Origin: Neoechinorhynchus agilis
Lineage: Eukaryota > Animalia > Acanthocephala
Direction: 5' to 3'
Assembly: GCA_051530055.1 (NCBI GenBank)
Contig: CM121342.1
Coordinates: 2,948,797 to 3,012,796 of the forward strand
DNA length: 64,000 bases
Shown: one piece after another, positions 1 through 64,000 of the stretch
How the letters are laid out: each line of letters begins with the position of its first letter
Position numbering within the stretch: the stretch's first letter is position 1
The notes under the pieces: generated by a model
What the model was told of the DNA's origin: nothing
Databases searched by the model: none
Seen by the model: only the letters and a program-made list of their open reading frames with translations
Translations under genes and position numbers: made by a program

Positions 1-3000
1 ACGCGAATGCGCCTATGCGTTCACACATTGATACGAACATTCATAAAAGGGCACGCGCAAGGAACCGAACAAAAACGAACGACATAAACATCAGTACTGT
101 AAAATTAATAAAGTATGTATTTATACTAAATGGCATGTCAATGGAATTAATGCACCAGCATACATATAGATAATTAAGAGCAACTTAAAAGTACGCAACG
201 TACACGTTCATGTTCGCACACGCGCGAATGCGCGTATGCCTTCACTCATGAATACGAACATTAATAAAAGGGCGCGCGCAAGGAGCCGAATAAAAACGAA
301 CGACATAAACATCAGTACTGTAAAATCAATAACGTATGTATTTATACTCCATATAATGTCAATGCAATTAATATTCCAGCATTTATATAGATAATTAAGA
401 GCAACTGCAAAGTACGCAACGTACACGTTCATGCTCGCACACACGCGAATGCGCGTATGCGTTAACTCATGAATACGAACATTCATAAAAGGGCGAGCGC
501 AAGGAACCGAATAAAAACGAACGACTTGAACATCAGTACTGTAAAATCAATAACGTATGTATTTATACTCAATGGCATGTCAATGCAATTAATGTACCCG
601 CATTAGTATAGATTATTAAGCGCAACTTAAAAGTACGCAACGTACACGTTCATGTTCGCACACACGCGAATGCGCGTATGCGTTCACTCATGAACACGAA
701 CATTCATAAAAGGACGCACGCAAAGAACCGAATAAAAGCGAACGACATAAACATCAGTACTGTAATATCAATAAAATATGCATTTATACTAAATTGCATG
801 TCAATGCAATTAATGCACCAGCATTTATATCGATTATTAAGAGCAACTTAAAAGTGCGAAACGTACACGTTCATGTTCGCACACACGCGAATACGCGTAT
901 GCGTTCACTCCTGAATACGAACATCCATAGATGGGCGCGCGCAAGGAACCGAATAAAAACGAACGACATAAACATCAGTACTGTAAAATGCAATTAATGC
1001 ACCAGAATTCATATAGATAATTAAGAGCAACTTAAAAGTACGCAACGTACACGTTCATGTTCGCACACACGCGAATGCGCGTATGCGTTCACACATTGAT
1101 ACGAACATTCATAAAAGGGCGCGCGCAAGGAACCGAATAAAAACGAACGACATAAACATCAGTACTGTAAAATCAATAAAGTATGTATTTATACTCAATG
1201 GCATGTCAATGCAATTAATGCACCAGCATTTATATAGATAATTAAGCGCAACTTAAAAGTACGCAACGTACACGTGCATGTTCGCACACACGCGAATGCG
1301 CGTATGCGTTCACACATTGATGCGAAAATTCATAAAAGGGCGCGCCAAGGAACCGAATAAATACGAACGACATAAACATCAGTACTGTAAAAGCAATAAA
1401 GTATGTATTTATACTCAATGGCATGTCAATGCAATTAATGCGCCCGCATTAGTATAGATTATGAAGAGCAACTTAAAAGTACGCAACGTACACGTTCATG
1501 TACATAGACGCGAATGCACGAATGCGTTCACTCATGAACACGAACATCATTAAAAGGGCGCGCCAAGGAACCGAATAAATGCGAACGACATAAACATCAG
1601 TACTGTAAAATCAATAAAGTATGTATTTATACTCAATGGCATGTCAATGCAATTAATGCATAAGCATTTATATAGATAATTAAGAGCAACTTAAAAGTAC
1701 GAAACGTGCACGTTCATGTACATAGACGCGAATGCGCGTATGCGTTCACTCATGAACACGAACATTCATAAAAGGGCGCGCGCAAGGAACCGAATAAAAA
1801 CGAACGACATAAACATCAGTACTGTAAAATCAATAAAGTATGTATTTATACTCAATGGCATGTCAATGCAATTAATGCACCAGCATTTATATAGATAATT
1901 AAGAGCAACTTAAAAGTACGCAACGTACACGTTCATGTACATAGACGCGAATGCGAGTTGCGTTCACTCATGAACACGAACATTCATAAAAGGGCGCGCG
2001 AAAGGAACCGAATAAAAACGATCGACAAAAACATCAGTACTGTAAAATTAATAAAGTATGTATTTATACTAAATGGCATGTCAATGCAATTAATGCACCA
2101 GCATGTATATAGATAATTAAGACCAACTTAAAAGTACGCAACGTACACGTTCATGTACATAGACGCGAATGCGCGTATGCGTTCACATTTGAATACGATC
2201 ATTCATAAAAGGGCGCGCGCAAGGAACTGATTAAAAACGAACGACATGAACATCAGTACTGTAAAATTAATAAAGTATGTATTTATACTAAATGGCATCT
2301 CAATGCAATTAATGCACCAGCATTTTTATAGATAATTAAGAGCAACTTTAAAGTACGCAACGTACACGTTCATGTTCGCACACACGCGAATGCGCGTATG
2401 CGTTCACTCATGAACACGAACATTCATAAAAGGGCGCGCGCAAGGAACCGAATGAAAACGAACGACATGAACATCAGTACTGTAAAATCAATAAAGTATG
2501 TATTCATACTCAATGGCATGTCAATGCAATTAATGCACCAGCATTTATATAGATAATTAAGAGCAACTTAAAAGTACGCAACGTACACGTTCATGTTCGC
2601 ACACGCGCGAATGAGCGTAAGCGTTCACACATTGATGCGAAAATTAATAAAAGGGCGCGCGCAAGGAACCGAATGAAAACGAACGACATGAACATCAATA
2701 CTGTAAAATCAATAAAGTATGTATTTATAATCAATGGCATGTCGATGCGATTAATGCACCAACATTTATATAGATAATTAAGAGCAACTTAAAAGTACGC
2801 AACGTACACGTTCATGTACATAGACGCGAATGCGCGTATGCGTTCACTCATGAACACGAACATTCATAAAAGGGCGCGCGCAAGGAACCGAATAAAAACG
2901 AACGACATAAACATCAGTACTGTAAAATCAATAAAGTATGTATTTATACTAAATGGCATGTCAATGGAATTAATGCACCAGCATACATATAGATAATTAA

Positions 3001-6000
3001 GAGCAACTTAAAAGTACGCAACGTACAGGTTCATGTTCGCACACGCGCGAATGCGCGTATGCGTTCACACATGAATACGAACATTCATAAAAGGGCGCGC
3101 GCAAGGAGCCGAATAAAAACGAACGACATAAACATCAGTACTGTAAAATCAATAAATTATGTATTTATACTCAATATCATGTCAATGCAATTAATGCACC
3201 CGCATTAGTATAGATTATGAAGAGCAACTTAAAAGTACGCAACGTACACGTTCATGTTCGCACACACGCGAATACGCGTATGCGTTCACTCCTGAATACG
3301 AACATTCATAGATGGGCGCGCGCAAGGAACCGAATAAAAACGAACGACATAAACATCAGTACTGTAAAATCAATAAAGTATGCATTTATACTAAATGGCA
3401 TGTCAATGCAATTAATGCACCAGCATTTATATAGATTATTAAGAGCAACTTAAAAGTACGCAACGTACACGTTCATGTTCGCACACACGCGAATGCGCGT
3501 ATGCGTTCACACATTGATACGAACATTCATAAAAGGGCACGCGCAAGGAACCGAACAAAAACGAACGACATAAACATCAGTACTGTAAAATTAATAAAGT
3601 ATGTATTTATACTAAATGGCATGTCAATGGAATTAATGCACCAGCATACATATAGATAATTAAGAGCAACTTAAAAGTACGCAACGTACACGTTCATGTT
3701 CGCACACGCGCGAATGCGCGTATGCGTTCACACATGAATACGAACATTCATAAAAGGGCGCGCGCAAGGAGCCGAATAAAAACGAACGACATAAACATCA
3801 GTACTGTAAAATCAATAAAGTATGTATATATACTCAATGGCATGTCAATACAATTAACGCACCAGCATTTATATAGATAATTAAGAGCAACTTAAAAGTA
3901 CGCAACGTACACGTTCATGTTCGCACACGCGCGAATGCGCGTATGCCTTCACTCATGAATACGAACATTAATAAAAGGGCGCGCGCAAGGAGCCGAATAA
4001 AAACGAACGACATAAACATCAGTACTGTAAAATCAATAACGTATGTATTTATACTCAATGGCATGTCAATGCAATTAATGTACCCGATTTTTTATAGATA
4101 ATTAAGAGCAACTTAAAAGTACGAAACGTACACGTTCATGTTCGCACACTCGAGAATGCGCGTATGCGTTCACTCATGAATACGAACATTCATAAAAGGG
4201 CGCGCGCAAGGAACCGAATAAAAACGAACGACATAAACATCAGTACTGTAAAATCAATAAAGTATGTATTTATACTCAATGGCATGTCAATGCAATTAAC
4301 GCACCAGCATTTATATAGATAATTAAGAGCAACTTAAAAGTACGCAACGTACACGTTCATGTTCGCACACGCGCGAATGCGCGTATGCCTTCACTCATGA
4401 ATACGAACATTCATAAAAGGGCGCGCGCAAAGAACCGAATAAAAACGAACGACACAAACATCAGTACTGTAAAATCAATAAAGTATGTATTTATACTCCA
4501 TATCATGTCAATGCAATTAATGCTCCAGCATTTATATAGATAATTAAGAGCAACTTAAAAGTACGCAACGTACACGTTCATGCTCGCACACACGCGAATG
4601 CGCGTATGCGTTCACTCATGAATACGAACATTCATAAAAGGGCGCGCGCAAGGAACCGAATAAAAACGAACGACTTGAACATCAGTACTGTAAAATCAAT
4701 AACGTATGTATTTATACTCAATGGCATGTCAATGCAATTAATGTACCCGCATTAGTATAGATTATTAAGCGCAACTTAAAAGTACGCAACGTACACGTTC
4801 ATGTTCACACACACGCGAATGCGCGTATGCGTTCACTCATGAACACGAACATTCATAAAAGGGCGCACGCAAGGAACCGAATAAAAGCGAACGACATAAA
4901 CATCAGTACTGTAATATCAATAAAATAGTCATTTATACAAGATGGCATGTCAATGCAATTAATGCACCAGCATTTATATAGATTATTAAGAGCAACTTAA
5001 AAGTACGAAACGTACACGTTCATGTTCGCACACACGCGAATGCGCGTATGCGTTCACACATGAATACGAACATTCATAAAAGGGCGCGCGCAAGGAACCG
5101 AATAAAAACGAACGACATAAACATCAGTACTGTAAAATCAATAAAGTATGTATTTATACTCAATGGCATGTCAATGCAATTAATGCACCAGCATTTATAT
5201 AGATAATTAAGAGCAACTTAAAAGTACGCAACGTACACGTGCATGTTAACAAACACGAATGCGCGTATGCGTTCACACATGAATACCAACATTCATAAAA
5301 GGGCGCGCGCAAGGAACCGAATGAAAACGAACGACATGAACATCAGTACTGTAAAATCAATAAAGTATGCATTTATACTCAATGGCATGTCAATGCAATT
5401 AATGCACCAGCATTCATATAGATAATTAAGAGCAACTTAAAAGTACGAACGTACACGTTCATGTACATAGACGCGAATGCGCGTATGCGTTCACTCATGA
5501 ACACGAACATTCATAAAAGGGCGCGCCAAGGAACCGAATAAAAACGAACGACATAAACATCAGTACTGTAAAATCAATAAAGTATGTATTTATACTAAAT
5601 GGCATGTCAATGCAATTAATGCACCAGCATTAATATAGATAATTAAGAGCAACTTAAAAGTACGCAACGTACACGTTCATGTTCGCACACGCGCGAATGC
5701 GCGTATGCGTTCACACATTGATACGAACATTCATAAAAGGGCGCGCAAGGAACCGAATAAAAACGAACGACATAAACATCAGTACTGTAAAATCAATAAA
5801 GTATGTATTTATACTCAATATCATGTCAATGCAATTAATGCACCCGCATTAGTATAGATTATGAAGAGCAACTTAAAAGTACGCAACGTACACGTGCATG
5901 TTAACAAACACGAATGCGCGTATGCGTTCACACATGAATACCAACATTCATAAAAGGGCGCGCGCAAGAAACCGAATGAAAACGAACGACATGAACATCA

Positions 6001-9000
6001 GTACTGTAAAATCAATACAGTATGCATTTATACTCAATGGCATGTCAATGCAATTAATGCACCAGCATTCATATAGATAATTAAGAGCAACTTAAAAGTA
6101 CGACACGTACACGTTCATGTACATAGACGCGAATGCACGTATGCGTTTACTCATGAACACGAACATTCATAAAAGGGCGCGCCAAGGAACCGAATAAATA
6201 CGAACGACATAAACATCAGTACAGTAAAATCAATACAGTATGTATTTATACTAAATGGCATGTCAATGCAATTAATGTACCCGCATTAGTATAGATTATT
6301 AAGAGCAACTTAAAAGTACGCAACGTACACGTTCATGTTCGCACACGCGCGAATGAGCGTATGCGTTCACACATTGATGCGAAAATTCATAAAAGGGCGC
6401 GCGCAAGGAACCGAATGAAAACGAACGACATGAACATCAGTACTGTAAAATCAATAAAGTATGTATTTATACTCAATGGCATGTCAATGCAATTAATGCA
6501 CCAGCATTTATATAGATAATTAAGCGCAACCTAAAAGTACGCAACGTACACGTGCATGTTCGCACACACGCGAATGCGCGTATGCGTTCACTCATGAATA
6601 CGAACATTCATAAAAGGGCGCGCGCAAGGAACCGAATAAAAACGAACGACATAAACATCAGTACAGTAAAATCAATACAGTATGTATTTATACTAAATGG
6701 CATGTCAATGCAATTAATGTACCCGCATTAGTATAGATTATTAAGAGCAACTTAAAAGTACGCAACGTACACGTTCATGTTCGCACACGCGCGAATGCGC
6801 GTATGCGTTCACACATTGATACGAACATTCATAAAAGGGCGCGCGCAAGGAACCGAATGAAAACGAACGACATGAACATCAGTACTGTAAAATCAATAAA
6901 GTATGTATTTATACTCAATGGCATGTCAATGCAATTAATGCACCAGCATTTATATAGATAATTAAGAGCAACTTAAAAGTACGCAACGTACACGTTCATG
7001 TTGCACACACGCGAATGCGCGTATGCGTTCACACATTGATACGAACATTCATAAAAGGGCGCGCGCAAGGAACCGAATAAAAACGAACGACATAAACATC
7101 AGTACTGTAAAATCAATAAAGTATGTATTTATACTAAATGGCATGTCAATGCAATTAATGCACCAGCATTTATATAGATAATTAAGAGCAACTTAAAAGT
7201 ACGCAACGTACACGTTCATGTTCGCACACACGCGAATGCGCGTATGCGTTCACACATTGATGCGAAAATTCATAAAAGGGCGCGCCAAGGAACCGAATAA
7301 AAACGAACGACATGAACATCAGTACTGTAAAATCAATAAAGTATGTATTTATACTAAATGGCTTGTCAATGCAATTAATGCACCAGCATTTATATAGATA
7401 ATTAAGAGCAACTTAAAAGTACGCAACGTACACGTTCATGTTCGAACACACGCGAATGCGCGTATGCGTTCACACATTGATGCGAAAATTCATAAAATGG
7501 CGCGCCAAGGAACCGAATAAATACGAACGACATAAACATCAGTACTGTAAAATCAATAAAGTATGTATTTATACTCAATGGCATGTCAATGCAATTAATG
7601 CACCAGCATTTATATAGATAATTAAGCGCAACCTAAAAGTACGCAACGTACACGTGCATGTTCGCACACACGCGAATGCGCGTATGCGTTCACACATTGA
7701 TGCGAAAATTCATAAAAGGGCGCGCCAAGGAACCGAATAAAAACGAACGACATAAACATCAGTACTGTAAAATCAATAAAGTATGTATTTATACTCAATG
7801 GCATTTCAATGCAATTAATGCACCAGCATTTATATAGATAATTAAGAGCAACTTAAAAGTACGCAACGTACACGTTCATGTTCGAACACACGCGAATGCG
7901 CGTATGCGTTCACTCATGAACACGAACATTCATAAAAGGGCGCGCAAGGAACCGAATAAAAACGAACGACATAAACATCAGTACTGTAAAATCAATAAAG
8001 TATGTATTTATACTCAATATCATGTCAATGCAATTAATGCACCGCATTAGTATAGATTATGAACAGCAACTTAAAAGTACGCAACGTACACGTGCATGTT
8101 AACAAACACGAATGCGCGTATGCGTTCACACATGAATACCAACATTCATAAAAGGGCGCGCGCAAGAAACCGAATGAAAACGAACGACATGAACATCAGT
8201 ACTGTAAAATCAATACAGTATGCATTTATACTCAATGGCATGTCAATGCAATTAATGCACCAGCATTCATATAGATAATTAAGAGCAACTTAAAAGTACG
8301 ACACGTACACGTTCATGTACATAGACGCGAATGCACGTATGCGTTCACTCATGAACACGAACATTCATAAAAGGGCGCGCCAAGGAACCGAATAAATACG
8401 AACGACATAAACATCAGTACAGTAAAATCAATACAGTATGTATTTATACTAAATGGCATGTCAATGCAATTAATGTACCCGCATTTATATAGATAATTAA
8501 GAGCAACTTAAAAGTACGCAACGTACACGTTCATGTTCGCACACACGCGAATGCGCGTATGCGTTCACACATTGATACGAAAATTAACCGAATAAAAACG
8601 AACGACATAAACATCAGTACTGTAAAATCAATAAAGTATGTATTTATACTAAATGGCATGTCAATGCAATTAATGCACCCGCATTTATATAGATAATTAA
8701 GAGCAACTTAAAAGTACGCAACGTACACGTTCATGTTCGCACACGCGCGAATGAGCGTATGCGTTCACACATTGATGCGAAAATTCATAAAAGGGCGCGC
8801 GCAAGGAACCGAATGAAAACGAACGACATGAACATCAGTACTGTAAAATCAATAAAGTATGTATTTATACTAAATGGCATGTCAATGCAATTAATGCACC
8901 AGCATTTATATAGATAATTAAGCGCAACCTAAAAGTACGCAACGTACACGTGCATGTTCGCACACACGCGAATGCGCGTATGCGTTCACACATTGATACG

Positions 9001-12000
9001 ATCATTCATAACAGGGCGCGCGCAAGGAACCGAATAAAAACGAACGACATAAACATCAGTACAGTAAAATCAATACAGTATGTATTTATACTAAATGGCA
9101 TGTCAATGCAATTAATGTACCCGCATTAGTATAGATTATTAAGAGCAACTTAAAAGTACGCAACGTACACGTTCATGTTCGCACACGCGCGAATGAGCGT
9201 ATGCGTTCACACATTGATGCGAAAATTCATAAAAGGGCGCGCGCAAGGAACCGAATAAAAACGAACGACATAAACATCAGTACTGTAAAATCAATAAAGT
9301 ATGCATTTATACTCAATGGCATGTCAATGCAATTAATGCACCAGCATTCATATAGATAATTAAGAGCAACTTAAAAGTACGCAACGTACACGTTCATGTT
9401 CGCACACACGCGAATGCGCGTATGCGTTCACACATTGATACGAACATTCATAAAAGGGCGCGCGCAAGGAACCGAATAAAAACGAACGACATAAACATCA
9501 GTACTGTAAAATCAATAAAGTATGTATTTATACTCAATGGCATGTCAATGCAATTAATGCACCAGCATTTATATAGATAATTAAGCGCAACCTAAAAGTA
9601 CGCAACGTACACGTGCATGTTCGAACACACGCGAATGCGCGTATGCGTTCACACATTGATACGAACATTCATAAAAGGGCGCGCGCAAGGAACCGAATAA
9701 AAACGAACGACATAAACATCAGTACGTAAAATCAATACAGTATGTATTTATACTAAATGGCATGTCAATCAATTAATGACCGCATTTATAGTATTAAGAG
9801 CAACTTAAAAGTACGCAACGTACACGTTCATGTTCGCACACACGCGAATGCGCGTATGCGTTCACACATTGATACGAAATTAACCGAATAAATACGAACG
9901 ACATAAACATCAGTACTGTAAAATCAATAAAGTATGTATTTATACTCAATGGCATGTCAATGCAATTAATGCACCAGCATTTATATAGATAATTAAGAGC
10001 AACTTAAAAGTACGCAACGTACACGTTCATGTTGCACACACGCGAATGCGCGTATGCGTTCACTCATGAACACGAACATTCATAAAAGGGCGCGCAAGGA
10101 ACCGAATAAAAACGAACGACATAAACATCAGTACTGTAAAATCAATAAAGTATGTATTTATACTCAATCATGTCAATGCAATTAATGCCCCGCATTAGTA
10201 TAGATTATAAAGCACTAAAAGTACGCAACGTACACGTGCATGTTAACAACACGAATGCGCGTATGCGTTCACACATGAATACAACATTCATAAAAGGGGC
10301 GCCAAGAACCGAATGAAAACGAACGACATGAACATCAGTACTGTAAAATCAATACAGTATGTATTTATACTAAATGGCATGTCAATGCAATTAATGCACC
10401 AGCATTTATATAGATAATTAAGAGCAACTTAAAAGTACGCAACGTACACGTTCATGTTCGCACACACGCGAATGCGCGTATGCGTTCACACATTAATACG
10501 AAAATTCATAAAAGGGCGCGCGCAAGGAACCGAATGAAAACGAACGACATGAACATCAGTACTGTAAAATCAATAAAGTATGTATTTATACTCAATGGCA
10601 TGTCAATGCAATTAATGCACCAGCATTTATATAGATAATTAAGAGCAACCTAAAAGTACGCAACGTACACGTGCATGTTCGCACACACGCGAATGCGCGT
10701 ATGCGTTCACACATTGATACGATCATTCATAACAGGGCGCGCGCAAGGAACCGAATAAAAACGAACGACATAAACATCAGTACAGTAAAATCAATACAGT
10801 ATGTATTTATACTAAATGGCATGTCAATGCAATTAATGTACCCGCATTAGTATAGATTATTAAGAGCAACTTAAAAGTACGCAACGTACACGTTCATGTT
10901 CGCACACGCGCGAATGAGCGTATGCGTTCACACATTGATGCGAAAATTCATAAAAGGGCGCGCGCAAGGAACCGAATGAAAACGAACGACATGAACATCA
11001 GTACTGTAAAATCAATAAAGTATGTATTTATACTAAATGGCTTGTCAATGCAATTAATGCACCAGCATTTATATAGATAATTAAGAGCAACTTAAAAGTA
11101 CGCAACGTACACGTTCATGTTCGAACACACGCGAATGCGCGTATGCGTTCACACATTGATGCGAAAATTCATAAAATGGCGCGCCAAGGAACCGAATAAA
11201 TACGAACGACATAAACATCAGTACTGTAAAATCAATAAAGTATGTATTTATACTCAATGGCATTCAATGCAATTAATGCACCAGCATTTATATGGATAAT
11301 TAAGCGCAACCTAAAAGTACGCAACGTACACGTGCATGTTCGCACACACGCGAATGCGCGTATGCGTTCACACATTGATGCGAAAATTCATAAAAGGGCG
11401 CGCCAAGGAACCGAATAAATACGAACGACATAAACATCAGTACTGTAAAATCAATAAAGTATGTATTTATACTAAATGGCATGTCAATGCAATTAATGCA
11501 CCAGCATTTATATAGATAATTAAGAGCAACTTAAAAGTACGCAACGTACACGTTCATGTTCGAACACACGCGAATGCGCGTATGCGTTCACACATTGATG
11601 CGAAAATTCATAAAAGGGCGCGCCAAGGAACCGAATAAATACGAACGACATAAACATCAGTACTGTAAAATCAATAAAGTATGCATTTATACTAAATGGC
11701 ATGTCAATGCAATTAATGCACCAGCATTTATATAGATAATTAAGAGCAACTTAAAAGTACGCAACGTACACGTTCATGTTCGCACACACGCGAATGCGCG
11801 TATGCGTTCACACATTGATACGAAAATTAACCGAATAAAAACGAACGACAAACATCAGTACTGTAAAATCAATAAAGTATGTATTTATACTCAATGGCAT
11901 GTCAATGCAATTAACGCACCAGCATTTATAGAGATAATTAAGAGCAACTTAAAAGTACGCAACGAACACGTTCATGTTCGCACACGCGCGAATGCGCGTA

Positions 12001-15000
12001 TGCGTTCACACATGAATACGAACATTCATAAAAGGGCGCGCGCAAGGAACCGAATAAAAACGAACGACATAAACATCAGTACTGTAAAATCAATAAAGTA
12101 TGTATTTATACTCAATATCATGTCAATGCAATTAATGCGCCCGCATTAGTATAGATTATGAACAGCAACTTAAAAGTACGCAACGTACACGTGCATGTTA
12201 ACAAACACGAATGCGCGTATGCGTTCACACATGAATACCAACATTCATAAAAGGGCGCGCGCAAGAAACCGAATGAAAACGAACGACATGAACATCAGTA
12301 CTGTAAAATCAATAAAGTATGTATTTATACTAAATGGCATGTCAATGCAATTAATGCACCAGCATTTATATAGATAATTAAGAGCAACTTAAAAGTACGC
12401 AACGTACACGTTCATGTTCGAACACACGCGAATGCGCGTATGCGTTCACACATTGATACGAAAATTCATAAAAGGGCGCGCCAAGGAACCGAATAAAACG
12501 AACGACATAAACATCAGTACTGTAAAATCAATAAAGTATGTATTTATACTCAATGGCATGTCAATGCAATTAATGCACCAGCATTTATATGATAATTAAG
12601 AGCAACTTAAAAGTACGCAACGTACACGTGCATGTTCACACACGCGAATGCGCGTATGCGTTCACACATTAATACGAACATTCATAAAAGGGCGCGCCAA
12701 GGAACCGAATAAAAACGAACGACATAAACATCAGTACTGTAAAATCAATAAAGTATGTATTTATACTAAATGGCATGTCAATGCAATTAATGCACCAGCA
12801 TTTATATAGATAATTAAGAGCAACTTAAAAGTACGAAACGTACACGTTCATGTACATAGACGCGAATGCGCGTATGCGTTAACTCATGAACACGAACATT
12901 CATAAAAGGGCGCGCGCAAGGAACCGAATGAAAACGAACGACATGAACATCAGTACTGTAAAATCAATAAAGTATGTATTTATACTAAATGGCTTGTCAA
13001 TGCAATTAATGCACCAGCATTTATATAGATAATTAAGAGCAACTTAAAAGTACGCAACGTACACGTTCATGTTCGCACACACGCGAATGCGCGTATGCGT
13101 TCACACATTGATACGAAAATTAACCGAACAAAAACGAACGACAAACATCAGTACTGTAAAATCAATAAAGTATGTATTTATACTCAATGGCATGTCAATG
13201 CAATTAACGCACCAGCATTTATAGAGATAATTAAGAGCAACTTAAAAGAACGCAACGAACACGTTCATGTTCGCACACGCGCGAATGCGCGTATGCGTTC
13301 ACACATGAATACGAACATTCATAAAAGGGCGCGCGCAAGGAACCGAATAAAAACGAACGACATAAACATCAGTACTGTAAAATCAATAAAGTATGTATTT
13401 ATACTCAATATCATGTCAATGCAATTAATGCGCCCGCATTAGTATAGATTATGAACAGCAACTTAAAAGTACGCAACGTACACGTGCATGTTAACAAACA
13501 CGAATGCGCGTATGCGTTCACACATGAATACCAACATTCATAAAAGGGCGCGCGCAAGAAACCGAATGAAAACGAACGACATGAACATCAGTACTGTAAA
13601 ATAAATACAGTATGCATTTATACTCAATGGCATGTCAATGCAATTAATGCACCAGCATTCATATAGATAATTAAGAGCAACTTAAAAGTTCGACACGTAC
13701 ACGTTCATGTACAAAGACGCGAATGCACGTATGCGTTCACTCATGAACACGAACATTCATAAAAGGGCGCGCCAAGGAACCGAATAAATACGAACGACAT
13801 AAACATCAGTACAGTAAAATCAATACAGTATGTATTTATACTAAATGGCATGTCAATGCAATTAATGCACCAGCATTTATATAGATAATTAAGAGCAACT
13901 TAAAAGTACGCAACGTACACGTTCATGTTCGCACACACGCGAATGCGCGTATGCGTTCACACATTGATGCGAAAATTCATAAAAGGGCGCGCCAAGGAAC
14001 CGAATAAAAACGAACGACATAAACATCAGTACTGTAAAATCAATAAAGTATGTATTTATACTCAATGGCATGTCAATGCAATTAATGCACCAGCATTTAT
14101 ATAGATAATTAAGAGCAACTTAAAAGTACGCAACGTACACGTTCATGTTCGCACACACGCGAATGCGCGTATGCGTTCACTCATGAACACGAACATTCAT
14201 AAAAGGGCGCGCAAGGAACCGAATAAAAACGAACGACACAAACATCCGTACTGTAAAATCAATAAAGTATGTATTTATACTCAATATCATGTCAATGCAA
14301 TTAATGCGCCCGCATTAGTATAGATTATGAACAGCAACTTAAAAGTACGCAACGTACACGTGCATGTTAACAAACACGAATGCGCGTATGCGTTCACACA
14401 TGAATACCAACATTCATAAAAGGGCGCGCGCAAGAAACCGAATGAAAACGAACGACATGAACATCAGTACTGTAAAATCAATACAGTATGCATTTATACT
14501 AAATGGCATGTCAATGCAATTAATGCACCAGCATTTATATAGATAATTAAGAGCAACTTAAAAGTACGACACGTACACGTTCATGTACATAGACGCGAAT
14601 GCACGTATGCGTTCACTCATGAACACGAACATTCATAAAAGGGCGCGCCAAGGAACCGAATAAAAACGAACGACATAAACATCAGTACTGTAAAATCAAT
14701 AAAGTATGTATTTATACTCAATGGCATGTCAATGCAATTAATGCACCAGCATTTATATAGATAATTAAGAGCAACTTAAAAGTACGCAACGTACACGTTC
14801 ATGTTCGCACACACGCGAATGCGCGTATGCGTTCACACATTGATGCGAAAATTCATAAAAGGGCGCGCCAAGGAACCGAATAAAAACGAACGACATAAAC
14901 ATCAGTACTGTAAAATCAATAAAGTATGTATTTATACTCAATGGCATGTCAATGCAATTAATGCACCAGCATTTATATAGATAATTAAGAGCAACTTAAA

Positions 15001-18000
15001 AGTACGCAACGTACACGTTCATGTTCGCACACACGCGAATGCGCGTATGCGTTCACTCATGAACACGAACATTCATAAAAGGGCGCGCAAGGAACCGAAT
15101 AAAAACGAACGACACAAACATCAGTACTGTAAAATCAATAAAGTATGTATTTATACTCAATATCATGTCAATGCAATTAATGCGCCCGCATTAGTATAGA
15201 TTATGAACAGCAACTTAAAAGTACGCAACGTACACGTGCATGTTAACAAACACGAATGCGCGTATGCGTTCACACATGAATACCAACATTCATAAAAGGG
15301 CGCGCGCAAGAAACCGAATGAAAACGAACGACATGAACATCAGTACTGTAAAATCAATAAAGTATGCATTTATACTAAATGGCATGTCAATGCAATTAAT
15401 GCACCAGCATTTATATAGATAATTAAGAGCAACTTAAAAGTACGCAACGTACACGTTCATGTTCGCACACACGCGAATGCGCGTATGCGTTCACACATTG
15501 ATGCGAAAATTCATAAAAGGGCGCGCCAAGGAACCGAATAAATACGAACGACATAAACATCAGTACTGTAAAATCAATAAAGTATGTATTTATACTAAAT
15601 GGCATGTCAATGCAATTAATGCACCAGCATTTATATAGATAATTAAGAGCAACTTAAAAGTACGCAACGTACACGTTCATGTTCGAACACACGCGAATGC
15701 GCGTATGCGTTCACACATTGATACGAAAATTAATAGAAGGGCGCGCGCAAGGAACCGAATAAAAACGAACGACAAACATCAGTACTGTAAAATCAATAAA
15801 GTATGTATTTATACTCAATGGCATGTCAATGCAATTAATGTACCCGCATTAGTATAGATTATTAAGCGCAACTTAAAAGTACGCAACGTACACGTTCATG
15901 TTCGCACAAGCGCGAATGCGCGTATGCGTTCACACATTAATACGAACATTCATAAAAGGGCGCGCCAAGGAACCGAATAAAAACGAACGACAAACATCAG
16001 TACTGTAAAATCAATAAAGTATGTATTTATACTCAATATCATGTCAATGCAATTAATGCGCCCGCATTAGTATAGATTATGAACAGCAACTTAAAAGTAC
16101 GCAACGTACACGTGCATGTTAACAAACACGAATGCGCGTATGCGTTCACACATTGATGCGAAAATTAATAAAAGGGCGCGCGCAAGGAACCGAATGAAAA
16201 CGAACGACATGAACATCAGTACTGTAAAATCAATAAAGTATGTATTTATACTAAATGGCTTGTCAATGCAATTAATGCACCAGCATTTATATAGATAATT
16301 AAGAGCAACTTAAAAGTACGCAACGTACACGTTCATGTTCGAACACACGCGAATGCGCGTATGCGTTCACACATTGATGCGAAAATTCATAAAAGGGCGC
16401 GCCAAGGAACCGAATAAATACGAACGACATAAACATCAGTACTGTAAAATCAATAAAGTATGTATTTATACTCAATGGCATGTCAATGCAATTAATGCAC
16501 CAGCATTTATATAGATAATTAAGAGCAACTTAAAAGTACGCAACGTACACGTTCATGTTCGCACACACGCGAATGCGCGTATGCGTTCACTCATGAACAC
16601 GAACATTCATAAAAGGGCGCGCAAGGAACCGAATAAAAACGAACGACACAAACATCAGTACTGTAAAATCAATAAAGTATGTATTTATACTCAATATCAT
16701 GTCAATGCAATTAATGCGCCCGCATTAGTATAGATTATTAACAGCAACTTAAAAGTACGCAACGTACACGTGCATGTTAACAAACACGAATGCGCGTATG
16801 CGTTCACACATGAATACCAACATTCATAAAAGGGTGCGCGCAAGAAACCGAATGAAAACGAACGACATGAACATCAGTACTGTAAAATCAATACAGTATG
16901 CATTTATACTAAATGGCATGTCAATGCAATTAATGCACCAGCATTTATATAGATAATTAAGAGCAACTTAAAAGTACGACACGTACACGTTCATGTACAT
17001 AGACGCGAATGCACGTATGCGTTAACTCATGAACACGAACATTCATAAAAGGGCGCGCGCAAGGAACCGAATGAAAACGAACGACATGAACATCAGTACT
17101 GTAAAATCAATAAAGTATGTATTTATACTAAATGGCATGTCAATGCAATTAATGCACCAGCATTTATATAGATAATTAAGAGCAACTTAAAAGTACGCAA
17201 CGTACACGTTCATGTTCGCACACACGCGAATGCGCGTATGCGTTCACACATTGATACGAAAATTCATAAAAGGGCGCGCGCAAGGAACCGAATAAAAACG
17301 AACGACATAAACATCAGTACTGTAAAATCAATAAAGTATGTATTTATACTCAATATCATGTCAATGCAATTAATGCGCCCGCATTTGTATAGATTATGAA
17401 CAGCAACTTAAAAGTACGCAACGTACACGTGCATGTTAACAAACACGAATGCGCGTATGCGTTCACACATTGATGCGAAAATTAATAAAAGGGCGCGCGC
17501 AAGGAACCGAATGAAAACGAACGACATGAACATCAGTACTGTAAAATCAATAAAGTATGTATTTATACTAAATGGCTTGTCAATGCAATTAATGCACCAG
17601 CATTTATATAGATAATTAAGAGCAACTTAAAAGTACGCAACGTACACGTTCATGTTCGAACACACGCGAATGCGCGTATGCGTTCACACATTGATACGAA
17701 AATTCATAAAAGGGCGCGCGCAAGGAACCGAATAAAAACGAACGACAAACATCAGTACTGTAAAATCAATAAAGTATGTATTTATACTCAATGGCATGTC
17801 AATGCAATTAATGCACCCGCATTAGTATAGATTATTAAGAGCAACTTAAAAGTACGCAACGTACACGTGCATGTTCGCACACACCCGAATGCGCGTATGC
17901 GTTCACACATTGATACGAAAATTCATAAAAGGGCGCGCGCAAGGAACCGAATAAAAACGAACGACATAAACATCAGTACTGTAAAATCAATAAAGTATGC

Positions 18001-21000
18001 ATTTATACTAAATGGCATGTCAATGCAATTAATGCACCAGCATTTATATAGATAATTAAGAGCAACTTAAAAGTACGCAACGTACACGTTCATGTTCGCA
18101 CACGCGCGAATGCGCGTATGCGTTCACACATGAATACGAACATTCATAAAAGGGCGCGCGCAAGGAACCGAATAAAAACGAACGACATAAACATCAGTAC
18201 TGTAAAATCAATAAAGTATGTATTTATACTCAATATCATGTCAATGCAATTAATGCACCCGCATTAGTATAGATTATGAAGAGCAACTTAAAAGTACGCA
18301 ACGTACACGTGCATGTTAACAAACACGAATGCGCGTATGCGTTCACACATGAATACCAACATTCATAAAAGGGCGCGCGCAAGGAACCGAATGAAAACGA
18401 ACGACATGAACATCAGTACTGTAAAATCAATACAGTATGCATTTATACTCAATGGCATGTCAATGCAATTAATGCACCAGCATTTATATAGATAATTAAG
18501 AGCAACTTAAAAGTACGCAACGTACACGTTCATGTACATAGACGCGAATGCGCGTATGCGTTCACACATGAATACGAACATTCATAAAAGGGCGCGCGCA
18601 AGGAACCGAATAAAAACGAACGACATAAACATCAGTACTGTAAAATCAATAAAGTATGTATTTATACTAAATGGCATGTCAATGCAATTAATGCACCAGC
18701 ATTTATATAGATAATTAAGAGCAACTTAAAAGTACGCAACGTACACGTTCATGTTCGCACACGCGCGAATGCGCGTATGCGTTCACACATGAATACGAAC
18801 ATTCATAAAAGGGCGCGCGCAAGGAACCGAATAAAAACGAACGACATAAACATCAGTACTGTAAAATCAATAAAGTATGTATTTATACTCAATATCATGT
18901 CAATGCAATTAATGTACCCGCATTTATATAGATAATTAAGAGCAACTTAAAAGTACGAAACGTACACGTTCATGTTCGCACACTCGCGAATGCGCGTATG
19001 CGTTCACTCCTGAATACGAACATTCATAAAAGGGCGCGCGCAAGGAACCGAATAAAAACGAACGACACAAACATCAGTACTGTAAAATCAATAAAGTATG
19101 CATTTATACTCAATGGCATGTCAATGCAATTAATGCACCCGCATTAGTATAGATTATTAAGAGCAACTTAAAAGTACGCAACGTACACGTTCATGTTCAC
19201 ACACGCGAATGCGCGTATGCGTTCACTCATGAACACGAACATTCATAAAAGGGCGCCGCAAGGAACCGAATAAAACGAACGAATAAACATCAGTACTGTA
19301 AATCAATAAATATGATTTATACTAAATGGCATGTCAATGCAATTAATGCACCAGCATTTATATAGATAATTAAGAGCAACTTAAAAGTACGCAACGTACA
19401 CGTTCATGTTCGCACACGCGCGAATGCGCGTATGCGTTCACACATGAATACGAACATTCATAAAAGGGCGCGCGCAAGGAACCGAATGAAAACGAACGAC
19501 ATGAACATCAGTACTGTAAAATCAATAAAGTATGCATTTATACTCAATGGCATGTCAATGCAATTAATGCACCAGCATTTATATAGATAATTAAGAGCAA
19601 CTTAAAAGTACGCAACGTACACGTTCATGTACACAGACGCGAATGCGCGTATGCGTTCACACATTGATACGAACATTCATAAAAGGGCGCGCGCAAGGAA
19701 CCGAATAAAAACGAACGACATGAACATCAGTACTGTAAAATCAATAAAGTATGTATTTATACTAAATGGCATGTCAATGCAATTAATGCACCAGCATTTA
19801 TATAGATAATTAAGAGCAACTTAAAAGTACGCAACGTACACGTTCATGTTCGCACACACGCGAATGCGCGTATGCGTTCACACATTGATACGAAAATTCA
19901 TAAAAGGGCGCGCGCAAGGAACCGAATAAAAACGAACGACAAACATCAGTACTGTAAAATCAATAAAGTATGTATTTATACTCAATGGCATGTCAATGCA
20001 ATTAATGTACCCGCATTTATATAGATAATTAAGAGCAACTTAAAAGTACGCAACGTACACGTTCATGTTCGCACACTCGCGAATGCGCGTATGCGTTCAC
20101 TCATGAATACGAACATTCATAAAAGGGCGCGCGCAAGGAACCGAATAAAAACGAACGACATAAACATCAGTACTGTAAAATCAATAAAGTATGTATTTAT
20201 ACTCAATGGCATGTCAATGCAATTAATGCACCCGCATTAGTATAGATTATTAAGAGCAACTTAAAAGTACGCAACGTACACGTTCATGTTCACACACGCG
20301 AATGCGCGTATGCGTTCACTCATGAATACGAACATTCATAAAAGGGCGCGCGCAAGGAACCGAATAAAAACGAACGACATAAACATCAGTACTGTAAAAT
20401 CAATAAAGTATGCATTTATACTAAATGGCATGTCAATGCAATTAATGCACCAGCATTTATATAGATAATTAAGAGCAACTTAAAAGTACGCAACGTACAC
20501 GTTCATGTTCACAAACGCGAATGCGCGTATGCGTTCACACATGAATACCAACATTCATAAAAGGGCGCGCGCAAGGAACCGAATGAAAACGAACGACATG
20601 AACATCAGTACTGTAAAATCAATAAAGTATGCATTTATACTCAATGGCATGTCAATGCAATTAATGCACCAGCATTTATATAGATAATTAAGAGCAACTT
20701 AAAAGTACGCAACGTACACGTTCATGTACATAGACGCGAATGCGCGTATGCGTTCACTCATGAATACGAACATTCATAAAAGGGCGCGCGCAAGGAACCG
20801 AATAAAAACGAACGACATGAACATCAGTACTGTAAAATCAATAAAGTATGTATTTATACTAAATGGCATGTCAATGCAATTAATGCACCAGCATTTATAT
20901 AGATAATTAAGAGCAACTTAAAAGTACGCAACGTACACGTTCATGTTCGCACACACGCGAATGCGCGTATGCGTTCACACATTAATACGAAAATTCATAA

Positions 21001-23110
21001 AAGGGCGCGCGCAAGGAACCGAATAAAAACGAACGACAAACATCAGTACTGTAAAATCAATAAAGTATGTATTTATACTCAATGGCATGTCAATGCAATT
21101 AATGCACCCGCATTTATATAGATAATTAAGAGCAACTTAAAAGTACGAAACGTACACGTCATGAATATGATTTATACTAAATGGCATGTCAATGCAATTA
21201 ATGCACCAGCATTTATATAGATATTAAGAGCAACTTAAAAGTACGCAACGTACACGTTCATGTTCGCACACACGCGAATGCGCGTATGCGTTCACACATG
21301 AATACGAACATTCATAAAAGGGCGCGCGCAAGGAACCGAATAAAAACGAACGACATAAACATCAGTACTGTAAAATCAATAAAGTATGTATTTATACTCA
21401 ATATCATGTCAATGCAATTAATGCACCCGCATTTATATAGATAATTAAGAGCAACTTAAAAGTACGCAACGTACACGTTCATGTTCGCACAAACGCGAAT
21501 GCGCGTATGCGTTCACACATTGATACGAACATTCATAAAAGGGCGCGCGCAAGGAACCGAATAAAAACGAACGACATAAACATCAGTACTGTAAAATCAA
21601 TAAAGTATGTATTTATACTAAATGGCATGTCAATGCAATTAATGCACCAGCATTCATATAGATAATTAAGAGCAACTTAAAAGTACGCAACGTACACGTT
21701 CATGTTCGCACACACGCGAATGCGCGTATGCGTTCACACATTGATGCGAAAATTCATAAAAGGGCGCGCCAAGGAACCGAATAAAAACGAACGACATAAA
21801 CATCAGTACTGTAAAATCAATAAAGTATGTATTTATACTCAATGGCATGTCAATGCAATTAATGCACCAGCATTTATATAGATAATTAAGAGCAACTTAA
21901 AAGTACGCAACGTACACGTTCATGTTCGCACACACGCGAATGCGCGTATGCGTTCACTCATGAACACGAACATTCATAAAAGGGCGCGCAAGGAACCGAA
22001 TAAAAACGAACGACATAAACATCAGTACTGTAAAATCAATAAAGTATGTATTTATACTCAATGGCATGTCAATGCAATTAATGCACCAGCATTTATATAG
22101 ATAATTAAGAGCAACTTAAAAGTACGCAACGTACACGTTCATGTTCGCACACACGCGAATGCGCGTATGCGTTCACACATTGATGCGAAAATTCATAAAA
22201 GGGCGCGCGCAAGGAACCGAATAAAAACGAACGACAAACATCAGTACTGTAAAATCAATAAAGTATGTATTTATACTCAATGGCATGTCAATGCAATTAA
22301 TGTACCCGCATTAGTATAGATTATTAAGCGCAACTTAAAAGTACGCAACGTACACGTTCATGTTCGCACACACGCGAATGCGCGTATGCGTTCACTCATG
22401 AACACGAACATTCATAAAAGGGCGCGCCAAGGAACCGAATAAAAACGAACGACAAACATCAGTACTGTAAAATCAATAAAGTATGTATTTATACTCAATG
22501 GCATGTCAATGCAATTAATGTACCCGCATTAGTATAGATTATTAAGCGCAACTTAAAAGTACGCAACGTACACGTTCATGTTCGCACACAGGCGAATGCG
22601 CGTATGCGTTCACTCATGAACACGAACATTCATAAAAGGGCGCGCCAAGGAACCGAATAAAAACGAACGACAAACATCAGTAATGTAAAATCAATAAAGT
22701 ATGTATTTATACTCAATGGCATGTCAATGCAATTAATGTACCCGCATTAGTATAGATTATTAAGACCAACTTAAAAGTACGCAACGTACACGTTCATGTT
22801 CGCACACACGCGAATGCGCGTATGCGTTCACTCCTGAATACGAACATTCATAAAAGGGCGCGCGCAAAGAACCGAATAAAAACGAACGACATAAACATCA
22901 GTACTGTAAAATCAATAAAATATGCATTTATACTAAATGGCATGTCAATGCAATTAATGCACCAGCATTTATATAGATAATTAAGAGCAACTTAAAAGTA
23001 CGAAACGTACACGTTCATGTTCGCACACACGCGAAAGCGCGTATTCGTTCACTCATGAACACGAGCATTCATAAAAGGGCGCGCGCAAGGAACCGAATTA
23101 AGACGAACGA
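1..23110. repeat. 219-bp tandem satellite array (about 105 monomers, truncated by window start), with higher-order repeats
   Basis: Monomer gttcgcacacacgcgaatgcgcgtatgcgttcac...gtacgcaacgtacacgttcat recurs every ~219 bp. Variant monomers recur at 876-bp (14364, 15240, 16116) and ~1295-bp (11802, 13095) spacing. The array decays abruptly near 23100. Confidence 0.98.
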
Positions 23111-23429
23111 GATGGGAACTTTCACGGTTGCACGCGTACATATATGAATATGAACGTATTCTCAATTACATGCAATTGCACATTAGTTTTCAAATTTTTG
23201 CAATTTTTAATATAGTTATTTACACCCGCTTTTTATTTAGAAAGACTTAATGACGTTTCTTTTGCTGTTTGCAATATCAGTAGTTTTAACGTTATTAATT
23301 GACAATTATCAAATGATTAGAGTTGGAAAATACTGTATCCCATTTTTATGCTTCATGGTTCGGTCTTGTTTGTAGAGTTACTCTTCTTTCCTCAAAGCTA
23401 TCATGGTATTGAGGATTGAATTCGATGGA

Positions 23430-23600
23430 ATTCGCGTTAAAGAGAAGAATGTATATTTTTCGACACTGATTTAATCATTGTCAATTCAATCTAAAATAAA
23501 TTGGAGAGGAAATTGTTACAAACGAACCAAATGATTGTTTTCGTTTTGACTCGGGAACAAGGGATCGTCAACGCCGTTAGCGAATACCACCCTCCCTAAA
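23430..23600 (-). mobile_element. Isolated copy of a Penelope-like element terminal region
   Basis: Close match to 41170-41330 (ttaaagagaagaa...tttcgacactgatt...ttgactcgggaac..gggatcgtc), which lies downstream of a GIY-YIG remnant. Confidence 0.55.
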
Positions 23601-23923
23601 AAACACGTTTTTGATTAATTGGTTCATATCTGTTTTTTCGGTGGGCTTTAATTGATTCAATGTCGTTGCATCTTTGAAACGACTTTTACTGTTTTATCAT
23701 GTTTTTTTTAATTTTTTATTTTAAACTTTTACTTTATATTCGGATCCCAAGTAAGCAGGTGGAGAGTACGCGTTGTAGAATTCGTCCTTTTTGGTGCTTT
23801 CTATTGCACAACAAAAAAAGAGAATTAATATCGCTGACATTAGGTCGATGAATTTAAAATGACAGCTCTTTAAAAACCGTTTCTTACAAAACGACGTTTC
23901 GCCACCTAGACCCATCCATAATT

Positions 23924-25033
23924 ATGATGATGAAGACGACAATGTATATGATTCTTATAATATTGCAAACCATCGTTCCTGTTGGATTTACTTACACATG
24001 CAGCGTTATTCCACAAATGGTTGGTACCATCTTTGAGCAGTTGGATAAATGCCCGAATGGTACCGAAACTCTAGTAATTGAAGGATTTGCATGGAGTGAT
24101 ATCCCACAAAATGTTGCTGAGCGTTTTTCGCTCGATACTATCGAGTATGTGAATTCTCCTCCTTCCCACGGGGGAAATTTCAATTTCTCGGGGTTTGACT
24201 CATTGAAATCATTGCGATTATCTAATGTTGGAATCCGGTCATTGGAATTTTATTTACCGTCTACCCTTGAAGCTCTGGATATTTCGAACAACAAGATTCG
24301 CGTACTTTCACCTTCAATTGCTTTAAAAGCAAAAAATATTTTTTATCTTAACGCATTCGATAACCAAATTGAAAGTCTAGAATCATTCAAACTTTTCTCG
24401 AATTTATCGGTTCTTGTGGTTGTTAGCAACAAAATTTCGAGTATCTCAATAGATTTCTCGATGGATTTCTTAAGATTAGTACAGCTTTGGATTTATAACA
24501 ATCCAATTAAGAGTTTGACTTTCACTGTTGGTGAAAAATATTTAATGGACCAAACTCATCTTTCAAGACTACTTTCTCTTTCCGAAATTCATTTTCGATC
24601 CTCAGCATACGATCATGTGATTCCGGTCAAACAAGGTGCAAGCAGCGCGCTGGTCGAACTCTCGTTGTCGTATCTTGGTCCTATTGAGGATGTTCTAAAT
24701 CAAACACGAAAATTAGACAACTTGGTTTGTCTCGAAGTGTTCGACGTGGACCGAATCATTCAACAAACGGAACCTCTATTCGTAGGATCAGTTAGTGTGC
24801 TTCGTATTTCATCAAACCATTTTGAAAAAATCCCTAGCTTTGCGAGAAATAATCTGACTGAACTGTCCATTTGGTCAGATTTTGAAGTTATTGACGATGC
24901 ATTTATGGGTATTGAAATCGGAAACAAGTCAGTTTTCCCGCGTCTTGCCAGCGTTTACTTACATCTTGCAACTTACAATTTATCTGAAGAATATCTGAAT
25001 CAATTACCATCGAATTTAGTACTCTATTCATGA
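23924..25033 (+). CDS. Secreted leucine-rich repeat protein, single exon
   Basis: 369-aa ORF with a hydrophobic N-terminus (MILIILQTIVPVG) and LxxLxLxxNxI repeats (LEALDISNNKIRVL, IFYLNAFDNQIESL, LVQLWIYNNPIKSL). Confidence 0.85.
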   Translation: MMMKTTMYMILIILQTIVPVGFTYTCSVIPQMVGTIFEQLDKCPNGTETLVIEGFAWSDIPQNVAERFSLDTIEYVNSPPSHGGNFNFSGFDSLKSLRLSNVGIRSLEFYLPSTLEALDISNNKIRVLSPSIALKAKNIFYLNAFDNQIESLESFKLFSNLSVLVVVSNKISSISIDFSMDFLRLVQLWIYNNPIKSLTFTVGEKYLMDQTHLSRLLSLSEIHFRSSAYDHVIPVKQGASSALVELSLSYLGPIEDVLNQTRKLDNLVCLEVFDVDRIIQQTEPLFVGSVSVLRISSNHFEKIPSFARNNLTELSIWSDFEVIDDAFMGIEIGNKSVFPRLASVYLHLATYNLSEEYLNQLPSNLVLYS

Positions 25034-25732
25034 TATTTTTCACTGGACTACAGTAAGATAAAAGGATGCCACTTTGAACGTAAGAAAAAATTATCTTTCA
25101 TGATGCTAGACTTCCAACGCGCTCTCCGCTCAAACTTTAAACGAAGAAAATCGTTTACCTTTACACCGATCATTTCAGCGCAGCGCTCCGCGAAGCTCCA
25201 CTAAGCAAACACAGAATTTTTGTCTAATCACTTCTTCGATTTAAGATTTCGGTTTGCTATGTGCCTAAAGGAAAAAGCAGAACCCCTTTATTTTACTTAC
25301 ACACTCGGTGTAACTCGTGATTATTAAATCGTAATCGATTTCGCTTGCTATTATGTTTATACCTAGAAGCCTAAGAGACGGAACAACAAATCAGGATGCT
25401 CTTACCTTTGCTTCTGTTGCATTTGCATAACGCAATCAAAATCTCAAATAGAAGGCGTATTGTATCTTTGTGATTAAGATTGGAATTTATAGGGTTTCAC
25501 ATTTACAGCAATTCGTAACTTTATATTAAGGTCCGAGAAAAGAAGAAATTTTAAACCAAAGTGGATGTTACGCCTACTTTCTTGATCGTTTACTATAATC
25601 TTTTAAGCAACAAAATCTTTGAGATCCTCGACCGCTAAATAATGTGCTAGATTCTAGAGATTTATTTTTCTTTTATCGACAGTTACCTTGGCAACCTGAG
25701 ACACTAATTGTCGACGATAGGTATTAATAAAA

Positions 25733-27797
25733 ATGGATAGACTGGCAAAAAGTATTGCAAAATACTACTCGAAAGTTAATGGATCTTCTCCACGGATGGA
25801 TAATCTTAAGTTGGTTTCAAGTGATGGAAAGGAAATTCTAGTAAATGCAGAATTAATGGCGGTCCACAGTCACTTGTTTAGCCTTGAGCTACAATACTTG
25901 ATAAGTGCAAGGCTGAAACAAAACGATAGCAGCATCAAATTCCCTTTAGTTTGTTCGGAAATCTTAACTACCATTGCCAAACGAATCCGAAACACAAAGT
26001 ATTGCCTTAAAATCTCCGAAGAAAACGCTCTTTCGCTTTTGTTGTTCGTAAATAGATATCGATTCGATAACTTGGTACATGAAGCCATTGGCCAGTTTAG
26101 AAATTCTTTAAACACTCAAAATATTATCAAGAACTATTTAGAAGCCAACCGACACCAAAACGCTAACGTACTGGACACCGTTAACGAATATGTGGGCAAA
26201 AATTTTCACATGATCGTAGAGGATTCTGAAGACCTTTATAGATTAAACGATGAGAACTTTTTGGCGATTATTGGAAATGATCAAGTAGTTTCATTGCGCA
26301 GTTCGATATCTTAGCGGGATTTTTTAATTTCTCTATGGTTTCTCAATCTTTGTTTTTCTACTCATTTTCTTCTTTCATTTTCTAAATAAATCTGAAAATC
26401 TCGCTATGATCTTGAGAATGAGTGCTATTATGCGTTTCCTTTCATTGAACAAAAGACCAAGTGAAGATTTCTTAAAGTTTGTACATGTAGTGTCGCTCCA
26501 TCAAATGTCTTTGTCCGAACTCCAGTCGATTCGATTGCAGGTCGAAAATAACTTCTCCCACAAATCGCTGGATTATGTTGATTACGCAATTAAAAAATTG
26601 GCAAGAGAATATTTTGAACCTAGAAAGGACTTTGATATGCTCATGAATTTTACACTCAATCGACCTACGAATTCGAGATCGATCTTATTGGGCATTCAAC
26701 ACTATACGCTTTACGACGAACGAATTGCTTGCATTTACGATCCTGAGCATTGCGCCTGGTTATCCGTGCCGAATTTTAAACCATTTACGTCTCGGATGAA
26801 ACGAGCTTTTGTCCACGACTCTTGGCTATATCTAATGGATGCAATTTATTGTTATAGGTTTAATTTGGATGATGGGCATGGGGAATTTTTTGGCTTGCCG
26901 GATAATGTTTATTGCGACAATAGTCAATTCATTGACGATGATTTGTTCCTTTACGTTCGGGAAAATAAAGATGGTATGACAAAAGGGTGGTTAAAAATGA
27001 ATTTGGTCACAGGGAACATTACACGATGTAATTAAATGTCTTTGCCCAAAATCAGGAGACTTTAAATTATTTAAATTCTGTAGAATTTGCCTTAAAATAA
27101 GCCTTAGCTTATTACAAAAACGTATTTCGCTTTTATGGTGTAGGAAGTATTTAAATTCGCTATACTCAGTTGTGATTGGTTGAATCTTTCCAAGAAACTT
27201 TCTCAAAAGAAATTTTTTACAATCATCGACGCGGCAAAGACTTTAGGAAGACCAATGAACATCTGCAAGCTTCATGTATTATCAGCCACTGCCAAAGGTT
27301 TCTTATACGTCTTGGGCGAAATATGCAATGGTTTGGAAAATGTAGCATTTGGTTCTACAGTAATGGAGTTTTATGATCCATCCAATGACCAATGGAAGAC
27401 ATGTGCAAATTTTTCGACTGGTAAGAAGATTTTTACTATTTTTGCATCAAACGATAATATCTATTGCGCTTCATATGATTTCGAAAATACTCTAGAAATT
27501 TATGATCACAACAAATCTGAATGGAGTGACTATCCTTTCTCTATTCCGCATGATGTCTATCCTCAAAACCTCTTGGTTTTAGGCTCCACTATAATATTTT
27601 ATGGATGCACATCCAATTCTTTAATGCGTGTTATAACTTATTCAATGGATCTGAACATCGGACAGATTGTGAAACTACCGGAAACGGACATTAAATTCAC
27701 GTCGATCGTTTGTTTAACTGCTGATTTCAAGGAAATTGAAAAAGTCAAGAGAATTCTGTACAGAAACAATGCGGTCGTTCAATATCGACATACTTAA
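25733..27797 (+). CDS. BTB-BACK-Kelch-like protein in three ORF blocks; junctions unresolved
   Basis: BTB motif (LKLVSSDGKEILVNAELMAVHSHLF), BACK-like SAIMRFL...VVSLHQMS, and Kelch-like repeats (IYDPEHCAW, FLYVLGE, FYDPSNDQW, IYDHNKSEW). Confidence 0.8.
26314..26404. mobile_element. Short TA-flanked inverted-repeat element (MITE-like) at Kelch junction 1
   Basis: ta|gcgggatttt ... aaaatctcgc|ta; 9/10 inverted repeat, TA at 26312-13 and 26405-06. Confidence 0.45.
27035..27243. mobile_element. TA-flanked inverted-repeat element at Kelch junction 2
   Basis: ta|aatgtctttgcc ... ggcaaagactt|ta; TA at 27033-34 and 27244-45. Confidence 0.45.
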
Positions 27798-28449
27798 AAC
27801 TTATGAAACTATGTTATTGTTTTATAGATTAAATTCAAGCAGCGCTTAATTCTGTTAAAAAAATCAGTAATTTCAATCATAGAAAAATTATTACGTCGCC
27901 AAGCGTATTTCTTTATGCCAATCAAATTTTATTTATTTCTCTTAATTAAGAACCTTAAATGTTTAATAAATTGTTACGGAAAAAGTATATTTTACATTTA
28001 TACATTGGCGATTAAGATATTATAGGAATACAAATGATTGTTTCAAAATCCCTAAACACCGTGACTTTCTAGGGCAAAGAATCGATATCTCCTTTTCTTC
28101 TAACATTAGTCGTTAACTTTAATTTTAAAAATCAATAAGAAGGAGCCGAGGAAGGAGAGAAGCTCCAATTTTGCGGACGGTGGTGATTGCACGTTTTGTA
28201 GTTTATTATTGTATCCAAAAATAAACTTCATTTGTTAAGTACCGGGGTATATAATTCTAATCAATAAAAAGGCTTTTGAACGCCTATTTTTACTTCATTC
28301 AAAAATAATAATATTATAGTAATATTTTTCAGCATTCAAATTTAAGGTTTTAGCAGAATCAGAAACGACATTATGAGATTACTTTGATTATTTGTTTTGG
28401 TGAAAAGATACTTTTCGTACTTATACTAACTCTGATTTAAGTTGACTAA

Positions 28450-28860
28450 TTTATTACCGATATTTCGACCGGTAATTCCGGCATTATCCAGGTCTGCCAT
28501 CTAAAACACAAACATCATACCGTTATCCTGTATACTTGAGAATAAAGAAAATATCGTCAATATTTCTGTCGTCCAGGAATGAAACTTTTTCTTTAGTCGG
28601 TTGAATAAAAATCCTTTTAAAATTAGAGCGGTCAAGCGGCTTGTTCGGGACACGAATGAGCCCAAGACTGTGATTTCTATTTCTGTCGCGGGTAGAACAC
28701 GAAAACTTCCCAAGTGAACTAGAAGCGAAGTTTGACGCCTCGCCGAGTGTCATTATGCGGCGGATCTCTTCGTCGAACGTAACAACCACCCGGGATACAA
28801 ATTAACTATTTTATTACCGATATTTCGACCGGTAATTCCAACATTATCCAGGTTTATCAT
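28450..28860 (-). repeat. Dispersed ~380-bp repeat family, copy 1
   Basis: Reverse complement is near-identical to 60400-61080. An internal motif (ttattaccgatatttcgaccggtaattcc) occurs at both ends. Partial copies at ~36640-36700 and ~37530-37650. Confidence 0.9.
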
Positions 28861-30558
28861 AGACCAGCCAGGCTTGGGAGCAACGGTAGCACCAAACTCT
28901 TGTTCCGAATTTCTTTGTCCGTCCGAAACCCCGAGGGCAATTTCGATAACTTCCATTATCAGGTAATTTTGTAAATGTGGTAGTACCCAAATCACATTCC
29001 CGTCGTCAAAATCAATTTCATGTCCACAAATCACCACATGATTGACTATAGCTTAGGAAGCAAAATAACGGCTACCGTCATAATTGTGTTGTATGATCCT
29101 TTTGTTTAGTCGTTGATTGATTTCTACTGCATAATTAGCTTCGCAGTCCTCGCAAGGAGATACCGGGTAAAGACCTAAATAACACTTCGGATAAAATCTA
29201 TATTTACCAAAACTCTTAAATGTGCAATCGGAATATTTAGAGCCCCAAAAATGAACAATATTCGATCTACGAAAAGCTTTGATCTTACAAGTGATTCGAG
29301 CTGCTATGCTCGTAAAAATATTCGTGTTTATAAGTTATGGTCGTTTTTCGTACTTCTTGACAAAACAGGTATTATGCTGCCGCATGAATTATTTTACGGA
29401 CGCGTACGGGATGGATACATTCAAAATAAATTTCCCTAGAAACCAAGTACATAATCCGTTTCTTTTTACAAGAAGAATCTGAAGGAAAATAGCCGAAATG
29501 GACAAATAAATTACAGTTTGTCGTCGGAAAAAAGAGAGTAGCTTTTGTTTAAAAATTCGACAAGTAACATACGAACAAATTAAATTAATGTCAAAATCAA
29601 GTCTGTGCAGTTAAGATTATTGCTCTTATAAACTAAGTCAATTACAAAAATATCTACAAGATCGAAAGTTTCCAGCCAAACTATGTGCTACAGTTAATAG
29701 AAATAATTTGAATGACATGCATTCAAATTATTTATTTTTCATAAAGGATAAAACTAGTTACATAAGGTGTTTGAGATGATTCAGCGAATTAAAGCGCTTA
29801 TGAAGATGTGAACTTTTCCATCGAATTTGTGAATATGGTTTCGTTTGGTCGCAAATTTTTAATTTAAGTTAATATCATAGCCACATACAAACAAGGTCGC
29901 AAATGCAGTGACATCAGTTGAACTGTGCCGATGAAGTAAAAACGAAAAATTGTTTACTAAAATAATTTCGCCCGACAAAATGGTCAAATTTATTAGAGCA
30001 CTGCGTTTTCATAAATCTGTATGTAGCGTGAGTTTTAATAATAAGAATTATTTCATAAATCACAAAGGTTGATATAGATCTTTGCGACAATAAACAAAAA
30101 ATTTCTGCGACTATGCTTTTCTCACCCGAATCTTATTTGATTTTTAATTATAGCATAAATAATAAAAGTCGCGGGTCCGTCCGTTTTTGCAAAACATCAT
30201 TATAGATTGATAACTTTAAATCAATAGCACTTTTTACATCAACCTTCGATGGTCCGGACGTAGTTAGGTAAAACAATTAAGATAAAACCATTCTGAAAAT
30301 TCGGTAGATTACAATTGCCTATTTGCAGGTCACTAGTGTAAACCATTAAATTGTAAGTTTACTCAAAAAGATAACTGTAAAAAGAAACCTCTGGGGAGAT
30401 ATAAAGATCACATTAAGCATTCCACTGAACGTATCGCGCTTGTCGGTTTGCCGAGAATCTTTTACAGCGATGAAAGTCTGAAGGTCCACAAAATATTTAT
30501 CATTATGCGGTTTTACAACTCTCATGTTATTTACTAGCAAAATTAAATATAATTAGAG

Positions 30559-30915
30559 ATGTCACTAACAAATATTTCATCAAGTAATGAAATCCCTAAC
30601 AGTGATTCATTGGCAACAACAACACCTACAGCCAATCCTGAGGAGCTCAAAATGTTAAATGGAACGGCATCAACACAAGGGTCCTCGAGCACAACGACGT
30701 CGATTGAGGAAGTAAACATAGAAGGGATTTCGCTCTCAGATGCTGGAAGCCAATCAGAATCCACAAAAAGTTGTGTCAAATATACTTACATTTGCTACCA
30801 CTGTGGATCCGAGTCCTTATTGCCGGCAGGAATTAAAGGTGCTTGCCGTCGTTGCTTTGGGCAGACATTATCGAAGACGAGGGTTTATCCACCTACGATT
30901 TACAAAGGGCGGTGA
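30559..30915 (+). CDS. POLR2K: RNA polymerase shared subunit RPB12/RPABC4-like zinc ribbon with long Ser/Thr-rich N-terminal extension
   Basis: C-terminus YICYHC-x13-CRRC followed by a 19-residue tail ending in R, the same spacing as RPB12 (YICGEC-x13-CREC...FDAR). Confidence 0.7.
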   Translation: MSLTNISSSNEIPNSDSLATTTPTANPEELKMLNGTASTQGSSSTTTSIEEVNIEGISLSDAGSQSESTKSCVKYTYICYHCGSESLLPAGIKGACRRCFGQTLSKTRVYPPTIYKGR

Positions 30916-31419
30916 ATATTAATCAATGTAGTAATATTGTAATAATAATGTACTAAAATAACAAGCATAAATATTTTATCGATTTACGCACTCGTCAAAC
31001 TTATTTTCTAGTTTCTCTAGTTAAGCAAACACACTCTGCTTTTAATGTTCGGTAAAGGTCCTTGCTACGCCTTTATATTAAATACCAAAAAGACTTTCAT
31101 AAGCATTAACTTGCTAGGAAATTCGTTGAAAGTCTTTAAATCCAGATCATACGGTTCGCGTGCAGAACAAAAAACTGATTTTGACGAACTCCACTAAAGA
31201 CAATGTAAAATGACAACCGTCTTTGCAACCATGAAATTATGTAATCTCAATCGATAAATATTTCCATCTTGTATAACTGATTCAAACCATTTCAAACCTT
31301 AAAGGGCTATGTTTCCAAATATAGATGGAAAAATACAAGTGAATTTCATTCTTAATTCGAGAATTAGAAAAATATGTCATATTCTTCAGCAGTGTATGGT
31401 TGAAAAAGTAATTTTAAAC

Positions 31420-31844
31420 ACATCTATAAAAAGACTACCGGCTGAGCCACCCATAAGAATGCTTAAATCGGAAAGCTAATCCAGGCCAATTTGTTGCGAA
31501 GTTTGTACATTCTGTAGTTGTGCTGAGGTGGTCGAGTGGACTGATGCTCCTGATCTCATTTAGGATCAACGGGTTCGAATCCGTTACCGACGATGACGCA
31601 CAACCAACGCATTCGAAGTACCCCGTTGAATGGAGGAAACTCACTGATGAGTTCCGCCTCCCCCGGAGGTATCTGAGAATCCGGAGAGATGTACAAACTT
31701 ATAACCGTCTACGGTCTTGGGACATTGAGCTCAGACCAGCGCTTTCCCAGGCCGAAATCGGTGGACTGTATGTCCGTTCGGCCGTGTATGGAAAAAATAA
31801 AACATCTATAAAACGACTACCGGCTGAGCCACTCATAAGAATGC
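31420..31844 (+). mobile_element. tRNA-derived SINE-like element bracketed by 43-bp direct repeats
   Basis: A-box tggtcgagtgg (31529-39) and B-box ggttcgaatcc (31572-82). Direct repeats acatctataaaaNgactaccggctgagccacNcataagaatgc at 31420-62 and 31802-44. Confidence 0.55.
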
Positions 31845-32185
31845 CATGATGGCCCCTATATTAAAATGCAGAATGAACTTTCAATCTCCATACAAATATC
31901 CAAGTTTAACGTAAGTTGAATAATTTTTTGTCTGTAATACAAATTGAACCGAGATGATAAAATAGGGACGCCGCTGAATAATTTCACGTTTTTCAATGAA
32001 AGCCCGTGAAATTTATAAAGTTCTACATAAGATTTTCAAGTTCCCAATCATTTCCGTTTGAAGCGGCAAAAATAGAAATAATTAAAGTTCTAAGTTACCG
32101 ATTTTTTGCTCATATGTATTTAAAAGAAAATTCGGTCCAGTATTATTTACTGAAAATTCAAGATTGCTGTATTTTTAATATGAAT

Positions 32186-35130
32186 TTATTTTTTGAAGTC
32201 GGCAATTTCACCGCAAAAAATAACGAAACGAAAAATCATTTCATTTTGGCATTTGTGGCGTTTTGTACACATCGTTATATTCGAAACGGAATCCATGATC
32301 CTGAGTTGAAGTGAAGTGACATGGACATAATTTGTGTTACCTTTTTTTGGATGCGGTATCACATTGATGTGAAATCACATTTATAACGCCGTCATCTAGG
32401 ATTATGTTACTAAAAGCGACAATTATACTTTTAAATTATTACAAACAATAATCTTACTTGCACCAGAGTGTTATTGTTTTAAATGGTCCAATAAACTCAA
32501 TGGAACAATGGCCTCGCAGATCTCTTTATCGGTACCATTAAAGAAGTGAAATTTGCATGACTTACTCACAGAATTACATTTTTAAAGCTGTAAAAAATTT
32601 CGCCTGGCTGTATAACTGCGATACGATTATAAGATAAATCTCTAAATGATTTTCAAAAAGTAATTGTAGAATAATGAGCAGTATTACAATTTCTGTAGCG
32701 GTGATTTATAATCTTCATAGTTACCAATAATGTTTATGTAATTATGTGACAAATCCAAAACCCTCAACACGTTGTGATTGGACAAAAATGACAAGTCTAC
32801 TTTTGAAAGCTTATTGTAGGATAAATTTCTATTTTTTATTTCGCATAAAATCAAAAATCACAATAACCTACAAGTGTATCAAACTTGATAGAAGCATGAG
32901 AGATTCCAACATTGTAGAATCCAACATATTAATTGAAAGATCTCTATGATTGGCTGCTTAAATTTCTAACGAATGAATGTCAATCTTACAAAGAGATTAC
33001 ATGTGCACAAATTGCACCACGTTCCATTGTTTTCAACATATTGTTCTTTAGATTTCTGCGAATAAATATAAGAGGAGATTATAAGAAATGCTGAAACCTA
33101 CACTTCGTTAAATAATACATGACCACATAGCGAATGACGCTCAATGGTTTTCAATTCGTTACCCTCCAAATTACTTCAGGCGATTTTAGTAAAAATGTAA
33201 CAGAAACCAAGGACTTACAGTAGACCCAAAGTTTTAACTTTTCCAATGGCTGGAAAAGTATGCAATTCGTTATTTCTTAAACTTCTAAAGAAGAATCTAA
33301 AGCGAGTATTGAGGCTCATAAATCGTACATTAACGACAAAAATGTGTTTGAGTCGAATGAGTTCTTTTCGACATAGTAGATCGAATTATGATCTAAGTGT
33401 CTACCCATAAAAGTTAGTAAATCGCAAAGACTTAAAGTACTCACAACTCACTGAGATTCGGAAAGCAGCTCATCATTTTCGATGTTAAGGACGTGAGTTG
33501 ATTATTGGACAAATCTCTAATTTACACTTGTCAATAATAAATTTCAATTAAATTTCCTTACAATATCACAACGGATCTTAATCCCTCCAAAAATGATACA
33601 GTCGATGATTGCCGAATTTCATTGCGAGACAAATTCCTGTAAAAAAGGATGTAAAAGATACGGCAAATATATTAAAAACTTACAGTGTTTTTAGATTTTC
33701 AAAGCCTAAAAAAGAACCTTCTTCAATGATTTGCAAACGGTTAGAAGAAAGGTTCCTTAAAAAATATCATTTAAATATAACTTAACGCTTTTCAAATTAC
33801 TCACAGAAACTCTAGATTGCTCAACCCACGAAAACTATTTTTATCGATTGTCCACAAAAAATTGTTACTCAAATCGAGATAAGACAAATTTCTCATTTTT
33901 AAAAATATAAAAGGTTCGATTTGAATGAGTAAATTGTTTTGGAGTTCCCTAATGAGTAATAATCAAACGATTTTCGTTATTAACAAGTGAATTTTTTTAC
34001 AGTTTTGTTAAATATTTCAATTGACCTAATTCCTTAAACGGAAGCGAAAACAAGCGACATCCATCTGCTTTAAGTTCATGTAGAATCCTCGTGTGAATTA
34101 AAACACATCCAAAGGACCCCAACAAATTATGCGATAGATCGCTAAAATGTTCATCTAATGAACTGAAATCATATATACACACGCACAGAATTTTTAAATT
34201 ACAAATATGACCGAGTTTTGGCTCGAATTCCTTAATTTTAAGGCCATGGATGTCTCTAAAAAATATTGTAATTTTCTTTTGTTTCCATTGAGTAAAATTC
34301 ATACAAATTTGTGAGATTTCCGAGATTTTGAAGGCATTTCTTTGTTGATACAATCTCCGTCTCGCCAACGGCTCTAAATTCAATTCGATTTTTCAATCTA
34401 AATTAAACAAACAATACAAATGTGTAAGTGACTTCAGTTTTAGAAGTGCTTCACAAATTTCCCGAAGTGGATTGTTATTTAGATTCCTAAATATCCATAT
34501 ATAGGAAACACTCTGAGAATAAAAATAACAACAATCTCTCCAGTTTTTTCAAGTACGTGAAGGCATCAGAATCCACTTGTTCGACGAAATTATTACTCAG
34601 GTCTCTAAAAATATACATATTTAAAAAATGGAAATTGCTTACATGGACTTTAAATTTCTCGCGTGTCGAAAGTCATAAGTCGATATCGATTGAATTCGAT
34701 TGAAAGCAAAGTGACTAAATAGCTTTCCGCTCAAATTTAGAGTTTTCAGAAACTTACATTTCTTCGAGATAAGGCATACATGAGAATTCCACATCACGGA
34801 GTGATTGAAATCTATTGTGTCTTGCTTGTCTTTATAAAGAAATCCTCACTCACATTTGTTGAAATAAATCAAGACTTACAAAACAACCGTGAGCATCAGA
34901 TCATGGCAAAGTGGATCGCTTTTATATACTTTTGGCCTTTCAATTTCACATCAGTATAACTTTTTGAACTTATTGCAATCTTACCAATGACTAGCATGTA
35001 TAAAATGATTACTAAGTGCGCATTGAAGTTCCGAAGCATATTGATGTTGAATGTCGCACAAATAACGAACTGAGGATAGACACAAATGGATCCACACAAA
35101 CGAGGATAGTAACAAAGCTACTGCAATCAT
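32186..35130 (-). CDS. Multi-exon secreted LRR protein (about 20 exons, mostly one LRR per ~72-nt exon); not in ORF track
   Basis: Hand-spliced across 42-50 nt GT-AG introns, mostly phase 2. Signal peptide MIAVALLLSSFVWIHLCLS, then exons such as DLSNNFVEQVDSDAFTYLKKLERL, NLNNNPLREICEALLKLKSLTHL, NLSSNRLQIIEEGSFLGFENLKTL, DLSNNQLTSLTSKMMSCFPNLSEL. The 3' end and second exon are uncertain. Confidence 0.85.
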
Positions 35131-35449
35131 TTGAATGATTAAAATAGGATGCACAATTTTATGTTTCTAAAGAACTGTGTTAACGAACCAAGTGACGGAG
35201 ATACACGAAATACGGAACGTTTACTCACAATAGTCGAATGATTCATTGATCTAGTGCATTTTCTAACAAAATTCATGCACATTGTTCTTAAATGTGAATT
35301 TTGCTCTTAACATATAAAACAAATCGAATGAGCTAATAGATTTCTACAAATGATTCAGGCTACAGTATGTCATCACAAGGATTATTTGAGACCTTAATTA
35401 CTAGCAATGCTTTAATCCCGATCCATTTAATTAGTAAATCAATGTTATA

Positions 35450-36420
35450 TAATTTGGTGTGATATTTACAAAAAATAGCAAGATCAGGAAAAAACATATG
35501 CTTCGAATATTTTGAAATTCATAAACGGTGAAACTTTTCTAGGTAGTGTGATTGTTCAAATTTTGCGTCCGGATTCAGTGCATTGCGAACATTGACTCAA
35601 AAGGGTAGGTCAGTTTTCTCGATGTAGATGATCCTTTGATAGTCATTGGGCAAACATAGTTCGCTCGTTATCTCTTAGACCACGATTCTTCGAGTGTAAA
35701 TCGATTCTTATCTGTTATTTGTGTCCACTGATTTCCCTGGGCACGATGCTGGACTTGTTTCCGGCGGTTCATGATGTCCAGTTCTCGTCAGTGTTCGTCT
35801 AAGTGTAAGATCGCTTCTCTGTGGACAATCCGGACCGGCACTAGTTAACATTTCACTGTTATATGGGATCGTAAAAGTTGCTTTCATTCTATCTATCGTC
35901 AATCGTTTCTCCCTTAACGACGATGAGCAAACCAGCGCTGTCCTGGGCATCTCCACGATAAATTGACCGTTTCATTACTAATTGATGATGGGAATCTCGA
36001 TGCGTGACTATCCTTTTACAATTTGCGATACCAACTGAAATCAGTGACCTGATTAACTTTAAAACACAAATTGGAAAACGGCGGATAATCCGATGGTTTG
36101 TCTCGCGTAACCTTAATCCCTCCAAGTGGGATCCACAGAATTCAAACTCCTCTTCATGTCATCGACCTCACAATCTTCTTTGTAGGTGAACAGCACATCA
36201 TCCAAAAATAGTGGAGATAAAACGTTAAATGTTGTAGGATCCGCTGATTTTCCAAACCAACGAGGAAATCATTGCAAAGACGGAGGCAAGACTTTTTCCA
36301 TGGAAAATCCACGGATTTGTCTATAAAGTTCGTCGTTATATCGAAAGAGGTTGCGCTCTAAAACCATTCGAGTGATTCGAATCACGTCTGCCTATCATGA
36401 TGGCCTAGGATTATTTAAAA
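35450..36420 (-). mobile_element. Degenerate Penelope-like retroelement (RT, thumb, linker, GIY-YIG remnants)
   Basis: Minus-strand fragments FRYNDELYRQIRGFSM, FLDDVLF, SLNSVDP, FTIPY and IYIEKT match PLE RT/EN motifs; interrupted by stops and frameshifts. Confidence 0.75.
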
Positions 36421-37082
36421 TTTATAATATTTGTTGATCAAAAGGAAAATGCTACGACCGTGCAAATTTACAATATCGCATGTTTCTCACTAAATGAAAA
36501 TCCGAAAAAAAGATACAAAAAACCGAACCAAACTGTCGCCGACGCAACTAAAGAGATAAAGTCTTTGATTATTATCTTTGGGAGAAACGATACTTTCTTT
36601 TGGTAGTTAGACCAATCCGGGATTTTAAATTGACTAATTTATTACCGATATTTCGTCCGATAATTCCGACATCATCAAGGTTTGTCATCTTAAATATCCT
36701 GATCGATACGCAATTGTCGTCGCACCAAATGTCTGATAGGAGATTCCTTACATTGTGTGAATTGTGAGATGTAGAAATAATCCTTGTACTTATAGTATTC
36801 AAAATCATTAGCCTCTTGGCACTATCACCAACGGCTGCACAATCCACAATTATGATAGCGTCCTTATATAACCGGCATTTCGCTTGTAATTTAGTAGTCT
36901 CTCAAGCAATCAAATTTCGCTTTTACATGAAAAATAGGGATCATGTCAGTCTAACAGTGCAACAACAATTACCGGCAATCATAAGAGCATTCACATTTAA
37001 TACTATTGCCGAATTAGCATCTATGCACAACGACGGACACGCTGGGCAGAGTACCACGATTTCACATTCAATTTATGATTTT

Positions 37083-37275
37083 GGTGAAAATACTCCCGGT
37101 AATAGTATATTTGATTTATTGGAGATATTTCGCGAGATAACCTCGCCTCATCAGTCATTGTTAAAGTTTATTATTAAGTGCGAATAAAACACTTTAACAA
37201 TGACTGATGAGGCGAGGTTATCTTGCGAAATATCTCCAATAAATCAAATATACTATTACCGGGAGTATTTTCACC
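37083..37275. ncRNA. 85-bp inverted repeat carrying two opposed hammerhead-like cores (PLE pLTR)
   Basis: Arms 37083-37167 and 37191-37275 with one mismatch. Each holds CTGATGA-G-GCGAG-gttat-CT(C/T)GC-GAAA. Third copy at 44271-44297. Stem I pairing is poor. Confidence 0.6.
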
Positions 37276-38099
37276 CAAATTATACTTTGATTAACCCTAA
37301 GGATTTTCTATCGATGATTTCACATTCAGTTAAATTTCTAAAACGATCAATTATTAACTCGATTTTAGAATTGAATTTTGAATTTAGTTGTAAGAAAACA
37401 TTTCTGAATTGACTTTGGTTTATCCGTTGAATGTAAGTATGAAAATTTAGACCAATCATCGTCGCAATAGCGAAACTTACGATTTTTCCCAAAATACGAT
37501 CATCCGAATGTCTAATCCTTGATTGATGCCTCGCTCCAAGTTCACTTGGGAGGTTTTGATGTTCTACCCGCGATAGAAATAGCAATCCCAGTCTTTGGCT
37601 TAATCGTGTCCCGAACAATCTGCTTGACCGCTCTAATTTTACCTGCATTCCTATCCGATTGATCAGGAATTAACGACCAATCTTACAGAATCACTCTAGA
37701 AAAATGGAGTAAAGATTCGAACTGACTGTCCAAACGGATACATCATCACAAAAACGTTGGTCAGACCATTAGTTCAAGAAGGATTTTCGAAACCTCCTTG
37801 GTTTTTGTGTCGACGCCAAATAACGAGCACGCCTACTCGCGGCCGCAACTAAATACTAAAGTACTTTTCTTAACTATCTATCAATCTCTTCGATTGGTAC
37901 TAAAATGGATAACCGCTAATATTTGTTTCGCTTCGGCTCTATGCTTATTCGTGGCTTGCTCCGTGCAACATGCAAGTGCGGTTTCAAGATGGAGAGAACA
38001 TGAAAAATATGGACTAAATTGCCCTAAAAGTCAAGCACAATCGTCACAGCATGGTAAATACTCTAATAAGTAAAGGCCTGGGCAGCGGAAAGCAATCAG

Positions 38100-38480
38100 T
38101 CTTTCCTCTATCCGGTCGGTTTAAGCAGAGATAACCTGAAAGGATCGGGCGGTGCATCAACAGTTAATTGGAAACGAGGTTGTCTCCTTGGGACTTCATT
38201 TGCTCGGATGCGATTGCTAAAAGCAATTTGTTGCTTGTAGTTGCAGGAGCCAGTGAAGTAACGAAAAGAGCACTGAAAAGGGAAAAGTATAAAAGCCTCA
38301 ATTTTTGCTTTACGTTTTCCAATCTCTCTCTCGTCATTGAGGCAGTTGGTGCCGTTGAACCAAGTAGAATTTTTAACAAAGGTTGGCTATAGGTTAGTCG
38401 CAACAACAAAGGAAACCAGGGCAGTCAACTATTTTTAGCAAAAAATCACCTCTATGGTTCAGAAATGGAATGATGAGTCC
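38100..38480 (+). mobile_element. RLE-type (CRE/R2-like) non-LTR retrotransposon 3' remnant
   Basis: WKRGCL.WDFICSD...KREKYKSL...IEAVGA resembles the PWxxG.xxWD...K..KY..L...VETLG endonuclease region. DNA match to 52790-52860 (reverse). Confidence 0.65.
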
Positions 38481-38677
38481 TCGGGGCAATTTAGGATAAA
38501 GATGTTTCGCCGTTCATGTCGGAACTTTTATAAAATTTTAACGCGCTGAAATAACAAATTCATTAAGAAGGTCGAAGAAAGTATTTTTAATTCCATCAAA
38601 ATCGGCGACCCGATAGTTTAAAAACAGGAAGCCACTAAAAAATATAGTCGACAAAGATAACTACTTTCGACTTTGAA

Positions 38678-39759
38678 TCAGTCACTAATACTATTACTTT
38701 CGCTGCGCTCTTCTTCATCAGTTTGGTCAATCTCTTCACTAAAACATGTTGATTTGAAAACGATTCTGTTTCCCAGGGGTTGAACCGGACGATAATTTCT
38801 CTCAATAAAAAGGCCACTATCGCTGCTCTCTAAGCTTCGAAATGCGTCAATCTATGGTGTTAAAGTGTAAAATTAAGCAGACGATTTTAAAACTTACCCA
38901 TTTAGATTTGACGCTGATAGGCTGTTCGTATACAATCCATTGAACGCATTCGGTGCACGGTGGAGTAGTGAGGGATCCGTTATAAACGAAGTATGACGAG
39001 TTCGCTACGGAATTGTGGAGAACTAATCTTTCTTAGAACGCCTTACCTGGAAATAATTTTCCAAGATTTAACGGACAAATAAACCCTGAAGAAGCATTTA
39101 AACCATGAACTTCGCGTGCCTTGAATGCTAATCTTCTGAATGGTCGATTAATCACACTAGCATCTGCATCGATCTAAAAGTTCAGTCTTGAAAATTCGTT
39201 TATTTTTTAATCTACCTGGAAAAAGACTCCCAGGACGCATAATGCATTAGGGCTTCCGCTATTGACGGCGTCTTCAAAACAGTAAAAACTCGTCGCGTTC
39301 CAGTGGACAAAATGAATCTTTTTTTTAATTATGTAAATATGGTATTTAATAAATCAAAGGTTACTTCTCCATCAAATTGCCGGCCGTTCACTGTATGTTC
39401 AGATCCAAACTCGCCAGGTGCACCCCAGTGTAAATGAAACTGTTTAAATTCGTAAACGGACTCTCCTAGCGGTCCACCAACAATCACTAAAGAAGGCTCG
39501 CAACATACGGTATGAATTAAAAGTTCTAACCCATCTCAGTTGGATCAATACATGAGATTTCCAATGAATGCCCATTATTAGTTGCGACAGCATCCGTACA
39601 TCTCCCATAGTTTCTTACCAACCCATTTACGCTTTCGTCCAGAATAGCAGCATCCGTGTGAATGTCGATCGGTGATTGGCTGCAGTAAGCGCTAATTTCG
39701 GGAAACATTGATGCCCATTGGTGGGGACCGTTATAGCTTTGATATCCCCAGTGAACCAT
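38678..39759 (-). CDS. Alpha-carbonic anhydrase, six exons (an extra 5' exon is possible)
   Basis: [58 protein letters not shown]; all three zinc-ligand His present. GT-AG introns of 44, 47, 42, 42 and 46 nt. Confidence 0.95.
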
Positions 39760-40099
39760 TACCCTGTAAAATTAAGAAATAAACAATTGCGAATTCTTTA
39801 CGCACCTTTGAGGAATTAGAAGACGAGTACAGGATCATAGACAAGATTTTATCTCCACGATGTGCTGTGACGAATATGAGTAATAATTACCCACATACTT
39901 CATCCACCTCGTACCTTTACTCTACTAAGCATAAATGATATGAGTTTCGTTCGTTCTTCTTTTTTTGCGACAAGTCAATGGGTAAGAAATGAAAAGATGT
40001 TTGATGATTTACACATAAGCCATAGATTTTTTTGCAAAAATGTTATCCATGGATTGTTTTTGATGAGGGCGAAATAAAGAAAATTATTTAATTTTCCTC

Positions 40100-40420
40100 T
40101 TCAGAATCTAGAAAGATAGGATGGTCAATGGTTGATAATTTTGCTCGTTGTTGGCAAACGTATAATGCTTCTCAATTTGTATTGCTTCGACAATTACTCG
40201 CTCATACTGATCATTAGTATGATATAATGTTTTTGCATGATCGAAATCAATCGTATAATTCTCTGTGTGTGTCAAGCTACCGCCCTGCGATTTTCTCTGA
40301 ATCGATGATTGAAATTATTAGTTCAATTGCAAACTTGGGTGCCACAAAATCCGTAAATATGATTCCATTTCATTGAGCAATTTCTTCAACAGAATTTCAA
40401 ATGAATCTTCATAAATCAAA
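40100..40420 (-). mobile_element. Penelope-like GIY-YIG C-terminal remnant
   Basis: Minus-strand YTIDFDHAKTLYHTNDQYERVIVEAIQIEKH matches the PLE H.IDF..A.IL...R...EAI.I tail. Confidence 0.65.
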
Positions 40421-40856
40421 ACTTTAAGTCTTTTAGAACAATCGACTCGCTTATTGATGCCTCCATCGCCTCACTCGTAAATTAGACACTCACATTCGTT
40501 ACTTGAATGATGATTCTTAGGTTTCAACTAACCTTTGACGGCTGCCTATTAAAATTAAGAAATAAAAAACAACGTGTCGCTCTCAGACACATCTATTCGC
40601 GGAATCCCCGTGTTCATGCAATGTTTTAGGATCCTGCAAAGTTTGCAATATGGTACGAATCTTGTTTTTAGGTTACAATGTCATTGGTCATTAATAAAGA
40701 ATATCTCCACAATTTTTTCTTTGATCAAACACCTTTTGCAAGTTGCATATTTCACATCTCTTATACAACATTCCACATGTTTCGAGGGATATCCTCAACT
40801 TCTGAGTATTCTATTGACAAGGGATTGAATCCTGTATATTTTGATCCCTAAACAAG

Positions 40857-41045
40857 AATTGTCTTCTGGCAAACCGGTTATTTTTAATTAAGTGTTAACA
40901 TAATCCCTTATTCGGCTTTTTTTCCTTAAAGGCACACAGCCAACCGATATCTTGCATTAGGGTGTAAGATATCAAGGAAAAAGCAGAGTAAGGGATTATG
41001 TAAAGACCTAATTAAACAATAACCAGCTTGTCAGATGACAAAAAG
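40857..41045. mobile_element. Foldback/MITE with long imperfect inverted arms
   Basis: ctggcaaaccggttatt..cataatcccttattcggcttttttcctt pairs with aaggaaaaagcagagtaagggattatg..aataaccagcttgtcag. The left arm recurs at ~53810-53890. Confidence 0.75.
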
Positions 41046-41169
41046 AGAATTCAATACTTATGCAAGGTTTAAATCTGGCTGGGTTTGTACATTCCGTAAT
41101 TATTTCGAGGTTATCTAGTGAACTTGAGTCATAAATCTGTGTTGTTATTTAGGTCGCCTGTCGAAAGCC

Positions 41170-41600
41170 GATGGAGATCGCCTTAAAGAGAAGAAAGTAT
41201 ATATTTCGACACTGATTGAATCACAATCTAAAATAAAGAGGAATTTGTCACAAACACACGCTAAATGATTGCTTTCGTTTTGACTCGGGAACCCGGGATC
41301 GTCCATCCCGTAAGCGAAGACCAGCCTGGGTGCATTTAGGCCAATTTTCCTTGTTCCATCGTGTTGGCCATTTCAATGTGCGCATATCGACTCTTTTTCA
41401 GAAGTCGATGGGATTTTCTTTGTTCCTTGCAGAGGACGTCGGTCTTGTCGAATCCGATGGAGTGTTTGGTCCGGGCGTAGTATTTGTATTTTCCCCTCAG
41501 CCGTATAGTTAAACAACTCATTGTTTCACCACGCAAAGGCCATCTCGCAGTCGTTGCAAGGCATGCGGTATACTAGATCCGAACTAGCTTTTAGCTGAGG
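41170..41600 (-). mobile_element. Penelope-like GIY-YIG remnant plus terminal region
   Basis: SDLVYRMPCNDCEMAF/GET...IGFDKTDVL (frameshifted); downstream part is duplicated at 23430-23600. Confidence 0.7.
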
Positions 41601-41869
41601 CTTTCGTTTAAAGATACATCCGTTAAATCTGTCCTGCGTTTCAGATTAGAGGCAAAAATTATCAACGAATTTATCAGGGCTTTAAAAGGGGTAACATAAT
41701 ACAACCAAAAGGGACGAAATACCTGAGTCCCGCATAACCGCGTATTGTTCAGGGTATCAAGTGATTCAATCACTTAGACTGATTCTAGATATCTTTTATT
41801 TATATATTTATCCTAAATCGCATACACTCATGGCATCATTGCATGTCTTTTTGGGAGCCTCTCGGCTAC

Positions 41870-42065
41870 TAATTCAGGCACTTGGGAAGCGCTCAGCCGC
41901 ACTCGAAGGGACAGAGCCAACCCTCCTCTGGGGCCAATGGGCGATCTCAAAACTGATCTCTACCCTTCCAGTAACCTCACAACCCCCGTGGAATCCAGCG
42001 ACCATTGGATTTGAACCATCGACATATCGAGCGCATTATGAACGTGCACCACTGGGCCCCAATTC
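41870..42065 (-). mobile_element. tRNA-derived SINE-like element
   Basis: Minus strand: A-box-like ggggcccagtgg (42049-60) and B-box ggttcaaatcc (42007-17) at tRNA spacing, followed by a non-tRNA body. Confidence 0.45.
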
Positions 42066-42671
42066 AAAATATCAGTTAAGAAGGTTAACAAAGATTCGTG
42101 TTCTGATTTAAGCTGCAGATGACGTCATCCAAAAAATTGATTTCTTTAATTTAGCGCTATGTATACGGAAGAAACATAATAATTTATAAAAATGACACTA
42201 GAAATCTGAGCCGTTCGATTTGTTTAATATCGATTGGTCGTGATAGTTCTTATACTTTTACTTGATTATTTTACGCTACTTTTTAGTTGTTGGCTGTATA
42301 CGCTTGTGATCCACATTTAATCGACATTTCGCTTTATTTGCACAGTGCAGACTTAGAAAAGCAACGGTTTTTCTCATTATTTTATCAAATAATGCGAGTG
42401 CAGGAATCAACGCTTAGTTTATCGTTCACAAACGTATTCAATCGTCGATGAAAAAATCGGATTCTAATACGATCATTTCTTGGTTGTTACACTGAAGACG
42501 ACTATTTGAATTTGCGACGACGAATAATTTGGTGGAAAGAGTTATATTTAAGAATTAAATTCGACCAATCACACAATGAAACGTTGAAAGCTTAAAATTA
42601 AAAGGTTTAAAATAAACCAATCGCACGGCAGCATTTTCTAGAAAACGACTTTGGATTCTTAACGAAAAACA

Positions 42672-43422
42672 ATGAAGTTGCGGCAGTTAGAAAGTAAACT
42701 TCAGAATGTTCAATTATTCGACTCGTGTAGCAGTCGTAAATTGGAACAATACTCCACTCCTCCTGATTTGGCAGGTTTTCACCCCTTCACACATAACCAC
42801 ATTCGATGTGATCAATAGCCCGATTGCTGCATTCCATACGGGAGACGGATTTACGAGAATCGGACACTATTGCTGATTTTGGTTGTGGGACTGGAATACT
42901 AGGAATCGGCTTAGGTCTTCTAGGAGCTAAATATATTGTGGGATTCGATATTTGTCCATTCGCGTTGGAACAAGCAAAGACGAACGCCTATAACGTATTG
43001 GACGATCAAGATGTCTGTATCGATTTTGTTCTTTGTGATTTAACTTGCGGATTGCGTGGATCTTTTGACTTAATTGTGATGAATCCTCCTTTCGGCACTT
43101 ACAGCCCTGCAAATGGCGTAGATTTGGCGTTTTTAAAAGAAGCTCTAAGATGTTCTCGGAGTTCCGTTTATTCTTTCCACAAGACCTCGACGAGGAAGGT
43201 GAGATCCTCATCCATTCTTTGTTCAAAAACATTAAAATTTAGTTCGTAGTCCAAAAGGGATACGAGTTCGGCTCCGTGAACGTCGAACCGATAGCTACTC
43301 TGGAGTTCCCAATCGAGAAAATCAACAGATACAAAAAACGACGAGGAAACGAACTACATAATTACCCACTAAAACTCATAGAAGTCGACGTTATCCGATT
43401 CGTAAAGAAAAATGACGATTAA
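42672..43422 (+). CDS. METTL5: rRNA N6-adenosine methyltransferase METTL5-like; three exons (42672-42774, 42819-43198, 43243-43422)
   Basis: MKLRQLESKLQ..LEQYSTPPDLA, IADFGCGTGILGIG, VMNPPFG, HKTSTR, IEVDVIRF. Two 44-nt GT-AG introns give an open frame. Confidence 0.9.
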
Positions 43423-43659
43423 GTCGTGTGGTGAAAGCATTATAACATTCTGTATTTACGTTTGTTCCTTAAAGACAAAATCCCACAGATCAATGGTTCC
43501 CAACGATAATCATGGTATCCACAAAAACCCTCCCCTGATTAGAGTTTTTAGCATGTATTTGAAAATGCTTCCACCAATCAAATATTTTCAACTTTATATT
43601 CAACCGTCGTTATCGGCCGTAAACATTCTAGCTTCTTTTATCTCATCTACTCGATGATC

Positions 43660-44450
43660 CACATTTGACTTCTGCAGAGCCTGTATGCTTCGAAAGAGTG
43701 CATTTCATTGAAGATGACACGAATCAAATGATTTACTCCTTTATGAGTAAGAAGGTTGGAATTCGTCTATACAATACTAAAGGAATCGCTCTCAGAAGCA
43801 CATTCAAGAAGAAGGGTAAAATTGAGCCGACTAATGGGATCAATAGAATGCACTGTGAACAGTTTGATAAAGTCTAAATAGGAGAAACGACACAGGACAT
43901 CAAGAAGAGGGTCGCTCAACATAAGCAAGCCTGCAGTCGATTTGAGCATTCGTCGGCAATCTCTAATCAAGAGACATGTAAGCATCGATCGGATTTTGGT
44001 GGCACCAACTTTATAGAAATAGAGCAAAACTTAAAAAGAAGGCTTCTTTTGGAAGCCTTACACATCGCTGTGTCCAACACAATGGAAGGAAATAAAGCTA
44101 ATTTTAGCTTGAAACTTCCCCCCAGAGACGTGTTAAAAATCAATACTAAAATCATGGAAAAACATAGTATAGCGCAGGGGTTCGAGCTGATAATTGGCCC
44201 GAACTTCGGATCTGGCAATCCCGCGTACTCGAGCTTAAAACCTTAAGGTGAAAAACGTATTTTTAGATGATTGATGAGACGAGGTTATCTCGCGAAATAT
44301 CTCCAATAAATCAAATATGCTATTACCGGGGGAATATGTTCACCAAAATTATAATTTGGCTAACCCGAAGGATTTTTCTATCGATGATATACGTAAATGT
44401 TCTATAAGTTGATAATCCTCTGTGGTAGGACTAAAAACAACCTTTCCGAA
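43660..44450 (+). mobile_element. Penelope-like element 3' part: linker, GIY-YIG, pLTR with hammerhead-like core
   Basis: GINRMHCEQFDKV*IGETTQDIKKRVAQH...RRLLLEALHI; downstream sequence is homologous to 37200-37330. Confidence 0.75.
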
Positions 44451-44786
44451 ACGCTTACCGAAGAGCGACAATGATTTGTATAATCTGATATTGAGGCTAG
44501 AATTCTGATTGGTCCGACATTGAGGGAAATTTTCACAAAACCGGACAGTTAGGAGACATCTAAGTTCTTCGTTTTTCCGATATGAAAGGTATTTCTTTAC
44601 ATTCTTCTGTGCGAATGTAAATGTCTCCACATTGTCTTCTTGGCTTGGCAAACTTCTTCATTTTTACTCGTCTTCATGGTTTAGACTCGCGAATGGGTCA
44701 ACAGTTTGAAGAGTTTTCCCCCTTCAATATTACGGCCCTTATAAAGAAAATTGTGTCTCTTTTAGACTCCTCAATACCATCTAAGA

Positions 44787-46663
44787 ATGGATCCGGATGT
44801 TCTAGCTGAGGATTTGACGCAAAAACTCGTCCTAAGCTCAGAAGGCGCTCCATTGGTCTACGATTTGAACACAATCTCATCAGCTGTCAAGTTTGACACG
44901 ATTTATTCTCTTATAAGGGACATATCGACTCTTTCGACGATAGATGTCGGGAAACCAATCTTAACCCGCGCTCGGATTCACACGAGTCGTCTTAAAGGAA
45001 AACAATGCTTCTTAGTTCTTCGAGTAAAATTCGCAACTTGTCAAGCTGTTTGCAGTGTCCAACCGGAAAAGATATCAAAGCAATGTCTTCAGTTCCTCGC
45101 TAAAGTCCCTCGAGAAAGTGTAGTGGATGTTTATGCCACAGTACAAGCTACTCCCTTTAAAGTCAGCGGTTGCTCTCTTCAAGAAATTGAACTCCATATA
45201 AAACGTGTTCTCGTGATCAGTAGATCGGATTCTATCCTTCCTATGCAAGTGGACGATGCAATGAGACCTCTTGCTGCTGATCAGACGCTGGCTCACGTCA
45301 ATCAGGATACCCGTTTGGACAATAGGATCATCGATTTGCGTACGCCTGCTAATCAAGCCATTTATGCCATCGAAGCTGGAATTGTAAGGCTGTTCAGAGA
45401 ACAATTTGATCTTTACGGCTTCACCGAGATATTCACGCCAAAGATCATCGGAGCAGCCAGCGAAGGCGGCGCTAATGTGTTCCGCGTTTCGTACTTCAAA
45501 ACCGATGCTTTTCTTGCTCAGAGTCCTCAACTCTACAAACAAATGGCAATCGCGGGCGACTTTGAACGAGTGTATACAATTGGAGCCGTATTCCGTGCTG
45601 AAGAATCGTTCACTCACCGACACTTGACTGAATTCACTGGGGTTGATTGTGAAATGGCGTTCATGTATCATTATCATGAAGCTTTGCAAGTTTATGGAAA
45701 GATGTTCCTTGGACTCCTTTCAGCAATTGAACGCAAATATCAAAAGGAATTACAGATAATCTCGCAACAGTATCCATTTGAACCTTTTAGTCGGTTGTTT
45801 GGCCGTACTGATTTTTTGCATCGATTTGGCTTATTGTATGCTACAAAGCATTTCGACAAACGATCTTAAGTCCACGTTTTTCATGTAGATTTCTCGACTA
45901 ATGTTGCCTTATATTTCCGATTACTGCTTTTTGTTACAAAATTAAATTTTATATGGGAGTTACATACCTCCCAAAAAAATCATTTGAGTTTTTGCTATTA
46001 AATTTTTTATGTAAAATAATGATTTACGAACATGGTGAATTAAAGAGATAAAAAAGACCATAGGACCCGGGTTTATACTTGCGAAATACGTTAACTTTTA
46101 TGCCTATGGTGATTTTAAATCAATTAAATACTTTCTAACACATGCGTTAAACAACCAATGAACTGTCTAAGGAAAGTGATGGACCTCTTATAATTTGTTA
46201 TGACGAGGGAATAAGAATGTTGAAGGAAGACGGTGTGGATGTTGAATTCGGCGACGATCTCTCATGCACAAATGAAAAACACTTAGGAAATTTGATAAAG
46301 AAAAAATTCAACACCGATTTCTATATCCTCGACAAGTATCCACTTTCACTTCGTCCATTCTACACAATGCCCGATCCGAACGATGACCGACTCTCTAACT
46401 CATATGATATGTTCATACGCGGCGAAGAAATCGTCTCAGGTGCACAGCGTATTCATGATCCACAATTACTCCGAAAACGAATCGAAGCGAACGGAATCGA
46501 CCCAGAGAAATTGCGCGATTATATTGATGCATTTAGGTATGGATGTAGTCCACATGCCGGGGTCGGAATCGGCCTGGAACGAGTTGTCATGCTTTATCTC
46601 GGACTCGGAAATATTCGGTATACGTCGCTCTTCCCGCGTGATCCAAAGAGACTTCATCCTTGA
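44787..46663 (+). CDS. DARS1: Cytosolic aspartyl-tRNA synthetase; two coding blocks (44787-45789, 46170-46663), 498 aa when joined
   Basis: [98 protein letters not shown]. Confidence 0.97.
45790..46167. mobile_element. TA-flanked 378-bp insertion in AspRS coding sequence
   Basis: TA at 45788-89 and 46168-69; weak terminal inverted repeat (9/13). Removing it with one TA gives in-frame [14 protein letters not shown]. Confidence 0.6.
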
Positions 46664-46699
46664 ATAAACGGCTTAGAATAATACATAGAATCTTGTCTT

Positions 46700-49600
46700 T
46701 CTTCGGTAAGTCCAAAAGCAATCGACATTTTTTAATTTTTTTGAAGCTCGGCTACTTTCTGGTTTTATTTTCTAACGACCTATTTGTGTAGGATGCTGTT
46801 AAAATTTACTTTTGATTAACATTTGATCGACTGAAGTTAAACTCAATGATTTCGTTCGATGATGACAAACACAGACCTGTACTGAACATGATTTCTTCAG
46901 TGAGTCTGAGAACCGTTCATCAAAATTGTCCGGCATTCGTAGCGGCTAATCTCAACAAAAATTAGTCTGTGTTATTATCCGGACTATAAAAAGTTATTGC
47001 TTCTTAATCTCGTCTTTTTATGCAAGTCCAAAAGCAATCGACATTTTTTAACTTTTTGAAGCTCGGCTACTTTCTGGTTTTATTTTCTAACGACCTATTC
47101 GTGTAGGATGCTGTTTTACTTTTGATTAACATTTGATCGACTGAGGTTAAACTCAATTATTTCGTTCGATGATGACAAACACAGACCTGTACTGAACATG
47201 ATTTCTTCAGTGAGTCTGAGAACCGTTCATCAAAATTGTCCGGCATTCGTAGCGGCTAATCTCAACCAAAAGTTAGTCTGTGTTATTATCCGGACTATAA
47301 AAAGTTATTGCTTCTCAATCTTGTCTTTCTTCGGCAAGTCCAAAAGCAATCGACATTTTTTAACTTTTTTGAAGCTCGGCTACTTTCTGGTTTTATTTTC
47401 TAACGACCTATTCGTGTAGGATGCTGTTAAAATTTACTTTTGATTAACATTTGATCGACTGAGGTTAAACTCAATTATTTCGTTCGATGATGACAAACAC
47501 AGACCTGTACTGAACATGATTTCTTCAGTGAGTCTGAGAACCGTTCATCAAAATTGTCCGGCATTCGTAGCGGCTAATCTCAACCAAAAGTTAGTCTGTG
47601 TTATTATCCGGACTATAAAAAGTTATTGCTTCTTAATCTCGTCTTTTTTATGACAAGTCCAAAAGCAATCGACATTTTTTAATTTTTTTGAAGCTCGGCT
47701 ACTTTCTAGTTTTATTTTCTAACGACCTATTCGTGTAGGATGCTGTTAAAATTTACTTTTGATTAACATTTGATCGACTGAGGTTAAACTCAATGATTTC
47801 GTTCGATGATGACAAACACAGACCTGTACTGAACATGATTTCTTCAGTGAGTCTGAGAACCGTTCATCAAAATTGTCCGGCATTCGTAGCGGCTAATCTC
47901 AACCAAAAGTTAGTCTGTGTTATTATCCGGACTATAAAAAGTTATTGCTTCTCAATCTTGTCTTTCTTCGGCAAGTCCAAAAGCAATCGACATTTTTTAA
48001 TTTTTGAAGCTCGGCTACTTTCTGGTTTTATTTTCTAACGACCTATTCGTGTAGGATGCTGTTAAAATTTACTTTTGATTAACATTTGATCGACTGAGGT
48101 TAAACTCAATTATTTCGTTCGATGATGACAAACACAGACCTGTACTGAACATGATTTCTTCAGTGAGTCTGAGAACCGTTCATCAAAATTGTCCGGCATT
48201 CGTAGCGGCTAATCTCAACCAAAAGTTAGTCTGTGTTATTATCCGGACTATAAAAAGTTATTGCTTCTCAATCTTGTCTTTCTTCGGCAAGTCCAAAAGC
48301 AATCGACATTTTTTAATCTTTTTTGAAGCTCGGCTACTTTCTAGTTTTATTTTCTAACGACCTATTCGTGTAGGATGCTGTTAAAATTTACTTTTGATTA
48401 ACATTTGATCGACTGAGGTTAAACTCAATTATTTCGTTCGATGATGACAAACACAGACCTGTACTGAACATGATTTCTTCAGTGAGTCTGAGAACCGTTC
48501 ATCAAAATTGTCCGGCATTCGTAGCGGCTAATCTCAACCAAAAGTTAGTCTGTGTTATTATCCGGACTATAAAAAGTTATTGCTTCTCAATCTTGTCTTT
48601 CTTCGGCAAGTCCAAAAGCAATCGACATTTTTTAATTTTTTTGAAGCTCGGCTACTTTCTAGTTTTATTTTCTAACGACCTATTCGTGTAGGATGCTGTT
48701 AAAATTTACTTTTGATTAACATTTGATCGACTGAGGTTAAACTCAATTATTTCGTTCGATGGTGACAAACACAGACCTGTACTGAACATGATTTCTTCAG
48801 TGAGTCTGAGAACCGTTCATCAAAATTGTCCGGCATTCGTAGCGGCTAATCTCAACCAAAAGTTAGTCTGTGTTATTATCCGGACTATAAAAAGTTATTG
48901 CTTCTCAATCTTGTCTTTCTTCGGCAAGTCCAAAAGCAATCGACATTTTTTAATTTTTTTGAAGCTCGGCTACTTTCTGGTTTTATTTTCTAACGACCTA
49001 TTCGTGTAGGATGCTGTTAAAATTTACTTTTGATTAACATTTGATCGACTGAGGTTAAACTCAATTATTTCGTTCGATGATGACAAACACAGACCTGTAC
49101 TGAACATGATTTCTTCAGTGAGTCTGAGAACCGTTCATCAAAATTGTCCGGCATTCGTAGCGGCTAATCTCAACCAAAAGTTAGTCTGTGCACAGAACCG
49201 TTCATCTTCCATTAGCGGCTAACTCAACAAAATGTTATTATCCGGACTATAAAAAGTTATTGCTTCTTAATCTCGTCTTTTTTATGACAAGTCCAAAAGC
49301 AATCGACATTTTTTAATTTTTTTGAAGCTCGGCTACTTTCTAGTTTTATTTTCTAACGACCTATTCGTGTAGGATGCTGTTAAAATTTACTTTTGATTAA
49401 CATTTGATCGACTGAGGTTAAACTCAATGATTTCGTTCGATGATGACAAACACAGACCTGCTGAACATGATTTCTTCAGTGAGTCTGAGAACCGTTCATC
49501 AAAATTGTCCGGCATTCGTAGCGGCTAATCCAACAAAAAGAGCTGTGTTATATCCGACTATAAAAAGTTATTATCTCTTTTTTAGCCAAAGCAATGACTT

Positions 49601-50796
49601 TTTAATTTTTTTGAAGCTCGGCTACTTTCTAGTTTTATTTTCTAACGACCTATTCGTGTAGGATGCTGTTAAAATTTACTTTTGATTAACATTTGATCGA
49701 CTGAGGTTAAACTCAATTATTTCGTTCGATGGTGACAAACACAGACCTGTACTGAACATGATTTCTTCAGTGAGTCTGAGAACCGTTCATCAAAATTGTC
49801 CGGCATTCGTAGCGGCTAATCTCAACCAAAAAGTTAGTCTGTGTTATTATCCGGACTATAAAAAGTTATTGCTTCTCAATCTTGTCTTTCTTCGGCAAGT
49901 CCAAAAGCAATCGACATTTTTTAACTTTTTTGAAGCTCGGCTACTTTCGGTTTTATTTTCTAACGACCTATTCGTGTAGGATGCTGTTAAAATTTACTTT
50001 TGATTAACATTTGATCGACTGAGGTTAAACTCAATGATTTCGTTCGATGATGACAAACACAGACCTGTACTGAACATGATTTCTTCAGTGAGTCTGAGAA
50101 CCGTTCATCAAAATTGTCCGGCATTCGTAGCGGCTAATCTCAACAAAAAGTTAGTCTGTGTTATTATCCGGACTATAAAAAGTTATTGCTTCTTAATCTT
50201 GTCTTTTTTCGGCAAGTCCAAAAGCAATCGACATTTTTTAACTTTTTTGAAGCTCGGCTACTTTCTAGTTTTATTTTCTAACGACCTATTCGTGTAGGAT
50301 GCTGAAAATTATTTGATTCATTTGAGATGAGTAAACTCAATTATTTCGTTCGATGTGAAACACAGACCTGTACTGAACATGATTTCTTCAGTGAGTCTGA
50401 GAACCGTTCATCAAAATTGTCCGGCATTCGTAGCGGCTAATCTCAACCAAAAGTTAGTCTGTGTTATTATCCGGACTATAAAAAGTTATTGCTTCTTAAT
50501 CTCGTCTTTTTTATGACAAGTCCAAAGCAATCGACATTTTTTAATTTTTTTGAAGCTTGGCTACTTTCTAGTTTTATTTTCTAACGACCTATTCGTGTAG
50601 GATGCTGTTAAAATTTACTTTTGATTAACATTTGATCGACTGAGGTTAAACTCAATGATTTCGTTCGATGATGACAAACACAGACCTGTACTGAACATGA
50701 TTTCTTCAGTGAGTCTGTGAACCGTTCATCAAAATTGTCCGGCATTCGTAGCGGCTAATCTCAACCAAAAGTTAGTCTGTGTTATTATCCGGACTA
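46700..50796 (+). repeat. ~318-bp tandem array, 13 units, each with a C/D snoRNA
   Basis: snoRNA starts at 46854, 47164, 47482, 47801, 48117, 48436, 48754, 49072, 49435, 49724, 50042, 50348 and 50663. Confidence 0.97.
46854..46913 (+). ncRNA. SNORD25: Box C/D snoRNA, SNORD25/U25 (snR56)-like; first of 13 copies
   Basis: GTTC-G-ATGATGA (C box)...CACAGACCTGTA-CTGA (D')...ATGATT (C')...CTGA (D)-GAAC. 4-bp terminal stem. The guide is complementary to conserved 18S ACAGGUCUGUG, and CACAGACCUGUACUGA is the guide plus D' of human U25 as I recall it. Confidence 0.88.
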
Positions 50797-51004
50797 GGAA
50801 AATTTGTCGGTTGTTTTCTTTTTTATGTATTGTCTTATGAAAAAGCTTTTCAGTGGTTAAAAAAGTGGAAAAATCGGAACGGGCAATGTCTTTGATTTGC
50901 GTTGTGTTATTCGCTTTTTGATTTTTCGATTTAAGAAATGCTTTCACGTTTTGTGTTCCCATTTTCATTCCCTATCGCACTTCTTTTGCAAAGATAGCTC
51001 GTTT

Positions 51005-54000
51005 TTACTCATTAGTAGAACTTCTTGAAACACTTTTCGAGACATTGGTACTAATGCTCGCAATCATTGAAGAAATTGTTTCTTGTGAGTAGGATTTTCT
51101 AAGTGAGTGATGAATTTTCCTTAACGCCCTACTTGGCAAAAATTCAGTGTCGTTATTGGCTCGCCTGGTGATTGATTTGATTTCCGCTGCCGCAATGGAG
51201 GAAAACCGATCTTCTTTTTGATTTGTATACTCGACCAATGCTTGGTCCATGTTGTTTTCTGCGTACGTTTTCAAGAACTTGAGAGCACTTCTTTCAACTG
51301 CAGTGGGTACGCGATCGGTTGAAGAGCAGTCCATTCTGTCGACCATTTCAAGGTGTATCCGAGCAAGGTCTTGCCTATTTCCGACCTTCTCGAGAACTCC
51401 AGCGAGTTTTGCTAAAATCACTCGTTTATCGGACTCATCTATCACAGATGAACGATGCCGGAGTTAGAGTTTAGCTAAAAGCGATCTTTAAGCTTTGAAG
51501 CTATTACGCATTTTGTGATTTTCTTTATATAGAATTCCCCGACCCAAGGCTTCCGACATCGATCACCGGTCGGTAACATATAACACTTCCAATATGCATG
51601 ACGAGCCATATCGTACCTTCCACTGGCGACACAGATATCTCCTATGGCATTTAAGAACCGATGATCATCGGTTTTGATAGTGTGAGCATTAATATAATAA
51701 GGTAGACAATATTCATTGATTTTCATAAGTTCAAAGACATTGGCTAATCCGTACCATGCACGATAGTCAGATTTGTTTATCCGGATTGCACGCCAGTAGC
51801 AGAATAGGGCTGCTGTGAACTGGCGAAGTTCAATGAGCTCATGTCCACTCAATGTCCAGGCCCGAGAATAGAACGGGTTTACGTCTAGTGCCCGGTGGAA
51901 ATTGATGAAGGCGTTTTTGTTTTTCTTTAGAACACTGTAATAGTTACCGAGGACCACACAAGTTATGTGCCGAAGGGCGTCGGTTCTTCGACATTGCTGA
52001 GTCAATAAGGCTAGATTACTGCAGTCTTTAACAATGTAGGCCGAATATGCAAATGGGTTTTTTGAAAGTGATCTAAACGTTCCCCTAAAAAGCGCTCAAT
52101 ACACCGGAATTCGGAATGGCCTTCAAAATTTTATAAAATCTTTTCGCGTGCCCTGAATACGGTGAACGTCCCAAACATTTTAGAGCCAAGCAACCTGTTC
52201 AGGTTGGATGGTCGTCGTCCGGATGGCATCACCGTATTCCCGTGGCGAGAAGGCAAATGTTTTCTCTGGGAAGAGGTTTGTGATGCAATCCCCAGGCGAA
52301 GCGGCTACTGCCGCGGAGGACCGAAAAGTGGCGAAATATAGAGAATTAAGTAGGTCTCACGTTTTTGTACCCTTTGGAGTGGAGACTCTTGGTGCGCTCG
52401 ATAGCTCGGCACTTAGATTTACAAAGGAGTTATCGAGTAGACTCCAGGCTAAGACAGGAAATACAAGAGCTGGCGCCTTCCTACGCCAAAACATTGTGTG
52501 GTCGCGATCTAAAGAGGAAACGCAGCGAGTGTGGTCGCGACCACTGAGGGGAGCTCTTCTTAGTGGACGGTGGTGATTGTTGAAACGTTTTGTGGTTGTG
52601 TGCGTAAATGAAAGAGATGCTTTCAAAAAAATGGAAATTCAAGAAAAAGCTTCAATCACGGACAGGGTAAAATCCAGAAACATGCTATGAATAAAATATA
52701 TATTGTTATTAATTTATAAAAGCTCCGATGGGAATAATATTCAATTGCCTCGAAATCACTGATTTTCTGATAAAAATAGTTGACTGCCCTGGTTTCCTTT
52801 GTTATTGCGACTAACCAATGTCCAACCTTTGTTAAACATTCTGCTTGGTCCAACGGCACGTTTACAAAACGTAGAGTGACGAATTGAATTACTAATGAGA
52901 CCTTTTGGTGGTTAAGATCAAGTACAAAAACGGGCGACTGAACTTGTACAGAAGGCTTGGTAGTCCACATTTAGGTTTTAGAATCATTTCTTTGCGTTTT
53001 AGATTGTATTTAACTCTAATTTTCTTATTTCTCTAAGCAATTTTCTGAATTGGTAAAAATTCCTTTTTTTATCGAATGAGACGAGTAAACTTGTTTTCCG
53101 AACTGCAAATCCTTAGGAGACCATCATGAAACTCAAATGCATATCCGACTTAAAGGATATGGGAATATTGATCAGCTATTTCAATATCGTGTGGTTTTAA
53201 CATTGCATAGAACGTCTTCGCCTGATCGTGATGACCGCGTTCAACGGACCAAATAACTCGTAGTCGGCTCACAAAAGTGGACCTGTAGAAAATAAAAGAA
53301 GAATCAAACAGTGTCCGCACGACGGATGGATCGGTAGTGCGTCCGAGTCTTGTTAGGGCATCAATAGAATAAAGGTCGCAAGCCCAATGAGAGCCGAGAT
53401 TAAATCCGCCAAGATCACTTACTTTTTGAATGAGATCTCTTAATTTAATCCAAGCATCAAACATGAGTGGCATTTGTCGAATAGCCGAGCACAGGTGTTC
53501 AATGGCTAGGCTATCTTTTGCGAGGAGTTTATAGGCCAGTCCAAACAGAAGACTAAAGTAGGCGTTTTCACAATAAGGATCCTTGCTTAGCTCGTCCACA
53601 AAAGCGTTCAATTTATGCTGAAGAATGTTTGATTCATCCGATTCTCGAACGTACTCAACCCCATAGTTCCGTTCAATGTCCAGAAATGCTGCATAATTAC
53701 GAAGGAACCGGCAGATACTGGATTCGCAATCACGTAAAACAGCGGTGCCCAATCTTTCCTCTTTTCGTGGGGACTGCTTTCCACATTTAGATAAATTCTC
53801 TTATGTCTTCTGACAAGCCGGTTATATTAACTTAATGTTTGTATAATCCCTTATTCGGCTTTTTTCCTCCAAAAGCACACAGCCAACCGATATCCTGAAA
53901 CAGTCTAAGTGATTGGATCACTTCTCAGGAGATATCTGAGGATCCGGAGGGATCCGTTCAAACTCATAACCGCGAATGGTTCAGCAGGGCATTGAGTGTT

Positions 54001-54819
54001 TCAATCACTTAGACTGATTCAAGATATCGGTCGACTGTGTGCCATTATAGGAAACACTTAATTTAGATAAATCGCGTGCGGAATAAAACGTTTGCAAAGA
54101 TTTCAAAAGCAAATAAATGTAGAGATGAAACTTGTTAATCTACAGCGTCAGAAAGCAAAGAAACTCAGTATTCTATGAGTTGTTAATGTTTAGTCTGAGG
54201 CTGGTGTTTGTTGAAATACAGCACAGAAGGTGAGCATACGAAGGTCCATTAGGAAAGCGATAGGTCAAAAGGTGAATAATAAAAGTTGTGTCCGGATTAT
54301 TGAAAATATTGGCAAAAATTTAAGGCTTGTTTTTTCTGGAGTTTTATTCGCGCGAATAAAAAAGGCGTACAAGATTGTGCTTTCGAAATATCGGATTTTA
54401 AAATCATTTTCATTTCTTTGCCAGAAAGCAACCAATATGAACAATTCAATCTTCTAGCAACACTTAGGGGCACCTTAGAGGGCGCCGGATGTGACCCCCG
54501 GACCATAGGTTGGGCACTGCTGACGTAAAACATGGCCGACTCTCTGAAACTCTTGGTTCTTCAAAAGTAGTTTGGCGAACCTGTATAGATTGTATTCTGA
54601 CATTGTATCTAGCATTATTGACGATTGGGCCGTCCATTGAAGTCGGTGTTCATCGCCAATTAAATAACAAGTTTCGTATAAATCCGTACAGAATTCTTTA
54701 CTGTCGAGCAAATAGTAGCCATCTAAGATCTCTATAGCTTCCAAGAGTTCATTGCGAGGGTCGAATTTGTCCTCCTTATTTGTGGCCATTACAGGCTCAG
54801 TTGCGCAGGATTCGATCAT
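51005..54819 (-). CDS. CDC23: Anaphase-promoting complex subunit 8; four coding blocks (54819-54523, 53731-53151, 52036-51574, 51439-51005), 591 aa when joined
   Basis: EYNLYRFAKLL..EFQR, CVVLGNYYS, RAWTLSGHELIEL, DYRAWYGLANVFELMK, YCLPYY. Block lengths sum to 1776 nt, in frame. Confidence 0.92.
51442..51573. mobile_element. TA-flanked 132-bp inverted-repeat insertion (CDC23 junction 3)
   Basis: TA at 51440-41 and 51574-75; arms acagatgaacgatgccgga / tccgacatcgatcaccggt (15/19). Confidence 0.7.
52150..52570 (+). mobile_element. RLE-type non-LTR retrotransposon endonuclease remnant nested in CDC23 insertion 2
   Basis: LEPSNLFRLDGRRPDGITVFPWREG and AEDRKVAKYRELSRSHVFVPFGVETLGA...RAGAFLRQ. Confidence 0.85.
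52700..52970 (-). mobile_element. Second RLE remnant, opposite orientation, nested in CDC23 insertion 2
   Basis: Reverse complement of 52790-52860 is near-identical to 38350-38430. Confidence 0.6.
53740..54522. mobile_element. Non-autonomous hAT-type element inserted in CDC23 coding sequence
   Basis: 8-bp TSD acgtaaaa at 53732-39 and 54523-30; TIRs cagcggtgcccaatct / aggttgggcactgctg (14/16), with CAG ends typical of hAT. Confidence 0.9.
53805..54065. mobile_element. MITE nested within the hAT element
   Basis: gcacacagccaaccgatatcctgaaacagtctaagtgattg pairs with caatcacttagactgattcaagatatcggtcgactgtgtgc. Shares an arm with 40860-40950 and 41760-41795. Confidence 0.7.
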
Positions 54820-56064
54820 GAATTGATATTTGGAAGAAGTTTTATGTCTAAAAAGATGTAACCAGCGTTTTTAATTAAAGAAGATTTATCCGGAAAGGGG
54901 ATATGAGGCGATATTTAGATCAGATGGAGATATTGTGTGGATTATTGCGTTACAAGTCCAACTATTTTTGCATCTTAGAAATTAAGGGTAGCTTCTGCTG
55001 GGCATTGAGAAATACAAAGAAGAGATTCAGGCGTAGATCGGACAGTCGACCTCTTCAATAAAAGATTAAAGTCCAAATGCTCTTGATCACCTTGTCGTCC
55101 AAGTGAAGCTTTAATGACCGTTGAGCCCGAACTTTGGCTGCTTTGAGCCAATTTTTCATCTTATTCAAGTCGTCATTGATTGTAAGGTTCGCCGTAAAAG
55201 TGTAACCCAAAGGATTAAGCTTTCTATAGAGTGGTGGGCAGGAAAAGGGGTCGAACCGAGGACTTTGATTTCAAAATGAATTTTTTTTTCTAATTTAGAG
55301 AAAAAACCATTTGAGAAAGTGTTCGCCGTAAATAGCCGAAAATTGAATAGTTTTTTAATTGACAAAATGCGACCAGGTTTTTAATTTCGCGGACAAAAAA
55401 GTGTAAAAATGGTGCTAAAATCAATGAAAACCATCTCAGAAGTGTGCATTAATTTTTAAGGAAATCATGAATTAATTTTTGAAAAAAAGAGTAATGCGAA
55501 TTTAATAAACGCTTCAGATTGACAGATAAAAGTAGAACTGCGATTACGGATAAGTAGAAAAATAATACAATAAATTTGGGGTTCTAAAAAAACTTTATTA
55601 AATTCCAAAAACCTTAAAGAATCACGTAAAAAACGAATAAACAGTTCTTTAAATAAAAAATTAAGCCAACTTCCATCAACAACTTTATGTATCTCAAAAA
55701 GAATCCCTGTAAAACTCTATGAAAACAACTGTAAAAACGAGAATTCGACCTTTAGAAAAAATGAAATATTTGGGTGGACGTGCAATTCTTCCCGGAATCC
55801 TGGACGATCGAAATGCGACAATGTCCTCATTCATGAAATAGTTGATCCTTGAAGAATTACTAGCGATGTTTTGACTCACAAATAGGTTTGTACTATTTCA
55901 GTACTGAATTTTTAGTCCTAATCCGAGTTTTGCGGGATTATCCGCGAGTTGAATTTACCTGATCGCTTGTCGAGTGTTCAACACGCTACTTCCCGAAAGC
56001 TCCCTAGATCTAATTCTTCCATTCATTTCTTCTCCGATCATTGATCTTTTATTGACGCCAATGA

Positions 56065-58185
56065 GCACTCCAAAAGCCTCACAAACATCTCTTCTTCGAT
56101 TATCGATTATTTGCTCGTAAATATGAATTCCGTCTGCTAATTGTCATTTCTTATCCAAGCTCAAAATACCGAGAATCTTCATTTTTCTTATCTTAATTTT
56201 TGTCTCAGTCTTAAACACTCAAAAGGCCTCACAAACATTTCTTCGATTATTGATTATTTGCTCGTAAATATGAATTCCGTCTGCTAATCGTCATTTCTTA
56301 TCCACGTTCAAAAGACTAAGAATCTTCATTTTTCTTATCTTAATTTTTGTCTCAATCTTAAGCACTCAAAAGGCCTCACAAACATTTCTTCGATTATTGA
56401 TTATTTGCTCGTAAATATGAATTCGGACTGCTCATCGTCAATTCTTATCCACGTTCAAAAGACTAAGAATCTTCATTTTTCTTATCTTAATTTTTGTTAC
56501 AGTCTTAAGCACGCCAAAAAGAACATTTCTTCTTCGATTATTGATTATTTGCTCGTAAATATGAATTCCGTCTGCTAATCGTCATTTCTTATCCACGTTC
56601 AAAAGACTAAGAATCTTCATTTTTTTATCTTAATTTTTGTCTCAATCTTAAACACTCAAAAGGCCTCACAAACATTTCTTCGATTATTGATTATTTGCTC
56701 GTAAATATGAATTCCGTCTGCTAATCGTCATTTCTTATCCACGTTCAAAAGACTAAGAATCTTCATTTTTCTTATCTTAATTTTTGTCTCAATCTTAAGC
56801 ACTCAAAAGGCCTCACAAACATCTCTTCTTCGATTATTGATTATTTGCTCGTAAGCATGAATTCGGACTGTTCATCGTCATTTCTTATCCACGTTCAAAA
56901 GACTAAGAATCTTCATTTTTCTTATCTTAATTTTTGTTTCAGTCTTAAGCACTCAAAAGGCCTCACAAACATTTCTTCGATTATTGATTATTTGCTCGTA
57001 AATATGAATTCCGACTGCTAATCGTCATTTCTTATCCACGCTCAAAAAACTAAGAATCTTCATTTTTTTATCTTAATTTCTGTCTCAGTCTTAAGCACTC
57101 AAAAGTCCTCACGAACATATTTTCTTCGATTATTGATTATTTGCTCGTAAATATGAATTCCGTCTGCTAATCGTCATTTCTTATCCACGTTCAAAAGACT
57201 AAGAATCTTCATTTTTCTTATCTTAATTTTTGTCTCAATCTTAAGCACTCAAAAGGCCTCACAAACATTTCTTCGATTATTGATTATTTGCTCGTAAATA
57301 TGAATTCCGTCTGCTAATCGTCATTTTTTATCCACGTTCAAAAGACTAAGAATCTTCATTTTTCCTATCTTAATTTTTGTCTCAGTCTTAAGCACTCAAA
57401 AGGCCTCACAAACATCTCTTCTTCGATTATTGATTATTTGCTCGTAAGCATGAATTCGGACTGCTCATCGTCATTTCTTATCCACGCTCAAAGGACTAAG
57501 AATCTTCATTTTTCTTATCTTAATTTTTGTCTCAATCTTAAGCACTCCAAAGGCCTCACAAACATATTTTCTTCAATTATTGATTATTTGCTCGTAGGCA
57601 TGAATTCGGACTGCTTATTGCCATTTCTTATCCACGTTCAAAAGACTGAGAATCTTATTTTTTTCTTAATTTTTGTCTCAGTCTTAAGCACTCAAAAGTC
57701 CTCACGAACATCTCTTCTTCGATTATTGATTATTTGCTCGTAAATATGATTTCCAACTGCTAATCGTCATTTCTTATCCACGTTCAAAAGACTAAGAATC
57801 TTTATTTTTTTATCTTAATTTTTGTCTCAGTCTTAAGCACTCCAAAGGCCTCACAAACATCTTTTCTGCGATTATTGATTATTTGCTCGCAAGCATGAAT
57901 TCGGACTGCCAATCTTCATTTCTTATCCACGTTCAAAAGACTAAGAATCTTCATTTTTCTTATCTTAATTTTTATTTCAGTCTTGAGCACGCCAAAAAGA
58001 ACATTTCTTCTCCGATTATTGATTATTTGCTCGCAAGCATGAATTCCGTCTGCTAATCGTCATTTCTTATCCAAGCTCAAAAGACTAAGAATCTTCATTA
58101 TTCTTATCTCAATTTTTTGTCTCAGTCTTAAGCACGCCAAAAAGAACATTTCTTCTCCGATAATTGATTATTTGCACGTAAATGA
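56065..58185. repeat. ~147-bp (143-150) AT-rich tandem satellite, about 14 units
   Basis: gcactcaaaaggcctcacaaacatttcttcgattattgattatttgctcgtaaatatgaattcc...ttgtctcaatcttaa repeats at 56215, 56362, 56509 and onward. Confidence 0.97.
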
Positions 58186-58889
58186 CTTTCGACCCAATTG
58201 GCGTTTCGTGAAGAGATTCCTGTAAAACGTATCGTATCCGATTATTGATTGTGATTGTTTTCGCGTCGCATTAAAAATTGGTTAGGAACGTTTAAAAGTG
58301 TCGACATGTTCGGTACCGGCGAATGTGGTTTTCTAATTTTTGTTCAGGTCTACAAACTTCGTCGGGTTCATCATCAATTAGTAAGTAATAGACGCTGTCG
58401 ATGCAACAAACTGATGATGAATTCGACGAGGTTTGTGGAATGTTTTTAATCGAAATAATCATTTACCGCGGGTGTAGACTTCTAAACAACAATTCCAAAG
58501 TGTTCGAATCCCATTTTCATTTGCCTTCTTAGAATTGGCGGATTTATAAGTTCTAGTCATCTATTCAATAACAAGAGGATTTAATTAGGCATTGAACGCC
58601 ACGATGCATCTCTTTTAGAATGATCATTTGATTGCTGATCGCTTGTACCAATATTGATTTTACCATGCCGCATGTCACCTTGTTAAATGGCATAACAGGC
58701 GGCACCGAGGTTCTTTTAATTTACCCTGACAAATGCATCTTTTTAGCTAAGAGATGATGAACACCTGCAAAGAAGCTTTTATTTGCTTTGGTTAATTCTT
58801 ATTTATCCTCGTCGTTTTTCTGCTTATTTTATCTCCATTTTGCGACTAATCTTAAAAATAAGTTTCCTTTAGGTTAGCGAAAGTATAGG

Positions 58890-59781
58890 ATCTTATTGTC
58901 TGTCGATCACGCATGGATTATATTGTGGCATCCACGTGGACTTCATAGAAACACATTTCCATTGTTTGACGCTTGGCGTAACGAATCCATGCCACTCGAA
59001 CAAAAACTCCTATACAATCACAGAATATGTTGTGGTGGCGACTGCTATGCTCAAAGGTAAAGATAACCCGCATTGTAATCGGCGAAACGGTTGCATGATA
59101 CGTCGTGAGTCTTATCAAAATACATTGAGTGCCAAAGAATGTATATCAGTGCGCAATGTGATGAATAATTCTTTAAAATGCGACTCTAACGAATGGATTT
59201 TCTTGCGATTTCGAGGAGCCGAGGAACAAATGGTCGATCAACATCGTAGAGTACTCTTTTGGATCACACAACCCAAGACAATTGTCCACATTATTCTTCG
59301 GCAAATAAGTCATTCAATTCATGATCTGAGACTTGAACATATTCAACTTAGATTGTACAGTTATGTCTCGTCATTGAACAATTTTGAAGACCTTGAATTA
59401 GTCGCAGTATCCGGACCTTTTCGTAACGCCCGATCTGTTGCTTTATTAAATGCACTCGATTGCGGGTTGTATACAGTATGGATTGGAAATTCCGGATATC
59501 GGAAACTGACTGAGTATGAACTTATTATACGCTCTCCATCTCCGATCGTTTTTGTCGATCCCTTAAATCACAATCAAACTCGTGGTCGCTTCGATGCGAT
59601 AAGTTGCTCTTTAGATAGTTTCTCTTTCAACGATTTCTTTAGTACTGAAGGTAGCAATGAAACCAATAAGAAACCACCAATAATAAACCGAAATGCTCGT
59701 GGTTTTCGCAATTTGATTCAGACTGGACGACGGATGCTTATAGGACTATTAGGAAAGTTTCACAATTTCGTGAGTCCATAA
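58890..59781 (+). CDS. Calpain-like protein, C-terminal part (domain III-like); 5' structure unresolved
   Basis: FWITQPKTIVHIILRQ...IQLRLY...SGPFRNARSV..L.CGLYTVW...EYELIIRSPSPI resembles calpain domain III. An upstream other-frame WIILWHPRG weakly resembles the RNPWG motif. Confidence 0.4.
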
Positions 59782-60069
59782 ATGCGTGCTTAGTGTTCAA
59801 CCGATTGATGTTTTGTACCACAGTCGATTCCGGTGTTAATCGGACCACATCAGGATGCTATCGGTTTGGTTCTAATAACTGACTGGTCCGATTAATCGGT
59901 GATTTGACTGTATTATCAAACCAATTTAAGGTAACCGACACTGTGATAGCCTCTCGGCGGGAGGGGTTCAGCAGACGATCTTTTCTTGTCTATCAATAAG
60001 CTAAGCCAACGCCTTTCGTTGCTTCTGGCTATTTGGTAGCAAGACGATTGCTGCATAATTTGACTTTTT

Positions 60070-60370
60070 GCAGCTGCGAACCACATAAAGATCGTTCATG
60101 AACAAAGCACTTTACTGGGATTGTTTATAATGTCCCAAAATCCGAGATAACTGCAAAAGACGACTTCAGCAATAAATCGCTTCTTAGATCTTTAAATTCA
60201 GAAAAGAAAATATGCGACTTGCTCACGGAAAATCTTCGATGATTTAGTGAAATCGACGTTAAATCAACTCAGTGAAGTGGCAGAAAAAATGCTAAAATTG
60301 GAAAAACACGACGCCTACTTCATCTTTCGATACTGCCTTACTGTACAGAAAGTAAAGTTCCTTCTTTGCT
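60070..60370 (+). mobile_element. RLE-type non-LTR RT thumb remnant
   Basis: STLLGL...EKMLKLEKHDAYFIFRYCLTVQKVKFLL resembles CRE-like H.A..LLR.C...PKL.Y.LR. Confidence 0.5.
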
Positions 60371-60399
60371 ATGTATCCGATTCGGCATGGTATCAAGTC

Positions 60400-61080
60400 T
60401 CGCTCCAAGTTCACTTGGGAAGTTTTCGTGTTCTACCCGCGACAGAAATAGAAACCACAGTCTTGGGCTCATTCGTGTCCCGAACAAGCCGCTTGACCGC
60501 TCTAATTTTAAAAGGATTTTTATTCAACCGACTAAAGAAAAAGTTTCATTCCTGGACGACAGAAATATTGACGATATTTTCTTTATTCTCAAGTATACAG
60601 GATAACGGTATGATGTTTGTGTTTTAGATGGCAAACCTGGATAATGCCGGAATTACCGGTCGAAATATCGGTAATAAAATAGTTAATTTGTATCCCGGAT
60701 GGTTACGTTCGACGAAGAGATCCGCCGCATAATGACTGGAATCTTGAACTTTTCTACTCGGCGAGGCGTCAAACTTCGCTTCTAGTTCACTTGGGAAGTT
60801 TTCGTGTTCTACCCGCGACAGAAATAGAAATCACAGTCTTGGGCTCATTCGTGTCCCGAACAAGCCGCTTGACCGCTCTAATTTTAAGAGGATTTTTATT
60901 CAACCGACTAAAGAAAAAGTTTCATTCCTGGACGACAGAAATATTGACGATATTTTCTTTATTCTCAAGTATACAGGATAACGGTATGATGTTTGTGTTT
61001 TAGATGGCAAACCGTGATAATGCCGGAATTACCGGTCGAAATACCGGTAATAAAATAGTTAATTTGTATCCCGGATGGTT
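60400..61080 (+). repeat. Dispersed ~380-bp family, two tandem copies
   Basis: aagttcacttgggaagttttcgtgttctacccgcgacagaaatag at ~60407 and ~60784; inverse of 28450-28860. Confidence 0.9.
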
Positions 61081-61879
61081 ACATTCCAAGCATGTTTATT
61101 TGTTAATTTGTTAGTTAACAAAGAAAAGGAGCCATGTATTTTTGGGTGCTCATTAACACTCGAATTTGCTGGAGGGATCCTCATGAACACTCGAATTTGT
61201 AGGAGATTGATTTCGGTAGTGAATCGTTGCTTGATTTTCAGGCGCATATTTGTACGACCCAGATATAGTTTATTTATTTGCCTAGCTTTGGCCGTTTTAC
61301 GGCTTCAACTGGGCAATCTAAAATGTGTGAGATGGAGAGGCACAAACAGGTAACAACATCCGCGAATCCACTCAGTTCTTTTCCGATTCGAACCCATCGC
61401 CCCTCCCGAAATCACCGCCGCTATTGCTAAATCCACCGGGACTCGTTTTTTTATAAATGATCTCGGTAGAGAGGTTCAGCTCTGTGGAGAGAACGCAACG
61501 TTGTGTATAAGATGACCTGTAAACGTTACAAAGAAGAGCGCTTCTTTAATGTAACATCAAGAGGAGTGGAATACTTGACGGATTCTCGTTCACTGTTCAT
61601 TGATTTGAGCAGAGAGTAGACGTTGACGAGAGAGAGGACGTAATGAGAGAGAACTAACAATCCCATTCTTTGGCTGTGTCCCGAACAAGTTGCTTTATCC
61701 CCCTTTCCTCGCTGTCACCCATCGTAACTTTGAGTGCTTGAATACTGGAAAAAAAGCATCATTTGCGCCCCGGATTGCGTTTGACATCGCCATTCCGAAT
61801 GTTATGTACAAAGTCTTCTTTATTAAGTATTGAGGCCTTCACTTTGGAGAAGTATTAGAGCTTGTTAATGACGGATACA

Positions 61880-62830
61880 TTAATCGGTTGGGATCCTTCA
61901 ATTATTCACGAGAATTGAGGCGATTTAAACGTTTCGCGGGAGATAGAACAGAACCATTAAGGGGAAAACCGCTCCGCATCCAGTTTAAGGCTGTGGCGCC
62001 CATAATATCCATGAGTACGAGGTCTTTTGAATATTTGACTAAATTCTTGGCCAGACTCAACCGGACACAAGGAACGCTGAATTTACGACAAGTACTACTT
62101 GGAGAGAAGCTAGGAATTGCACGGTCCATCAGGGTAGTCGGTCCAATGCTCCGAAGCCATCAAATGAAAATATATCCATTCGCCCAACAAACGGAAGCTT
62201 AAACTCACTCTGAAAAAGCAAACCCTCCAGTTCAACCTTCCTTGAATTGTCTTACGCTAACTGAGCAGACCTCAGGCTCGACATTAGACGCGCGTTTGTT
62301 TCTCGGCGTAATCGTTCTCAGTGGCAATCTTCAGAAAGGAGGAGTTGAGGCCACTCGTTTCCTTTTCCGATTAGCCGTCCGGTTTGCCGAGACAGCGATT
62401 CATGCCACTGAAACAGCTACCACTTGGATTTTCGGAAAAAAGGCACCCTGTGAGATGATGGTCGATTTGCAAAGCTTTAATATTGTAATGCCTATTGATT
62501 CCAAACAAGCTTCATACGTGAACTATACGCCTTGGAGTCCTATTGGTCTATGTAACTCGCCATACGAAACACTCCTCATGAATATCATTTATTTGGCATG
62601 TTCAACGAACCCGAGCATAAAGACAGTCGATGAACAAAGAGTTCCAAAGTATACGAAGAGGCGAAATAGACGCCGAACTGAGTCCTTACCTACAGATTCC
62701 AAGGCCGATGACGAAAGGGAAGACCCCAATACTAAATAAATGGAGTGATTGCAAGATTTCTAAGCGAAAAGGGATGGAGACTAATCCGAGGGTGCAGGAA
62801 CGGAAGCCTTTAACTCCCGATTACTGAGAT
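61880..62830 (+). mobile_element. Highly degenerate Penelope-like RT remnant
   Basis: GKPLRIQFKAVAPIISMSTRSFEYLTKFLARL resembles the PLE PLRPIIS...TY.LAKYL motif; later thumb-like segment. Confidence 0.45.
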
Positions 62831-64000
62831 CCCGACATATAGCTAGGAACTACCAGCGCAGGAAGGATTACCCAATGCACCATTGATTAATTTAGAACCA
62901 AAAGGAAAGCTAGAATTCACCAACTCTTGGAAGAACTTGTCGCTTCTACTTCACTTGCACCTTTAGCTCCAACCACATACAAAACTAATCAATACCCGGG
63001 ATTTTGATTGCCTATGATTGACTCAATATATAGCCATACCTTAACCAATTGGACGGAACTGCATGTAAAGAGGATCATCGATGCTTATACATCAGTCTAT
63101 TGCATTGGCAGTTCCCCTAGTCCACTTCAATCTCGCATAAATCTTTCACTCCGCCTCGGCCCCTTTTTCCATACTGCCCAATCTCTTCGGATATTGAAAT
63201 GGACCTGATAAAAGACTACTCATAAACTATCCTATGCAGATCGGGCTCGTAATAAACTCCAAAATCAACAGTCACATTCATTTATCCTGTCGGAACTCGA
63301 ATGTTCACGAGATTCCAAAGTTACATGCTTCCTCGTGGTTGTTTATTAATAAAATGTTTTGTTATTTTAATGGTTGGTCAACAAAGTGCAGTTAAGTTTC
63401 AGTGCTTAATATTTTTATTGTTAAAAATAGAGGAAACATTTACCTCTGAGCCCTCATGAACATTCGAACAATATAATAGATGCCTTGGATGTTGTCCGTT
63501 CGGGTGGGAATGTCCGTTCTTGTGGGGATTGGCGGATCTGCTGGCGTTCATTCCACTGATAAGAACCAAAACTTGGAAGCTACTGCGATTCCTGTGCTGG
63601 CATGACGGTTATTTTAAAGTGATGAATATATCCCATTCTATAATTCCATTTCATTTTTACTCTGTCAACCACAGAACCTCAAAGGTTTATTTAACTCGTC
63701 GTAATAACTCACACAATGTAAGAAAATGTGAATTTGTTTTTGTAAGCGAAGGTTAAATCACACATAGCCATTATTTTGTTATCTTACAGAACCATGAAAA
63801 GACTTTCATTCTTATGATTAATAAGAATGAAGTCGCTATAACAACGGTAATAAAGTTTATTTGTTTCAGATTAGGTAAACATAGAGAATGACGGATTCAT
63901 TAAGTTCAGCAGGGCATTCAGACGAAAATGCCCGTTTTTCTATGGATTCATTGGATTCCGTTAACCTACGGATGTTTCACAACTTGTCCCAAGTAGTCGT

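Follow-up and report, generated by a model that had tools for sequence, protein, structure and literature searches.

In the animals studied so far, the snoRNAs that guide rRNA modification are mostly single- or few-copy genes residing within the introns of host genes. The mammalian SNORD115/116 and SNORD113/114 are orphan snoRNAs, each carried in the intron of a repeated non-coding exon-intron unit within an imprinted domain. Polycistronic snoRNA clusters, where a single precursor covers several snoRNAs together with their spacers, exist in plants, yeasts and Euglenozoa. Tandemly repeated snoRNA clusters also occur in Euglena and trypanosomatids. In trypanosomatids, the rRNA-guide snoRNA genes are clustered and polycistronically transcribed (PMC6562600). 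The W-elements of Schistosoma mansoni are satellite-like monomers predicted to hold SNORD59 and other snoRNAs, a prediction which its authors describe as unproven (PMC8490949). A tandem array of one rRNA-guide snoRNA, which the first-pass annotation of the present DNA had regarded as a rarity, is indeed unusual for an animal, but the clustered guides of trypanosomatids (PMC6562600) and the predicted SNORD59 satellites of S. mansoni (PMC8490949) mean that the original claim has to be qualified.

The analysed window is a 64,000-nt stretch of DNA from the acanthocephalan Neoechinorhynchus agilis (contig CM121342.1, positions 2,948,797 to 3,012,796 of the forward strand). Tandem Repeats Finder delimited one tandem array in it, at 46689-50796 on the plus strand, with a period of 318 bp, 12.9 units and 87% matches. 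The array contains 13 assembled copies of a box C/D snoRNA, 60 nt each when intact, and it occupies the gap between the convergent AspRS and CDC23 genes, both of whose mRNAs end outside it. The features of the locus are as follows.

46159-46683, plus strand: last exon and 3' end of an AspRS-type gene (Pfam tRNA-synt_2; RNA contigs)
46689-50796, plus strand: array, beginning about where the upstream gene has its poly(A) site (Tandem Repeats Finder, unit alignments, DNA read depth)
46854-46913, plus strand: snoRNA copy 1, intact, 60 nt (pattern search, copy alignment)
47164-47223, plus strand: snoRNA copy 2, intact (pattern search, cmscan, copy alignment)
47238-47355, plus strand: two-hairpin H/ACA-like element, 118 nt, given as an example (fold z-scores)
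47356-47481, plus strand: unstructured T-rich part of the spacer (fold z = -0.88; list of T runs)
47482-47541, plus strand: snoRNA copy 3, intact, the reference copy (reads mapped here carry a C-box A>G at 47490)
47801-47860, plus strand: snoRNA copy 4, intact
48117-48176, plus strand: snoRNA copy 5, intact
48436-48495, plus strand: snoRNA copy 6, intact
48754-48813, plus strand: snoRNA copy 7, C box AUGGUGA (variant backed by Illumina reads)
49072-49131, plus strand: snoRNA copy 8, intact
49435-49492, plus strand: snoRNA copy 9, TA missing directly before the D' box (DNA depth here only about 3)
49724-49783, plus strand: snoRNA copy 10, C box AUGGUGA
50042-50101, plus strand: snoRNA copy 11, intact (reads mapped here carry A>G at 50050)
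50348-50404, plus strand: snoRNA copy 12, C box changed to GAUGUGA by a 3-nt loss
50663-50722, plus strand: snoRNA copy 13, D box CUGU
50991-51441, minus strand: last exon and 3' end of the CDC23/APC8 gene, converging on the array (RNA contigs; Pfam ANAPC8 and TPR on upstream exons)

A pattern composed of the C box, the guide and the D' box gave 12 matches at no more than three mismatches, against none in 100 shuffles, and the one copy outside these matches is that with the 2-nt guide deletion. Eight of the 13 copies are complete and identical, five are altered, and the D' guide is perfect in 12. Among nine clean units, the identity ranged from 94 to 99.7% with a mean of 97.3% in the unit alignment. 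No further copy of the 318-bp unit was detected elsewhere in the window by blastn. The repeat analysis, the pattern search and the exact copy coordinates together bear out the 13-copy tandem amplification of an approximately 318-bp unit that had been annotated initially, and all five altered copies were found exactly at the starts given for them (48754, 49435, 49724, 50348 and 50663). As for an independent assembly of the array, an ORF inside it retrieved no record, and an AspRS exon query returned only the window's own assembly.

Independent Illumina whole-genome reads (run X8) were mapped over the array and its flanks. The DNA depth of the array was about 1.5 times that of the flanks (roughly 24 versus 15). 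Therefore, the array itself is real and the sampled DNA contains about 20 copies, so that the read-depth check suggested for the true copy number gives about 20 in the Illumina sample instead of the 13 assembled. The same reads carried the C-box A>G change in 18 of 32 cases at 47490 and in 12 of 37 at 50050. The presence of ATGGTGA in independent reads rules out a read error as the source of this variant, an explanation that the first-pass annotation had allowed for some of the altered copies. The aberrant stretches of units 9, 10 and 12 are poorly supported: their depth is only 2-6, under the single-copy level, and they may be polishing errors of the hybrid long-read assembly or rare alleles. 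In the case of copy 12, the low depth (about 2.4) belongs to the spacer just upstream (bin 50162-50355), and the copy lies almost wholly in the next, deep bin.

Box C/D snoRNAs are typically stable 60-100-nt RNAs in complex with fibrillarin, Nop56, Nop58 and Snu13, and a short terminal stem joins their 5' C box (RUGAUGA) to their 3' D box (CUGA). The intact copies share a terminal stem GUUC/GAAC, a C box AUGAUGA, a D' box CUGA, a degenerate C' box UGAUUU and a D box CUGA, the stem, C and D boxes being as given in the eight identical copies. The anatomy described at first reading (stem and boxes C, D', C' and D) was thereby confirmed. The target search used six Rfam-verified eukaryotic SSU rRNAs, none of them from N. 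agilis, and a guide of at least 10 nt with the target paired to the fifth nucleotide upstream of D or D' as the criterion. On all six, the D' guide pairs over 11 bp with the 18S sequence ACAGGUCUGUG, and guide position 5 falls on its first G, at SSU positions 1423-1434 in the four of ordinary length. When aligned to snR56 by cmscan, the same 16 nt (guide plus D' box) were matched in the same register. Published tables treat yeast Gm1428/snR56, human Gm1490/U25, Arabidopsis Gm1431/snoR19 and Dictyostelium Gm1506 as one site (PMC8817022; PMC3511168). The assignment of the target to the U25/snR56 site by the D'+5 rule was hence supported from three sides, namely the six rRNAs, the snR56 register and the site tables. 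The target G is the Gm1428/Gm1490 equivalent on heterologous 18S genes, and its methylation is predicted.

Rfam gave a divided answer. At the curated (gathering) thresholds the whole window yielded no match; sub-threshold scores reached 26.6 bits for snR56 (gathering 54) and 18 for snoU25 (gathering 50). The best sub-threshold families were snR56, DdR1, snoR25 and snoU25, and the copies match only these functional equivalents. The kinship with SNORD25 therefore appears at the E-value level and not at any gathering score. The first-pass annotation had named the lack of an Rfam hit as counter-evidence; because no model reaches its gathering score, this is formally the outcome at the curated threshold, and it is not the outcome at the E-value level. 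Outside the array, the E-value mode found nothing snoRNA-like in the whole window, the sole match being a palindromic MIR5380-like sequence at 37110-37248.

For the second guide, CUUCAGUGAGU, which adjoins the D box, no conserved target was found in the six rDNAs. Starting at its position 4, this guide can pair outward with CACUGAAGGAA, an 18S sequence that lies some 40 nt downstream from the first target and occurs in one of the six rDNAs. Among the variants seen at the D-guide site, the extended form GCTACACTGAAGGAATCAGCGTGT is the most frequent (9 of 111 loci). Because the duplex begins directly beside the target and extends into the C' box, we treat this site as a lead only. The candidate 18S site for the D guide reads CACUGAAGG.

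We consider it probable that the array represents multi-copy genes for the acanthocephalan counterpart of U25/snR56, a predicted guide for methylation of the G in 18S ACAGGUCUGUG. On the strongest competing view, a snoRNA gene would have seeded a satellite that is now decaying; the repeats would be largely silent or useless and a working guide, if any, would be encoded elsewhere. Box or guide defects in five of 13 copies fit such decay, and so does the C-box A>G present in a third to half of the reads at two positions. This change in AUGGUGA hits what we take, from general knowledge of box C/D k-turns, to be the second sheared G.A pair of the k-turn; copy 7 is therefore probably disabled. The TA deletion of copy 9 would move the target by 2 nt. 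The snoRNA is also as variable as the spacer: polymorphic columns common to units numbered 1 of 60 in the snoRNA and 12 of 258 in the spacer (Fisher p = 0.47). With no deficit of shared polymorphism in the snoRNA, selection on it relative to the spacer cannot be demonstrated from within the array, and none was detectable there. On the other hand, eight copies are complete and identical, the guide is intact in all but one copy, and some of the defects fall in stretches with poor read support. The merely trace RNA coverage in three poly(A) libraries fits a silent satellite, but snoRNAs are not expected to show up in such libraries. Taken together, we regard a decaying satellite as unlikely.

The RNA data bear on how the array might be expressed. 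The RNA libraries found were poly(A)-captured only. Upstream of the array, the AspRS stop codon lies at 46661-46663 and an AATAAA at 46663-46668, and the mRNA coverage ends at 46669-46683; the depth of the AspRS mRNA contig is 400-1100 and falls to zero at 46683. On the other side, the CDC23 RNA contigs begin at 50991-50998. Within the array, low-depth RNA contigs occurred in three runs (47205-47424, 47386-47620 and 47756-47972), colinear with the DNA and passing through snoRNA and spacer. Their depth of 2.5 indicates trace, unspliced material, and trace genomic DNA from 13-20 copies could give the same. No splice joint inside the array was present in any poly(A) RNA run at this trace coverage. 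Two RNA-confirmed introns here, 45788-46158 and 51442-51575, are not GT-AG, so canonical splice motifs are weak guides in this genome. The 11-mer GTCGGTTGTTT is found both where the AspRS intron starts (45790) and just beyond the array (50806), and the two sites share no similarity outside it. A tRNA scan of 40000-56000 for tRNA-snoRNA dicistrons found none, and no promoter was identified.

A further candidate is a repeated host gene of the SNORD116 type, in which each unit would comprise a short non-coding exon and a snoRNA-bearing intron, with release by splicing and debranching. Suitable motifs can be picked out: a donor-like GTAAGT in unit 1 and GCAAGT in most other units, CTAAC followed about 85 nt downstream by TAG, and, 3' of the snoRNA, CTAAT and then TTAG. 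However, in four units the donor is replaced by ACAAGT or TGCAAG, removal of the first candidate intron would keep the snoRNA within an exon, the three array contigs are colinear with the DNA and, at trace coverage in poly(A)-selected libraries, no run contains an array joint; such canonical motifs also carry little weight where both confirmed introns are not GT-AG. We therefore judge this arrangement very improbable. Least probable is AspRS read-through, in which uncapped RNA would be trimmed 5' to 3' after poly(A)-site cleavage and assembled snoRNPs would survive, for although the array starts about 6-20 nt past the end of coverage of a highly expressed gene on the same strand, RNA depth in the poly(A) libraries is zero directly past the mRNA end, and read-through would need to last 4 kb against a converging gene.

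The spacer provided a further structured element. The minimum-free-energy fold of 47238-47355 consists of two hairpins, and the order is hairpin 1 (base GUCCGG/CCGGAC), hinge AUAAAA, hairpin 2 (base AUUGCUU/AAGCAAU), CG, ACA and UUU. The fold z-score was -4.35 on the plus strand and -2.39 on the minus strand, and that of a variant unit was -4.62. The element is found once per unit, in 12 complete copies, and displays the hairpin-hinge-hairpin-tail arrangement with an ANANNA hinge and an ACA after hairpin 2. As read from the fold, the distance from the pocket top to the H/ACA box is 14 nt in the 3' hairpin and about 18 nt in the 5' hairpin, against a norm of 14-16 nt. In Rfam, no described H/ACA family corresponded to it, the sole match being SNORA32 at 15.7 bits versus a threshold of 60 (E = 3). 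Nor were rRNA pocket targets in the six heterologous rDNAs clearly above those of shuffled pockets: there were 5 matches versus a shuffle mean of 2.55 (maximum 10) and 9 versus 9.45, and none was conserved across loci. On its predicted fold, the element may be a candidate H/ACA snoRNA. A TATA box, CTATAAAAAG at 47295, is an alternative reading of its hinge. Every run of at least four T in the unit sits in the following T-rich part, from right after ACAUUU; this part is a candidate terminator and/or promoter region.

If the array does encode the U25/snR56 counterpart, the D' guide would bring fibrillarin to the conserved 18S G (human G1490, yeast G1428) for 2'-O-methylation. The array would be transcribed by itself, with no spliced host gene, either by separate transcription of each 318-bp unit or as one long non-polyadenylated precursor. 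Exonucleases would then trim the transcript down to the snoRNP and so free the 60-nt RNAs, perhaps following cleavage within the structured spacer, and if the spacer encodes a second, H/ACA-type snoRNA, the unit would be dicistronic. The high copy number may serve dosage. Unequal crossing-over could homogenise the units and also let defective copies such as those with AUGGUGA persist. A bolder view, which we hold doubtful, is that much of the rRNA-modification guide set in this animal has moved out of introns into autonomous satellite-like arrays, here with dicistronic C/D plus H/ACA units ending in a T run, alongside TA-bounded non-canonical introns that replace GT-AG, so that an animal would produce its snoRNAs in a protist-like way.

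The RNA itself is of an ancient and well-known type; the satellite-like row of copies is an unusual layout for an animal. A deeply conserved guide in an intergenic tandem array, with no sign of a host, would point to a different route of snoRNA expression and dosing in this lineage. With this array, the distinction between satellite DNA and working gene families becomes less sharp. Because repeat masking would hide such genes, snoRNA inventories would wrongly list them as lost. With the k-turn-breaking AUGGUGA so common here, the array also lends itself to studying what load of defective members a multi-copy RNA gene family can bear.

Compared with SNORD25 (U25), snR56, AtsnoR19 and Dictyostelium DdR1-CD1 (Rfam clan CL00049), the N. 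agilis RNA is likewise a box C/D snoRNA and has the same D' guide core CACAGACCUGU and the same D' spacing, and so it would aim at the same 18S G. It differs in scoring under every family's gathering threshold, in its shorter predicted length of 60 nt and in a D guide that lacks a conserved target in the six rDNAs; human U25, moreover, lies in a host-gene intron, whereas the N. agilis gene forms 13-20 tandem copies in an intergenic gap. In SNORD115/116 and SNORD113/114, as in the array, a single C/D snoRNA is repeated head to tail in tens of copies that vary among themselves. Unlike the SNORD115/116 type, the N. agilis D' guide has a classic 18S target and is thus not an orphan, no splicing was seen at trace poly(A) coverage, and the 318-bp unit is far shorter. 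The Euglenozoan clusters share the placement of rRNA-guide genes outside introns in repeated clusters; they mix C/D and H/ACA snoRNAs processed from long precursors, whereas one C/D gene is certain here and the H/ACA-type element is a candidate, and they belong to trans-splicing protists whose repeat units usually contain several different snoRNAs. The W-elements of S. mansoni are sex-chromosome satellites with 709-bp monomers from a different phylum (PMC8490949), yet there too a parasitic worm has a tandem repeat in which the monomer is predicted to contain a C/D snoRNA of the rRNA-guide type.

Tandem Repeats Finder reported a single array at 46689-50796, with a period of 318, 12.9 copies and 87% matches. 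The pattern of C box, guide and D' box occurred 12 times at ≤3 mismatches, versus 0 occurrences in 100 dinucleotide-preserving shuffles, and a looser pattern search recovered the thirteenth copy of the set, which lacks two guide bases. The tandem snoRNA array claimed by the first-pass annotation was thus confirmed. The 60-mer is identical in 8 of the 13 copies, e.g. 47482-47541 (+), and the starts of the five altered copies agree with the positions previously given:

Altered copies of the snoRNA (+ strand)
Start 48754: C box ATGGTGA
Start 49724: C box ATGGTGA
Start 49435: TA lost before D'
Start 50348: C box shortened
Start 50663: D box CTGT

Pairwise identity among the nine clean units (snoRNA plus spacer) was 94-99.7% (mean 97.3%), and the spacers come in two haplotypes, mixed along its length.

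The N. agilis genome was assembled from pooled worms by a hybrid Nanopore/HiFi/Illumina approach to 46.2 Mb, with an N50 of 16.4 Mb and three major scaffolds, and is accompanied by poly(A)-captured RNA-seq (PMC12690905). Illumina WGS reads from a separate project under the same species label covered the flanks ~15-fold and the array ~24-fold on average. The array was therefore confirmed in independent reads, but with roughly 20 units in that sample versus 13 assembled. At 47490, 18 of 32 reads carried the C-box A>G change, as did 12 of 37 at 50050, so ATGGTGA is a real and common variant. It costs the box C/D k-turn its second sheared G.A pair and should impair Snu13 binding. The odd stretches of units 9, 10 and 12 reached an Illumina depth of only 2-6, under the single-copy level. 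The irregularities there include a garbled insertion of 44 nt, a number of small deletions, the loss within the guide and, shortly before copy 12 (start 50348), a divergent stretch of spacer; unpolished long-read sequence or rare alleles probably account for them. The earlier suspicion of read errors hence fails for ATGGTGA but may apply to the poorly covered stretches. We consider it unlikely that the array is a decaying satellite without working copies. What the data do show is a real array of a complete C/D snoRNA gene with a conserved guide.

Intact copies are closed by a terminal stem of 4 bp (GUUC/GAAC). Within it, in 5' to 3' order, come the C box AUGAUGA, 16 nt that end in CACAGACCUGUA, the D' box CUGA, a degenerate C' box (UGAUUU), a second guide region of 11 nt and the D box CUGA. 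Rfam at curated thresholds made no calls in the entire window. In E-value mode, box C/D snoRNA families made up almost all matches to each copy, and the top four scores belonged to families guiding the same modification, namely snR56 (26.6 bits, gathering score 54), DdR1 (25.8 bits), snoR25 (24.9 bits) and snoU25 (18 bits). The guide and D' box equal the snR56 consensus over 16 nt, in register in the Rfam alignment.

A scan of metagenome contigs with a 25-mer spanning the 18S site found it in more than 120, and six of these carry complete SSU, 5.8S and LSU genes according to Rfam, their 18S being heterologous to N. agilis. In all six, ACAGGTCTGTG forms an 11-bp pairing with the guide, whose fifth position upstream of D' faces the first G of ACAGGTCTGTG. 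Where the 18S has ordinary length (four of the six), the targeted G lies at SSU position 1423-1434. Equivalent sites are yeast Gm1428/snR56, human Gm1490/U25, Arabidopsis Gm1431/AtsnoR19 and Dictyostelium Gm1506/CD1, and U25 and snR56, in clan CL00049, count among the guides that go back to the last eukaryotic common ancestor (PMC8817022, PMC3511168). Because of the guide register, the target G on six heterologous contigs and the published site equivalence, the U25/snR56-type assignment proposed in the first-pass annotation is supported as a function, while formal Rfam membership stays sub-threshold; the snoRNA is a predicted guide and would be an additional member of this functional family. 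The second (D) guide, CUUCAGUGAGU (e.g. 47531-47541, one per copy), could base-pair with 18S CACUGAAGGAA from position 4 outward, ~40 nt 3' of the first target; of the variants observed among 111 metagenomic 18S loci, heterologous to N. agilis, the extended 18S form GCTACACTGAAGGAATCAGCGTGT is the commonest.

The spacer also contains a structured element. After each snoRNA come 14 nt and then a 118-nt two-hairpin segment (e.g. 47238-47355), which folds at -31.5 kcal/mol on the + strand (z = -4.35; - strand z = -2.39). The variant haplotype retains the fold (z = -4.62), and the rest of the spacer (123 nt) lacks structure (z = -0.88). AUAAAA lies between the hairpins, and CG, ACA and UUU follow the second, in which the top of the internal loop is 14 nt from ACA; every run of at least 4 T in the unit sits directly after ACAUUU. 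This hairpin-AUAAAA-hairpin-ACA arrangement matches the box H/ACA layout. However, the 5' hairpin distance is ~18 nt versus the expected 14-16, Rfam H/ACA families gave no match to the element, and in six heterologous rDNAs the rRNA matches of its pockets did not clearly exceed those of shuffled controls. Also against this reading, variation within the unit peaks in the second hairpin, at its pocket and upper stem. Each unit's hinge also fits a good TATA box, CTATAAAAAG, which precedes the next snoRNA by 186 nt. We rate an H/ACA snoRNA as a possible reading of the element, though less likely than not; alternatively, the second hairpin can be extended into a longer 9-bp-based stem that could be a precursor cleavage site.

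Each of the three poly(A)-captured RNA runs yielded one ~220-nt contig within the array (47205-47424, 47386-47620 and 47756-47972; depth 2.5), colinear with the DNA and crossing snoRNA and spacer. With 13-20 copies, genomic carry-over of ~0.15-fold would suffice to produce this signal, so these contigs do not establish array transcription. A 60-nt snoRNA is not detectable in a poly(A) library. No splice joint was seen inside the array in the three runs. A SNORD116-like exon-intron host gene is very unlikely: the unit does offer GTAAGT/GCAAGT, CTAAC-TAG and CTAAT-TTAG motifs, but the donor is absent from four units, no junctions turned up in array RNA and both RNA-confirmed nearby introns are not GT-AG.

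The array is flanked by two convergent genes, a class II aspartyl-type tRNA synthetase (AspRS) and CDC23/APC8, both assigned by Pfam:

46661-46663, + strand: AspRS stop codon, overlapping AATAAA at 46663-46668
46669-46683, + strand: ends of synthetase exon RNA contigs from three runs (depth 340-1100)
50991-50998, - strand: beginning of CDC23 mRNA contigs

The array therefore belongs to neither mRNA and occupies nearly the entire gap between the convergent 3' ends. Processing of the snoRNAs from read-through of the synthetase gene, which is strongly expressed and whose poly(A) site adjoins the array, is most improbable.

Spacing here is extremely tight: coverage ends within 20 nt of AATAAA, and the array starts ~6-20 nt past the AspRS mRNA end. 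The introns at 45788-46158 (AspRS, +) and 51442-51575 (CDC23, -) are removed in RNA contigs. The former reads TA..AA at its ends, with inverted ends GGTTGTTT/AAACAACC, and was spliced at depth 450-870 versus unspliced at 14-19 in two of three runs, with no unspliced form in the third; the latter is flanked by TA on each side. The 11-mer GTCGGTTGTTT occurs at 45790, at the start of the AspRS intron, and at 50806, 10 nt beyond the array end; the surroundings share no similarity beyond it, and the repeat may be chance or a leftover end of one type of mobile insert present at both places. At 37110-37248, both strands of a palindromic element match the MIR5380 model, with 92.6 and 87.9 bits under a gathering score of 150; the element is probably a foldback or MITE-like repeat, not a microRNA.

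We propose that the array is transcribed independently of its neighbours, either from a promoter in each unit or as one long non-polyadenylated precursor. snoRNP assembly on each copy would shield the 60-mer from the exonucleases that degrade the spacers. Copy number may supply dosage, and unequal exchange would homogenise units yet tolerate defective ones.

A search of a literature collection found no paper treating snoRNAs of acanthocephalans or rotifers; the word snoRNA came up once in each of two papers, both times on another subject. Tandemly repeated snoRNA clusters are known in Euglena. Mammalian SNORD115/116 arrays have a similar layout, but theirs are orphan guides in spliced host introns. 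Trypanosomatid snoRNA genes are likewise clustered, and are polycistronically transcribed (PMC6562600). Schistosoma mansoni W-element satellites also share the layout, with SNORD59 content predicted rather than demonstrated (PMC8490949). The array itself is confirmed and its guide interpretation supported, with family scores below threshold in Rfam; it appears to be a known RNA, of predicted guide function, in a layout unusual for an animal.
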